Positions 1-64,000 of a DNA stretch of 64,000 nt are shown here, piece by piece. The stretch spans positions 96,001 to 160,000 of the forward strand of contig JBFWLW010000002.1 of assembly GCA_050251945.1 (NCBI GenBank), written 5' to 3'. The stretch is from Deferribacterales bacterium. Lineage in GTDB: Bacteria > Chrysiogenota > Deferribacteres > Deferribacterales > Geovibrionaceae. The position numbers and the translations under genes are program-made. The notes below the pieces were generated by a model that saw only the letters and a list, made by a program, of their open reading frames with translations, was not told the origin of the DNA and searched no databases. Positions within the stretch are counted from its first letter, which is position 1; each line of letters begins with the position of its first letter.

Positions 1-296
1 TCTTTAACGGGAGCAACGTAGTGGTCAACGGCACCTTTACCTTTACCCTGTCTGACTTCAAGAGGTTTTGAGGTAACGGGTTTATGAGGGAAGATACGGA
101 TGATAAGGTTTCCGCCTCTTTTCAGGTATCTGTTGATAGCAATCCTCGCGGATTCTATCTGACGGCTTGTAAGTTTAGCTTTGCCGTCTGCAGCAAGACC
201 AAAGTCGCCGAAAGCCACATAGTGACCTTTAGACGCAACACCTTTGATGCGGCCTTTGAACTGCTTTCTATATTTCATTCTGTTGGGTGTAAGCAT
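1..296 (-). CDS. rplP: 50S ribosomal protein L16, 3' end beyond window edge
   Basis: Manual translation from CAT at 294-296: [19 protein letters not shown]...[22 protein letters not shown]; follows rpsC. Confidence 0.95.
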
Positions 297-955
297 TACT
301 CACCTGCCTCTGTTCTGCCTCTGTCTTCGAGAACTTCACCTGTGAAGACCCAAACCTTGATACCGATGATACCGTAGGTTGTAAGTGCTTCTGTGGTGCC
401 GTAGTCGATGTCAGCACGAAGTGTCTGAAGCGGAACGCGTCCTTTGATGTACCATTCTGTTCTTGCCATATCGGCGCCTGCAAGACGACCGGAACAAGCA
501 ACCCTGATACCGAGAGCGCCTGACTTCATAGCTTGAAGAACGGCTTTTTTCATCGCGCGTCTGAAAGCTACACGTCTCTGAATCTGCATGGCGATGTTTT
601 CGCCCACGAGCAGAGCGTTGATTTCGGGTTTCTTCACTTCTCTGATAACGAGAAGCACTTCGGAAGCCGTAAATCTTTTCAGTTCTCTTTTAAGTTTATC
701 AATCTCAGCGCCTTTCTTGCCGATGACGATACCGGGGCGTGAAGTGTTAAGAGTGATGCGCACTCTGTTACCCATACGCTCGATGCCGATTCTGGCAAGA
801 CCTGCCTGCATAAGCTTCTCTTTGAGGTACTTTCTTATTTTGATGTCCTCAAGAAGCTGTTGTCTGTATTCTTTTTTATTGGCATACCAAGTTGATTTCC
901 AAGGCTTGTTTATGCCAATTCTGTATCCGTTAGGATTTACTTTTTGTCCCACCAA
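296..955 (-). CDS. rpsC: 30S ribosomal protein S3
   Basis: [12 protein letters not shown] and [13 protein letters not shown] motifs; S10 operon order. Confidence 0.97.
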
Positions 956-964
956 TTACCTCCC

Positions 965-1297
965 TTAGTCTGAAAGCACGACAGTAATGTGGCTAGTAGG
1001 TTTGCGGATAAGGGACGCTCTGCCGTATGCTCTGGGGGTAAACCTTTTCATAGCGGGACCTGCATCCACTCTGACCTCTTTGATAATCATGCGGCTTGCA
1101 TCTGTAGCCCCGTGGTTCTCCTCTGCGTTGCTCGCAGCGGATTTAACGGCTTTGTACAGAGCTTCTGCACCTTTGTTAGGGGTAAATTTAAGGATGGTAA
1201 GAGCCTCCTCAACTTTTTTACCTCTTATAAGGTCAGCTACCGGGCGGGTTTTTCTGGTAGAAACTCTCTGAAATCTTGCACGAGCTATAGCTTCCAT
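965..1297 (-). CDS. rplV: 50S ribosomal protein L22
   Basis: KRFTPRAYGRA...KPTSHITVV; operon order. Confidence 0.97.
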   Translation of the reverse strand: MEAIARARFQRVSTRKTRPVADLIRGKKVEEALTILKFTPNKGAEALYKAVKSAASNAEENHGATDASRMIIKEVRVDAGPAMKRFTPRAYGRASLIRKPTSHITVVLSD

Positions 1298-1298
1298 A

Positions 1299-1580
1299 TT
1301 ACCTACCCTTTACCTTTTTGTCGTCTTTCTTGTGACTTCTGAAAGTTCTGGTGAGTGCGAATTCACCAAGTTTATGGCCAACCATGTTCTCTGTTACGAA
1401 AACAGGGATGAACTTCTGTCCGTTGTGGACCGCAAATGTCAGGCCGACCATCTCAGGAATCACGGTGCTTCTTCTAGACCAAGTCTTAATGACTTTTTTA
1501 TCGCCGCTTTCTTTGGCAGTTATCACCTTTTTCTCAAGGTGGTCGTCAAGGAAAGGACCTTTTTTCAATGACCTAGGCAC
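1299..1580 (-). CDS. rpsS: 30S ribosomal protein S19
   Basis: PRSLKKGPF...[11 protein letters not shown]. Confidence 0.97.
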
Positions 1581-1592
1581 TTGTCAATCCTC

Positions 1593-2420
1593 CTACTTCT
1601 TCCTGCGGGAAACTATGTACTTGTTAGAGGGCTTATTCTTGGCTCTTGTTTTGTAACCCTTAGTAGGCACACCCCAGGGAGTCACAGGGTGACGTCCACC
1701 GGAAGTTCTACCTTCACCACCACCATGGGGGTGATCAACAGGGTTCATCGCAACGCCTCGAACAGTAGGTCTAACACCTTTCCAACGAGTTCTTCCCGCT
1801 TTACCGATTTGAATGTTCTCATGCTCGGTGTTGCTTACCTGACCGATAGTGGCTTTGCACTCGGCCTTGATAAGTCTGATCTCACCGGAAGGCATGCGGA
1901 CGTGGCAATAGGTTCCCTCTTTAGCCAGAAGCTGTGCGTATGTTCCTGCGGAACGCGCAAGCTGACCGCCTTTACCGGGCCTCATTTCCACGTTATGGAC
2001 AACTGTACCCACGGGCATGTCTTTCAGCATTTTTGCATTGCCAAGTTTGATGTCCGCATCAGCACCGCTGTGTATTTTGTCTCCAACTTTAAGACCAAGA
2101 GGAGCAAGGATATATCTTTTCTCACCATCAGCATAGAACACAAGAGCGATTCTTGCGCTTCTGTTGGGATCGTACTCGATTGTTTTAACGCTTGCTTCAA
2201 CACTGTCTTTGTTTCTTTTGAAATCTATCAGACGATATTTTCTTTTATTACCGCCGCCTTTATGTCTGACTGTAATGCGGCCGTTGTTTGCACGACCTGC
2301 ATGTTTCGACAGAGGCGCGAGCAGTGACTTTTCAGGCTGATCAGTGGTCACATCCTGGAAGTCGCTGTTGGTTCTGAACCTTACACCGTCTGAAGTCGGT
2401 TTAAACTTCTTGATTCCCAT
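1593..2420 (-). CDS. rplB: 50S ribosomal protein L2
   Basis: [17 protein letters not shown] motif. Confidence 0.98.
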
Positions 2421-2434
2421 TTAAGATTCCTCTC

Positions 2435-2722
2435 TTACACAAACTCCAGTTTTTCGCCATCAGCCAGAACAACAACGGCTTTTTTCCAGTCGCTTCTTTT
2501 GCCCATTGTGCGTCCGAAACGTTTTGCTTTGCCTTTGTAGTTCATAGTTCTGACATCTTTCACTTTCACGTTGAAAAGTTTTTCAATAGCCTCTTTGATC
2601 ATCTTTTTAGATGCTCTGGCGTCAGTTGCGAAAGTTACTTGATTAAGGTTCTCTTTCATCTCAACGGCCTTCTCTGTTATGAGGGGCTTTTTGATTACGT
2701 TGTACATTGAGAGTAAGCTCAT
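2435..2722 (-). CDS. rplW: 50S ribosomal protein L23
   Basis: PLITEKA...KKAVV; start moved to MSLLSM (ATG 2722) behind GGAGG. Confidence 0.95.
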   Translation of the reverse strand: MSLLSMYNVIKKPLITEKAVEMKENLNQVTFATDARASKKMIKEAIEKLFNVKVKDVRTMNYKGKAKRFGRTMGKRSDWKKAVVVLADGEKLEFV

Positions 2723-3345
2723 ACGAGAACCTCCTGAATACGTCCGATTGCATCCTGACAAAGCAGGATAGTGCGGGCGTTCATAACGTCGTATACGTTC
2801 AGACCGTTAACATCGAGAAGGTCAACGTAGGGCAGGTTGCGGAAAGCTCTTTCAGCTTTCTCGTCGAGTCCTGCATAAACTACGAGAACTTTTCTGTCGG
2901 CAGAGAAATTCTTAAGGATTTCAACCGCTTCTTTGGTCTTGCCGTTTGCAACGCTCAGTGCATCAATAATGTGCAGTGAACCCGCTTCGGATTTTGCCCT
3001 GATTGCAGATTTAAGAGCATTCTTAACCTTTTTCTTGGGCATAGTGTAAGCATAGTCTCTGGGATGGGGACCAAATGCTATAGCTCCGCCTCTCCAGAGG
3101 GGAGACTTTTTAGAACCGGATCTGGCACGGCCTGTACCTTTCTGTCTCCAAGGCTTTGCGCCTCGGCCGCCGTCCATTCTGGCTCTGTTGAGAGTGGAAT
3201 GCGTGCCTGCTCTTTTTGAGGCAAGCTGCATGATTACCACCTCATGCATGAGGGCAGGTTTTACAGGATACGACATAATTTCGTCGCTCAGATCAACCTG
3301 ACCTATTTTTTCGTTTTTCACGTTCTTCACGTCAAAAGTAGCCAT
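2719..3345 (-). CDS. rplD: 50S ribosomal protein L4
   Basis: KPWRQKGTGRARSGS motif. Confidence 0.97.
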   Translation of the reverse strand: MATFDVKNVKNEKIGQVDLSDEIMSYPVKPALMHEVVIMQLASKRAGTHSTLNRARMDGGRGAKPWRQKGTGRARSGSKKSPLWRGGAIAFGPHPRDYAYTMPKKKVKNALKSAIRAKSEAGSLHIIDALSVANGKTKEAVEILKNFSADRKVLVVYAGLDEKAERAFRNLPYVDLLDVNGLNVYDVMNARTILLCQDAIGRIQEVLV

Positions 3346-3357
3346 TAGTTCCTCAGA

Positions 3358-3996
3358 TTACTTTTTAGCCTTAACTGCTTGTTTGATGTAGACGACTCCG
3401 TCTTCATAGCCGGGTATCGCACCTTTAATAAGCAGCAGGTTTGTTTCAGGTATTATTTTCACCACTTGCAGGTTCTGTACGGAAACGGTTTTTCCGCCCA
3501 TTCTGCCGGGCATCTTTCTTCCCTTTGCTGTTTCGCCGGGAAATTCGCACATCCCTATCGAGCCGGGTACGTTGTGGAAGTGTGAACCGTGGGTCTTGGG
3601 ACCACCCGCAAATCCATATCTTTTAACAACACCCTGAAAGCCCTTACCAATGGATGTTCCCTGAACATCAATGAGATCGCCTTCCTCAAAGATTGTGACA
3701 TTGACCTGCTCGCCGACAGCTTTTTCCGAGCCGGATTCAGTTCTGAATTCCTTCAGATACTTGTGGGGCGCAACGCCCTGTTTTTTGAAATATCCGGTCA
3801 TGGGTTTGTTTACTTTGCCGTCTTTAACGATTTCTTCAAAACCCAGCTGAATGGCACAGTACCCGTCTTTCTCTTTGCTTCTCACTTCGGTGACAACACA
3901 GGGGCCAGCTTGCACAACGGTGACAGGCACTACGGTTCCGTCTTCTTTAAAGACCTGTGTCATACCCACTTTTTTGCCGATAATTGCTTTTGCCAT
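3358..3996 (-). CDS. rplC: 50S ribosomal protein L3
   Basis: [27 protein letters not shown]. Confidence 0.97.
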
Positions 3997-4014
3997 TTTC
4001 GTCTTTTCCTACTC

Positions 4015-4323
4015 TTAGAGTTTTATTTCTACGTCAACGCCTGCGGAAAGTTCCAGTTTCATAAGGGCATCAATAGTTTGAGGGTTGTGCTCAAAAATGT
4101 CGATGAGCCTTTTATGAGTCCTTATTTCATACTGGTCTCTCGCGTCCTTGTTAACGTGTGGGGACTTGAGGATAGTAAACTTTTCAATCGAAGTAGGCAG
4201 CGGGATGGGTCCCACTACCTCTGCGCCTGTACGTTTCGCAGTGTTGACGATGTCTTTCACTGCTTTATCCAGAATTCTGTAATCGAAAGCTTTAAGCTTT
4301 ATTCTTATCTTCTGATTTTCCAT
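4015..4323 (-). CDS. rpsJ: 30S ribosomal protein S10
   Basis: [10 protein letters not shown]...GPIPLPT...RTHKRLIDI. Confidence 0.98.
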
Positions 4324-4334
4324 TAGTTCGCCTA

Positions 4335-5525
4335 TTACTCGGAGATCTCAACAACCACGCCTGCACCTACGGTACGTCCGCCCTCACGAATTGCGAAGCG
4401 AAGACCGGGATCCATTGCGATGGGTGTGATAAGTTCAACATCACAGGAGATGTTATCGCCGGGCATTACCATCTCTACGCCTTCGGCAAGAGTGATGATA
4501 CCTGTTACGTCTGTTGTTCTGAAGTAGAACTGAGGTCTGTATCCGCTGAAGAAAGGTGTGTGACGTCCGCCTTCCTCTTTTGTCAGGATGTATGCTTCAG
4601 CTTTGAACTTCTTATGGGGAGTGATTGCGTTCGGTTTGGAAAGTACCTGTCCGCGCTCAACGTCATCCTTTTTGATACCGCGGACAAGAATACCCACGTT
4701 ATCGCCTGCTACACCTTCATCAAGAAGTTTACGGAACATTTCTATTCCAGTTACTATTGTTTTCTGGGTGTCACGGATTCCGACTATCTGTACTTCATCG
4801 CCCACTTTTACTTTACCGCGCTCGATCCTGCCTGTTACAACTGTTCCGCGGCCGGATATTGAGAACACGTCCTCGATAGGCATGATGAAGTCTTTATCTA
4901 TGTCACGCTGAGGTTCTGCGATATAGTCGTCAAGTGCCTGTACAAGGTCAAGAATAGGCTGTGACCATTTGGGGTTGTCACCGTCTTCAAGTGCTTTAAG
5001 TGCTGAACCTTTGATGATAGGAGTATCATCGCCGGGGAACTCATAAGCTGAAAGAAGGTCTCTTATTTCAAGTTCAACGAGTTCGATAAGTTCCTCGTCG
5101 TCTACCATATCTATTTTGTTCATGAACACTACTATGTAAGGTACGCCTACCTGACGGGCGAGCAGGATGTGCTCACGGGTCTGGGGCATGGGACCGTCAG
5201 CGGCTGAAACAACAAGGATTGCTCCGTCCATCTGTGCGGCACCGGTGATCATGTTCTTTACGTAGTCCGCGTGACCCGGGCAGTCAACGTGAGCATAGTG
5301 ACGTTTCTCGGATTCATACTCTACGTGGGCTGTCGCGATGGTAATACCTCTTTCTCTCTCTTCCGGAGCCTTGTCGATGTTACCGTAGTCTACGAACTGT
5401 GCGAATCCTTTTTTAGAAAGGATGTTCGTGATTGCTGCTGTCAGGGATGTTTTACCGTGGTCAACGTGGCCGATTGTTCCGACGTTGACGTGCGGTTTCG
5501 TTCTTTCAAATTTAGACTTGGCCAT
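4335..5525 (-). CDS. tuf: Elongation factor Tu (str operon copy)
   Basis: [20 protein letters not shown]; follows fusA. Confidence 0.99.
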
Positions 5526-5552
5526 TTAAGTCCTCCTAAAACTTTTAACTTC

Positions 5553-7631
5553 TTATTTTGAATGAGTTTTAACTATTTCGTCAGCGATGTTGTTGGGAAC
5601 CTGCTCATAGTGGTCAAACTGCATTGTAGAGGTTGCTCTACCCTGAGTTATTGATCTGAGCTGAGTTGTATACCCGAACATCTCTTTCAGAGGCACCATA
5701 CATTTGATAACCTGTGCGCCGCCTCTGATATCCATACCCTCAACCTTGCCGCGTCTTGAGTTAAGGTCGCCCATAACGTCGCCGGTGTACTCATCGGGAC
5801 AAACGACTTCAACCTTCATGATAGGTTCGAGGATAACGGGACCTGCTTTTTTGGAAAGCTCTTTGAAGGCCATGGATGCCGCGATTTTGAACGCCATCTC
5901 GTTTGAATCCACGTCGTGGTATGAACCGTCGAAGAGGACTGCTTTAAGGTCTTCAAGGGGATAGCCTGCAAGGCATCCTGTTTCCATAGCTTCTCCGATA
6001 CCTTTTTCGATAGCGGGAATATATTCTCTCGGAATTGAACCGCCCACGATCTTGTTCTCGAAGACAAAGCCTGTACCGGGTTCCTGAGGATGCAGTTCGA
6101 TGCAGACGTGGCCGTACTGACCGCGACCGCCGGACTGTTTAATGTACTTGCCCTCTCCGGAAACAGACTTGGTAATGGCCTCGCGGTAAGCAACCTGAGG
6201 ATTACCGACGTTAGCTTCAACTTTGAATTCTCTCATCATCCTGTCGACGATGATTTCAAGGTGAAGCTCACCCATACCGGCGATGATTGTCTGACCGGTT
6301 TCCTCGTCAACGCGTACTCTGAAAGAGGGGTCTTCCTGAGCAAGTTTCTGAAGAGCCACGGACAGTTTATCCTGGTCGGTTTTAGTTTTAGGCTCAACGG
6401 CAACTGAAAGAACCGGCTCGGGGAATTCCATAGCCTCAAGGATGATCGGTTTGCTTTCGTCGCAGAGAGTATCGCCTGTGATGGTATATTTAAGCCCTAC
6501 GGTAGCGCATATATCGCCGGAGCAGATAGCTTTAATCTCTTCACGTTTGTCTGCATGCATCTTAAGCAGACGTCCGATCCTCTCTTTTTTGCCTTTTGTA
6601 GAGTTGACAACATAGTTGCCTGCTTCAAGCATACCTGAGTAAACTCTGAAATATGTGAGCTGCCCCATGTAGGGGTCTGTCATAATTTTAAATGCAAGAG
6701 CGGAGAAGGGTGCGTTGTCGTCTGCGGCTCTCTCTTCCTCAGCGCCCGTATCAGGGTTAACACCTTTGATAGGCGGGATGTCCATAGGAGAGGGAAGATA
6801 CGCGACAACAGCGTCAAGCATAGGCTGAACACCTTTGTTCTTGAACGCAGTACCACAGATAACCGGGATGAAATCAATAGCGATAACGCCTTTGCGCAGT
6901 GCCGCTTTAACTTCTTCCTCAGTAAATTCTTCGCCGTCAAAATATCTGTTCATCATCTCTTCATCAGATTCACAGATCATTTCAAGCATTTTAACTCTGT
7001 ATTCTTCTGCCTGTGCAAGGAGGTCAGCGGGAATTTCCTCTTCGCGGAAAGTTGCGCCGAGTTCCTCACCGTTCCAGACGAACGCTTTCATTTTAACAAG
7101 GTCAACGATACCTTCAAATTTATCTTCGGCACCGATAGGAAGCTGGATAGGCAGCGGTCTTGCTTTCAGTCTGCTCTCAATCTGAGAAACGACGTTGAAG
7201 AAATCCGCACCTGTTCTGTCCATCTTGTTAATGAATGCGATTCTGGGAACATGGTATTTGTCTGCCTGTCTCCAAACTGTTTCGGACTGGGGCTCAACAC
7301 CGCCAACCGCACAGAAGACAGCAACCGCACCGTCGAGAACCTTAAGAGAACGTTCAACTTCAATAGTGAAGTCAACGTGTCCGGGGGTGTCGATGATGTT
7401 TATCACGTGGTCTTTCCACATGCACTGAGTAGTAGCGGACGTGATGGTGATACCACGCTCACGTTCCTGTTCCATCCAGTCCATAGTAGCGGCGCCGTCG
7501 TGAACTTCGCCGATTTTATAGTTAACACCGGTGTAAAAGAGAACCCTCTCAGTTGTGGTCGTTTTACCGGCATCGATGTGCGCCATGATACCGATATTTC
7601 TCTGCATATTCAGAGGAGCTTTTCTAGCCAC
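5553..7631 (-). CDS. fusA: Elongation factor G
   Basis: [24 protein letters not shown] start. Confidence 0.99.
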
Positions 7632-7643
7632 AGTGAGCCTCCG

Positions 7644-8120
<477 letters not shown>

Positions 8121-8130
8121 TCACCTTGCC

Positions 8131-8502
8131 TTATTTAGGTCTTTTCGCGCCGTATTTGGAGCGGCTTTTCTTTCTGTTCTTAACGCCTTCTGCGTCCAGA
8201 GCCCCGCGGATAATCTTATAACGAACACCGGGAAGGTCTTTTACCCTGCCACCTCTAACAAGAACAACGGAGTGTTCCTGAAGGTTGTGACCGATACCGG
8301 GGATGTAAGCCGTAACTTCAATCCCTGAAGTGAGTCTCACCCTTGCAACTTTTCTAAGAGCCGAGTTAGGCTTCTTAGGCGTAGTTGTGTAAACCCTTGT
8401 ACAAACGCCTCTTTTCTGAGGGTTTCCCTGAAGGGCGGGCGACTTGGTCTTTTCGACCGGTTTTTTTCTGCCTTTTCTTACCAACTGATTCAGTGTAGGC
8501 AA
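8131..8502 (-). CDS. rpsL: 30S ribosomal protein S12
   Basis: [24 protein letters not shown] start. Confidence 0.98.
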
Positions 8503-8599
8503 CGTCGCACCTCCGTAAATATTGCTTCGCGTTTACATCGGCTTCCTGAGGCGATCTTCGGGCGCAACAGGACGCACCAATATCAGGCGAAGAGCAAAT

Positions 8600-8628
8600 A
8601 ACATAGCAATGCACAGTGATAAAGTCAA
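8600..8628 (-). promoter_or_regulatory. Putative sigma70 promoter of the str/S10 operon
   Basis: Minus strand TTGACT-17 bp-TATGTT with TGn extension, ~100 bp above rpsL. Confidence 0.6.
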
Positions 8629-8717
8629 GAATAATATTTGATGAAAGCTGTGCCGAAACAGGGAAAGGCAACCCGCGGACAAAAAATCTGTTGATTGCAT
8701 GTGAAATAATGCGCAGT

Positions 8718-10253
8718 TTAAGATTTCTTAAATTCTATACCAAGTTTTCTCATTTTATTTCTGAGAGTGCTGGGATTCATTCCGAGTTTTTCCGCAGCTC
8801 CGTCATCTCCGCTTATTTTCCATCTGGCTTGCTTAAGTGCCGTAAGAATATGTTTCTTTACTGTACTGTCAAGACATTCCGAACTTTCAGGAAATGAGGC
8901 GCAGGGGTCGTTTTCTATTACGCAGTCAAATTTCAGATGCTTCCCTTTGTTGATGATAAGCTCGCGTTCTATTATGTTCTCCATTTCGCGGACGTTGCCT
9001 GGCCAGTCATACCGCTTAATTCTTTCCGCAACGTAATTAGGAACCTTTGGAATATCTTTTATTCCAAAAGCGTTGCATTTCTTTTCGACAAGATATCTGA
9101 CGAACTCAGGTATGTCCTCTCTCCTCTTTCTCAGCGGCGGTATCTCTATGGGAAATACATTCAGACGCCAATACAAATCTTCACGAAAACGCCCGTCCTT
9201 GACCATTTCCCTGAGATTTCTGTTTGTTGCTGCGATTATGCGCACATCAACTTTTGTTGTTTTTCCGTTACCAAGTCTCTCTATCTCGCCGAACTGAATG
9301 GCACGAAGCAGCTTAACCTGCGACGCAAGCGGCAGTTCTCCGATCTCATCAAAAAACAGAGTACCCTTATGCGCAAGATGGAATCGACCGTTCTTAACAG
9401 TGTCCGCACCGGTGAAGGCGCCCTTTTCATGACCAAAAAGTTCGTTATCCACAAGAGATTCGGGAATGGAACCGCAATTGACCTTTATAAATGGTTCATC
9501 CTTTCTCAATGAATTAATATGTATATAATTTGCTATAACATCTTTTCCGACACCCGTCTCTCCGGTCAAAAGAACCGTACTGGGAAACTTTGCGATGCTG
9601 GAAGCCATTTCAACAACCTTTTTCAATCCGCCGTTTGCACCGACCAGAAATGCATTTTTCTCAACATTCTTATTTATAAACTCAATAAGATCGTGGCTTC
9701 TTCCAATAAGTCTGACATTATCTTCAATCAGTTTATTATAGACCAGAGCACTGAAAAAGAATTTTGAAACTGAATTGACAAGACACTTCAACAGTTTTTT
9801 ATGATGATCATTATATACATTGTCCTCAAAAGCTCTTATGACAAGCGCGCCGATTACTTTTGAAGAACCCTTTATCTGCAAAACAATGTCCGAGTTGCCT
9901 TTAAGCCCGATAAAATCAAGATACTCGCTCGGAAGGGGGGAATTATAATAACTCATATAGAAAACGTCTTCATCTCCGACACAAATATCTTTCTCACTCA
10001 GACTGGAAGGCATATCAGTTGCGACATTTGACTTCAGCAGAACACCACGCTCAACCTGACTGATGTTATACATCTGATTCGTGGCTTCCACGTAACATGC
10101 CATCTTGATGTAATCAATAGGCATATATTCACGAAGAAGTTTGTATAAATTCATCAGAAAATCATCCACATTGCTACTATTAAAGCAGATATGGGCGGCT
10201 TTATCTGCAAAACCGTCTAGATACAGCATAATAAAAAGTACCTCATAATTCAC
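8718..10253 (-). CDS. Sigma54-dependent enhancer-binding protein (GAF-like + AAA+ + HTH, FhlA-like)
   Basis: GETGVGKD Walker [33 protein letters not shown] and C-terminal HTH; start may be ATG 10229. Confidence 0.93.
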
Positions 10254-10397
10254 TGTCTTAAATAAGAATTATTTACATATGTAGCGATCTGTCAACATTT
10301 TAAATATGTTTTTCTTGCGGATATATCTTAGCCACTAACCTTTTGAATACCATGCAGCAATATGTTCTTCATGTGATGTTGGGCACATACAGCAATT

Positions 10398-10433
10398 TGC
10401 CGAATACGACAGCATTAATCGCCAAATACGGCG
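10398..10433 (+). promoter_or_regulatory. Paired palindromic upstream activator sites, copy 1
   Basis: TGCCgaatacGACA (10398-10411) and CGCCaaatacGGCG (10420-10433), 22 bp apart; conserved in copy 2. Confidence 0.65.
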
Positions 10434-10484
10434 AAAACGACTCCGTGTAATATTTTTTATTAATAATATCAATAGCATATCGTT

Positions 10485-10500
10485 TGGCACATCTGTTGCT
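10485..10500 (+). promoter_or_regulatory. Sigma54 -24/-12 promoter of cytochrome 1
   Basis: TGGCAC-atctg-TTGCT, exact consensus spacing; beside a sigma54 activator gene. Confidence 0.88.
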
Positions 10501-10584
10501 CATATGCTTAGGAATGTATCTGATTAAAGCGATTTAATGCTTGGTAGGAAAAAGAAAAATTTTAAAAGTATCATTTGAAAGTTC

Positions 10585-10818
10585 GCACAGGAAGCCGGGG
10601 ATGCAAAAGCCGTTAGCCTCCAAATTATCGGTTTTGACATCTGCCTTTCACTTTCACACAAAAGTGATGGCTTCCGGTGCTTTCTTTGAAGTGCAACAAC
10701 TATTTTACTGTATGGCAACAAACTCCTGCTAACTGACAACAGCACATAAAATTTTCAGGAGGCTAATTTTATTTATCTTGTGCCTGTCTCTGCGGAGTTA
10801 TTTATAGGAGGCTAATTT
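10585..10818 (+). ncRNA. Candidate structured cis-regulatory leader RNA, copy 1
   Basis: Three-way junction with TTAGCCTCC loop, then a hairpin with GGAGG in its loop, then the RBS; stems covary with copy 2. Confidence 0.65.
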
Positions 10819-13227
10819 ATGTTGAAGCGATTCTTATTTGTTTTATTGTTCGCTCTCACCTGTGCTTTTATGCTTGCAGGATGCGGACAGGATGGTTCTG
10901 ACGGTGCTGACGGCACGAGCGCAGACACTGCAGCTATAATAGCGGAACTGCAGCAGCAGCTTGCAGACGGAACAATCACTATTGCCGAATACGAGGCCGC
11001 AATAGCTGAACTGCAGGCTGCGATTGAAGCAGCAGGAAAAATTTCATCTGTTGAATCCTGCGATACATGCCACGCAGAAGGCTCAGTTTATGAGCCCGGT
11101 CATAGCGGAAAACTGGCATCTTCCGGAACTCTTGTCGATTATACTAACGATTGGACAACCACTCTTGACAGTGTCACGATGGATGGTACAGCAAACACGG
11201 CTACAATTCTGTTCACTGTTACCAGCACAGGCGATGCTTTTTCAACCTCTGGTATAGGTGTTCTTCTTAACGTCTACGACTCAACTACAAATAGATGGTC
11301 GCAAATTGCTGATGCAGCAGGCGCCAGCGGAACAAGTACAACAATTACTGCAACAGGAACTGAAAACCAGTATCAGGCAGTAGTTACAGATACTGACATA
11401 ACAACAACCAGTGTTGCTGACGACACATTTATGATCCGTATTGCATATGCAAGCGGGGAAAATTCTTTTGCAATTGTCAGAATAGTGAAAAACAGTACTA
11501 TTTACGCAATGGATTCTGATGAAAACCCGAGAAACCTGTATAGCGATAACAGTTCAGACCCCAGCTGTGCAAAATGCCACGGCAAAGGCGAGTTTGAATT
11601 TGTTTCAGGTTCTCATGCTCACAATCCTTACACTATGCCCTATGTGACAGTTGACGGCGATGCTTGTCAGATATGCCACATCGGCGCAAGCACAACTGCT
11701 AAAAACCCCACAACTTTTGCAAGTAACTTCAAATCTGCGCTTGTTACCAAGATACACGGTATTCACGCGGCAGACGGAGCATACAGCTATACAAGCAGCT
11801 ATGAAGTTGATGCACCCAGCAATATGTCAGACTGCTCAGTATGCCACACAACTGACACTCAGCTTGCAAACGCTGTAGATAATACTAACTTCACATTTGA
11901 TCTCTGCGCCACATGCCACGGAGACAGTGTTTGGGACAGCGACCCTATAGTTGACGCATTTGATGCAGGAACACTTCCCAGTTTCCATAAAAACTATACA
12001 AGTGCAACCGATTGCCAGACAAGCTGCCACGACGGCGCGTCAGGTGCCGCAGCTACGGTCACACTTGAAACTATCCACTCAGAAAACACTCATAATATGG
12101 AAGTTTCACTGGGTAAAGATATTGCATATGTCATCGACTCTGTAAGCGTTTCCGGCAGCACCGGTACTATAAAATGGCAGGCGACTAAGTCAGGAGTTGC
12201 TCAGAATGTTCTCAGCACTTCGACTTCTGCGCCGGTTTTCAACAACATCAATTCCGAAAGCAGAGGCGGTAAATCTTACACTCCCGTATTCCGCTTCGGT
12301 TTTTACACCGGTGATGATATTACCAATCAGGGTAACTCAACTCAGGGCGGGCAGCCTACCCTGTCTGTAGCTATAAATGCGACAACAACTGTTGCGAGCT
12401 CAGATACCGGCTACTATGAAACAACCTTTACAATTCCGTCTACAGTGACCGCAGAAAACGGGGTTGTGATTCTTGAAGGCGTTCCTGTAGTTTGGGCGAC
12501 TGTAAACAACACCAGCACAGCATTTCTTGCTATAGTGGATTCTGTTTCTAAAAACTTCAAAGTCTCCGACGGCTCTGATATAGATGCACGTCGTGAGGTT
12601 GTTGATATGGAACTTTGCAAAAGCTGTCACACCGACATTCTCGGTCACGGGCACAGCAGGGTCAACAGCATAGAAACATGCGTACTCTGCCACAACCCTA
12701 ACGCCACTGATGCCTCGCCAAGAACTTCACTTGCCGCTCTTGGCTATGACACATCTGCAGACGGAAAAACCCAGCAGTCTTACGACTTGAAAGTCATGAT
12801 CCACAACATCCACTCAACGACTTTCACTGGCACTCCTTACTTTGTATACCGTTCAAGAGGCATTTACGCATTCTATAACGGAGATGATTCCACGCTGCCT
12901 TCTGATTTCGGCACAACCGGAGACGGAAGCACTAGCTGGAATAAGGTTAAGATACAATATCCCAGATCAATTGCATCATGTGACGCATGCCACATTAATG
13001 ACAGTCAGTTCGGCGCTGATCAGTCAAAGGCAATTCCTGTGACTGTTGATCAGGGCGATGATCTGACAACTCATGATGATGACACGGTTATCGGACCCAA
13101 TGCTGCAGCTTGTACAAGCTGTCACAAAGGAAGTATTTCGGATACCGTATCGACAACATCTCACACCAGAACTTTCGGGTATTACGTTAAGATGATTAAG
13201 GAAGAAATACTCGCTCTTATAAGCTGA
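10819..13227 (+). CDS. Decaheme c-type cytochrome lipoprotein, OmcA/MtrC-like
   Basis: Lipobox LAGC; 9 CxxCH plus 1 CxxxCH (CQTSCH); CVLCHNPN, MIHNIH and YPRSIASCDACH are MtrC-like motifs. Confidence 0.88.
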   Translation: MLKRFLFVLLFALTCAFMLAGCGQDGSDGADGTSADTAAIIAELQQQLADGTITIAEYEAAIAELQAAIEAAGKISSVESCDTCHAEGSVYEPGHSGKLASSGTLVDYTNDWTTTLDSVTMDGTANTATILFTVTSTGDAFSTSGIGVLLNVYDSTTNRWSQIADAAGASGTSTTITATGTENQYQAVVTDTDITTTSVADDTFMIRIAYASGENSFAIVRIVKNSTIYAMDSDENPRNLYSDNSSDPSCAKCHGKGEFEFVSGSHAHNPYTMPYVTVDGDACQICHIGASTTAKNPTTFASNFKSALVTKIHGIHAADGAYSYTSSYEVDAPSNMSDCSVCHTTDTQLANAVDNTNFTFDLCATCHGDSVWDSDPIVDAFDAGTLPSFHKNYTSATDCQTSCHDGASGAAATVTLETIHSENTHNMEVSLGKDIAYVIDSVSVSGSTGTIKWQATKSGVAQNVLSTSTSAPVFNNINSESRGGKSYTPVFRFGFYTGDDITNQGNSTQGGQPTLSVAINATTTVASSDTGYYETTFTIPSTVTAENGVVILEGVPVVWATVNNTSTAFLAIVDSVSKNFKVSDGSDIDARREVVDMELCKSCHTDILGHGHSRVNSIETCVLCHNPNATDASPRTSLAALGYDTSADGKTQQSYDLKVMIHNIHSTTFTGTPYFVYRSRGIYAFYNGDDSTLPSDFGTTGDGSTSWNKVKIQYPRSIASCDACHINDSQFGADQSKAIPVTVDQGDDLTTHDDDTVIGPNAAACTSCHKGSISDTVSTTSHTRTFGYYVKMIKEEILALIS

Positions 13228-13252
13228 TATTTCGGATTTGATAATCACACAC

Positions 13253-13432
13253 GGGGCGCTTTACGGCGCCCCCAGGTTGTTGACAAACTACAGATTCATA
13301 CAAACCCATTAGACTGCTTCGGGCTAAAGCCCTCGCAGAGACAGGTTTTTCTTTCCGTCTTTGCGAGCGAAGCGAAGCAATCTAGTCTTTTCTCCTCTTT
13401 GTCATCAGTCTGGGGGCGCTTTACGGCGCCCC
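13253..13432. mobile_element. MITE copy A (13273-13412) with 20 bp duplicated terminator hairpin
   Basis: Direct repeat GGGGCGCTTTACGGCGCCCC at 13253 and 13413; ends CAGGTTGTTGACAAA / TTTGTCATCAGTCTG; internal REP-like palindrome. Confidence 0.85.
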
Positions 13433-13586
13433 TTTTTTATATGAAATTAACAGAAGAGCAAACAGGTCCTATAGGTAAGCTGAGAAAAGCGAAAAACAGA
13501 AACTGCAAATTCGGTTTATAACTTCCTGATAATGCTTTTTTACCGAAAGATACGAAATATAAATCTATTGAACGTATGCAGCAATT

Positions 13587-13622
13587 TGCCAAATACGGCA
13601 GTATTAATCACCAAATATGGTG
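13587..13622 (+). promoter_or_regulatory. Paired palindromic upstream activator sites, copy 2
   Basis: TGCCaaatacGGCA (13587-13600) and CACCaaatatGGTG (13609-13622), 22 bp apart. Confidence 0.65.
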
Positions 13623-13673
13623 AAAACAACTCTGTTTAAAATTTTTCATTAATAATATCAATAATATACTATC

Positions 13674-13689
13674 AGGCACATCTATTGCT
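13674..13689 (+). promoter_or_regulatory. Sigma54 -24/-12 promoter of cytochrome 2
   Basis: AGGCAC-atcta-TTGCT; paralogous to 10485-10500. Confidence 0.82.
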
Positions 13690-13772
13690 CTATGTTCGAG
13701 AATATATCTGATTAAAACGATTAAGTGCGTGGTAAGAAAAAATAATATTTAAAACCCCTCAACTGAAAGTTT

Positions 13773-14007
13773 GCACGGGAAGCCGGAGATGCAAAAGCCG
13801 TTAGCCTCCAAATTATCGGTTTTAACATCTTATTCTCACTTTCACACAAAAGTGATGGCTTCCGGTGCTTTTTTGAAACTCTATCAAGTATTTTTCCATA
13901 TGGCAACAAACTCTTGCCAATGATGAGACCGCAGGAAATTTTCAGGAGGCTAATTTATTGATCCTGTGCGTTTTTCACAAGCAGAGTTATATATAGGAGG
14001 CTAATTT
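13773..14007 (+). ncRNA. Candidate structured cis-regulatory leader RNA, copy 2
   Basis: Same fold as copy 1, with compensatory stem changes. Confidence 0.65.
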
Positions 14008-16266
14008 ATGTTGAAGCGATTCTTATTTGTTTTATTGTTCGCTTTCACCTGTGCTTTTGTGCTTACAGGATGCGGACAGGATGGTTCTGACGGTGCTGAC
14101 GGCACAAGCGCAGATACTGAGGCTATAATAGCTGAACTGCAAGCGCAGCTTGCTAGCGGTGAAATCACTATCCAGGAATATGAAGATGCCATAGCGGATC
14201 TCCAATCTCAACTCAACTCTTCAAAAATTTCTCAGGTTGAATCCTGCTCCGTGTGCCACGATTCATCTGATATACATGAAGTTTCTGTGGGTCTTTACCA
14301 AGCAGCAAGTGTTTCTCTTACAATTAACTCGGCCACGCAAGCCACTTTAACGTTTAAGGCTGCTAAAGACGGTGTAAATAGGACTGACACAATCGGGCTT
14401 AGGCATGGATCTTTGTATTTCTATGACTCCGCCAACAGCGGATACAACAGATACGGTATAGATTCTTATGTTACAACTACCGGACCTGATTCAGACGGAA
14501 CTTACACATCCGTGATAGACATATCCGCAGATACAACACTCACAAGCAAGATTGATCTCACGAGTACTGATGTCAGGTATTGGCTTTCATACGGCAACAG
14601 CGGCGCAACCAATACAAACAATTTTGAAGTTGTTGAAGACTATCCTGAATCTCCTAACCCTTCAATAACAGATGCAAGCTGTCTCGGTTGCCACTCTGAT
14701 TTTATCTGGCAATACGGTACAAACAAAGCGACAAATTCGTATCACCACGGATCAACACCGCAAGGTGCCGAATCATGCATAGTTTGTCATTCCAGATATG
14801 ACAGCAACAGCGGCACAACTTTTATGCAATACGTACACGGCATACATAGCTCCGGCGAAGGTACAAATGGATATAAAACAATCAACTCCAAGCAGTTTAG
14901 TGTTCACTATCCTCAATCGCTTGCAAACTGTGTGACTTGTCATAATTCCGATGAAAGTCTTGAAGACGCTACGGCTGACTCGCAGTTTACTTACACTGTA
15001 TGTATGACATGTCATGAAAGCTGGGATTCTTTCGATAACCTGCCTTCTGCGATTGATCACACAGGATATACATCAGCTACAACCTGTACCACATGCCACA
15101 GCACAAGTGCAGCTATTGCACCTACTTTTGCAGAACTTCACACAGGTGTTGAAAAAGCAAGAACCTACAATATAGTTTATTTCACTCCCGAAATAACTGT
15201 TGATACTACAAACAGCAAGATATCTGTTGTTTGGGGTGCATTTGAAGATGCTGACGGTGATGGCGTATATACTTCAGGTACAGACACAGTACTCGATGTA
15301 ACCCAGACATCCGATTCCGCAGCACCGATATTTATGCAAAGCTATACAGACAGAGTTGTCGACGGTATTGCAAAATCTGAAGGTGTAAGAATACTTGTCG
15401 GTTACTACGGATTTGGAACAGATGATGTTGTAGCTTACAGCAGCTATGCTAAATCTGCTCTTACGACAACCGATTCAGCAACATCAGGTTACACTACCTA
15501 CAGCTCTTCAACAGGCAAAGCGACAACCACTATAGCTCTCAGCACGTCTAATATCAGTAGTTATGAGTCTACAAAAGGTATCGTAGGTATCATCGGTATT
15601 CCGTGGGTTAACGGTGAAAACGCATACGTTACAAGCGTTACGAAAGAGTTCAATATGGACGGAACAGCTGTTACTGCACGTACAGCTGTCATTAATAATG
15701 ACAATTGCGACGCATGTCACACAAGCGTAGCTCCCGCAGGCGCCAACGGTATCGCAATCCACCTGAATGAAGACTCTTCAGGCGCACACGGACACACTGC
15801 TATCGGCAGCGTTGATGCCTGTAGAATTTGCCACAACTCAAGCTCTGCAGCAGGTCACTATGCACAGCAGTCAAGGTCAATCGACTCTTACCTTCACGCT
15901 ATCCACGCTGAACAGCCTACACTTGCATCATATGACTCACTGACAATCAAATATCCTAACTATATTAAAGATTGCTCAGTATGCCACGATGACGGTACAT
16001 ACGAAGCACCTGATCAGACTAAAGCAGTTGGTGGTGTTGTTAGCGGAAGTGAACAGTCTGACGGGACTCTTTTGTCTTCCGATCAGGTTGTTACCGGTCC
16101 TGGTGCAGTTGCCTGTGGCTCATGTCACAAAGCACTCGCCATTGCTGACGATGACTCCGCGACTGTAACTTCTATCAATGCACATACAGGTTCTTTCGGA
16201 TACAGAGTATCTGTTTCCTCTATGCCTTATCTGGAAGTACTTCAGGCTGTTTTTGCCTTGTTTTAA
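14008..16266 (+). CDS. Decaheme c-type cytochrome lipoprotein, OmcA/MtrC-like
   Basis: Lipobox LTGC; 10 CxxCH motifs; YVHGIH, YPQSLANCVTCH, YLHAIH. Confidence 0.88.
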   Translation: MLKRFLFVLLFAFTCAFVLTGCGQDGSDGADGTSADTEAIIAELQAQLASGEITIQEYEDAIADLQSQLNSSKISQVESCSVCHDSSDIHEVSVGLYQAASVSLTINSATQATLTFKAAKDGVNRTDTIGLRHGSLYFYDSANSGYNRYGIDSYVTTTGPDSDGTYTSVIDISADTTLTSKIDLTSTDVRYWLSYGNSGATNTNNFEVVEDYPESPNPSITDASCLGCHSDFIWQYGTNKATNSYHHGSTPQGAESCIVCHSRYDSNSGTTFMQYVHGIHSSGEGTNGYKTINSKQFSVHYPQSLANCVTCHNSDESLEDATADSQFTYTVCMTCHESWDSFDNLPSAIDHTGYTSATTCTTCHSTSAAIAPTFAELHTGVEKARTYNIVYFTPEITVDTTNSKISVVWGAFEDADGDGVYTSGTDTVLDVTQTSDSAAPIFMQSYTDRVVDGIAKSEGVRILVGYYGFGTDDVVAYSSYAKSALTTTDSATSGYTTYSSSTGKATTTIALSTSNISSYESTKGIVGIIGIPWVNGENAYVTSVTKEFNMDGTAVTARTAVINNDNCDACHTSVAPAGANGIAIHLNEDSSGAHGHTAIGSVDACRICHNSSSAAGHYAQQSRSIDSYLHAIHAEQPTLASYDSLTIKYPNYIKDCSVCHDDGTYEAPDQTKAVGGVVSGSEQSDGTLLSSDQVVTGPGAVACGSCHKALAIADDDSATVTSINAHTGSFGYRVSVSSMPYLEVLQAVFALF

Positions 16267-16286
16267 GCAATAATAACCTGGCATAT

Positions 16287-16312
16287 AAGGGGCTTTCTGA
16301 GCCCCTTTTTTT
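16287..16312 (+). terminator. Intrinsic terminator after cytochrome 2
   Basis: AAGGGGCT-ttctg-AGCCCC followed by T7. Confidence 0.8.
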
Positions 16313-16444
16313 ATCTTTCCAATAGTATATTTCACACCTGATTCAAAACTATTGAACTCAATAAACTATTAATGATAAATCAGATTAACAAAATATGAGA
16401 TTGTCCTGAGAATTTTATGAATCCACAAAAGAGCTTTGACCTCG

Positions 16445-16473
16445 AAAAAAAAGGGCGGTCTGAAACCGCCCTT
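16445..16473 (-). terminator. Intrinsic terminator after rpoC
   Basis: GGGCGGT/ACCGCCC hairpin with T8 tail on the minus strand. Confidence 0.85.
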
Positions 16474-16482
16474 ATCGTGTGA

Positions 16483-20547
<4,065 letters not shown>

Positions 20548-20550
20548 ATG

Positions 20551-23500
20551 TTATGAGTCCTCCGTAGTGTCTTCTTCTTTTACAGCATCCTCTGGAAGTT
20601 CGATTACACCGTCTTCGTTGGATGTCAGCAGTTCTATGTCAAGTGCCAGACCCTGAAGTTCTTTGATAAGAACGTTAAAGGATTCCGGCATGCTCGGGCT
20701 GAATGAGAAGTTTCCGTTAACGATGGCTTCGTATACTGTCGTACGTCCCTCAACGTCATCGGATTTGACTGTAAGCATTTCCTGAAGGATATGCGCGGCA
20801 CCGTATGCCTCAAGCGCCCAAACCTCCATCTCTCCAAGTCTCTGTCCGCCGAACTGAGCTTTACCGCCCAGAGGCTGCTGAGTAACCAGAGAGTAGGGAC
20901 CTGTTGAACGTGCATGGAGCTTCGTATCAACAAGGTGGTGCAGCTTAAGGAAGTACATAATACCTACGGTAACTTCCTGCTCGAATTTCTCACCTGTTCT
21001 GCCGTCGTAAAGATTGGTCTGACCGTCGGTCTGGAAACCCGCCTCTGTCAGCATCTCTTTGATATCCTGTTCGCGTGCGCCGTCGAAAACTTCGGTCGCA
21101 ACCTTAATACCGAGCGCGCGTGCAGCCCAGCCAAGGTGAACCTCAAGAATCTGACCGACGTTCATACGCGAAGGAACCGACAGGGGGTTCAGAACGATGT
21201 CAACCGGTGTTCCGTCGGGCAGGTAGGGCATGTCCTGGATAGGAAGGATTCGTGAAACGACACCCTTGTTACCGTGACGACCAGCCATTTTGTCACCGAC
21301 AGACAGTTTTCTTTTGATAGCAACATATACTTTTACGGATTTCAGAACGCCTGCCGGAAGTTCGTCGCCCTTCTCAACTTTGCGTTTCTTATCCTTATAA
21401 TAATCGTCCGACTCTTTTACCTTCTCGAAGTAGATGGCGTTTATCTTCTTAACTTTTGCGTCAAGATCTCTTGCCTCTGCAACGTCGAGCTGGATAAGAT
21501 CCGTATAGGGAAGTCTGCAAAGAACTTCCTCCGACAGAACCGTGCCGGACGGAATGCTTGCTGTTGGCGAAGAGTATTCGCTTTTCAGCGCAAGCCCGAT
21601 GAAGAGTTCCGCAATCTTTTCGTTCCTTGATTTCTCAAGAGCCTTCAGTTCACGTTCGTAATCCTTCTGGATAGTGATGTACTCTTCTTTCTCAATCTGC
21701 TCTGTTCTGTAGTCTTTGTCTATGCCCCTTCTTGTCATCACCTGTACGTCAACAACAGTACCGTAGATGCTCGGGGGAACTCTGAGCGATGCGTCTTTAA
21801 CGTCGCCCGCTTTTTCACCGAAAATTGCGCGAAGGAGTTTCTCTTCGGGTGTCGCCTGAGTTTCACCTTTGGGAGTAACCTTACCCACGAGGATATCGCG
21901 GGGTTTAACCCTTGCGCCGATGCGGATGATACCTGATTCGTCAAGATCTTTCAGAGCCTCGTCGGATACGTTGGGAATATCAGCGGTTATCTCTTCAGGT
22001 CCCAGCTTGGTATCTCTCGCCTCAATTTCGAACTCCTCGATGTGGATAGACGTGTATCTGTCCTCACGAACAACCCTTTCGGATATAAGAATGGAGTCCT
22101 CATAGTTGTAACCCATCCAGGGCATGAACGCGAGAACCATGTTCTGACCGAGAGCCAGTTCACCGTTATCGGTTGCGGGTCCGCCTGCAAGGAAAGACCC
22201 CACATGAACTCTTTCCCCGGGTTTTACGATGGGTTTAAAGTTGATGCATGTATCCTGATTGGATCTTCTGTATTTAACAAGTTCATATACATCCAGACCG
22301 AAGTCCTCGCCATCTGTGTAGCGGATGCATATTTTTGATGAATCAATGTATTCAACAACGCCTGCTCTCTTGGCGGTAATGACCGCACCGGAGTCAACGG
22401 CAACTTTCTGCTCCAGACCTGTACCCACGATAGGGGAGTCGGTACGGATAAGCGGAACAGCCTGACGCTGCATGTTTGAACCCATAAGTGCACGGTTCGC
22501 ATCATCGTGCTCAAGGAACGGGATAAGTGCTGCGGACACTGAAACGATCTGCTTGGGTGAGATATCCATGAACTGAATAGTCTCTTTGGGAGTAAGCAGA
22601 GGTTCGCCAAGGTGCCTTGCAGCAGCGAAATCTTTTACAAACGAACCGTCCTCATTAAGAGGCGCGTTCGCCTGTGCGATGTAGTAATCCTCTTCCTCAA
22701 TAGCCGACATGTAAACAACCTGATCTGTAACGACGCAGTTGTTGACCTTTCTGTAAGGAGTTTCGATGAAACCGAACTCGTTAACTTTCGCATAGGTCGT
22801 CAGCGATGTGATAAGACCGATGTTGGGACCTTCAGGTGTCTCAATGGGGCAGATACGTCCGTAGTGAGACGTGTGAACGTCACGAACCTCAAAGCCAGCC
22901 CTGTCTCGGTTAAGACCGCCGGGACCGAGTGCGGAGAGTCTTCTTTTGTGAGTGATCTCGCTCAGGGGGTTTGTCTGATCCATGAACTGGGAAAGCTGAT
23001 AGCTTCCGAAGAACTCTTTAATGGATGCAGACAGAGGTTTGGCGTTCAGAAGATCCTGAGGTGTCAGGTCTTCAACATCCTGAATACTCATCCTTTCCTT
23101 AACAGTCTTTTCCATTCTGGAAAGACCGATACGGATGTGGTTCTGGAGCTGTTCGCCTGCCGCTCTTACACGTCTGTGACCAAGGTGGTCGATGTCGTCC
23201 ACACGGTCAAGACCTTTACGGATGTTTTCCAGAACGCGGATTGTCTCAACTATATCTTCTTTAGTAAGCGTAGTCGTATCAAGGTTAACGGAGAGACCAA
23301 GTCTCTTGTTGATCTTGAGCCTGCCCACTTTCGACAGGTCATATCTCTTCGGATTGAAGAACAGGTTGTCGAAAAGAGTTCTGGCGGTGTCCTCTGTCGC
23401 GGGTTCGCCGGGACGGAGTTTTTTGTATATGTCGATAAGCGCTTCTTCCTGAGTTTTCACTTTGTCAGCAGCGAGGATATCCCTCATAACGCTGTCGGCG

Positions 23501-24546
23501 GTGAGCCTGTCTATGAAAAGCACTTTAAAGTTCTGTACGTTAGCTTCCTTGATCTTGTCGAAAAGCTCAAGCGAAACCTGAGTGTTGGCTTCGATAAGAA
23601 CTTCGCCGAAGCTGTCAAACACATCTTCCGCAAAGAAAGTATGTTCGATATCTTCAAAAGTTATAGGCAGTTTTGAAATGCCGGCTTTCGAGATACGCTT
23701 TCTGGAAGCTTTAGTTATCTTGTGCCCCGCTTTGACGATAACGTTGCCCTCTTCATCAAGGATATCCAGACTGTTGCGCAGTCCGAGAATGATATCCTCG
23801 TTGAATTCCTTGAACATGTTCTCGCCTTCAAAGAATATGTTTTCTTTGGTGTAGTACATGTTAAGGACATCATGTTCGGTGTATCCCAGTGCTTTCAGAA
23901 GAACTGTCGACGGGATCTTACGTTTTTTGTCAATGCGGACGTACATGATATTCTTCGAGTCGAAGTCGAAATCTATCCATGAACCCCTGTAAGGGATTAT
24001 TCTCGCGCTGAAAAGGTGTTTCTCGATAACGCCTTTGGAAGACGTAAGGTCTTCAAAGAAGATACCGGGAGAACGGTGGAGCTGATTTACGATAACCCTT
24101 TCCACTCCGTTGATAACAAAAGTACCGCGGTCTGTCATAAGAGGAATATCGCAAAGATAGACCTCCGATTCCTTGGCAGAAACAACTGATTTCTCACCTG
24201 TTTCCTCGTTGACATCATAAGTTACCAGCCTGACTTTGATTTTCAGCGGGGCAGCATATGTTGTACTTCTGTCAATTGCCTCAGAGGGTGTGTATTTCTG
24301 CTTCTCTATTGTATAGCTGATATACTCCAGCACGGCGGTCTCGTTAAAGTCCGTGATGGGGAATATCTCTCTGAAGACCTCTTCCAGTCCTTTATGTTTA
24401 CGGCTATCGGGCTGAGCTTCGGCCTGCAGAAACTCTACATATGAGTCTCTCTGCACCTCAATGAGATCCGGTATATCAATAACCTTATTGATTCGGGAAA
24501 AGTTGCGTCTCTCGGTGGGTTTGCTGGTCAAATTCATTCGTTTCAC
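20551..24546 (-). CDS. rpoB: RNA polymerase beta subunit
   Basis: [22 protein letters not shown]; start GTG 24546 or ATG 24537. Confidence 0.99.
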
Positions 24547-24566
24547 CTTCCGGTAAATTATTAACG

Positions 24567-24596
24567 AAAGAGGGGGGAGCAGTGCTCCCCCTTTTT
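24567..24596 (-). terminator. rplL-rpoB intergenic hairpin (attenuator/terminator)
   Basis: GGGGGAGC/GCTCCCCC hairpin. Confidence 0.65.
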
Positions 24597-24632
24597 AGGA
24601 TTGCTTGTTTAACAGTAACTTAGAAGAAGTTG

Positions 24633-25010
24633 TTACTTAACTTCTACAGTTGCGCCTGCTTCTTCAAGTTTAGCTTTGATAGAAGCTGCTTCCTCTTTAG
24701 TTACACCCTCTTTAACGGGTTTCGGAGCTTCATCAACAACAGCCTTAGCCTCTTTCAGTCCAAGACCGGTAAGCTCTCTAACAACTTTGATAACCTGAAC
24801 TTTTTTGTCTCCGCCCGCAGTAATTACTACTGTGAACTCTGTTTGCTCTTCAACAGCTTCTGCTGCTGCAGCGGGAGCTGCAACCATAGCTGCTACGGGA
24901 GCTGCGGCAGACACGCCGAATTTTTCTTCGAGCTCTTTTACGAAATCAGCAAGCTCGATAACAGTCATTTTCTCGATAAATTCAATTACTTGATCCTTAG
25001 TTACAGACAT
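24633..25010 (-). CDS. rplL: 50S ribosomal protein L7/L12
   Basis: [19 protein letters not shown]. Confidence 0.98.
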
Positions 25011-25022
25011 CTGTGTCCTCCA

Positions 25023-25541
25023 TTAATTCTGTTTTTTATCTTTCACAGCGTTCAGAACGTTCAGCAGGCTTCTAGGTATGTTAGCAAGAAGCGAAACGAA
25101 GTTGACGACAGGTGCATTCATAGAACCAAGCATTTTGGCGAGCAGTTCTTCACGGCTCGGCAGGTCTGCCAGACGGTTCACATCATCTGCTGTGAGCCTG
25201 CTACCTTCAAGGTAACCGGCTTTGATATTAAACTTATCATAGGACTTAGCGAATTTCTTGAATTCTTTGGCGACAGCGGCAACGTCGCCTTTTACGATTG
25301 CGCAAGTAGTGGGCTCTTTCAGATATTCATCCAGAGCGGTAATGTCATTGTCGTGAAGGGCAATTTTCAGAAGCGTGTTCTTGACTACTTTGAAATCACT
25401 TCCCTGTGATTTGATAGCCGCGCGGATTGCGGTTATCTGAGGGAAGGTAAGCCCTTTATAGTTTGCCAAGAACAGCGCATCAGCACTTTTAACCTGTTCG
25501 GCAAGTGCATTAACCAATTGTTCTTTATCAGCTCTTTTCAC
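25023..25541 (-). CDS. rplJ: 50S ribosomal protein L10
   Basis: KVVKNTL, LADLPSREELLA. Confidence 0.97.
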   Translation of the reverse strand: MKRADKEQLVNALAEQVKSADALFLANYKGLTFPQITAIRAAIKSQGSDFKVVKNTLLKIALHDNDITALDEYLKEPTTCAIVKGDVAAVAKEFKKFAKSYDKFNIKAGYLEGSRLTADDVNRLADLPSREELLAKMLGSMNAPVVNFVSLLANIPRSLLNVLNAVKDKKQN

Positions 25542-25573
25542 GCTGTTCCTCCGTTTCCGGTTGTCTATTGCAA

Positions 25574-25630
25574 CCGATTTCCGCAGGATTTATCACGCCC
25601 TATTGCAGACGCAACCTGCTTCTTTAACCG
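25574..25630 (-). ncRNA. L10 ribosomal protein leader
   Basis: Minus strand CGGTTAAAGAAGCAGG...AAATCCTGCGGAAATCGG upstream of rplJ; resembles the L10-leader core. Confidence 0.65.
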
Positions 25631-25644
25631 AATAATTTCCGTTC

Positions 25645-26343
25645 TTACAGTTCGTTGACCAGTTTGTGATGGTCAACTTTTACGCCGGGTCCCATTGTAG
25701 CAGAAAGGGTTATGCCCCTGACGTAGTGTCCTTTTGCTGAGGACGGCTTAAGCTTGAGAAGTGTGTCAAGCAAAGCCTTAATGTTTTGTTCGAGTTTGTC
25801 ATTGTCGAAGCTTTTTTTGCCGACAGTGGTGTGAATGATACCGACTTTATCCACACGGAATTCAATCATACCGGCTTTCAGTTCCTTCACAACTTTTGCC
25901 ACATCTGCCGTTACAGTTCCGACTTTAGGGTTAGGCATAAGGCCTCTGGGTCCGAGAACCCGTCCCAGTTTACCTACCTGAACCATCATGTCGGGGGTTG
26001 CCACTACTTTGTCGAAATCAGTCCATCCGCCTTGGACCTTGCTGATAAGTTCGTCGTCACCTGCGAAATCAGCGCCTGCATCAAGCGCTTCTTTCTGTTT
26101 TTCGCCTTTACAGAATACAAGAACCTTTACATCTTTTCCTGTACCGTTGGGAAGACTTACGGAACCGCGAACCATCTGGTCAGCGTGCTTGGGGTTAACA
26201 CCAAGATTCACAGCTATGTCGATGGATTCGTCGAATTTTGCGAAAGCGGCTTCCTTAGCGAGAGCAATAGCCTCTCCCAGATCGTAAGATTTTTCTGCGT
26301 CAATCTTACCTGAGGCAGTCTGGTACTGTTTTCCTCTAGCCAT
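25645..26343 (-). CDS. rplA: 50S ribosomal protein L1
   Basis: [15 protein letters not shown]. Confidence 0.98.
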
Positions 26344-26360
26344 GTTTCACCTCAAAAATA

Positions 26361-26786
26361 TTAGTCTTTTACTTTGACACCCATGCTGCGCGCTGAACCT
26401 GCAACGATTTTCATTGCCTGCTCAATGTCAGTGGTGTTCAGGTCGGGCATTTTTGCCTCTGCAACCTTTTTGAGCTGTTCCTGTGTCAGTGTTCCTGCTA
26501 CGTCTTTTTTAACGTTGTTCGCACCGCTTTTGATTCCCAGCTCTTTTTTGATCATATCCGTTACGGGGGGAGTCTTTGTCACGAAAGTGAAGCTTCTGTC
26601 CTCGTAAACGGTGATGACCACGGGAATTGTCCAGTCGCCCATGTTCTGGGTTTTAGCGTTGAATGCTTTACAGAATTCCATGATGTTCACGCCTCTCTGA
26701 CCGAGAGCGGGACCAACGGGGGGCGAGGGGTTAGCCTTGCCGGCAGGAATCTGCAGCTTTACGCTTCCTGTTACTTTCTTGGCCAT
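26361..26786 (-). CDS. rplK: 50S ribosomal protein L11
   Basis: [13 protein letters not shown]. Confidence 0.98.
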
Positions 26787-26808
26787 TTATAAACCTCCGA
26801 ATTAGGCC

Positions 26809-27333
26809 TCAGCCTATCCGCTTAACCTGAAGATAATCAAGTTCGACAGGTGTTTGTCTTCCGAAAATACTGACGATGACTCTGACTTTCTCTTTATCAG
26901 GGTTAACATCTTCCACTGTTCCTGTAAACCCGAGGAAGGGTCCGTCCACAACCTCAACCTTATCGCCGTCAACATATCTTGAAGCGATTCTGGGAGCTTG
27001 TGATTTGGCGAGATCTATCATCGCCTTGACGTCCTGTTCGGGAATCGGAACCGGATTGATGCCGCCGACAAAGCCGGTCACCTTGGGGATGCTTTTGACA
27101 ACATGCCAGTTGGATGTGGTCATCTCCATGTGAACGAGTATGTAACCGGGGAAGGTCTTCTTTTTGCTTATTTTCTTTTTGCCTTTCTTCAGCTCTACAA
27201 CATCTTCTGTGGGGATGAGGACGTCGTCTATCTGTTCGGACAGATTCTCGTTCTTCACCTTTTCCTCAAGAAGAGTAACAACACGCTTCTCGAAGCCTGA
27301 ATATGTGTGTACTACATACCACTGTTTTGCCAT
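26809..27333 (-). CDS. nusG: Transcription termination/antitermination factor NusG
   Basis: [35 protein letters not shown]; start at MAKQW. Confidence 0.97.
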
Positions 27334-27343
27334 TTTGATGTAC

Positions 27344-27523
27344 CTAGTATAAGAACTGAGTAAGTTTGGCGAGTCCGAAGTCAACGACACCCATGAACAC
27401 TGACAGAACTACGCATATAGCTATGACAACGCCTGTGGTGCCGATGGTTGCTTCTCTTGTCGCCCATACAACCTTTTTCAGCTCTTCTTTAACTTCGTTA
27501 TAAAACTCAGTTACTTTGATCAT
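27344..27523 (-). CDS. secE: Preprotein translocase subunit SecE (absent from ORF track)
   Basis: Manual translation MIKVTEFYNEVKEELKKVVWATREATIGTTGVVIAICVVLSVFMGVVDFGLAKLTQFLY. Confidence 0.93.
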   Translation of the reverse strand: MIKVTEFYNEVKEELKKVVWATREATIGTTGVVIAICVVLSVFMGVVDFGLAKLTQFLY

Positions 27524-27552
27524 GTTTTAAAGCTCTTTTTTCCAATTTTTTA

Positions 27553-27628
27553 TGGCAGGCCAGAGAAGACTCGAACTTCCAACCCCCGGTTTTGGAGACC
27601 GGTGCTCTGCCAATTGAGCTACTAGCCT
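27553..27628 (-). tRNA. tRNA-Trp (CCA)
   Basis: Cloverleaf with anticodon loop CTCCAAA and encoded CCA end; between rpmG and secE. Confidence 0.96.
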
Positions 27629-27651
27629 GCAATTCTTTTAAGCGTTTGTGC

Positions 27652-27801
27652 TTACTTTGTTTCTTTGTGAAGTGTGTGCTTGCGGTCGCGAGGACAATAC
27701 TTCATGAATTCCAGCTTGCCGGTAGTTGTTTTCTTATTCTTTGTGGTAGAATAATTTCTTTCTTTGCACTCGGTGCAAGCAAGTATTACTTTCTCTCTCA
27801 T
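27652..27801 (-). CDS. rpmG: 50S ribosomal protein L33
   Basis: [17 protein letters not shown]...[14 protein letters not shown]. Confidence 0.96.
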
Positions 27802-27805
27802 TATA

Positions 27806-28996
27806 TTACTCCGAGATTTCGACAACCACGCCTGCACCTACGGTACGTCCGCCCTCACGAATTGCGAAGCGAAGACCGGGATCCATTGCGATGGGTGTGA
27901 TAAGTTCAACATCACAGGAGATGTTATCGCCGGGCATTACCATCTCTACGCCTTCGGCAAGAGTGATGATACCTGTTACGTCTGTTGTTCTGAAGTAGAA
28001 CTGAGGTCTGTATCCGCTGAAGAAAGGTGTGTGACGTCCGCCTTCCTCTTTTGTCAGGATGTATGCTTCAGCTTTGAACTTCTTATGGGGAGTGATTGCG
28101 TTCGGTTTGGAAAGTACCTGTCCGCGCTCAACGTCATCCTTTTTGATACCGCGGACAAGAATACCCACGTTATCGCCTGCTACACCTTCATCAAGAAGTT
28201 TACGGAACATTTCTATTCCAGTTACTATTGTTTTCTGGGTGTCACGGATTCCGACTATCTGTACTTCATCGCCCACTTTTACTTTACCGCGCTCGATCCT
28301 GCCTGTTACAACTGTTCCGCGGCCGGATATTGAGAACACGTCCTCGATAGGCATGATGAAGTCTTTATCTATGTCACGCTGAGGTTCTGCGATATAGTCG
28401 TCAAGTGCCTGTACAAGGTCAAGAATAGGCTGTGACCATTTGGGGTTGTCACCGTCTTCAAGTGCTTTAAGTGCTGAACCTTTGATGATAGGAGTATCAT
28501 CGCCGGGGAACTCATAAGCTGAAAGAAGGTCTCTTATTTCAAGTTCAACGAGTTCGATAAGTTCCTCGTCGTCTACCATATCTATTTTGTTCATGAACAC
28601 TACTATGTAAGGTACGCCTACCTGACGGGCGAGCAGGATGTGCTCACGGGTCTGGGGCATGGGACCGTCAGCGGCTGAAACAACAAGGATTGCTCCGTCC
28701 ATCTGTGCGGCACCGGTGATCATGTTCTTTACGTAGTCCGCGTGACCCGGGCAGTCAACGTGAGCATAGTGACGTTTCTCGGATTCATACTCTACGTGGG
28801 CTGTCGCGATGGTAATACCTCTTTCTCTCTCTTCCGGAGCCTTGTCGATGTTACCGTAGTCTACGAACTGTGCGAATCCTTTTTTAGAAAGGATGTTCGT
28901 GATTGCTGCTGTCAGGGATGTTTTACCGTGGTCAACGTGGCCGATTGTTCCGACGTTGACGTGCGGTTTCGTTCTTTCAAATTTAGACTTAGCCAT
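27806..28996 (-). CDS. tuf: Elongation factor Tu (tRNA operon copy)
   Basis: Protein identical to 4335-5525; start at MAKSKF behind AGGAGG. Confidence 0.99.
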
Positions 28997-29026
28997 TGTT
29001 AATCTGTCCTCCTGAAAAGAAGATAA

Positions 29027-29100
29027 AGCCCACGACCGGACTCGAACCGGTGATCTCGTCCTTACCAAGGACGTGCTCTAGCCACCTGAGCCACGTGGGC
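29027..29100 (-). tRNA. tRNA-Thr (GGT)
   Basis: Cloverleaf with anticodon loop TTGGTAA; CCA not encoded. Confidence 0.95.
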
Positions 29101-29167
29101 ATATAAAAAAAAACAGACGTAACGGTATCGTCCGTCTTTTATACAGCTTGTTTTCTGAGAAAAAAAA

Positions 29168-29241
29168 AGCGGGCAACGGGATTCGAACCCGCGACCCTCA
29201 GCTTGGAAGGCTGATGCTCTAGCCAACTGAGCTACACCCGC
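29168..29241 (-). tRNA. tRNA-Gly (TCC)
   Basis: Cloverleaf with anticodon loop CTTCCAA. Confidence 0.95.
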
Positions 29242-29258
29242 ATTTTTTCGTCAAAAAG

Positions 29259-29341
29259 TGGGGAGAGAAGGATTCGAACCTTCGAAGTCGTTCGACAACA
29301 GATTTACAGTCTGCCCCCTTTGGCCGCTTGGGTATCTCCCC
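29259..29341 (-). tRNA. tRNA-Tyr (GTA)
   Basis: Long variable arm; anticodon loop CTGTAAA. Confidence 0.95.
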
Positions 29342-29387
29342 TCACGTGGCAGCGAGAGCTGCACACAGAGTCCGTGAAACAAAAAAA

Positions 29388-29460
<73 letters not shown>

Positions 29461-29480
29461 TTACCGTGAAACGGAGGTGA

Positions 29481-29509
29481 ATATTATCTTTTAACGTTAT
29501 AGATGTCAA
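29481..29509 (-). promoter_or_regulatory. Sigma70 promoter of the tRNA-tuf operon
   Basis: TTGACA-17 bp-TAATAT on the minus strand. Confidence 0.7.
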
Positions 29510-29587
29510 GAGTTTTGTTGAAAAAAATTAAAGTTTTTTAAATTGATCTGAAACGCCGTAACAACAGGACTTTAAATGAATTATACA

Positions 29588-29938
29588 CTATCCGGCGGAA
29601 TGTTCCATAGCTTTTTTTATAAGCACCCGCACTCCCTCGCCCTGAAGAGCATAGAAGACCTGTTTCCCTGATTTCTTCCATGTAACGAGTTTTGAGTTGC
29701 GAAGGATGCGAAGCTGGTGCGACACGGCGGATTGTGAAACACCTGCCAGTTCCGCTATATCCGCAACGCACAGTTCCGAGAGTGAAAGCGCGTAAAGAAT
29801 CTTCACCCGGGTGTGATCGCTCAATATCTTAAAGATGTCGGACATGTTCAAGGTAACGGATTCGGGAGGCATCCTATCCTTCATATTGGGGAGCATATCC
29901 TCCACGGGTTCCGCCAGTTGAAAAATGTCGTCAGTCAT
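29588..29938 (-). CDS. ArsR/SmtB family repressor (CadC/SmtB-like)
   Basis: FKILSDHTRVKIL, ELCVADIA, SQSAVSHQLRILR, GKQVFY. Confidence 0.92.
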   Translation of the reverse strand: MTDDIFQLAEPVEDMLPNMKDRMPPESVTLNMSDIFKILSDHTRVKILYALSLSELCVADIAELAGVSQSAVSHQLRILRNSKLVTWKKSGKQVFYALQGEGVRVLIKKAMEHSAG

Positions 29939-29951
29939 ATTAACCTCAAAA

Positions 29952-30027
29952 GAGACTGCCGCGCCGGCAAGCCTCCTCGCAGAGACAAGTGCGTGTCTTC
30001 GCGAGGAACAACGTGACGAAGCGATCT
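29952..30027. repeat. REP-like palindrome pair
   Basis: GAGACTGCC...CCTCGCAGAGAC / GTCTTCGCGAGG...GAAGCGATCT; same family as the MITE interiors. Confidence 0.8.
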
Positions 30028-30037
30028 AACTTCAAAA

Positions 30038-30059
30038 TACATGAGCGGTTATTCAGGTG
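30038..30059. promoter_or_regulatory. SmtB-type operator above the ArsR gene
   Basis: TACATGAGCGGTTATTCAGGTG resembles the SmtB box TGAACAGTTATTCA; just below a minus-strand TTGACA-18-TATTAT. Confidence 0.6.
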
Positions 30060-30195
30060 TGTATAATAGTATTACATGTGTTATACTGTCAATATTTACA
30101 TTGCATATTGACATAAGCGAATAATACATCATAATGGTAAGTTCTTAATTGTTTTTGCATCACATAATCAGTCAATAATTTATGGAGATATATAT

Positions 30196-30510
30196 ATGAA
30201 CATTCAGCAAATGATGAAGCAAGCTCAGAAAATGCAGAAAAAAATGGAAGAGGCGCAGGCGGAAGCGGCTCAGGAAGTTGTGGAAGCCACGTCCGGCGGC
30301 GGTATGATAACCGTTAAGGTGAACGGAAAACAGGAAATCATCAGCATCGCAATCGAAAAGGACGTTGTTGACCCGGAAGATGTTGAAATGCTGCAAGACC
30401 TTATCCTTGCCGCTGTTAACGAGGGACTTAAAAAATCTCAGGAAGTTGTTCAGCAGAAGATGTCTGCCGTAACGGGCAACCTCGGGATCAATTTCCCCGG
30501 CATGTTCTAA
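30196..30510 (+). CDS. ybaB: YbaB/EbfC nucleoid-associated protein
   Basis: MMKQAQKMQ...DVEMLQDLILAAVN; precedes recR. Confidence 0.95.
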   Translation: MNIQQMMKQAQKMQKKMEEAQAEAAQEVVEATSGGGMITVKVNGKQEIISIAIEKDVVDPEDVEMLQDLILAAVNEGLKKSQEVVQQKMSAVTGNLGINFPGMF

Positions 30511-30525
30511 ACATCCATATAATAT

Positions 30526-31125
30526 ATGAAGAACAGGATCTTTGAGCGCTGCGTGGGCGAGTTTTCAAGACTGCCCGGCATCGGAAGGAAGACTGCCGTG
30601 CGTCTTGCACTTCACCTTCTGAAATCCGACGCCCAGCTTGTCAAAAACCTTGCAGAGAGCATGATAGAGCTTAAGGAGAAGACCGTATTCTGCAAAATAT
30701 GCGGAAATCTCTCCGAAGAGCCGATATGTCACATCTGCCACGACAGCTACCGCCAGAACGGTCAGCTTTGCGTTGTTGAAGAGGCAAAGGACATCTTTGT
30801 ACTTGAGAATACAGGTTTTTTCCACGGACGCTACCATGTTCTGGGGGGGCGCATCTCTCCTCTGGACGGTATCGGACCGCAGGATCTCACCATAGACAGG
30901 CTCATTGAACGCATAACTCAGGAAAATATCACAGAGGTCATAATCGCCACCAACCCTGACATCGAAGGGGAAACAACGGCAATATACCTTTCAAAGATCC
31001 TAAAAAACAAAAACGTCCGTGTAACGAAAATTGCAAGCGGCGTTCCCATCGGAACAAATCTTGAATACACGGATGAGCTGACGCTGTTCAAAGCAATGGA
31101 ACAGCGCACTGAAATCCATGAATAA
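30526..31125 (+). CDS. recR: Recombination protein RecR
   Basis: LPGIGRKTA, C4 zinc finger, GRISPLDGIGP, Toprim. Confidence 0.97.
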   Translation: MKNRIFERCVGEFSRLPGIGRKTAVRLALHLLKSDAQLVKNLAESMIELKEKTVFCKICGNLSEEPICHICHDSYRQNGQLCVVEEAKDIFVLENTGFFHGRYHVLGGRISPLDGIGPQDLTIDRLIERITQENITEVIIATNPDIEGETTAIYLSKILKNKNVRVTKIASGVPIGTNLEYTDELTLFKAMEQRTEIHE

Positions 31126-31142
31126 AAACGGAATAAACATAC

Positions 31143-32663
31143 ATGTCCAAAGAAATAATTGTAAACTCCACGCTCAGCGAGGCTCGTGTGGCGGTTCTGG
31201 AGAACGGAAACCCTGCCGAGATACTTATCGAACGTGCGCACAGCAAGAACGTTGCTGGAAATATATATAAAGGACGGGTCATAAAAGTTCTGCCCGGCAT
31301 ACAGTCGGCATTCGTTGACATCGGACTTTCAAAAGCGGCATTTCTGCCCGCAGCAGACGTCTATGTCGAAAACGGAGAGCGCGTAAGCTTTCTGGAGGCT
31401 ATGGACGGAATGCAGGACGAGGCGGAGGTGGACACCATCGCGCCGGAACCGAAAGAAATCCCGCCTATCGAACAGCTTCTCAAAGAGGGTCAGGAGATCG
31501 TCGTTCAGGTGGCGAAAGAATCCATCGGACAAAAAGGCGCACGCCTGACAACTCACCTGACGGTTCCCGGACGCTATATCGTTCTTATGCCCGGATACGA
31601 ACACGTCGGAGTATCACGTAAAATTGAAGAGGAAGAGGAACGGGAACGCCTGCGCCTGATCCTTAAAGATATGAAGAAAGAGGGTATGGGACTGATAGCC
31701 CGTACAGTCTCCGCAGGGCACGACCATGAAGAGATAGTGGCGGATCTCGACTACCTTGAGCGCCTCTGGTCGAAGATTATGGATAATATGGCGGCTTCAA
31801 AAGCGCCGTGTATGATATACGAGGATCACGGACTTATCTTCCGCATCCTTCGCGATACTGCAACAGCGGATGTCAGCCGTATCATTATTGACAATAAGGC
31901 GGACTACCTCAAGATAAAATCGTTCCTTCGCGAATACATGCCGGACATGAACATCGAAGTGACGCTTTACACAAACGACATCCCCATATTCGACTATTAC
32001 AACATCGAAATAGAGATCGGACGCATACTTGACAAAAAGGTATGGCTGAAATCAGGCGGCTACATAGTCATAGATCAGGCGGAAGCGCTCACGGTTATCG
32101 ACGTCAACACCGGAAAATTCGTGGGCAAGCGCAACTTTGAAGATACCATCCTCAAAACGAACCTTGAGGCGTCTAAAGAGATAGCGTGGCAGCTGCGCCT
32201 CCGCAACATCGGCGGCATAATCATAGTCGATTTCATAGACATGGCGAAAGAGGAAAACCGTCAGAAGGTTCTGAAAACAATGGATCTGGAGCTGAAAAAC
32301 GACAGAGCCAAAGCAAGCGTGGTGAATATCTCCCCGCTGGGGCTTGTGGAAATAACCAGAAAACGCGTTCAGGAGAGCCTTACCCGCTCACTGAGCGAAC
32401 CCTGTCCATATTGTGAGGGACGAGGCATAGTTAAAAGCAAGCTCACCGTCTGCTACGACATTATGCGTGAAGTGCGCAGGATCGCCCCTTTTGTCCATAA
32501 GAAAAAAGTCTATATTGAGGCACATCCCGACGTCGTCGACCTTCTGCTTGACGAGGAAAAAGGTTCCATGGACGAAATAGAACTGATGATGAGCATAGAG
32601 GTGGAAATCACTCCCAACGAGACTTTCCACATACACGATTACGAAGTAACACCAATGGATTAA
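31143..32663 (+). CDS. rng: Ribonuclease G (Rne/Rng family)
   Basis: GNIYKGRV, IDVNTGK, RLRNIGGIIIVDFIDM, CPYC; no long C-terminal tail. Confidence 0.93.
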   Translation: MSKEIIVNSTLSEARVAVLENGNPAEILIERAHSKNVAGNIYKGRVIKVLPGIQSAFVDIGLSKAAFLPAADVYVENGERVSFLEAMDGMQDEAEVDTIAPEPKEIPPIEQLLKEGQEIVVQVAKESIGQKGARLTTHLTVPGRYIVLMPGYEHVGVSRKIEEEEERERLRLILKDMKKEGMGLIARTVSAGHDHEEIVADLDYLERLWSKIMDNMAASKAPCMIYEDHGLIFRILRDTATADVSRIIIDNKADYLKIKSFLREYMPDMNIEVTLYTNDIPIFDYYNIEIEIGRILDKKVWLKSGGYIVIDQAEALTVIDVNTGKFVGKRNFEDTILKTNLEASKEIAWQLRLRNIGGIIIVDFIDMAKEENRQKVLKTMDLELKNDRAKASVVNISPLGLVEITRKRVQESLTRSLSEPCPYCEGRGIVKSKLTVCYDIMREVRRIAPFVHKKKVYIEAHPDVVDLLLDEEKGSMDEIELMMSIEVEITPNETFHIHDYEVTPMD

Positions 32664-33265
32664 TGATGTACAACAGACAGGACGCATTTTACAAAAAGGC
32701 TAAGCGCGAAGGCTACCGCAGCCGCGCCGCCTATAAACTTATCGAACTTAACAAAAAATACGAGATATACCGTAACGGTCATAACGTACTCGACGTGGGC
32801 TGTGCACCCGGCGGGTGGACGCAGGTCGTTCTGCAAATGTCAAAGACCCGGGTTGTCGGTGTTGACCTGCTCGAAACAGGCGATATGGAAATGGAACGAT
32901 TCAAATTCATTCTGGGCGACATCACCACTCAGGAGACTGTGGACGAGGTTCTTGCTGCCTGCTCCGGTTACGATGCCGTCATATCCGACGCAGCGCCTAA
33001 TACGTCAGGCTCAAAACTTCTCGACCATGTGAACTCCATAGAACTGGTGCGCAAAATATTCTATTTTGCCTGCTCCGTTCTGAAACCCCACGGGAACTTC
33101 ATCTGTAAGGTATTCGAGGGTGAGGACAGAGATGCGCTTGTGAAAGAGATGAAGGTTCATTTCGACTTCTGCAAGCACATACGCCCCGAAGCCACACGCA
33201 AAGGCTCGTTTGAAATGTATATAATCCTTAAAGGTTTCAAAGGATTACCGAAAAATGAACAATGA
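32663..33265 (+). CDS. rlmE: 23S rRNA U2552 2'-O-methyltransferase
   Basis: YRSRAAYKL, LDVGCAPGGW, SDAAP. Confidence 0.95.
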   Translation: MMYNRQDAFYKKAKREGYRSRAAYKLIELNKKYEIYRNGHNVLDVGCAPGGWTQVVLQMSKTRVVGVDLLETGDMEMERFKFILGDITTQETVDEVLAACSGYDAVISDAAPNTSGSKLLDHVNSIELVRKIFYFACSVLKPHGNFICKVFEGEDRDALVKEMKVHFDFCKHIRPEATRKGSFEMYIILKGFKGLPKNEQ

Positions 33266-34013
33266 CCTTTTAACCATACTTAATCTTGTTTCCGAAGGTT
33301 CTCTGGATGCAATGCAGGCATTTGAAAAGATTCAGGGATTCACAAACGGAAGCGATGCGAAGATAGACACCGACAGAAAAAACCGCGTCGGTTTTGAAGA
33401 GGTGGTCTACGGACAGGGAAAAACCGCAGAACAGGTGGCTTCCATCTCGAAAACATATGCTGAAAAAGGAATGAACTTAGTCTGTACGGGACTGTCTGAT
33501 GAGAAGATAAACGAACTCAGGGAACTTTGCCCTGACTGCACCTTCGTTCCGGAAGCCGGAATAATGAAACGCTTCCTGAAACCTATTGAGGCAAAAGAAG
33601 GTTCCGTTGCCGTCATAACCGCAGGAACAAGCGACCTTAAAGTTGCGAAAGAAGCGAAGGAAATTCTGGAGTTTTGCGGAGTTCATGCGGAACTCTATGC
33701 AGACATCGGGGTGGCAGGCATACACAGATTTTTAAGCCACAAAGATGATATATCGCGAGCGGACGTTATAATCGTTATCGCAGGAATGGAAGGCGCACTG
33801 CCCTCCATAACCGGCGGAATATTCCCACAGCCTGTTATAGCAGTTCCCACTTCTGCCGGATACGGAACGGCATTGCACGGCTTCACCGCTCTGTTTGCGA
33901 TGTTGACAAGCTGCGCGGCAGGGCTTACAGTGGTAAACATAGATAATGGCTTCGGTGCCGCCATGGCGGCTGTGCGGGTTATAAACATTTTGAACCTGCG
34001 TAAAAACCGCTAA
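33255..34013 (+). CDS. larB: LarB-family (PurE-like) carboxylase
   Basis: GFEEVVYGQGKT, AGTSD, DIGVAGIHR, AGMEGALPS, VVNIDNGFGA. Confidence 0.88.
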   Translation: MNNDLLTILNLVSEGSLDAMQAFEKIQGFTNGSDAKIDTDRKNRVGFEEVVYGQGKTAEQVASISKTYAEKGMNLVCTGLSDEKINELRELCPDCTFVPEAGIMKRFLKPIEAKEGSVAVITAGTSDLKVAKEAKEILEFCGVHAELYADIGVAGIHRFLSHKDDISRADVIIVIAGMEGALPSITGGIFPQPVIAVPTSAGYGTALHGFTALFAMLTSCAAGLTVVNIDNGFGAAMAAVRVINILNLRKNR

Positions 34014-34166
34014 GAGAGCCTTGCACCATCTTATTTGCATATTCGGATTTTAATACACAGTATACTTTAAACAATTTTCCTATGGCAATTTTTGGGACAT
34101 ACTGCTAACTTATGTCCATTATACAGTGATTCTGTGACATTTATTTTAAAAAAACGGAGGAGAAAA

Positions 34167-34553
34167 ATGCCCAGACCATCTAAGCCTAGAGTTATAGGCG
34201 CAAAACCAGAGATTTCAAGTTTTAAACCCAGAGGTATCGCCGCAAAAAAACTTAAAGCGGTAAATCTGACACTGGACGAGTTTGAAGCCATCCGCCTTGC
34301 GGACTATCAGGGGCTTTCACATGAGGACGCAGCAGTTCTTATGAACATTTCACGCCCCACTTTTTCAAGACTTGTTGAAAAAGCAAGAATCAAAGTTGCA
34401 TCTTTCATCATTGAAGGATCGGAACTGAACATTTCCGGCGGAAACGTACTTTTTCAGGAAAGAGGATGCAGCGTCTTCAAACAGGATCTGCCCGAAAGCA
34501 GAATAGAAAGACGCAAACACTCAGCGGCAGCTATGGAAGGAAGTTTTTGCTGA
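34167..34553 (+). CDS. DUF134-family DNA-binding protein
   Basis: MPRPSKPR...FKPRG...LDEFEAIRLADYQGLSHEDAAVLMNISRPTF; SD GGAGG. Confidence 0.85.
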   Translation: MPRPSKPRVIGAKPEISSFKPRGIAAKKLKAVNLTLDEFEAIRLADYQGLSHEDAAVLMNISRPTFSRLVEKARIKVASFIIEGSELNISGGNVLFQERGCSVFKQDLPESRIERRKHSAAAMEGSFC

Positions 34554-34566
34554 TAAACTAAAAATT

Positions 34567-34778
34567 TAGGCGACCGGAAGGTCGCCTAAGACTTATGACA
34601 AATGTTTATAAAGACGAGATTGCTTCGCTTTATTCGACAAATAGTTTAAAGTGGACTCATTCAGCCTTCGGCTAGTGCTCGCAAAGACGAAAAGAAAAAA
34701 CTGTCTCTGCGGGGAGCATGGCGATGAAGCAGTCTCATTGGGTTTCATCAAAATGACTAGGCGACCGGAAGGTCGCCT
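34567..34778. mobile_element. MITE copy B (34588-34757) with 21 bp duplicated terminator hairpin; one end decayed
   Basis: Direct repeat TAGGCGACCGGAAGGTCGCCT at 34567 and 34758; left end AAGACTTATGACAAA; internal REP pair. Confidence 0.8.
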
Positions 34779-34800
34779 TTTTTATTTCATTCAATATTTT

Positions 34801-34833
34801 GTCTTTGCGAGAAGCATAGCAACAAAGCAAACT
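34801..34833. repeat. Half REP upstream of the TIR gene
   Basis: GTCTTTGCGAGAAGCATAGCAACAAAGCAAACT. Confidence 0.6.
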
Positions 34834-34996
34834 TTAAATATATAATAATTTAGTGAATAAAAATTAAATTATGATAAATCCTTATATTCAGACATATACC
34901 GTAATTGCATTTTCTACCTTCACCAGCTTAAAACGACTTGATACCAATAACACAGGATGATAATATTTGAAATAATCCATCACATGGTTGTAAATT

Positions 34997-36025
34997 ATGA
35001 AAGTATTTTTAAGTTGGTCAGGCGAGCTTAGTCATAGAATTGCTACAGTACTAAGAGATTGGTTTCCATCTGTTATTCAATCAATAGACCCGTATGTATC
35101 CTCTGAAGACATAGACAAAGGCACTCGTTGGAGCACTGACATCGCAAAAGAATTAGAAGATTCTAGTTTTGGAATCCTTTGTGTTACAAAAGGTAACATT
35201 GATGCTCCTTGGCTTAATTTTGAAGCGGGTGCATTATCTAAAGCAATTAACTATAGTTTTGTTTGCCCTTTTCTTTTCGGTTTAAAACGCTCTGAGATAA
35301 ATGGTCCTATTTTACAATTTCAGTCAACTGTATTTGAAAAAGAAGACATAAGAAAACTGATACATACTCTAAACAAGGCTTGTTGCGACATCACACTAAC
35401 TGATGACAGAATAAATAAAGCATTTGATGTATGGTATCCAACTCTAGAAGAACAATTAAAATCATTGGAATCAGAAGCGGCTCCTGTAAAAAAAACCAAA
35501 AAACCTGAACAAGAAGATGAAAAAATACTTGAAGAAATTTTAAATATTTCAAGAATAAACCATCGAATATTAAGAGCAACTGAAAAGGAAACAGACGATA
35601 GTATAACGGAAATAAAAAAACAAATTGACGAATTATCAGCTAAATACATGCGTCCCTACGAAATGAACACAAATATTATGAAACGTAAATTCCACCCAAT
35701 GATGTTTGAAGAATTTCTACATTATTCTTTAAGTAAAAAAAGTAACTACATAGGTATATTATTAACATTATCTTTTTTTAAATCTGATTTACCGTGGATT
35801 TATGAAGCAAGTTACGAAGCAATTAATATGCTAAAGCAAACTGATTCTTACGAAGTAAAAAAGGAAATAATAGCCAACTTAAACGATATATTTGAGTTAT
35901 CTATTAAACATCCTATGTTTAGAGAGGTATTCGATTACGACCCAAAAATGCGTATGATGAGTAAGGATATTTCTCGATTACTCATAAGGGCAATTGAAAA
36001 TGTAACATTCAATCAGGATTACTAA
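34997..36025 (+). CDS. TIR-domain protein with uncharacterised helical C-terminus
   Basis: KVFLSWSG...DIDKGTRW...ELEDSSFGILCVT...PWLNFEAGAL; visibly AT-rich. Confidence 0.85.
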   Translation: MKVFLSWSGELSHRIATVLRDWFPSVIQSIDPYVSSEDIDKGTRWSTDIAKELEDSSFGILCVTKGNIDAPWLNFEAGALSKAINYSFVCPFLFGLKRSEINGPILQFQSTVFEKEDIRKLIHTLNKACCDITLTDDRINKAFDVWYPTLEEQLKSLESEAAPVKKTKKPEQEDEKILEEILNISRINHRILRATEKETDDSITEIKKQIDELSAKYMRPYEMNTNIMKRKFHPMMFEEFLHYSLSKKSNYIGILLTLSFFKSDLPWIYEASYEAINMLKQTDSYEVKKEIIANLNDIFELSIKHPMFREVFDYDPKMRMMSKDISRLLIRAIENVTFNQDY

Positions 36026-36088
36026 TAACTGTAATTAATATTATTATACACATGCGCAATGAGCACTATCAATGAAACAATCTTTTTC

Positions 36089-36110
36089 AGACTGCTTCAC
36101 TCGCAGAGAC
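36089..36110. repeat. Half REP downstream of the TIR gene, inverted relative to 34801
   Basis: AGACTGCTTCACTCGCAGAGAC. Confidence 0.6.
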
Positions 36111-36137
36111 GGCTATTTGTTAATGTGCAAAACACTA

Positions 36138-36812
36138 TCAATGCTGACGTTCACCTGCAATAATCAGTACGAACGGTTTCTTAATCTTATCCGGTATCGC
36201 CGCTGCTATCTCTTTCGCGGTTCCGCGGTATGTCTTCTCGTCGGGCATCCCCAGATTGAAAGACATGCTCATGGGGCGGTCGATGAATAAAACTTCCTCT
36301 ATAAGCTGGTTAGCGTGGTAAGGTCTTTCAAACAGAACGACTGTGTCCTTGTTGTTCATTACCCTGTCCATGAATTTCTTGCGAAGAACGCTGTCCTTCG
36401 GCGGGAATCCTGCAAAGTAGAATCTTTCGGAAAAATATCCCGAAATGGACAGAGCCGCTGTGATTGACGAAGGACCGGGAACGGAAATAACGTTAAAACC
36501 GGATTCCCATGCCATGTTCACAAAATCATAGCCGGGGTCTGCCACGCATGGCGTACCGGAATCGCTCATCAGAAGAATATTCTCATGACCTTTGCATATA
36601 TCCAGCAGAAATTCCTTATCGCGGTCGAGGGAATGCTCGTTAAGAAGCATCTGCTCCTTGTCGCGAAAGCCTGACGCTGCAAGCATTCTGCCGAGATTTC
36701 TCTTGTCCTCGCCTATGATAAGAGAGCATTTTTCAACCACTTCAAAAAGATATGCCGGAGAGCCTGCATACTCGCCGCTGATACTTGTCCCCGCTATATA
36801 AAGTGTCTTCAT
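36138..36812 (-). CDS. rsmI: RsmI-like SAM-dependent methyltransferase
   Basis: SDSGTPCVADPG, VPGPSS, FYFAGFPPK, FERP. Confidence 0.8.
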   Translation of the reverse strand: MKTLYIAGTSISGEYAGSPAYLFEVVEKCSLIIGEDKRNLGRMLAASGFRDKEQMLLNEHSLDRDKEFLLDICKGHENILLMSDSGTPCVADPGYDFVNMAWESGFNVISVPGPSSITAALSISGYFSERFYFAGFPPKDSVLRKKFMDRVMNNKDTVVLFERPYHANQLIEEVLFIDRPMSMSFNLGMPDEKTYRGTAKEIAAAIPDKIKKPFVLIIAGERQH

Positions 36813-38080
36813 GCTTTTATCACTTCCAGACCGCCCAGATAGGGTCTGAGGGCTTCGGGAACGGTAACTGAACCGTCCTCGTTCTGATAGTTTTCAAGCA
36901 CGGCAACAAGTGTTCTGCCGACAGCAAGCCCAGAACCGTTCAGGGTATGAGCGAACTCGACTTTTTTGCCATCCTTTCTGCGAAGACGTATCGAAGCGCG
37001 GCGCGCCTGATAGTCCACGAATGTTGAACAGGAGGATATCTCTCTGTATGTGTTTGCGGACGGGAGCCAGACCTCGATGTCGTAGGTCTTGGCAGATGAG
37101 AAACCAATATCGCCGGAACAGAGAGTCATAACTCTGTATGGAAGTCCCAGCGTACGCAGTATATTTTCAGCGGAATCGAGCAGTTCCGCGAGTTCATTAT
37201 CGGAATCTTCCGGAGCTGTTATCTTAACAAGCTCAACCTTGTTGAACTGGTGCTGGCGGATAAGTCCGCGAACGTCCTTTCCGTGTGAACCGGCTTCCCT
37301 GCGGAAACATGCGGAGTATGAGCAGTGGCGGATGGGCAGTTCAGTTTCGGGGATTATCTCTCCGCTGTAAAGGTTTGTTACGGATACTTCAGCAGTGGGG
37401 ATAAGATAAAGCTCGTCACGTTCGCATTTGAAGAGTTCCTCTTCAAACTTGGGGAGCTGTCCCGTTCCGCGCATGGCGTCGGCGTTAACAAGATAAGGCG
37501 CAAGCACCTCTTTGTATCCGCGCTCTGCGTGGGTATCCAGCATGAAGTTGATGAGCGCTCTTTCAAGCTTTGCGCCCATGCCCATGTATGCGGTGAATCT
37601 CGATTTCGCGATCTTCGTTCCGCGTTCAAAATCAAGAATTTTAAGATTTTCGGCTATGTCCCAGTGTGCTTTGGGTTCAAAAGAGAATTTTTTCGGTTCG
37701 CCCCATGTCTTGTAGAGAACGTTCTCAGTTTCATCTTTTCCCACAGGCACTTCGTCTTTAACGAGGTTCGGAAGGCTGAGAAGCATCTCCTCCATCTTCG
37801 CCTGAATCTCACCGAGGGTCTTGTCGTTCGCGTCTATCTCGTCTCCGGCAAGGCGCATCTTCTCCTGAATTTCGGAGATATCGCCGCCCTCTTTGCGTAT
37901 TCTGCCAATCTCTTTGCTTACGGTGTTGCGCCCGCTCTTCAGTTCGTCGTTCTTCGCCTGAAGTTTTTTGCGTTCCGCATCCAGAGCCATAAGTCCGTCA
38001 AAGTCAAAATTTGCTCCTCTGTCGGCTGTCTTTTTGCGGGCAACGTCCGTATTCGCGATTATATATTTAATGTCAAGCAT
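36809..38080 (-). CDS. serS: Serine-tRNA ligase
   Basis: GTGQLPKF, FRREAGS, RQHQFNKVE, REISSCS, TLNGSGLA. Confidence 0.98.
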   Translation of the reverse strand: MLDIKYIIANTDVARKKTADRGANFDFDGLMALDAERKKLQAKNDELKSGRNTVSKEIGRIRKEGGDISEIQEKMRLAGDEIDANDKTLGEIQAKMEEMLLSLPNLVKDEVPVGKDETENVLYKTWGEPKKFSFEPKAHWDIAENLKILDFERGTKIAKSRFTAYMGMGAKLERALINFMLDTHAERGYKEVLAPYLVNADAMRGTGQLPKFEEELFKCERDELYLIPTAEVSVTNLYSGEIIPETELPIRHCSYSACFRREAGSHGKDVRGLIRQHQFNKVELVKITAPEDSDNELAELLDSAENILRTLGLPYRVMTLCSGDIGFSSAKTYDIEVWLPSANTYREISSCSTFVDYQARRASIRLRRKDGKKVEFAHTLNGSGLAVGRTLVAVLENYQNEDGSVTVPEALRPYLGGLEVIKA

Positions 38081-38084
38081 CGTG

Positions 38085-38858
38085 TCAGGCTCCTTTTTTA
38101 TCCAGTCTCTTCTGTACCTTGTCCAGAAGAACCATCAGCTGCTTCGCAACGTCTTTTGCATATTTGGTGTCGGGCTTCTCTTTCAGAAGCAGGTTGAAAT
38201 ATCTGAGAGCCTCAGTCTCTTTTCCGTCCTGCGCGGCATAGTACATGCCGTATTCGTAAAGAGAGTCCTCATATGCGTTCGTATCTTTATATCTTTCGAT
38301 GATGTAATCCAGTCTTTTGATGCCCGCCTGCGGCTCCCCTATGCGGATATAGAATTTACCTACGTAAAGTTCTCTTTCTGCGAGCATGTTGCGCAGATCG
38401 ACTATCTTTTTGGTCAGGTCGTATTCCTTGGCGAACGCCGGATCTTTCTCCCGCAGTGCCGAGAAGCTTTTAAGCGCTCCCTCTGCGGCGGACATATCCC
38501 TGTCAACTTTGTCGATCAGCGCGTAATGGGAAAGACCCAGCCTGAGCATAGCGGTGTTTGCATCCTCCGAGGTACTGTAAACGTCGAGATACTGCTGATA
38601 AGCGGGTATCGCCTCGGGATATCTTTTACCCATGAAATATGAATCCGCAAGAAAAAGCTGTGCTTTTGCAGCCATATCGGGAGATTCAGCCTCCATAATG
38701 GAGTTCTCGAACATAGGGATAGCCTCGTCGTAGTTCTTTTTCTGGAAATAAGCGAGACCTTTCTGCATACTCTCATCCGCAGTGAGATGCGGCTGGGGTT
38801 TTGTACAGGAAAAAAGTGCGGCGGCTGCCAGCATGAAAACAAAAAGCTTTTTCATCAT
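38085..38858 (-). CDS. bamD: Outer membrane assembly lipoprotein BamD
   Basis: Lipobox, TPR repeats, DRDMS, LAERELYVGKFY. Confidence 0.88.
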   Translation of the reverse strand: MMKKLFVFMLAAAALFSCTKPQPHLTADESMQKGLAYFQKKNYDEAIPMFENSIMEAESPDMAAKAQLFLADSYFMGKRYPEAIPAYQQYLDVYSTSEDANTAMLRLGLSHYALIDKVDRDMSAAEGALKSFSALREKDPAFAKEYDLTKKIVDLRNMLAERELYVGKFYIRIGEPQAGIKRLDYIIERYKDTNAYEDSLYEYGMYYAAQDGKETEALRYFNLLLKEKPDTKYAKDVAKQLMVLLDKVQKRLDKKGA

Positions 38859-38859
38859 A

Positions 38860-40173
38860 TCACCATGTGTTATCTGTTATTTCGCAATAAATATCGGGAT
38901 AAACTATCCTTTTAATTCTGCATCTGTAAGGACCGAAGCCTCTGTCGGCAAGCCCGCCTATTATATAGGTGTGCCCGTCGATCTCAGGAGCCTGAAAAAC
39001 CGCCCTGCCCTGAAGAATGAATTCCGACTCATCGCTTTCGCCCTCGACCCACGCGATTATGTCGTCTTTTTTCATCGATTTCAAGCGGGTATTAGTGTTC
39101 TCTTTCTGCAGTTTCTGCAAAACTTTTATGCGTCTGTTCACTTCGCGCTTGCCCACAGGCTGTCCGAGGTTATAAGCGGAAGTCCCCTTCTCTCTGTAAT
39201 AAGGGAAAAAACCTGCGAAATCGGGCTTATGTTTTTTCAGAAAAGCGATAAGCTCGTCAAAATCCGCCTCCGTCTCTCCGGGAAAGCCCACGATCATCGT
39301 GGTGCGCAGAAAACTTTTCGGGTCTTTTCTGCGGATGGCGGCAAAAACCCTGTCTATCATCTCAGGATCCGATTTACGTTTCATCGCCTTAAGCATTCCG
39401 GAGCTGTAGTGCTGAACCGGAATATCGAAATAGCTGAGTATCTTATCCGAAGAACAGATGGTTTCGATAAGTTCGTCATCCACTCCGTCGGGGTTCATGT
39501 ACATCACCCTGACAGTGAAATCACCCTCAATGTTCTCTATTTTTTTCAGAAGCGGCACAATCTCTTTCCGTCCGTAAAGGTCGGTTCCGTATTTTGTGTT
39601 GTCCTGAGAAATAATTATTATCTCTTTTACACCCTGTTTAACAAGGTTTTCCGCCTCAGCCAGAATATCCTCTGCGGGGCGGCTGACAAGCTGTCCGCGG
39701 ATTCCTGGGATAGCGCAGTAAGAGCATTTATTGTTGCACCCTTCCGATATTTTAAGATACGCAAAATATGGGGTGTTGGCTATCAGGCGCGCAGTGCCGT
39801 AATTTTTCGGGCGCTCGCCTGTGCCGTTCAGAAAACCTATAACTTTATCGAGTTCACCGACACCCGTAAAGAAATCTATCTCCGGCATTTCTTTGAGCAG
39901 TTCCAGTTTATACCGTTCGCTCATGCATCCTGTGACGATGAGTTTGGCATCCTTATGTTTGCGTCTGCTCATTTCCAGTATGTTCTCAATCGCCTCCGCA
40001 ACGGCAGGTTCGATGAATCCGCAGGTGTTGATGACGATAGCGTCTGAATCCTCCGGAACATGGGTTATCTCATATCCTTCATCTTTGATGGAACCCATAA
40101 GATATTCGAGATCCACCTGATTTTTTGAACAGCCGAGGCTGATGAATGAAATTTTCTTATTTTTGTCTTTCAA
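38860..40173 (-). CDS. rimO: Ribosomal protein S12 methylthiotransferase
   Basis: SLGCSKNQVD, NTCGFI, radical SAM CNNKCSYC, APEIDG. Confidence 0.96.
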   Translation of the reverse strand: MKDKNKKISFISLGCSKNQVDLEYLMGSIKDEGYEITHVPEDSDAIVINTCGFIEPAVAEAIENILEMSRRKHKDAKLIVTGCMSERYKLELLKEMPEIDFFTGVGELDKVIGFLNGTGERPKNYGTARLIANTPYFAYLKISEGCNNKCSYCAIPGIRGQLVSRPAEDILAEAENLVKQGVKEIIIISQDNTKYGTDLYGRKEIVPLLKKIENIEGDFTVRVMYMNPDGVDDELIETICSSDKILSYFDIPVQHYSSGMLKAMKRKSDPEMIDRVFAAIRRKDPKSFLRTTMIVGFPGETEADFDELIAFLKKHKPDFAGFFPYYREKGTSAYNLGQPVGKREVNRRIKVLQKLQKENTNTRLKSMKKDDIIAWVEGESDESEFILQGRAVFQAPEIDGHTYIIGGLADRGFGPYRCRIKRIVYPDIYCEITDNTW

Positions 40174-41080
40174 AGAACACCTTTATGTTGTCACAATCGG
40201 TCTTAATCTGAGCCTTAAGCTCGTCCACCGATCCGAATTTCCTGTCGTGGCGGATGAAATGCACTATCTCCGCCTCAATATATTTCCCGTAGAGATTGCC
40301 TGAAAAATTGAACAGGTTCACCTCCACTCTTTTTTTAAGTCCGGAACCGACGGTTGGGCGTTCGCCTATGTAAAGCGCGCCGTTGTATCGTTTTCCGTCA
40401 ACGTTCACTGTTGCGGCATAGATACCGTTCATAGGGATAAGTTCGTTCTGCGGTTCTATGTTCGCAGTGGGAAAACCTATGCCCGTGGCGATGCCGTCGC
40501 CTTTGACGACCGTGCCGCCTATTGCAAAATTGCGTCCCAGAAGAGTGTTTGCGCAGTCAATTTCTCCCTCTGCAAGACATTTGCGTACGTTTGTGCTGGA
40601 AGCGGTCATACCGTTTATCTCGACCTTAGGCACCTGAATGGCGGTAAATCCCAGTCTGCTGCTGAGATGCACCAGAAAATCGAATGAACCCGCCCTTCCG
40701 CGACCAAAGCGGTAATCATAGCCCACAACGATGAAGGATGCACGCATCTTCTTCACCAGAAACTCGCTTACGAATATTTCGGGGTTGATGCCCGCCAGAT
40801 GTTCGTCGAACTTCATGAGAAAAAGTTTGTCCGCGCCGAGCTTTTCAAACTCGCGTATCTTCATGTCAAGAGTTGATATAAGGCGGATATCCGCCCCGAA
40901 GAATTTAAGCGGATGCGGCTCGAAAGTGACAAGGGCGCTTTCAAGTCCCTTCTCCTTTGCAAGACTCACCGTGCGGCGTATAAGCTGTGCGTGTCCCTCG
41001 TGCACGCCGTCAAAGTTGCCAAGACTGACAACCATATTTCTTTCCGACTGAAAAGAGGATATGTTTCTGATTATTTCCAT
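40157..41080 (-). CDS. ribF: Riboflavin kinase/FAD synthetase
   Basis: GNFDGVHEGH, SSTNVR, GFPTAN. Confidence 0.96.
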   Translation of the reverse strand: MEIIRNISSFQSERNMVVSLGNFDGVHEGHAQLIRRTVSLAKEKGLESALVTFEPHPLKFFGADIRLISTLDMKIREFEKLGADKLFLMKFDEHLAGINPEIFVSEFLVKKMRASFIVVGYDYRFGRGRAGSFDFLVHLSSRLGFTAIQVPKVEINGMTASSTNVRKCLAEGEIDCANTLLGRNFAIGGTVVKGDGIATGIGFPTANIEPQNELIPMNGIYAATVNVDGKRYNGALYIGERPTVGSGLKKRVEVNLFNFSGNLYGKYIEAEIVHFIRHDRKFGSVDELKAQIKTDCDNIKVFFERQK

Positions 41081-41278
41081 CTATGTAATATGCCAGACGC
41101 ATTAATTTAATCAATCAGAATTTGATATAAAAACATCAATTCTTCATGGTTTTTTCACCAAATACCGTACATAAAAAAAATATAACATTTTGAATCTCTT
41201 AAATGTAAGTTTAATATTGACATAATAGTATCTTGTCCATAATATTCATATATTCATTTTTCGTTGGAGGTTTTTATT

Positions 41279-41581
41279 ATGGAAGAATGGTTCGCACTGT
41301 ACTCTGAAAAGCTCAAGGCGATCGGACACCCCATCAGACTCAAGCTTATGGTCGGCCTGATGAGCAACGAGTGCAACGTTACCAAAATCTGTAAAGGGCT
41401 TGATATCCCTCAGGCCACAACAAGTCAGCACCTTGCAATACTCAAGAACAAAGGGCTGATCAAAGGTAAAAGATCCGGAACAAGCATTTGCTACAGCATC
41501 GCAGACGAAGGCGTCAGAGCGATGATTAAAGAATTAATGGAGAAAACAGGATGCGTTTCCCCGTGCGAGGGTTCACACTAA
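41279..41581 (+). CDS. Cys-rich ArsR-family regulator
   Basis: LKAIGHPIRL, PQATTSQHLAILK; SD GGAGG before ATG 41279; TTGACA-17-TAATAT at 41217-41245. Confidence 0.9.
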   Translation: MEEWFALYSEKLKAIGHPIRLKLMVGLMSNECNVTKICKGLDIPQATTSQHLAILKNKGLIKGKRSGTSICYSIADEGVRAMIKELMEKTGCVSPCEGSH

Positions 41582-42870
41582 GTCTTGCGCTGCTTCTTTC
41601 AGCGGCACAGGCACACGCGGCATCACTCACTTTTGTTCAGGCAAAGGATATGGCGCTTAAAAATTCTAACGTCATAAAGTCTTACAAGGCTGACGAAGAA
41701 GCGGCGGGCTATGTTAAAAATCAGGCTGCTGGAGAATATCTTCCCAATATCAGTCTGCACCAGACCTATATGAAATCGGACGAACCGGGTACTGCTGCAT
41801 TTGCAACAGCAAAGCAGGGACGGTTTGATATGGACTATTTCACAAACAACATGGCAAATCCCGACATAGTGACCACCTATACCACGCAGGTACAGGTTAT
41901 ACAGCCTATTTTTATGCAGGGACAGATATACTACGGCATAAAACAGGCGGACAAAGCCTATCAGGCGAGCCGTATGCAGACCGAACGCGCGACTCAGTTC
42001 ACACTTTACAACCTGCATATGGCATTTTACGGGCTTGCACTTGCCGAAAAAGCGCTGGACACCGCAAACCACTCGTATGAACGCACCGAAAGATACTACA
42101 GGACGGCGAAGGATTTCTTCAATAACGGTCTCATCGTTAAAAGCGACCTGATGGTATCTGAAAGCTATCTGCTTATGAACGAACAGGCGGTCAAAGAGGC
42201 TGAGAAACAGCATGCGGTTGCCATGAGCAACCTACAGAGGCTTCTTGACACCGACGAACCCATAAAGGTTATCTGGACAACACCGGAGCTTGAATTTTCC
42301 GAGGACGTTTCAAAATATACAAACACGGGACTGCAAAAAAGACAGGATCTCGCCGCAATGCAGAAATATCTGGATTCGGCGGAACTGGAGACAAAAAAGG
42401 CTAAATCAGCCCTTTTGCCCTCCGTCTATCTTTTCGCTGACTACCAGAGAAACGACGACAAATTCCTCGGCGACAACGGCGACGGAACAACCTACGGGAT
42501 TCAGGCAGACCTGAACCTTTTCAAAGGTTTCGGCGACTACAACAAAATCGGCGAAATGAAAAGCAGACAGATAGCCCTTATGCACCAGATTTCAGACAAA
42601 AAACTCGCGATCAAATCCGAGATAAAAAACTCTTATTACGGTGTAATAGCCGCTTCAAAACAGATCGAGGCTTCAAAAAAACGTGTCGAGGCGGCACAGT
42701 CCGCACTTGTCATAACGGAAAACAGATTTAACGAAGGACTCTCAAAGGTTACGGAACTGCTGGACAGGGAAGTCGACCTTAAACAGGCTGAGCTTTCGCT
42801 CTATATCTCCGAATATCAGGAGATAGTCGAGAAAGCGGGACTTCATCTGGCAGCCGGAGATTTACACTAA
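41551..42870 (+). CDS. TolC-family outer membrane efflux protein
   Basis: Signal peptide and two OEP repeats (YLPNISL, LLPSVYL); next to MFP/RND. Confidence 0.88.
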   Translation: MRFPVRGFTLSLALLLSAAQAHAASLTFVQAKDMALKNSNVIKSYKADEEAAGYVKNQAAGEYLPNISLHQTYMKSDEPGTAAFATAKQGRFDMDYFTNNMANPDIVTTYTTQVQVIQPIFMQGQIYYGIKQADKAYQASRMQTERATQFTLYNLHMAFYGLALAEKALDTANHSYERTERYYRTAKDFFNNGLIVKSDLMVSESYLLMNEQAVKEAEKQHAVAMSNLQRLLDTDEPIKVIWTTPELEFSEDVSKYTNTGLQKRQDLAAMQKYLDSAELETKKAKSALLPSVYLFADYQRNDDKFLGDNGDGTTYGIQADLNLFKGFGDYNKIGEMKSRQIALMHQISDKKLAIKSEIKNSYYGVIAASKQIEASKKRVEAAQSALVITENRFNEGLSKVTELLDREVDLKQAELSLYISEYQEIVEKAGLHLAAGDLH

Positions 42871-42879
42871 AAGTTTCAT

Positions 42880-42948
42880 AAGACTGCTTCGTCCTTACTG
42901 TTCCCCCGGAGAAAATCTTTGCGGGGAACGAAGTGACGAAGCAGCCTT
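42880..42948. repeat. REP-like palindrome pair (degenerate)
   Basis: AGACTGCTTCGTC...TCTTTGCGGGG...GACGAAGCAGCCT. Confidence 0.72.
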
Positions 42949-43032
42949 GTTATCATTTTTAAAACAAACAGCTTGAAAACTGCGCCATATATATTATAAT
43001 ATTTGAATATAATAAAATTAAGAGGATATGAA

Positions 43033-44169
43033 ATGCTTCGTAAGTTCATTGCCACGGCAGTAATTCTTGCACTTCTGACGGCGTGCGGCGGAAACAGGAA
43101 AAAAGACGAAACCGCCAATGCACCGGAAACAGTTAAGGTTAAGCTCCATACCGTGACAGTTACGGATGCGGACGCAACCCGTGTGTTCACAGCTACAGTG
43201 TCCAGCGACAAGACTGCACTCATAATCCCAAAGGTTACAGGATACGTTGAACAGATACTCGTTGCCCCCGGACAGCAGGTTAAGGCAGGACAGCTTCTCG
43301 CCGTTATAAAAAGCGGAGAGCTTGAGCAGAAAATGGCGTTCGCCGCATCAGGCGAAATGGAAACAAAAAACGCATTCCGTCAGGCGGAGATAGGCTATAA
43401 AATGGCGAAATCCGAGTTTGAGCTTGCCCGGAAAACATACGACAGATATTCCAACCTGATTAAAAACAGCAGCGTAAGCAAACAGGAGTTCGATCAGGTC
43501 GAATCACAGTACAACGTGGCGAAAGAGAATCTCGATCTCGCCGCAGAAAAGGTTCAGCAGGCGAAAATTCGCTCCGGTCAGGCGGGCGCGATGAAAAGCG
43601 AAGTGGACACATATCTTTCATACACCCAGCTTAAAGCACCGTTCGACGGCATTGTCCTTGAAAAGGATATGGACGCAGGCAACCTTGCAAATCCCGGCAG
43701 TCCCGTTCTTAAGGTGGGCAATAACGTCCCCGTGGTGATAGCCTACATCAGCCAGAACATGATAGAAGAAGTTAAACTCGGCACAAAAGCCGTTGTATCA
43801 ATAGATTCCCTCGGCGACGAATTTGACAGCACCATACTTGAAATAAGCCCCGATATCGACCCCGCCACAGGCAACTTTAAAGTAAAACTTTCCGGATGCG
43901 AAAAGATGGCGCAGGGGATGTTTGCCAAGGTACGTTTCATAACAGGCAAGGAAAAGATCATCGCTGTCCCCGCATCGGCAATTGTCACGCGCGGTCAGCT
44001 CACTATGGTGTTCGTTGACGACAAGGGCAAAGCGGATATGCGTATAGTTAAAACAGGACGTGACTTCGGCGGATTCACAGAGATACTCTCCGGTCTGTCC
44101 GCCGGCGAAAATGTTGTCATTGAAAATGCCGCAATACTGAAATCAGGCGACATTCTAGAGGCTGAGTGA
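43033..44169 (+). CDS. RND efflux membrane fusion lipoprotein
   Basis: Lipobox LTAC, GQQVKAGQLL, LKAPFDG. Confidence 0.92.
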   Translation: MLRKFIATAVILALLTACGGNRKKDETANAPETVKVKLHTVTVTDADATRVFTATVSSDKTALIIPKVTGYVEQILVAPGQQVKAGQLLAVIKSGELEQKMAFAASGEMETKNAFRQAEIGYKMAKSEFELARKTYDRYSNLIKNSSVSKQEFDQVESQYNVAKENLDLAAEKVQQAKIRSGQAGAMKSEVDTYLSYTQLKAPFDGIVLEKDMDAGNLANPGSPVLKVGNNVPVVIAYISQNMIEEVKLGTKAVVSIDSLGDEFDSTILEISPDIDPATGNFKVKLSGCEKMAQGMFAKVRFITGKEKIIAVPASAIVTRGQLTMVFVDDKGKADMRIVKTGRDFGGFTEILSGLSAGENVVIENAAILKSGDILEAE

Positions 44170-47100
44170 TGGAATACCCTGAAAAAAAGAACCTCGCGTC
44201 AAAAATAGCTTCGGCGTTCATAACATCAAAGATAACGCCTCTTCTTGTCATTGCCACGCTGTTCATCGGCATGGTGTCAATCATAATGACTCCCAAGGAA
44301 GAGGAACCCCAGATAGTGGTTCCCATGGTGGACATACTCGTTCCATATCCGGGCGCATCGGCGAAGGACGTTGAAAAATCAGTTACGGAGCCGCTGGAAG
44401 ACATCATCTGGGAAATACCCGGCGTGGAGTACGTCTACAGCACAAGCATGAACGATATGGGCATGGTGATCGTCCGCTTCAAGGTCGGACAGGATGAGGA
44501 AAAATCCATCACCAAGCTGAAAGACAAAATAGATTACAACATGGACAGGATGCCCCACGGCGTGGAGCCTCCGCTTATCAGAAAACAGTCCATCGACGAC
44601 GTTCCCCAGATGGCGTTCACCTTCTGGTCTGATAAATATGATTCTTACCAGCTGAGACGCATCGTTTCCGAGGTTGAAAAGAACCTTAAGGAAGTAGAGA
44701 ACGTTTCAAAAACTGAAATCATCGGCGGCTATAAGCGCATGGTGCGCATTGAGCCGAACATAGAGAAACTGAAAAGTTATAACCTCGACCTGTTCAGACT
44801 GTTCAAAGCTGTTGAAATGAGCAATATGTCGCTCAACACAGGCGAAATAACCAAGGACAATAAAGTTCTTTACGTCAGCGCAGGCGGATTTTACAAGGAT
44901 GCCGACGCCGTGCGGAACATGGTTGTGGGCGTTGCACAGGGCAAAGCCGTCTATATGAAGGACGTTGCCACCGTTACCGACGGTCCCGAAATCCCAGACC
45001 ACTTCCTTCTGATGGGTTTTAAAGCGTCGAAAGATATGGAACGCTATCCGGCGGTCACCCTTTCCATCTCTAAAAGACAGGGAAGCGACTCCGTTGTGGT
45101 TTCTGATGCGGTTCTTCACAAACTCGACGCCATGAAGGGATATATCATCCCGTCCGATGTGAACGTTGAGGTCACAAGAAACTACGGTGAAACCGCTTTC
45201 GTTAAAGTCATGACACTTATCGAACACCTTGTTGGTGCCATTATAGCCGTTATCCTTGTTATGAGCATAACGATGGGCTGGCGTGCGGGTGCCGTTGTCT
45301 TCGTGGCACTTCCGGTGACTTTCGCACTCACTTTTTTCGTATATTTCATGTTCGACTACACGCTGAACAGGGTCACTCTGTTCGCACTGATATTCGTTGC
45401 AGGGCTTGTGGTGGACGACGCCATTATTGTTGTTGAAAACATGGAACGCCACTTCCGTCTGGGCGCAAAGAACCTTCTGCAAAAAGCGATATACGCCGTC
45501 GGCGAAGTCGGTAATCCCACAATACTGGCAACACTGACCGTCATCGTCGCTATCTTCCCGATGGCATTCGTCCGGGGGCTTATGGGTCCCTATATGAAGC
45601 CCATGCCCATAGGCGCGTCGCTGGCGATGATTTTCTCGCTGTTCGTTGCGCTTATCATAACCCCTTGGCTGGCTTATAAACTTCTGGCGGGACACGCCGC
45701 TAAAAGTAACGAAGCACCCATTGAGGACGAAGCGGCATACGTTAAAACCACGAAACTTTACAGGATATACAATAAAACCTTTTCCGCCCTTATAGACAGC
45801 ACGCGCAACCGCATCATTCTGGCGGTCATGCTGCTCTCCCTGTTCTTCGGCGCATTCATCTTCATCCCCACTAATCTCGTGGTAATGAAGATGCTCCCGT
45901 TCGACAACAAGAATGAAGTGCAGATAGTCATCGATATGCCGGAGGGAACGCCTCTGGAGAGGACAAACATTGTTGCGTCAGACGTTGGAAAATATCTCGC
46001 GACAGTGGACGAGGTCAAAGACTATCAGATATATACGGGCATAGCATCCCCTTACAACTTCAACGGGCTGGTTCGCCATTATTTCATGAGGCGCGGACAA
46101 AACGTAGCTGACATTCAGGTCAACTTCGTTGATAAGAGCGAGCGAAAACTGGACAGTCACGAGATGGCGAAAAAACTTCGCGGTCCCGTTCAGGAAATTG
46201 GCGCAAAATATGATGCAAATATCAAGATAGCTGAGGTTCCGCCCGGCCCCCCCGTTCTTTCGACGCTGGTTGCTGAAATCTACGGACCTGATGAAAAGAC
46301 CCGTGCAGATATATCAAGACAGGTGCTTGACGTTTTCAAAAGTACAAAAGGCGTAGTGGATATAGATACTTACGAAGAAGATGACATGATGCAGTACGAT
46401 CTTCAGGTTGACAAACAGAGGGCTGCTGTGATGGGTATCTCTTCGGAAATGGTCTCAAAGACCCTTTATATGGCTCTGCAGGGCGCAAAAGTGGGCATAC
46501 TCCACACCGAAGAGGACAGAGAACCTGTCGATATAGTTGTCAAACTGCCGGAAGACAGGCGGAACGTGATAGAGACCCTTCAGGAGATAAACATAATCTC
46601 CATGAGCGGTCAGCCCGTTAGCCTCGGCGAGCTTGTGACCGTGAGGCAGAAGCTTAAAGACAAAGCTATTTACCACAAGAATATGAAGCCCGTGACATAC
46701 GTCGTCGCGGACGTTGCCGGCGAGGTTGAAAGCCCCGTTTACGCGATTCTTGCGATGAAAGAAAAAATGTCGCAGATAAAATGGAACGGTCTGGACGTTA
46801 AACAATACTGGACAGGACAGCCGGATGCATACGACCTGCCCTCAGTCAAGTGGGACGGCGAATGGCAGATAACCTATGAAGTATTCCGCGACCTCGGACT
46901 CGCCTTCGCGGCGGTTCTTGTGCTGATGTACTTCGTTCTGGTGGGCTGGTTCCGCTCGTTCGTGACACCGCTGATCATGATGGTGCCTATCCCTCTTTCG
47001 CTTCTCGGCATCATCCCCGGACACTTCATATTCGGGCAGTTCTTCACCGCCACCAGTATGATAGGCTTCATAGCCCTTGCGGGGATAATGGTTCGTAACG

Positions 47101-47384
47101 CCGTGCTGCTGATAGATTTCATCGAACATGCGCTGGCAAACGGCAGAACACTGCGCGAGGCGGTAATAGAATCAGGTGCTATCAGAACGCGTCCCGTTGT
47201 TCTCACAACCGTTGCGGTCATAACAGGCGCACTGTTCATGCTTCCCGACCCGATATTTGCGGGGCTTGGCGTGTCGCTCATAACAGGTGCAGTGGTGTCC
47301 ACAGTGCTGACACTGCTCATAATCCCTCTTATGTATTTCTTCCATAAGAGGTTTTGGGATAAAGAACATAAAGAATCAAACTAA
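44166..47384 (+). CDS. RND efflux permease (AcrB family)
   Basis: PKEEEPQI, GLVVDDAIIVVEN, RTRPVVLT; 1072 aa. Confidence 0.95.
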   Translation: MMEYPEKKNLASKIASAFITSKITPLLVIATLFIGMVSIIMTPKEEEPQIVVPMVDILVPYPGASAKDVEKSVTEPLEDIIWEIPGVEYVYSTSMNDMGMVIVRFKVGQDEEKSITKLKDKIDYNMDRMPHGVEPPLIRKQSIDDVPQMAFTFWSDKYDSYQLRRIVSEVEKNLKEVENVSKTEIIGGYKRMVRIEPNIEKLKSYNLDLFRLFKAVEMSNMSLNTGEITKDNKVLYVSAGGFYKDADAVRNMVVGVAQGKAVYMKDVATVTDGPEIPDHFLLMGFKASKDMERYPAVTLSISKRQGSDSVVVSDAVLHKLDAMKGYIIPSDVNVEVTRNYGETAFVKVMTLIEHLVGAIIAVILVMSITMGWRAGAVVFVALPVTFALTFFVYFMFDYTLNRVTLFALIFVAGLVVDDAIIVVENMERHFRLGAKNLLQKAIYAVGEVGNPTILATLTVIVAIFPMAFVRGLMGPYMKPMPIGASLAMIFSLFVALIITPWLAYKLLAGHAAKSNEAPIEDEAAYVKTTKLYRIYNKTFSALIDSTRNRIILAVMLLSLFFGAFIFIPTNLVVMKMLPFDNKNEVQIVIDMPEGTPLERTNIVASDVGKYLATVDEVKDYQIYTGIASPYNFNGLVRHYFMRRGQNVADIQVNFVDKSERKLDSHEMAKKLRGPVQEIGAKYDANIKIAEVPPGPPVLSTLVAEIYGPDEKTRADISRQVLDVFKSTKGVVDIDTYEEDDMMQYDLQVDKQRAAVMGISSEMVSKTLYMALQGAKVGILHTEEDREPVDIVVKLPEDRRNVIETLQEINIISMSGQPVSLGELVTVRQKLKDKAIYHKNMKPVTYVVADVAGEVESPVYAILAMKEKMSQIKWNGLDVKQYWTGQPDAYDLPSVKWDGEWQITYEVFRDLGLAFAAVLVLMYFVLVGWFRSFVTPLIMMVPIPLSLLGIIPGHFIFGQFFTATSMIGFIALAGIMVRNAVLLIDFIEHALANGRTLREAVIESGAIRTRPVVLTTVAVITGALFMLPDPIFAGLGVSLITGAVVSTVLTLLIIPLMYFFHKRFWDKEHKESN

Positions 47385-47385
47385 T

Positions 47386-47453
47386 GAGACTGCTTCGTCG
47401 TGCTACTCCTCGCAGAGACGTCTTCGCGAGGAGCGTAAGCGACGCGGCGATCT
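47386..47453. repeat. REP-like palindrome pair
   Basis: GAGACTGCTTCGTCG...CCTCGCAGAGAC GTCTTCGCGAGGAG...GCGATCT. Confidence 0.8.
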
Positions 47454-47470
47454 GACTTCGGAGGAACATA

Positions 47471-47665
47471 ATGTCCATTAAAGATATTTTAAGACTTGTA
47501 CCAGGAATATTCATACTGCTCAGCGTTGGGCTGACCGTTGCAACAGACAGCAAATGGTGGCTTCTGCTGGCGGCATTTGTTGGGCTTAACCTGCTCCAGT
47601 CCGCTTTTACTAAGTGGTGCCTTCTGGAAAACATACTGCGCAAAATGGGTATCCGCGAGGTCTGA
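47471..47665 (+). CDS. DUF2892/YgaP-like small membrane protein
   Basis: AFVGLNLLQSAFTKWCLLENILRKMG. Confidence 0.85.
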   Translation: MSIKDILRLVPGIFILLSVGLTVATDSKWWLLLAAFVGLNLLQSAFTKWCLLENILRKMGIREV

Positions 47666-47671
47666 CAAAAC

Positions 47672-47896
47672 AGCCCGACAGTTTCTCTGTCGGCTCTGGT
47701 TGTTGACAAACTCAGATTTGATTAAATCAATGAGACTGCTTTAGCTCACGGCAAGCCGCTCGTTCAGCCTGCGGCTAGTGTCGCAAGCTCCTCGCAGAGA
47801 CAGCTTTTTCTTTTCGTCTTTGCGAGCAAAGCGAAGCAATCTCGTATTTATAAGCCTTTGTCATCTGTCTAAGCCCGACAGTTTCTCTGTCAGGCT
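47672..47896. mobile_element. MITE copy C (47696-47871) with ~24 bp duplicated hairpin
   Basis: Direct repeat AGCCCGACAGTTTCTCTGTC(A)GGCT at 47672 and 47872; ends CTGGTTGTTGACAAA / TTTGTCATCTGTCTA. Confidence 0.85.
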
Positions 47897-47923
47897 TGCT
47901 TTTTTTGTGCTATATAATGCTTC

Positions 47924-48955
47924 ATGAGCATCATCAAACTTGAGATAAACTACAAAAACCTTCTGATAGCTGCCGTAGGCGTCGGTGTGATAGTTCTTAT
48001 TTTCAAACTTCAGACCATCATAACCGTTTTCGCAATATCCTTCTTCATTGCGTACATGTTCGACCCTCTTGTGGACATTTTCGAGGCGAGAAAGATACCG
48101 AGATATCTCACCATTCTGGTCATGATGGCACTGGCGGCGGCGCTCATTGCTCTCTTTATGGCATGGCTGATTCCGGTTGCCGCATCGGAGATTCAATATC
48201 TTGCAAACAACTCGCAGAATTATATAAACGCGGCGTTCGGATTCATACAGCATTCCGCCGCAACTCTCAACATCCAGCTCGACGTTGAGGCAGTTAAAGA
48301 ACATCTGGCCTCCCGCAGTACGGACTATATACGCGAAATTTTCTCAAGCATGTCTTCCATAATGTCATCATTCACCAAGGTCACTGGCGTAATACTGAAC
48401 ATAGCTCTGATACCTATCCTCGTTTTCTATTTTTTAAAAGATTTTGACAAGATTCTGGCTCGTGCGCTGGAATTTCTGAGTTATAAATTCAAAATGGATT
48501 TCAAAGGCTACTATACAGAATTCGACGGCATCCTCTCCAAATATTTCAGGGGACAGATAATCGTTGCAATGATACTCGGCGTGCTTTATACGGCGGTTCT
48601 CCTGATATCCGGCGTTAAACCCGCGGTCATTGTCGGAGCCGTTTCCGGCATACTCAGTGTTGTCCCGTATCTTGGCTTTATAGTGGGTTTCGCCACCTCC
48701 GTTATTCTCGCCGCTCTTCAATACAGCGACATGCTCCACCCGCTGATGGTTATCATCGGTTTTTCAATCGTACAATTTCTTGAAGGCAACTTCATAACAC
48801 CCCGCATCATAGGAGGCTCGCTGGGTCTGCATCCCACTGCCGTTATCTTTGCGCTTATGGCAGGCGGCGCGTTATTCGGAATAGGCGGAATGATCATCGC
48901 CCTTCCTGTGGCGGCTTTCATTCGCGTTCTTATAAGCGAGCGTTCCGCAGACTAA
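47924..48955 (+). CDS. AI-2E (PerM/UPF0118) family transporter
   Basis: AYMFDPLVD, YFRGQ, VPYLG, QFLEGNFITPRIIG, LHP. Confidence 0.92.
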   Translation: MSIIKLEINYKNLLIAAVGVGVIVLIFKLQTIITVFAISFFIAYMFDPLVDIFEARKIPRYLTILVMMALAAALIALFMAWLIPVAASEIQYLANNSQNYINAAFGFIQHSAATLNIQLDVEAVKEHLASRSTDYIREIFSSMSSIMSSFTKVTGVILNIALIPILVFYFLKDFDKILARALEFLSYKFKMDFKGYYTEFDGILSKYFRGQIIVAMILGVLYTAVLLISGVKPAVIVGAVSGILSVVPYLGFIVGFATSVILAALQYSDMLHPLMVIIGFSIVQFLEGNFITPRIIGGSLGLHPTAVIFALMAGGALFGIGGMIIALPVAAFIRVLISERSAD

Positions 48956-48993
48956 AACATCTGACTTAATTTTGACTTTTTCTCTTGCAAATG

Positions 48994-49017
48994 CGTTATG
49001 TTCCGTGTTACATAACG
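48994..49017. promoter_or_regulatory. ModE (Mo-box) operator
   Basis: CGTTAT-N12-ATAACG palindrome immediately before modE. Confidence 0.85.
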
Positions 49018-49020
49018 CCT

Positions 49021-49713
49021 ATGAAAATAGACGGTAAACTTTGGATAGATATCAACGGAAACGGGATCGCAGGACACGGCAGAATCAAACTGCTGGAACT
49101 GGTGCAGGCGACTGGTTCCATCAAAAAAGCGGCGGAAAGCATCAGAATGAGCTACAAGGCCGCATGGGACAGCATAAACCTGCTTAACGAGATGTACGGT
49201 ACGCCGCTTGTGGAGAGGCAGACCGGAGGCAAAGGGGGCGGAGGAACAACCCTTACCAAATCCGGACTGGAACTTATAAAAACCTACAACCACCTCAGCC
49301 GGCTGCACATGATGTATCTCGGAACACTCACGGAATCAAACAAGCTTGGCGGCGTTATCAAATCAATCGCCGACACCTATGCCCTTGTTGAAACCGACAA
49401 CGGCGACACCATCGCCGGAACAATGCTCGATCCGGATCTTAAACCGGGCGAAACAGTATCCATTTTCATTAACCCCAAGGACATCATTCTGGTGGACAGC
49501 GACAAGCTGAAAACCAGTGCCAGAAACATTCTTAAAACCGAAACCGAAAAGATTTTACCGGAAAAAGACATGACGGAAGTCATTTTGAAGACGGCATCCG
49601 GTACTGTACTGAAACTCAGTATAACTACGGCAAGCTCCGAAAAACTCGGGATCAAGCCCGGGATGGAGATTTTTGCACTTTTCAAAACTGCTTCCGCTTT
49701 AATAATGAGGTGA
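49021..49713 (+). CDS. modE: Molybdate-responsive regulator ModE
   Basis: GSIKKAAESIRMSYKAAWD, GGKGGGGT, TOBE domain SARN. Confidence 0.93.
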   Translation: MKIDGKLWIDINGNGIAGHGRIKLLELVQATGSIKKAAESIRMSYKAAWDSINLLNEMYGTPLVERQTGGKGGGGTTLTKSGLELIKTYNHLSRLHMMYLGTLTESNKLGGVIKSIADTYALVETDNGDTIAGTMLDPDLKPGETVSIFINPKDIILVDSDKLKTSARNILKTETEKILPEKDMTEVILKTASGTVLKLSITTASSEKLGIKPGMEIFALFKTASALIMR

Positions 49714-49717
49714 AAAT

Positions 49718-50449
49718 ATGAAAAAGCTCCTGATTCTTGTTCTTGCGCTGGCGCTTTCAGCAACCGCCTTCGCCAAAGAACTCAACATCTCCGCTGCGGC
49801 CAACCTTCAGTTCGCGCTGGAAGAAGTCGGCAAAGCATACACAGCTGAAACCGGTACTCAGGTTAAAGCCGTTTACGGTGCATCAGGCAAACTTGTCGCA
49901 CAGATACTCAACGGTGCAAAATTCGACATCTTCCTCGCCGCCGACATGGGCTTCGCTCAGAAAGCATACGAAGCGGGTCTTACAACAGACAAACCCGTTA
50001 TGTACGCAGAGGGTCTTCTTGTTCTCTGGTCTAAAAAGTACGATATCAAAACCATCGCTGACCTTAAAGACGCTAAATATCAGAAGATCGCCATTGCAAA
50101 CCCCAACACTGCACCCTACGGCAGAGCCGCTGTTGAAGCTATGAAAAAATCCGGCGTTTATGATGCTGTCACAGGTAAAATAGTTCAGGGCGAAAGCATC
50201 TCCACTATGGACACTTACATCCAGACAGGCGCGGCAGAAGCTGCTTTTGCTGCTAAATCACACCTTGCAAGCGGCAAAGTGAAAGATGCAGGCGCATGGT
50301 TTGACGTTGACAGAAAACTCTACTCACCCATCGAACAGGGCGGTGTAATACTTAAAGCAGGCGACGTTGCCGAATCTCAGAAATTCATGGATTTCCTGAT
50401 AAAAGGCAAAGGCGCTGATATTATGAAAAAATACGGCTACGCAAAATGA
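49718..50449 (+). CDS. modA: Molybdate ABC transporter periplasmic protein
   Basis: SAAANL, GASGKL, IANPNTAPYGRAA. Confidence 0.95.
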   Translation: MKKLLILVLALALSATAFAKELNISAAANLQFALEEVGKAYTAETGTQVKAVYGASGKLVAQILNGAKFDIFLAADMGFAQKAYEAGLTTDKPVMYAEGLLVLWSKKYDIKTIADLKDAKYQKIAIANPNTAPYGRAAVEAMKKSGVYDAVTGKIVQGESISTMDTYIQTGAAEAAFAAKSHLASGKVKDAGAWFDVDRKLYSPIEQGGVILKAGDVAESQKFMDFLIKGKGADIMKKYGYAK

Positions 50450-50847
50450 ACCAGCTAGAGGCAAAGGTTCTTTATTACCGTACCTCCGGTCAGATAATTC
50501 TCTGCGAACTCGAATCTTTCGGGGCGCAGGTCACGGCGGTCATTCTCGACAGCCCCGGCGAACTTGAATATCTGAAAGAGGGAAACACGCTGAACATACT
50601 GTTCAAAGAGACAGAGGTCATCATCGCCACGGGTGAGATAGGGCAGCTTAGTCTTAACAACAGGTTCCGCGCAAAAATAACGGCGATGGAGAAAGGTGAG
50701 ATATTCACCAGCCTTGCCCTTGACTTCGGCACGGGGATGACATCGGTGATAACCACCAAATCCGTTGAGAGGCTCCGGCTTGCCATCGGAACGGAAGTCA
50801 CTGCCCTTGTGAAAGCTAACGAGATTGCAATAGGCAGGAGAGACTAG
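50446..50847 (+). CDS. TOBE/molbindin domain protein
   Basis: FKETEV, LSLNNR, SVITTKS...LVKANEI. Confidence 0.85.
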   Translation: MNQLEAKVLYYRTSGQIILCELESFGAQVTAVILDSPGELEYLKEGNTLNILFKETEVIIATGEIGQLSLNNRFRAKITAMEKGEIFTSLALDFGTGMTSVITTKSVERLRLAIGTEVTALVKANEIAIGRRD

Positions 50848-51519
50848 ATGCGCGAGCTTCTTTCTCCGCTTATACTTACATTTGAACTGGCGGCTGTGAC
50901 AACCTTTCTTCTGGCTGTCACAGCCATCCCTTTTGCATACTGGCTCGCGTCTGCAAATTTCAGAGGAAAATCCATTGTCGAATCCATAACGGGGCTTCCC
51001 ATTGTTCTGCCCCCTTCGGTTCTCGGTTTTTACCTTCTCGTTTTCATGGGTCCCCACGGACCTTTGGGAAGTATTCTGGCACAGTTTAATATCAGGCTGG
51101 TTTTCACGTTTGAAGGGCTTGTTTTTGCCTCGGTAATATACAGCCTGCCCTTTATGGTGCAGCCTGTTCAGGCTGGGTTTGAATCTTTGCCCGTTTCTCT
51201 TAAAGAAGCGTCGTATACTCTTGGAAAATCAAAGTTCCAGACCTTTTTCCGTGTTGTTCTGCCCAATATCAAACCATCGCTGATAACAGGCATCGTTCTG
51301 AGTTTCGCACATACAGTGGGCGAATTCGGCGTTGTCCTCATGATAGGCGGCAGTATACCGGATCAGACAAGAGTTGCTTCAATAGCCATTTATGATCAGG
51401 TGGAGGCAATGAACTACAGCACGGCACACTTCTATTCGGCGGTGCTTTTCGTGCTTGCATTCACTATCCTTGTCACAGTTAATATGATCAACCGAAAGAT
51501 AAACGGAAAAACAATATGA
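50848..51519 (+). CDS. modB: Molybdate ABC transporter permease
   Basis: LPIVLPPSVLGFYLL, FAHTVGEFGVVLMIGG. Confidence 0.95.
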   Translation: MRELLSPLILTFELAAVTTFLLAVTAIPFAYWLASANFRGKSIVESITGLPIVLPPSVLGFYLLVFMGPHGPLGSILAQFNIRLVFTFEGLVFASVIYSLPFMVQPVQAGFESLPVSLKEASYTLGKSKFQTFFRVVLPNIKPSLITGIVLSFAHTVGEFGVVLMIGGSIPDQTRVASIAIYDQVEAMNYSTAHFYSAVLFVLAFTILVTVNMINRKINGKTI

Positions 51520-52379
51520 TTGAAATAGATGTTGTAAAACGTATCAAGACCGCCTCGGGCGAGGTCGATATGCATGTCAAAGTGGATATCGAAAAGGGCG
51601 GCTTCTGTTCCCTGTTCGGAAAATCCGGCGCCGGCAAAACAACCATAATGCGCCTTCTGGCAGGGCTTACGGAACCTGACGACGGCGTCATCATAATCGA
51701 CGGCAAAACATGGTACGATAAAAAAAACAAAATAAACGTTCCCGTAAACAGACGAAAATGCGGATTCGTATTTCAGGACTACGCACTCTTCCCAAACATG
51801 ACAGTGCGCAGGAACATAGAATACGCTTCAGTTAATAAATCCAACGTGGATATGCTCATTGATATGGTGGGTATGCAGGAGCTGAAAGACAGAAAACCGG
51901 CAAACCTTTCAGGCGGTCAGCGCCAAAGGGTTGCGCTTGCAAGGGCGCTTGCGGCGGAGCCGGAGATACTGCTTCTGGACGAACCGTTTGCGGCTCTTGA
52001 TGCAGATATGCGCGATACACTGCAAAACGAACTCAAAATTATACATAACAAGCTTGGGGTTACAACCATCCTCGTCAGTCATGACAAAGGCGAGGTATTC
52101 AAACTGGCAAACAAGGTGTATGCCATGGACGACGGCGTGATTACTAAGATAGGCACACCGGAAGAAGTCTTTACTGACAACACTATAAGCGGAAAATTTA
52201 AATTCACCGGAAGGGTTTTGAAAGTTGAAAGAGCGGACTGCCTTTATGTTTTAACGCTGTCGATAGGAACCGAGGTGGGACATGTTGTCGCAACTCATTC
52301 GGAAGCCCACGATCTGTCGGCGGGCGACAGGGTTCTGGTCTACACCAAGGCGTTCAACCCTTCTGTAAAAAAGATATGA
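51516..52379 (+). CDS. modC: Molybdate ABC transporter ATPase
   Basis: GKSGAGKT, LSGGQRQR, LLLDEP, C-terminal TOBE. Confidence 0.93.
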   Translation: MIEIDVVKRIKTASGEVDMHVKVDIEKGGFCSLFGKSGAGKTTIMRLLAGLTEPDDGVIIIDGKTWYDKKNKINVPVNRRKCGFVFQDYALFPNMTVRRNIEYASVNKSNVDMLIDMVGMQELKDRKPANLSGGQRQRVALARALAAEPEILLLDEPFAALDADMRDTLQNELKIIHNKLGVTTILVSHDKGEVFKLANKVYAMDDGVITKIGTPEEVFTDNTISGKFKFTGRVLKVERADCLYVLTLSIGTEVGHVVATHSEAHDLSAGDRVLVYTKAFNPSVKKI

Positions 52380-52382
52380 AAA

Positions 52383-52655
52383 AGGCACGGTTTCCCGTGC
52401 CTCAGACTGATGACAAAGTCAGTAAAATGCGAGATCGCGTTGTCGCTTTATTCGACAAATAGTTTAAAGTGGACTCATTTCAGCAAGCTCGGTACAGAAA
52501 CATTTGCAAAAATAGGCAAATGTTTTCAGCCTTCGGCTAGTGCTCCTCGCGAAGACAAAACAAGCGTCTCTGCGAGGGTTTTAACCCGAAGCAGTCTAAT
52601 GTGTGTCTGTCTAAATTTAGTTTGTCAACAACCTGAGGCACGGTTTCCCGTGCCT
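52383..52655. mobile_element. MITE copy D (52403-52635) with 20 bp duplicated terminator hairpin
   Basis: Direct repeat AGGCACGGTTTCCCGTGCCT at 52383 and 52636; ends CAGACTGATGACAAA / TTTGTCAACAACCTG; opposite orientation to copy A. Confidence 0.88.
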
Positions 52656-52698
52656 TTTTAGTTTTTATATTGTGTTGTTATGGATAGACTGTAAATAA

Positions 52699-52818
52699 CC
52701 GCTGCTTAGATGCGAGCAGTACAAGGAAGTTTTTCTGAGGCGAGCAAAAGCATACGTTTGTGTATGTGTTGCGAGTGAGGAAAAACTGACGCCGTAATGC
52801 GAAGCATATAAGTAGCGG
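52699..52818. repeat. Long imperfect palindromic element
   Basis: CCGCTGCTTA...TAAGTAGCGG outer stem, AGTTTTTC/GAAAAACT middle stem, GCATAC/GTATGT apex. Confidence 0.6.
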
Positions 52819-52824
52819 AGGCGA

Positions 52825-53034
52825 TTAGTCTACGGCAACTATGATGGAAGAAGCCTTAACAATTGCACAAACGCTTTTACCTTTTGCAAGTGCAAGGTTT
52901 TCGCATGACGCTTTTGTAATGACAGATACAATTTCCTGCCCGCCGGGAAGTTCAATAACAACCTCTGCGTTAATAGCTCCTTCTTTGATCTCTTTTACTT
53001 TTCCCTCAAGTACGTTTCTTGCGCTGAATTTCAT
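52825..53034 (-). CDS. mop: Mop molybdate-binding protein (molbindin)
   Basis: MKFSARNVLEGKV...SVITKASCENLAL...AIVKAS; SD AGGAGG. Confidence 0.92.
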   Translation of the reverse strand: MKFSARNVLEGKVKEIKEGAINAEVVIELPGGQEIVSVITKASCENLALAKGKSVCAIVKASSIIVAVD

Positions 53035-53209
53035 AAAGAACCTCCTGAATCGAATTTGATACCAAAATATAACCCCGCAACCATCCATCGTCAACAAAGT
53101 TTTTTCTTGTTTATCAATAGAATAACGCAAAAAGCGTTATTCTGATAACGCTAAAATGCTGGCATCGAAACATAAAACTTTTAATATGAATAATTGAAAA
53201 ATAACGGGT

Positions 53210-53944
53210 CTATTTTAACGGAAAATTGAAATAAGTATCTTTGAACGGTTCGTTTTGCAGTGTGTAGTGCCACCATTCCTTGCTGTAGTTATAAAAACCC
53301 TGTTTTTCCATGGCGTTTTTAAGAACATATCTGTTCCTGCGCTGTTCTGAGTTTATTTTCTGGCTGTCCGTAGCTGACAATGGGCTGAAACAGTCGAAAC
53401 CTGTTCCCATATCAAGAGAATTATCTCCGAAGCGTTTTCCGGCAGGCTCGTCGCAGCGTCTCAGATTTTTGAACGGCACAAAATTCTCTTTCGGTTTGCT
53501 GTTAAGCGGAATAACGGTCAGATCAACGGTGCTCCCTCTGGAATGTCCCGACCTGTGGGCGATGAATCCGCGCACAAAAAGAGTCTCTTTCGGTTCATCC
53601 GGATAAAATTCGGCTTTTGTTTTTGTGTCCTGCAAGTCTTCTGCCCAGCGGGCGAAATGATCCACTGCCGATTGCGGGCGGTAGCAGTCGTACACCTCAA
53701 GGCTCAGACCTTTTGCAACAAGTTCCGCCTGAACTTTTTTAAGCGCTTCCGCTGCCTGTATCGTAAGCACACATTCCGGTTCCTCATATCCGTCGATGTT
53801 TGCACCGACAAAATTGTGGTATCCGAAATATCTGATGTCATGAGCTATATCCGGGGCGACATCCCGCAGATACACAAAACCGTCAGGCAGAGCAAAGCAT
53901 ACGGATGCGGAGAGAATCAGTAGAGCAGAAAGTATCAGTCTCAT
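53210..53944 (-). CDS. D-Ala-D-Ala dipeptidase (VanX/DdpX, M15) with signal peptide
   Basis: YDCYRP, SGHSRGSTVDLT, DMGTGFD, EWWHY. Confidence 0.92.
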   Translation of the reverse strand: MRLILSALLILSASVCFALPDGFVYLRDVAPDIAHDIRYFGYHNFVGANIDGYEEPECVLTIQAAEALKKVQAELVAKGLSLEVYDCYRPQSAVDHFARWAEDLQDTKTKAEFYPDEPKETLFVRGFIAHRSGHSRGSTVDLTVIPLNSKPKENFVPFKNLRRCDEPAGKRFGDNSLDMGTGFDCFSPLSATDSQKINSEQRRNRYVLKNAMEKQGFYNYSKEWWHYTLQNEPFKDTYFNFPLK

Positions 53945-56067
53945 AATGGCCTCAGAAATCCTATACGAATCTTTTTGAGTCCGCCGGCACCTTTAAAAAA
54001 GACGTCGGCATTTGCTGTGTCCCCCGCTCCCGATATGGCGACCACCATTCCTTCACCGAATTTTTCGTGAAAGACCTTGCCGCCGCTTTTGATTCCGTTA
54101 ACCTCTTTCGCCGCCGCAGAGGCTTTGCGTTCATTTTTAATGTAATTCGGAACGGCTTTTTTGGGAGCGGACGCCTTCATTCCAACTATGCCCATCTCGT
54201 CCAGAAAAGTTGAACGGCGCTGGGGCATGCGGTTTCCGTATACCATTCTTGTGGCGGCGTATGTCATATGCAGATTCTGCTTTGCGCGGGTTACGCCCAC
54301 ATAACAGAGCCTGCGCTCCTCCTCAAGCTGTGCCGGATCGTCCAGACTGCCCTGAAGAGGAAAAAGACCGTTCTCCAGTCCGGTCAGAAATACGCTTTCA
54401 AACTCAAGTCCCTTTGCGGAGTGGATGGTCATCAGCTTAACGGCGGGCGCGGTATCAGACTCATCAACGGAGGTCGTGATAGCCGTCGCCGCAAGGAAAT
54501 CGGATATGGTTCCGTCGGTCAGTGCCTGTTCAAACATCACTGCCGCGTTGTAAAGTTCGTTTATGTTTTCTATACGTTTTTCGGCTTCGTGTTCATCTTC
54601 ATATCTTTTAATGAACGCCTCATAGTCGGTCATGGTAATTACCAGCTTAACCATATCGCTGATCTTCGGAGTAACTGAAAGTTCCTCGAAAATCATCAGA
54701 TAAGGTTCCATACCCCTTCTCTGTGCGCCGCGCATCTGCGGCAGAAATCTTTTTGAAGCCTCTATAAGATTTATGCCCTCTTCGGTGGCATAAGCGGTTA
54801 TTCCGTCCACCGCTGTCTCGCCGACCCCTCTGGGCGGCGACTTCAGGCTTCTGGTGAAGGACACCGAATCATAAGGGTTATCGTAAAGCCTCAGATAACT
54901 GAGGATATCTTTAATCTCTTTGCGCTGATAGAAACTTATACCGCCGACTACTTTGTATGACAGGTTTAATCTGTTAAGAAAAACTTCAAAGTTACGGGAC
55001 TGGGCGTTTGTTCTGTAAAGAACTGCTATTTCGTCCGCAGGAACCCCTTTGTCGATATATTCCTGAATGTTGCTTACGACAAATTCCGCTTCAGACGTTT
55101 CGTTTGACACAGGCATAACCTGCACCATGCCGCCTTCTTCCCTGAACGCTTTCAGGTCTTTACCCTTGCGCATACTGTTGTTGCGGATAAGCTCGTTTGC
55201 CGCGGTCAGAATGACGGGGCGGCTTCTGTAGTTCTCCACAAGACGCACTATTTTTGCGGCGGGATAAACTGTGTCGAACTCAAGTATGTTGCGGATATCG
55301 GCACCGCGCCAGCCGTATATGGACTGGTCGTCGTCGCCCACCACGCATATGTTGCCGTCCGCACCGGAAAGGATGTTCAGAAACATGAACTGGATGTCGT
55401 TCGTATCCTGATACTCATCCACAAGAATATATTTAAACATATTCCTGTAATACTGGGCAATGTCCGGATTCTCTCTGAACGTGCGGATGGTAAGAGCCAG
55501 CATGTCGTCGAAATCTATAAAATTCTGTTCTTTAAGTTTCTGCTGATAGACCCTGAACACGTCGTCCATCATATGAAACGGGTCTGTCCCCGGTCTGAGG
55601 TTGTCAACGTAGGCGCGGGTGTTCTTAAAGTTGCTGATGCGCCACATGTACTGTTTCGGCGGATATTTTTTGACGTCGATATTAAAGCCTTTCACTATAT
55701 CGCGGACAACGGAAAGCCTGTCGTCCTGATCCAGAATACCGAATCCGGCGCCAAGACCTATGAGATGTCCGTCCCTGCGCAGAAGGCGCAGACAGATGGA
55801 GTGGAAAGTACCTATCCATATATCGGAATCTCTTCTGTCAACCAGTTTCAGGATACGCTCTTTCATCTCGCCCGCCGCCTTGTTTGTGAAGGTGACGGCA
55901 AGTATGTTCTGGGGAGCGACACCGAGATTATTTATAAGGTGCGCGATGCGGTAGGTAATAACCCTTGTTTTTCCTGTGCCGGCTCCGGCAAGTACCAGTA
56001 AGGGTCCTTCGGTCTGCTCCACCGCCGCATACTGTTCCGTATTAAGTTCTTTTGAATAGTCAGGCAT
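53941..56067 (-). CDS. pcrA: UvrD/PcrA DNA helicase
   Basis: AGAGTGKT, DEYQD, GDDDQSIYGWRGA, TIHSAKGLEF, EERRLCYVGVTRA. Confidence 0.95.
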   Translation of the reverse strand: MPDYSKELNTEQYAAVEQTEGPLLVLAGAGTGKTRVITYRIAHLINNLGVAPQNILAVTFTNKAAGEMKERILKLVDRRDSDIWIGTFHSICLRLLRRDGHLIGLGAGFGILDQDDRLSVVRDIVKGFNIDVKKYPPKQYMWRISNFKNTRAYVDNLRPGTDPFHMMDDVFRVYQQKLKEQNFIDFDDMLALTIRTFRENPDIAQYYRNMFKYILVDEYQDTNDIQFMFLNILSGADGNICVVGDDDQSIYGWRGADIRNILEFDTVYPAAKIVRLVENYRSRPVILTAANELIRNNSMRKGKDLKAFREEGGMVQVMPVSNETSEAEFVVSNIQEYIDKGVPADEIAVLYRTNAQSRNFEVFLNRLNLSYKVVGGISFYQRKEIKDILSYLRLYDNPYDSVSFTRSLKSPPRGVGETAVDGITAYATEEGINLIEASKRFLPQMRGAQRRGMEPYLMIFEELSVTPKISDMVKLVITMTDYEAFIKRYEDEHEAEKRIENINELYNAAVMFEQALTDGTISDFLAATAITTSVDESDTAPAVKLMTIHSAKGLEFESVFLTGLENGLFPLQGSLDDPAQLEEERRLCYVGVTRAKQNLHMTYAATRMVYGNRMPQRRSTFLDEMGIVGMKASAPKKAVPNYIKNERKASAAAKEVNGIKSGGKVFHEKFGEGMVVAISGAGDTANADVFFKGAGGLKKIRIGFLRPL

Positions 56068-56090
56068 GTATATCCTCAGAGGATTAATGT

Positions 56091-56162
56091 AAATCCCCCT
56101 TAATCCCCCTTTTTCAAAGGGGGAACACCTCCCTTTATAAAAGGGAGGTCGGGAGGGATTTT
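56091..56162. repeat. Branched palindromic intergenic repeat
   Basis: AAATCCC/GGGATTT enclosing the hairpins TCCCCCTTT/AAAGGGGGA and ACCTCCCTTT/AAAGGGAGGT. Confidence 0.65.
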
Positions 56163-56178
56163 ATCTGAAATTTGTTAA

Positions 56179-56715
56179 TCAATATCCTTTTGCCCTGAAA
56201 ACGCCGTATGCCGAAAGAGGTATGCTGTGAGCTATCCTTCCGTCAGCTATCATGGCATCCAGTTCCTGTCTTGTCACCTCAACAGGCTCTATGTCCTCGA
56301 AGGGGTCAAGGTTCAGTTCCTTCACCTTTTCGCAGTCACTGGCAACATAAGCATAGCAGAAATTATCCATAAAAGCAGGATTAGGGCGCATCTTTGACAA
56401 AAGCGTCAGACTGCCGGCAAATCCCGTCTCCTCCGTCAGCTCGCGCAGGGCGCCTGTATCGGCATCCTCGCCCGCCTCAAGAGCACCGCCTGGGAATTCG
56501 TATGTAACCTCTCCGGTGGCTATCCGGAACTGCTTAACAAGGATGAACTTCCCCTCTTTTGTAACGGGGATGATAACAGCCCAGTCCTTCATACTGACAA
56601 CTGTGAATGTTCCGGTCTGTCCGTTCTTTGAAAAGTGATAGTCGCGATGCTCTATCTTAAGAACGACGTCTTTGAACATCTCCCGTCTGTCTTTAAGGGT
56701 CCAGTGCCGTTTCAT
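56179..56715 (-). CDS. Nudix hydrolase (ADP-ribose pyrophosphatase-like)
   Basis: Nudix box GGALEAGEDADTGALRELTEETG. Confidence 0.92.
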   Translation of the reverse strand: MKRHWTLKDRREMFKDVVLKIEHRDYHFSKNGQTGTFTVVSMKDWAVIIPVTKEGKFILVKQFRIATGEVTYEFPGGALEAGEDADTGALRELTEETGFAGSLTLLSKMRPNPAFMDNFCYAYVASDCEKVKELNLDPFEDIEPVEVTRQELDAMIADGRIAHSIPLSAYGVFRAKGY

Positions 56716-56716
56716 A

Positions 56717-57046
56717 TCAGAGGATAAGTCCGCTGTCGGATGAACCGCCGCCGAAACCGCCGAGGTTTCCTGCTATTTTGATGTTTGATTTTGTTTCAAT
56801 GTATTTGTTCGCAAGGTCTGCGGGAGTTTCTTTATATTCGTAGACAACATGGTCAAGCCTGATGCTGCCGCGCACTTCGTCTTCAAAGGGAAAACCGAAA
56901 GGTACGATGGCGATCTGAAGCGAACCCGTGTGCGTGGGCATTGCCTGAACAAGAACGACGTCTTTGCAAACGCCTTCGGCTTCGTCTTTGATACCTATTA
57001 TGGTCTCGCCTGAAACCAGTTTTGCAAACATTATATTTTCAACCAT
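56717..57046 (-). CDS. Hypothetical protein, possibly Sm-like fold
   Basis: SD AAGGAG; abuts the Nudix gene. Confidence 0.8.
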   Translation of the reverse strand: MVENIMFAKLVSGETIIGIKDEAEGVCKDVVLVQAMPTHTGSLQIAIVPFGFPFEDEVRGSIRLDHVVYEYKETPADLANKYIETKSNIKIAGNLGGFGGGSSDSGLIL

Positions 57047-57239
57047 TGCTATTCTCCTTTTCTGCCTTTCAAATGGATAAATACTGTATCACATCAAAAA
57101 AAAATATTCAGCATAAAATATCTCAAGACACTGGAAAATATAATAAAAAGCCTTATATTTTATGAAAATGGTTTTCAATAGGCGGACATGGACTTTTTCT
57201 TATTGACAATAGCCTGCTTACACCTTATTAAAGCCTTAG

Positions 57240-57428
<189 letters not shown>

Positions 57429-57455
57429 TTAACGGCAAACTACGAATTTTCATAT

Positions 57456-57483
57456 AGCCCTGTATAACGCAGGGCTTTATTTT
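57456..57483 (+). terminator. Intrinsic terminator after the ferredoxin
   Basis: AGCCCTG/CAGGGCT followed by TTATTTT. Confidence 0.7.
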
Positions 57484-57512
57484 AAATATAATTACTACAA
57501 GGTAGCTAGGAT

Positions 57513-58178
57513 ATGGGAATAATAGGAACGGTCAAAGAAGAGATACAAACTGTTTTTGAACGCGACCCCGCGGCAAAGAGCAAGATAGAGATACTGCTCT
57601 GCTACCCCGGGCTTCATGCCATGATATTTTTCAGGGCGGCGCACTGGTTCTGGGTGCGCAAAATGTTTCTCATAGGAAGGATATTATCACACACCGGAAG
57701 ATTTTTCACCGGAATTGAGATACATCCCGGCGCAACCATAGGAAAAAGATTTTTCATAGACCACGGCATGGGCGTTGTGATAGGCGAAACAGCAGAAGTC
57801 GGCAACGACGTAACAATATATCAGGGTGTGACACTCGGCGGGGTCAGCCTTGAAAAAAAGAAACGCCACCCCACCGTCGAAGACAACGTTGTCATAGGTT
57901 CAGGTGCAAAGATTCTCGGTTCGTTCACAGTTCATAAGAACGCGAAGATAGGCTCAAACTCCGTTGTTGTTAAGGAGGTTCCCGAAGACGCGACAGTCGT
58001 CGGCATCCCGGGCAAAATAGTCACCAACGGAAAGGATCATTCCGCAAAGTTCGACCATAACCTTCTGCCTGACCCGGTGGCAAGGACCATAACAGACATG
58101 GCGACAAGAATGTGCCACATGGAATCCGAGATTAACAATCTCAAAAAAAAGCTGGAACTGTATGAAAATAACGACTAA
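57513..58178 (+). CDS. cysE: Serine O-acetyltransferase
   Basis: [31 protein letters not shown]. Confidence 0.97.
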
Positions 58179-58593
58179 AAGCAGGTATGCCATCCGCTCC
58201 ATATTTGCGCTGGTACTGCTCGGCGGTGACGAAAAACCAGTCACGCTGACACAGATAGCCGAACACGAGGACATCTCGCGCAAATATCTGGAACAGATAT
58301 TCATAAAGCTCAAAAAGAGCGGTATCGTGGAAGGCTCAAGGGGCGCACAGGGAGGATATATCCTCGCGAAACCGGCTAAGATGATCACTCTCAAGGAGGT
58401 CATATACGCCATGGACGGCCCCGTTTCGGTATCCGACTGCACAAACGAAAGCTTATGCTGTAATTTCGACAGCTGCGGCATAAACTGGCTTTGGAGCGGG
58501 CTGAAAAAAACTGTGGACAATTACCTTGAGAATATTACTATATATGACCTAAAGAGACAGGCAATAGGAGGGAATAATGTCAATTTATCTTGA
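58162..58593 (+). CDS. Rrf2 family regulator (IscR-like, Cys-bearing)
   Basis: [30 protein letters not shown]. Confidence 0.92.
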
Positions 58594-59731
58594 CTACAGC
58601 GCAACCACGCCGATAGACCCGCGGGTCTTTGAAGCGATGATCCCATATTTCAAAGAAAAATTCGCCAACCCTTCCAGTATCCATTCGCTCGGACGTGTCG
58701 TCCGCGAGGATGTGGACAAAGCCCGCGCCACAATAGCAAGATCCATCGGCGCGGAACCCCATGAAATAATCTTCACCGCCAGCGGCTCCTCTTCGGACAA
58801 CATGGCGATAAGAAGCATTGCGGAGAAATTCGCAGACAGGGGCAAGCACATTATCACATGCGCGATAGAGCACAAAGCGGTTCTGCAAACCTGCAAATAT
58901 CTGGAGAAACACGGATATGAAGTGACCTATCTTCCTGTGGATAAGGATGGTTTGGTGAGTGTAGAGGATTTTAAAAGCGCCATCAGACGCGACACTATCC
59001 TCGTTTCCATTATGCTTGTGAACAACGAGATAGGCTCCGTTCAGCCCATCCGCGAGATATCCGAAATCGCTAAAAAACACCAGATTTTCGTTCACACCGA
59101 CGCCGTTCAGGCTATGGGCAAGATGAAAATAGACGTCGGCGAGCTCGGAGTTGACCTGCTCACCTTTTCCGGACACAAAATATGCGCGCCTAAAGGCATA
59201 GGCGTTCTTTATGTCGACGAAAACCTGAAAGACGACATGATCCCTCTTGTTTTCGGCGGAAGTCAGGAATTCGGACTGAGAGCAGGCACAGAAAACGTGC
59301 CTAATATCATCGGTCTGGCAAAAGCCTGTGAAATAGTTACTGAGGAACTTGACGAAGAAGTCGCACGCATCAGACATCTGCGCGACCTTTTTGAAAACAG
59401 AATACTCAGCGAGATTCCCCAGACATATGTGAACGGCAGCAGAGAAAAAAGAGTTTGCAGCGTTTCAAACATCGCTTTTAAATTCATTGAGGCGGAAGCG
59501 CTCATGATATACGCAGACGAAATATGCTGTTCCACAGGAAGCGCATGTACGTCTGAAAGCGTGGACGCATCCCACGTTCTTTATGCCATCGGTGTCGACC
59601 CCGTCGACCTCCACGGCTCCATCCGTTTTAGCTTCGGCAGATTCAACACCGAAGAAGAGGTTAACCGTGCGGTGGACATGATAAAGGACAGCGTGGTCAG
59701 ACTGCGCGCCATGTCTCCCCTTGCTCAATAA
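58577..59731 (+). CDS. iscS: Cysteine desulfurase (IscS/NifS)
   Basis: [27 protein letters not shown]. Confidence 0.92.
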   Translation: MSIYLDYSATTPIDPRVFEAMIPYFKEKFANPSSIHSLGRVVREDVDKARATIARSIGAEPHEIIFTASGSSSDNMAIRSIAEKFADRGKHIITCAIEHKAVLQTCKYLEKHGYEVTYLPVDKDGLVSVEDFKSAIRRDTILVSIMLVNNEIGSVQPIREISEIAKKHQIFVHTDAVQAMGKMKIDVGELGVDLLTFSGHKICAPKGIGVLYVDENLKDDMIPLVFGGSQEFGLRAGTENVPNIIGLAKACEIVTEELDEEVARIRHLRDLFENRILSEIPQTYVNGSREKRVCSVSNIAFKFIEAEALMIYADEICCSTGSACTSESVDASHVLYAIGVDPVDLHGSIRFSFGRFNTEEEVNRAVDMIKDSVVRLRAMSPLAQ

Positions 59732-60902
59732 CGATTCAACAGATAAAGCGGCGGCGCGGGACAGATACCTGATACCCGTGCTTGCCGCGTATTATTTCCT
59801 TCACTACAGCACACTGGGGATAATATATCCCTACTTCGGATTCTATTTCAAACAGATGGGTTACACAGGAACGGAAATTGGAATCTTCCTGTCCATTCTT
59901 CCTGTTGTCTCTTTCACCTGCACAAGCCTCTGGGCGGATATCTTTACACGGGTAAAACGGCGCAAGCTCTTCATGGTGACAGGCATTCTCGTTTCCTCCT
60001 TTGCACTGGTACCGATATACTATATACACAGCAAACCTTTGACAGCAGTCCTGCTGGCGGTTTTCGCATTTGCCCGCACAGGGATTCTTCCGGTCATTGA
60101 CAGCTTCGCGTCATCCCTTAACGACCGTATGCCCTACGGCAGGGTACGCATCTTCGGCTCGGCAGGTTTCATACTCACCTCAACGGCAACAGGCTGGTTC
60201 TTCGACAGCTTCGGAGTCAGCTCTTTCATATTGCTTTACACTTTTTTCAGTCTGCTTTCCGCAATCCCGGCTATAATGGCGGATTACGACACCAGCCTTT
60301 TCAAACCGCGGGAAAAGAGTGAAAAACGCCTCAGCAGGGAGTTAAAAATTTTCTTTGCAGGTGTGACCATCTATCTGTCGTCATACGCTTTCTTAAGCAA
60401 TTTTTTCAACATAAAGGTCGCAGAAGCGGGATTCGGACAGACATACGCGGGATACATGTGGACGGTGGGCGTTCTTGCGGAAATGTTTTTCATGTACAAT
60501 CAGGAACGGGTACTGAAAGTTATGCGCGTGGAATACATCATGATAATCTCAATGCTTCTGGGCAGTGTACGCTATTTCGCCACTGCAATGACCGGTTCGC
60601 TTTTTCTTCTGTTCTTTTTCTCCGCTTTCCACGGGTTCGCCTACGGAACTTTCCACATAAGTATAATGAAATTTTTCCGCACAAAACTGCCGGAAGGTCT
60701 CAGGCTTAAAGCGCAGACAATCTACTCAGGCGTGGGCTACGGGCTGGGAACCGTGGCGGGGTCGTTCATCTCCGGCATGGTTTATGACCATATGGGACTG
60801 AAACCTGTTTTCTTCACTGCATTTTTCTTTTGTATAGCCGGTGCATCTGTAATATATTGGTACATGGGCATAGAGGAGAGAAATGGCAGCAAACAAGGTT
60901 GA
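59721..60902 (+). CDS. MFS transporter
   Basis: ~12 hydrophobic segments; YGRVRIFGSAGF; start uncertain. Confidence 0.85.
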   Translation: MLNNDSTDKAAARDRYLIPVLAAYYFLHYSTLGIIYPYFGFYFKQMGYTGTEIGIFLSILPVVSFTCTSLWADIFTRVKRRKLFMVTGILVSSFALVPIYYIHSKPLTAVLLAVFAFARTGILPVIDSFASSLNDRMPYGRVRIFGSAGFILTSTATGWFFDSFGVSSFILLYTFFSLLSAIPAIMADYDTSLFKPREKSEKRLSRELKIFFAGVTIYLSSYAFLSNFFNIKVAEAGFGQTYAGYMWTVGVLAEMFFMYNQERVLKVMRVEYIMIISMLLGSVRYFATAMTGSLFLLFFFSAFHGFAYGTFHISIMKFFRTKLPEGLRLKAQTIYSGVGYGLGTVAGSFISGMVYDHMGLKPVFFTAFFFCIAGASVIYWYMGIEERNGSKQG

Positions 60903-61140
60903 TACGCTCCTTGCGGAGCTTGAAGCACTGGCACAGCAGTTGGACATTCGGCTGCGATACGAATCCACGCGGGCAAAGGGCGGACTCTGTCAGGTTGACG
61001 GGAAATTTCAGTTCATTCTGGACAGAAAGGCGTCGAAGGACTTTCGTCTGCTCATTCTGGCGCGCGCCATAAAAACATTCGACCTTTCAAACATGTACAT
61101 CAGCCCGAAACTGCGGGAGTATCTCGATGAAGAGGTCTGA
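60883..61140 (+). CDS. Conserved hypothetical protein
   Basis: LRYE...KGGLCQVDG; overlaps neighbours within the operon. Confidence 0.78.
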   Translation: MAANKVDTLLAELEALAQQLDIRLRYESTRAKGGLCQVDGKFQFILDRKASKDFRLLILARAIKTFDLSNMYISPKLREYLDEEV

Positions 61141-61786
61141 TATAAAAGCGGTATACGATCTCCTTGAAAAAGCGTATATCCAAATGGATGAGCCGTCCGT
61201 AACAAAAATATCCAAACAGACAAAGCGCGACCCGTTCAGGGTTCTGGTGAGCTGCCTCATCAGCTTGCGCACAAAGGACGAAGTTACGCTGGCTTCATCC
61301 GAAAAACTTTTCGCAAAAGCGGATAATCCCGCCGATATGCTTAAACTCTCCGAAGAGGAAATAGAAAAACTGATATATCCGGCAGGATTTTACAAAACAA
61401 AAGCGAAAACGATTATAAATATCTGTCATATACTGATAAATGAGTTCAATTCACAGGTGCCTGACAACATAGACACCCTTGTCACACTGAAAGGGGTGGG
61501 CAGAAAGACCGCAAATCTTGTAATCGTAGAGGGTTACGGCGAACCGGCAGTGTGTGTTGATACTCATGTTCACCGCATATTTAACCGATTAGGATATGTG
61601 AAGACGAAAACGCCCGAAAAAACGGAAACCGAACTGCGCAAATATCTCCCTGAAGAGTATTGGATACGCATCAACGAGATACTTGTTGCCTACGGACGGG
61701 AGATATGCAGACCCGTGTCGCCCCGTTGTTCCGCTTGCGGGCTTGACAGCTTTTGTGATAAGAACGGCGTAACAACTCGGAGGTAG
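61127..61786 (+). CDS. nth: Endonuclease III
   Basis: LKGVGRKTAN, VDTHVHR, Fe-S motif CRPVSPRCSACGLDSFC. Confidence 0.95.
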   Translation: MKRSDIKAVYDLLEKAYIQMDEPSVTKISKQTKRDPFRVLVSCLISLRTKDEVTLASSEKLFAKADNPADMLKLSEEEIEKLIYPAGFYKTKAKTIINICHILINEFNSQVPDNIDTLVTLKGVGRKTANLVIVEGYGEPAVCVDTHVHRIFNRLGYVKTKTPEKTETELRKYLPEEYWIRINEILVAYGREICRPVSPRCSACGLDSFCDKNGVTTRR

Positions 61787-61787
61787 T

Positions 61788-62246
61788 ATGCGTCAGCACA
61801 ACATTGACGAAACAGACAAGCTGATACTGAACATGCTGGTGAAGAACGCCAGAACGTCTTATGCGGACATCGCAAAAGCAGCGGATATGAAATCGCCGTC
61901 CGTAATAGACAGAATAAAAAGACTGGAAACTCTCGGAATAGTAAGAAATTATACCGTCGACATCGACTATAAACAGCTCGGCTATGACGTTATCGCCTTC
62001 ATCGGCATATCCATAGACAACGCAAAGCACATCGACGATTTTGAGATAACCATACAGAATCTGGACGAGGACATTCTCGGCTGTCACCATGTCACCGGCG
62101 ACTTCACCTTCCTTCTGCACGTGGTGACAAAAAACACGGATTCCCTTTCCCGCCTCATCAAAAAGATACGCAACGTTCAGGGAGTGGACAAGACAAATAC
62201 AATTCTGGTGTTCTCCACCAAACTCGATAAAAAGAGACCCGTATGA
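61788..62246 (+). CDS. Lrp/AsnC family regulator
   Basis: DETDKLIL...NARTSYADIA...RIKRLE, HHVTGDF. Confidence 0.93.
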   Translation: MRQHNIDETDKLILNMLVKNARTSYADIAKAADMKSPSVIDRIKRLETLGIVRNYTVDIDYKQLGYDVIAFIGISIDNAKHIDDFEITIQNLDEDILGCHHVTGDFTFLLHVVTKNTDSLSRLIKKIRNVQGVDKTNTILVFSTKLDKKRPV

Positions 62247-63007
62247 GATTCAGCGTCGTCATCCCCGTTTACAACAGAACAGACACACTCCGCACGGCGA
62301 TCGAGTCCGTTCTGTGTCAGACGTTTAAAGACTATGAGATAATAGTTGTGGATGACGGTTCCGACCTCTCGGTTGCGCAAAGCCTTAGACCTTACATGGG
62401 GCTGATAAACTACATCAGACACGACAAAAATAAAGGTGTAAGCGCCGCGCGCAACACCGGCATCCGCGCCGCAAAGGGAGACTACATAGCGTTTCTGGAC
62501 TCAGACGACGTGTGGCTGCCCACAAAACTGCAGAAACAGAGCGACATTTTCGACAAAGGATGGCTGTTCTGCTTCACTGACGAGTTCTGGTACAAAACCG
62601 ACAGGTTCGTAAACCAGACTGACAAGCACGCGAAATACGGCGGTCAGGTCTTTATGAAGCTTCTGGACATGTGCCGTATGAGTCCGTCGTCAACGGCTAT
62701 GCATCGCAGTGTGTTCATGTCGTGCGGTTTTTTCGACAGCAATATGCGCGTTTGCGAAGACTATGACCTCTGGCTGCGCATCTCCGCAAAACATCACATT
62801 CACTTCATTCAGGAAAAGCTCATAATCCGCAGAGCCGTAACTGACGATCAGTTAAGCAAAAATATAATGTTCATAGAATCTATCAGGCTGGTGTCACTTG
62901 CCAGACTGGTGCGGTGCAAAAAGCTGACCCTTGCTCAGAAAAAGGCTGCCATAGCCGAAATATGCAGAAAATTCGATATAGTACAGAGTGGTATAAAACG
63001 GTTTTAA
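62243..63007 (+). CDS. Glycosyltransferase family 2
   Basis: SVVIPVYN, VDDGS, AFLDSDD, EDYDLWLR. Confidence 0.93.
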   Translation: MRFSVVIPVYNRTDTLRTAIESVLCQTFKDYEIIVVDDGSDLSVAQSLRPYMGLINYIRHDKNKGVSAARNTGIRAAKGDYIAFLDSDDVWLPTKLQKQSDIFDKGWLFCFTDEFWYKTDRFVNQTDKHAKYGGQVFMKLLDMCRMSPSSTAMHRSVFMSCGFFDSNMRVCEDYDLWLRISAKHHIHFIQEKLIIRRAVTDDQLSKNIMFIESIRLVSLARLVRCKKLTLAQKKAAIAEICRKFDIVQSGIKRF

Positions 63008-63070
63008 TTCTTGCAATACAGGGGGTTTATATGTATGCTGAAATATTCACTACAATAAAAAGGCAGCCCT

Positions 63071-64000
63071 ATGAATAAATATATAATTTTAGTCCTATCA
63101 CTGTTCGCATTTGCAGCATGTGCGCCCCTTTCACCCCGTCCCGCAGGTTCCGACGATCTTTCTTCCACCACAGCAAAATCAACAAAAGTTCAGGATGAAC
63201 CCCTTTTCCTCAACCAACCAGAGGAAACTGCACCTGACGGCTTTGACAAATATAACGTTCCGGCTTTCCTTAATGACATAAACACCAGAGAACTCGTTAT
63301 TTACGATGTTCTTAAGAAACAAACCGATTTTCACCTCGACCAGAGCGATTCGGAATACGGAAAATACGACACCATACCCCTTGTTGAAGAGGACAGATTC
63401 AATTCATACGTCACACTCTTTACCAACAGATACGCCACAACATTTCAGAAATGGCTCAACCGCTCAAACCAATACATTTACATTGTCCGCGACATCTTCC
63501 GCAGAGAAGGCGTACCGGACGACCTGACATATCTGCCCTTCACCGAGAGCGGATTCAACCCGTCCATAACATCCCATGCGGGCGCATGCGGTATGTGGCA
63601 GTTCATGAAGGGAACGGGTAAGATGTACGGTCTGGACACAGACTTCTGGGTTGACGAGCGACGTGACTTTGAAAAAGCTACCAGAGCCGCCGCGCGCCAC
63701 CTGAAAGATCTTTATAACAGCCTCGGCGACTGGTATCTGGCTCTTGCCGCATACAACGCGGGTCAAGGCAAGATAAATACAGCCATAAAACGCTACGGCA
63801 CAAACGATTTCTATGAACTCGCATCCAGAGAAAAAACATATCTCAGACCCGAGACAAAGGACTACGTTCCGAAATTCCTCGCCCTGCGCTACCTTGCGCG
63901 CAACTATCAGGAGTTCGGATTTGAAACACCGAACGGTCTGCCCATGCTCTATGAAAAGGTCACTCTGTACAGCCAGTCCAACCTGTATGTAATCGCTGAC
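63071..64000 (+). CDS. mltD: MltD-like lytic transglycosylase lipoprotein, runs off window
   Basis: Manual translation MNKYIILVLSLFAFAAC...LPFTESGFNP...GMWQFM...VDERRD...DWYLALAAYNAG...ETKDYVPK. Confidence 0.88.
   Translation, partial: MNKYIILVLSLFAFAACAPLSPRPAGSDDLSSTTAKSTKVQDEPLFLNQPEETAPDGFDKYNVPAFLNDINTRELVIYDVLKKQTDFHLDQSDSEYGKYDTIPLVEEDRFNSYVTLFTNRYATTFQKWLNRSNQYIYIVRDIFRREGVPDDLTYLPFTESGFNPSITSHAGACGMWQFMKGTGKMYGLDTDFWVDERRDFEKATRAAARHLKDLYNSLGDWYLALAAYNAGQGKINTAIKRYGTNDFYELASREKTYLRPETKDYVPKFLALRYLARNYQEFGFETPNGLPMLYEKVTLYSQSNLYVIAD

Follow-up and report, generated by a model that had tools for sequence, protein, structure and literature searches.

A three-way-junction RNA with an anti-RBS loop at MtrC-like cytochrome genes, a candidate trans-acting small RNA

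Two MtrC-like cytochrome genes in the window (the whole 64,000-nt stretch analysed, G000:C2:96001-160000 of the 3.07-Mb source genome, G000) carry in their leaders a structured RNA, domain 1, that displays a loop complementary to ribosome-binding sites (RBSs) of cytochrome paralogs. Its structure, copies, positions, complementarity and distribution were read directly from the sequence. Domain 1 resembles a small RNA (sRNA) acting in trans more than it does a ligand switch. With moderate confidence, we prefer the reading that it represses cytochrome paralogs in trans while a decoy protects the message that carries it.

The two leaders and the fold of domain 1

The activator and cytochrome genes form a cassette (8718-16266) inserted between two genes that we recognised by eye and take to be rpsL and rpoC. 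At the same site in G004, the activator and gene 1 are followed by an unrelated 986-aa lipoprotein-like ORF that replaces gene 2. The activator is a divergently transcribed sigma54 activator (bEBP; 8718-10253, minus strand; Pfam PF00158, E 1e-67, plus a Fis HTH) with a 96% identical gene at the matching position in G004, and it likely regulates both leaders, a link that we infer. Genes 1 and 2 each have their own direct-repeat pair, sigma54 box and leader of ~308 nt, which agrees with the sigma54 promoter and ~300-nt leader described in an earlier, sequence-only reading of this DNA. In leader 1 the GCCRAATACG repeat pair, a putative activator site identified as a sequence pattern, spans 10399-10430, and the -24/-12 box GGCACATCTGTTGC lies at 10486-10499 (plus strand), with a predicted start near 10511. 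The corresponding elements of leader 2 (13588-13688, plus strand) are a pair at 13588-13619 and a box at 13675-13688. Within the source genome the pattern pair occurs only at leaders 1 and 2, while the box of leader 1 recurs in leader 2 and in G004. A second candidate sigma54 box, at TGGCAACAAAC, was rejected by eye as its spacing to the GC was wrong.

Gene 1 (10819-13227, plus strand) encodes an MtrC/OmcA-like lipoprotein cytochrome of 802 aa, and gene 2 (14008-16266, plus strand, with its RBS at 13995-14007) an MtrC-like cytochrome of 752 aa. Both have a lipoprotein signal (lipobox LAGC/LTGC, assigned by eye) and the Pfam MtrC/MtrF domain PF22113, above cut-off in two stretches. The description as decaheme cytochromes holds as it stands for gene 2, with 10 CxxCH motifs; gene 1 reaches ten heme motifs with nine CxxCH plus one CX3CH. 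The two proteins are 78% identical over the N-terminus and 29% over the body. The nearest named counterpart of the gene 1 product, 93% identical, is in Seleniivibrio woodruffii, and a sequence search for a PDB relative of the cytochromes gave none at E 0.01. One non-canonical heme motif (CX3CH or CX4CH) is present in three of the four paralogs of the source genome, at residue 399 of gene 1, 398 of the C4 paralog and 416 of the C8 paralog. After gene 1, two GGGGCGC hairpins flank a repeat-like stretch (13254-13440); short pieces of many unrelated contigs match 13270-13415, which is probably a small mobile or REP-like repeat.

Domain 1 of leader 1 (10585-10680, plus strand) is a three-way junction of P1 (10585-96 with 10669-80), P2 (10600-12 with 10629-41) and P3 (10648-54 with 10661-67), as the sequence-only reading had it, with an A.G mismatch in P1. 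Copy 2 occupies 13773-13868 (13773-13876 with its U-tract, plus strand). Compared with shuffled sequences, domain 1 folds with z = -4.8 in copy 1 and -6.0 in copy 2, and the five copies described below range from -4.4 to -6.0. The reverse strands also fold well (z -3.9 to -4.9), which counts against the preferred reading. Conservation is concentrated in the domain itself. Copies 1 and 2 are identical at 89 of 96 positions, whereas the upstream segment agrees at 56 of 74 and the linker at 28 of 40, and across three leaders domain 1 is 93% identical while its flanks are about 70-76% identical.

The pairing is also supported by how the copies differ. Over five copies, 8 of the 31 pairs of domain 1 show changes on both sides, a level reached by none of 500 shuffles, and in a model-fitted alignment 90% of cells pair, compared with 41-49% in slid controls. 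As that alignment is biased toward structure and the sequences are few and related, these values are support rather than proof; five copies from about two to three lineages are too few for a formal covariation test. The proposed compensatory change from AACTCCTGC/GCGGAGTT to AACTCTTGC/GCAGAGTT is real, and replaces C-G by U-A. The base of P1 (GCAC-GGA/UCC-GUGC, seven pairs; 10585-10592 with 10673-10680) is invariant in all five copies while P2 and P3 vary, and is possibly a protein or nuclease site. The bases of the junction between P1, P2 and P3 vary among copies.

The P2 loop is C-rich and 15-16 nt long, and in it UAGCCUCC is invariant in all five copies. It contains the anti-RBS seed UUAGCCUCC (10613-10621, plus strand; 13801-09 in copy 2). 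The last five positions of its GCCUCC are predicted to be unpaired (p = 1.0) and its UAG partly paired. The comparisons support the view that selection maintains this loop as an anti-RBS element. The loop sequence TTAGCCTCC at 10613-21 has its complement at 10758-66 and at 10807-15, exactly where the sequence-only reading placed them, and the second leader holds the identical trio at 13801, 13945 and 13996. The window contains six matches to the seed or its complement, compared with 0.24 expected; these are not independent, as the leaders are duplicated and the decoy and RBS form a 13-nt direct repeat, AGGAGGCTAATTT.

A cmscan search against Rfam 15 matched no family to either domain. At the Rfam gathering score the window contained just five tRNAs, and at E up to 10 the region 10250-14100 gave six sub-threshold matches, none of them in domain 1 and one, a chance snoRNA match, in domain 2 of leader 2. 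Our searches of the open-access literature found no paper on such an element for the cytochromes of this genus, on MtrC sRNAs, on decoy or paralog sRNAs of this kind or on Deferribacter non-coding RNA, although supplementary motif tables could contain one. Domain 1 is thus a real structured RNA outside every Rfam family, and apparently an undescribed one.

Copies, placement and complementarity to the C8 paralog

A covariance-model search of 68 genomes of the phylum, as the sequence-only reading had proposed, identified five copies of domain 1 (E 0.01 or better) in three genomes of a single genus; the model was built from the same five copies and so must recover them by construction. This search yielded no wider homologues, and two of its five copies lie outside leaders. 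The third copy in the source genome (G000:C4:119225-119322) was found at E 0.01 with a profile of the two window copies. A third paralog ends ~100 nt before it, with the terminator of that paralog in between, and the gene that follows, after about 870 nt, encodes a solute symporter. The copy at G006:C3, reached through a paralog search of 41 genomes, likewise lies behind the matching paralog gene and abuts a convergent AraC-type gene. G004 has a full leader copy. Therefore, three of the five copies are in sigma54-type leaders of MtrC-like genes, and two are 3' of another paralog with unrelated genes downstream. These two copies cannot be cis switches, and domain 1 is not an obligate leader element.

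Neither 3' copy has a decoy. Conversely, a paralog at G006:C5, with a body 83% identical to that of gene 2, has domain 2, the decoy hairpin, without domain 1. As the 3' copies lack a decoy and a downstream cytochrome, and domain 2 occurs alone at G006:C5, domains 1 and 2 are separable modules. By query search, full-length paralogs number four in G000, three in G006, two in G004 and one in G002. The RNA is found in the three genomes with at least two of them and is absent from G002 (96% complete), a comparison among related genomes that are not independent.

Wider searching gave no convincing homologue under the covariance model in two further sets of 79 and 20 loci, drawn from pattern scans and other retrieved sequences. 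The pattern scans had returned five stretches in genome contigs, 16 with a looser pattern and 71 in metagenome contigs; of these the model kept just the copy already known, the others scoring 23 bits or less. A G055 match of 23 bits was rejected as it had no seed, and matches at G006:C4:117238 and G000:C4:223642 were rejected as they lay inside coding DNA.

The strongest complementarity is that of the 3' copies. Their loop, TAGCCTCCTTTTGC, is identical in G000 and G006 although P2, P3 and the junctions have diverged. It is perfectly complementary, over 14 nt, to the RBS region of C8, a fourth paralog (G000:C8:29119-31524), but matches the RBS of the gene that the RNA follows over just 8 nt. 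An 11-mer of the loop has two sites in the 3.07-Mb source genome, the loop itself and the C8 RBS. Across seven genomes of the genus the 14-mer has six sites, namely two RNA loops and the RBSs of four C8-type genes, and controls gave none. Part of the 14-mer pairs within P2 through G-U pairs, which are unchanged while an adjacent pair changes on both sides. In our reading, this points to an outside constraint on the 14-mer.

Ranking of targets supports C8 for the C4 RNA. We used 2700 crude gene calls (ORFs >100 codons, with the start set by the Shine-Dalgarno sequence, SD), which makes the ranks approximate and leaves out short genes. By duplex energy, C8 was first of the 2700 genes (-25.9 kcal/mol, next -25.3 kcal/mol). 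With accessibility included, it was first of 331 candidates at -18.3 compared with -12.4 kcal/mol for the next, a lead of 5.9 kcal/mol, and the RNA's own gene ranked 77. For the window RNA with accessibility, C8 was first of 113 candidates, with genes 2, C4 and 1 at ranks 15, 17 and 18, but its lead of 0.5 kcal/mol is within error and C8 fell outside the raw top 20. A flavodoxin gene (G000:C1:202870 leader) was considered as a second target of the C4 RNA and rejected as a conserved one, since its energy was -25.0 kcal/mol in G000 and G002 but -8.2 kcal/mol in the RNA-bearing G006.

The window seed is only 9-10 nt, and perfect 9-10-nt matches in 12 of the 2700 genes count against its specificity. 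As an SD, GGAGGCTAA occurs in four of the 2700 genes (4 of the 482 with GGAGG), and these are all four MtrC-like paralogs; before ATG in four genomes it has 15 sites, 10 at paralogs and five at non-cytochrome genes. The window seed is enriched for the paralog family, not exclusive to it, and an RBS common to paralogs is inherited and so not independent evidence. Domain 1 exposes a conserved seed complementary to a start region elsewhere, over 14 nt in C4-type copies and 9-10 nt in window copies. It is likely that the 3' copies act on C8.

A C8-type gene is present in all four genomes of the genus in which the query found a full-length paralog. In G000 it lies just upstream of a cluster, annotated with Pfam, of six multiheme cytochromes, a cytochrome b and a 414-aa protein. 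The last of these has no Pfam match, and a beta-barrel porin cluster is among its Atlas neighbours (score 0.98), so we regard the locus as a putative porin-cytochrome cluster. No comparable cluster adjoined the other paralogs within the stretches read. Among the products of G000:C8:14700-28500 are a 1083-aa protein with 28 heme motifs, the cytochrome b, an NHL-repeat protein and the probable porin. The region upstream of C8 (G000:C8:31630-31700, minus strand) has four near-tandem copies of AATGACCGTGT, also present in G002 and once in G004, which are a possible operator array or variable repeat.

The decoy, release of the RNA and rival explanations

Domain 2 of leader 1 (10721-10799, plus strand) is a long interrupted hairpin whose loop contains the decoy, a copy of the RBS sequence AGGAGGCTAATTT (10757-10769, plus strand) recognised as a conserved sequence repeat. 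The true RBS of gene 1 follows at 10806-10818 (plus strand), with GGAGG 7 nt before the ATG. Domain 2 of leader 2 lies at 13909-13988 (plus strand), with its decoy at 13944-56. The decoy hairpin of the sequence-only reading was borne out in part. Its GGAGG loop at 10758-66 is conserved, but only copy 1 has the inner ATAAAATT/AATTTTAT stem, and the consensus is a wide open loop. Domain 2 alone folded no better than shuffles in four sequences (z 0.36, -0.57, 0.97 and 0.06), and 4 of its 17 pairs changed on both sides among those four, with the G006 row misaligned in the outer helix. Its 5' foot carries CUCCUG, a second anti-SD-like arm that the sequence-only reading had not mentioned. Pairing of this 5' arm with the RBS, seen in an RNAalifold consensus, had single-sequence probabilities of 0.015, 0, 0.075 and 0, and was set aside as a minor possibility.

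Conservation singles out the decoy loop. In pairwise comparisons it is identical at 20/22, 21/23 and 21/22 positions, compared with 19-22 of 29-33 in the adjoining stem segments; for leaders 1 and 2 the values are 20/22 for the loop and 19/30 and 22/33 for its neighbours. The decoy is found in all three leaders that embed domain 1, at 49, 51 and 50 nt from the RBS, and the C4- and C8-type leaders examined had no model hit and no second RBS copy. At G006:C5 the decoy site reads GGAGGTTGG, with three changes that are all transitions keeping G-U pairing (not significant). The predicted fold there pairs this site with the 5' arm of domain 2 (p 0.91). This decoy-like loop, with no domain 1 in front, may have another partner.

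Could the decoy free the RBS, as had been proposed for an ON state? The net energies of seed pairing with decoy and RBS are -10.6/-10.8, -11.1/-9.8 and -11.4/-10.2 kcal/mol in the three leaders (pseudoknot penalties ignored), and such near-equal pairing means that the decoy can compete. The cost of opening the SD-to-AUG region was 2.4/2.4, 3.7/3.7, 2.6/2.5 and 4.8/4.4 kcal/mol in the two decoy states compared. As occupation leaves this cost unchanged, we rejected the decoy as an allosteric activator, and it is at most a competitor or sink. A competing role of the decoy is thus plausible, while the opening of the RBS is unsupported. A sink would suit a leader that has to protect itself from the repressor it carries, equivalent to the ON state of the sequence-only reading with the ligand removed. 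Probably, the decoy keeps domain 1 in such a leader from occluding the RBS downstream.

A U-tract, absent from the sequence-only reading, directly follows P1 in all five copies, with six to seven T in the first 8 nt (TTTCTTTG at 10681-10688, plus strand, in copy 1), and is a possible leaky terminator or Hfq tail. In the 14 nt after P1 the leader copies have 7-9 T and the stand-alone copies 11, as expected if the latter must stop and the former leak. A simple terminator scan did not call these sites as terminators, and the multi-branched P1 would be an unusual terminator, which counts against this role. No promoter-like site was found between the terminator of the C4 gene and the C4 RNA, so read-through of that terminator is assumed. 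Two small hairpins lie between them (G000:C4:119175-119225), where G006 differs in sequence and, by eye, has hairpin potential. The host has Hfq (87 aa, G000:C1:30769, PF17209), and no ProQ was found in the genome. Domain 1 thus combines a stem and 3' U-tail with a chaperone in the host, and might be bound by Hfq. A 182-aa ORF with two Hfq domains lies at G000:C3:272125-272556. Four public sequencing runs compared with the locus all consisted of contigs, three of them probably DNA, and so have no bearing on a discrete transcript. We are less confident in the release of the window copies than in action of the 3' copies on C8.

In the scheme that we propose, transcription, release, pairing in vivo, the sign of regulation, the role of the decoy and the competition of paralogs for one conduit are all conjectural steps. 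Domain 1 would be a base-pairing sRNA module of ~100 nt on accessory MtrC-like genes of the genus, with P1-P3 as the scaffold that displays the anti-RBS loop and the U-tract as the 3' end. When an accessory gene is induced, the RNA would lower translation of sibling mRNAs, above all those of the C8 type. At C4-type loci the RNA, 3' of the gene, would probably come from read-through of that gene's terminator, and would spare its own mRNA through the poorer match (8 compared with 14 nt). The window copies, which sit inside sigma54-driven leaders, could be freed by incomplete termination at the U-tract or by a cut in the AU-rich linker, and read-through past the U-tract would give the mRNA. The window seed fits its own RBS, and domain 2 would present the decoy ~50 nt ahead of it; transcribed first, the decoy would capture the cis copy and leave the RBS for the ribosome. 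Two points count against this scheme: a window RNA that is free would strike its own RBS too, and a single decoy in each mRNA gives protection from the cis copy only.

One rival is a cis switch set by a protein. Here the window copies would never be freed; the loop would toggle between decoy (ON) and RBS (OFF), CsrA on the CAGGAG of the decoy loop, or another factor, would push it to the RBS, and the trans form seen in the C4-type copies would be derived. The CsrA motif is ANGGA, and the conserved decoy loop has one ~50 nt from a second at the SD. A csrA gene is present, beside an ORF that we take, by eye, to be fliW-like, and G006 retains CAGGAGG without a cis domain 1. The near-equal pairing energies of decoy and RBS also fit. 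CsrA binds GGA in loops, and deletion of csrA in Geobacter alters cytochrome transcripts, according to the available part of one study (PMC11934962). The combination of a loop GGA, an SD GGA and csrA in the genome is nevertheless weak, as GGA is found in any SD and the motif is cheap. Moreover, such a switch leaves the U-tract in all copies and the 14-nt trans match unexplained, and conservation extends past the GGA core to GGCUAA in exactly the three leaders with domain 1. We consider it unlikely, although CsrA is a genuine competitor to the preferred reading. A hybrid is also possible: once CsrA occupies the decoy, the loop would be free to shut the RBS. The invariant seven pairs of the P1 base would also suit a riboswitch, in which the junction binds a metabolite or metal that sets loop-decoy or loop-RBS pairing, as would the position of a three-way junction with near-equal alternative pairings in a 5' leader and the GEMM precedent ahead of Geobacter cytochromes, in the text available to us (PMC1950547). 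However, two of the five copies are not 5' of a related gene, the element was found in one genus only and has no Rfam match at E up to 10, and the loop is already exposed unaided, with no obvious ligand-dependent step. Ligand pockets are expected to have conserved bases, unlike the junction of domain 1, where they vary. The self-contained, ligand-set cis switch of the sequence-only reading found no support in these comparisons: two copies have no decoy or downstream cytochrome and have loops that fit another paralog's RBS better than their own gene's (14 compared with 8 nt), domain 2 exists without domain 1 in G006, and the junction is unconserved. A ligand riboswitch is in our view very improbable.

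Two further readings bear on the decoy. It might be a duplicated RBS, and the loop an inverted paralog RBS, both left by recombination, with the structure just ending or stabilising transcripts. Recombination near the RBS does appear common (N-termini 47-84% and most bodies 20-51% identical), the decoy and RBS form a 13-nt repeat, and domain 2 has z about 0. Such a non-regulatory relic would not account for domain 1 at 93% identity in three leaders compared with about 70-76% in the flanks, for stems that change on both sides around a constant loop, or for a 14-mer kept in two genomes with diverged surroundings, and we hold it to be quite improbable. The least probable reading makes the decoy a working ribosome site, a standby site or short uORF start that feeds the main start and is regulated by the loop. 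The perfect SD in an open loop would suit this, as would a TTG 8 nt after the decoy of leader 2 that opens 12 codons, and FlaX acts through standby sites, as the accessible part of its description states (PMC11879080). But leader 1 has no ATG, GTG or TTG at SD spacing, the distances of 49, 51 and 50 nt do not keep frame, and the upstream MATNSC ORF lacks its ATG in G004. Neither this ORF nor the one at the TTG is conserved, and both were rejected as upstream ORFs.

Related systems and the paralog family

The preferred reading, a trans-acting sRNA, has its closest analogue in FlaX of Vibrio cholerae, which, in the part of the published account available to us, comes from the flaA 3' UTR under RpoN, pairs with the RBS region of flaB and also represses flaA (PMC11879080). 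Both would be a paralog-derived RNA at a sibling's RBS that alters the make-up of a surface structure. From the same partial text, FlaX needs ProQ, is excised by RNase E and acts through three sites. The host here yielded no ProQ, and the present RNA differs in having 5'-embedded and 3' forms, cytochrome targets and a decoy in its own leader, and shares no sequence or Rfam match. The leader form resembles rnTrpL of Sinorhizobium meliloti, a leader RNA freed by premature termination that pairs in trans with a related mRNA, as the available excerpt has it (PMC6614838). That RNA depends on ribosome-mediated attenuation with a leader peptide, whereas the present leaders lack a conserved ORF and the proposed targets are siblings of the gene that carries the RNA. 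SreA and Rli51 are other leader-derived sRNAs that are likewise comparable.

As in the cuckoo/RSs0680 family and RNAIII, a CCUCC-type motif lies in a hairpin loop above variable stems (PMC4615179, available in part). As that portion describes them, cuckoo RNAs belong to Alphaproteobacteria and have two to four adjacent hairpins with CCUCCUCCC and no multiloop (PMC4615179). Domain 1 has a single loop of this kind, set in a three-way junction, and its flanks fit particular RBSs. With a single UAGCCUCC in a multiloop RNA, domain 1 falls outside that family.

The claim that the element does not match the GEMM riboswitches is upheld, since the fold is a three-way junction, GEMM features are absent and cmscan gave no match. 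GAUGCAAAAGCC is loosely similar to part of the GEMM consensus. GEMM/c-di-GMP-I and cGAMP riboswitches also lie 5' of outer-surface cytochrome genes in metal reducers; their two adjacent hairpins, GNRA loop and AAA linker, as given in the text available (PMC1950547), are all absent here.

Precedents for sRNA control at the cell surface also include MicF with ompC-ompF, and MalH, in which an sRNA tied to one outer-membrane protein gene represses another. RyhB is a global iron-sparing RNA under Fur, unlike a module carried by individual paralogs. In Shewanella oneidensis it provides a case of sRNA control of cytochromes, as proposed here, in the part of the report available (PMC5826389). A porin-cytochrome cluster has been described in Deferribacter thermophilus, and the available portion of that paper does not mention RNA control (PMC13186404).

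How bacteria that respire metals or selenium choose among paralogous surface cytochromes is poorly understood, and in the literature searched we found no paper on regulatory RNAs of surface cytochrome genes in the phylum. Accessory cytochromes might compete with the resident one for a conduit, docking being hypothetical, and the RNA would clear the way. More tentatively, a portable RNA cassette may set a pecking order or mutual exclusion among interchangeable surface cytochromes whose N-terminus is constant and which perhaps use one porin conduit. Each accessory cytochrome would come with an RNA aimed at the resident and would be self-protected by seed mismatch in the 3' form or by an own-RBS decoy in the leader form. 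If true, this would be an RNA-based allelic exclusion in extracellular respiration with a cis self-immunity element, and the literature searched held no description of a self-immunity element of such kind. If the decoy works, it offers a compact way for an RNA to shut off siblings that have the same RBS and leave its own mRNA untouched. The question is directly testable, with a named regulator, a named target and exact bases, and it is relevant to sRNA biologists and to engineers of electron-transfer conduits, with a narrow reach of one genus so far.

The paralogs themselves are mosaic. The MtrC-like paralogs, seen at 10819-11050 and 14008-14240 of the window and at G000:C4:116781 and C8:31524, join a common signal peptide and acidic helical N-terminus to dissimilar heme bodies. 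Among ten paralogs of the genus, the first 75 residues are 47-84% identical and the bodies mostly 20-51%; the exceptions are three same-locus pairs with bodies 63, 83 and 94% identical. The bodies of the four C8-locus genes are merely 20-34% identical. This pattern suggests that the surface cytochromes may swap in a cassette-like manner. The body at the C8 locus of G006 is closest to that of gene 1 (48%).
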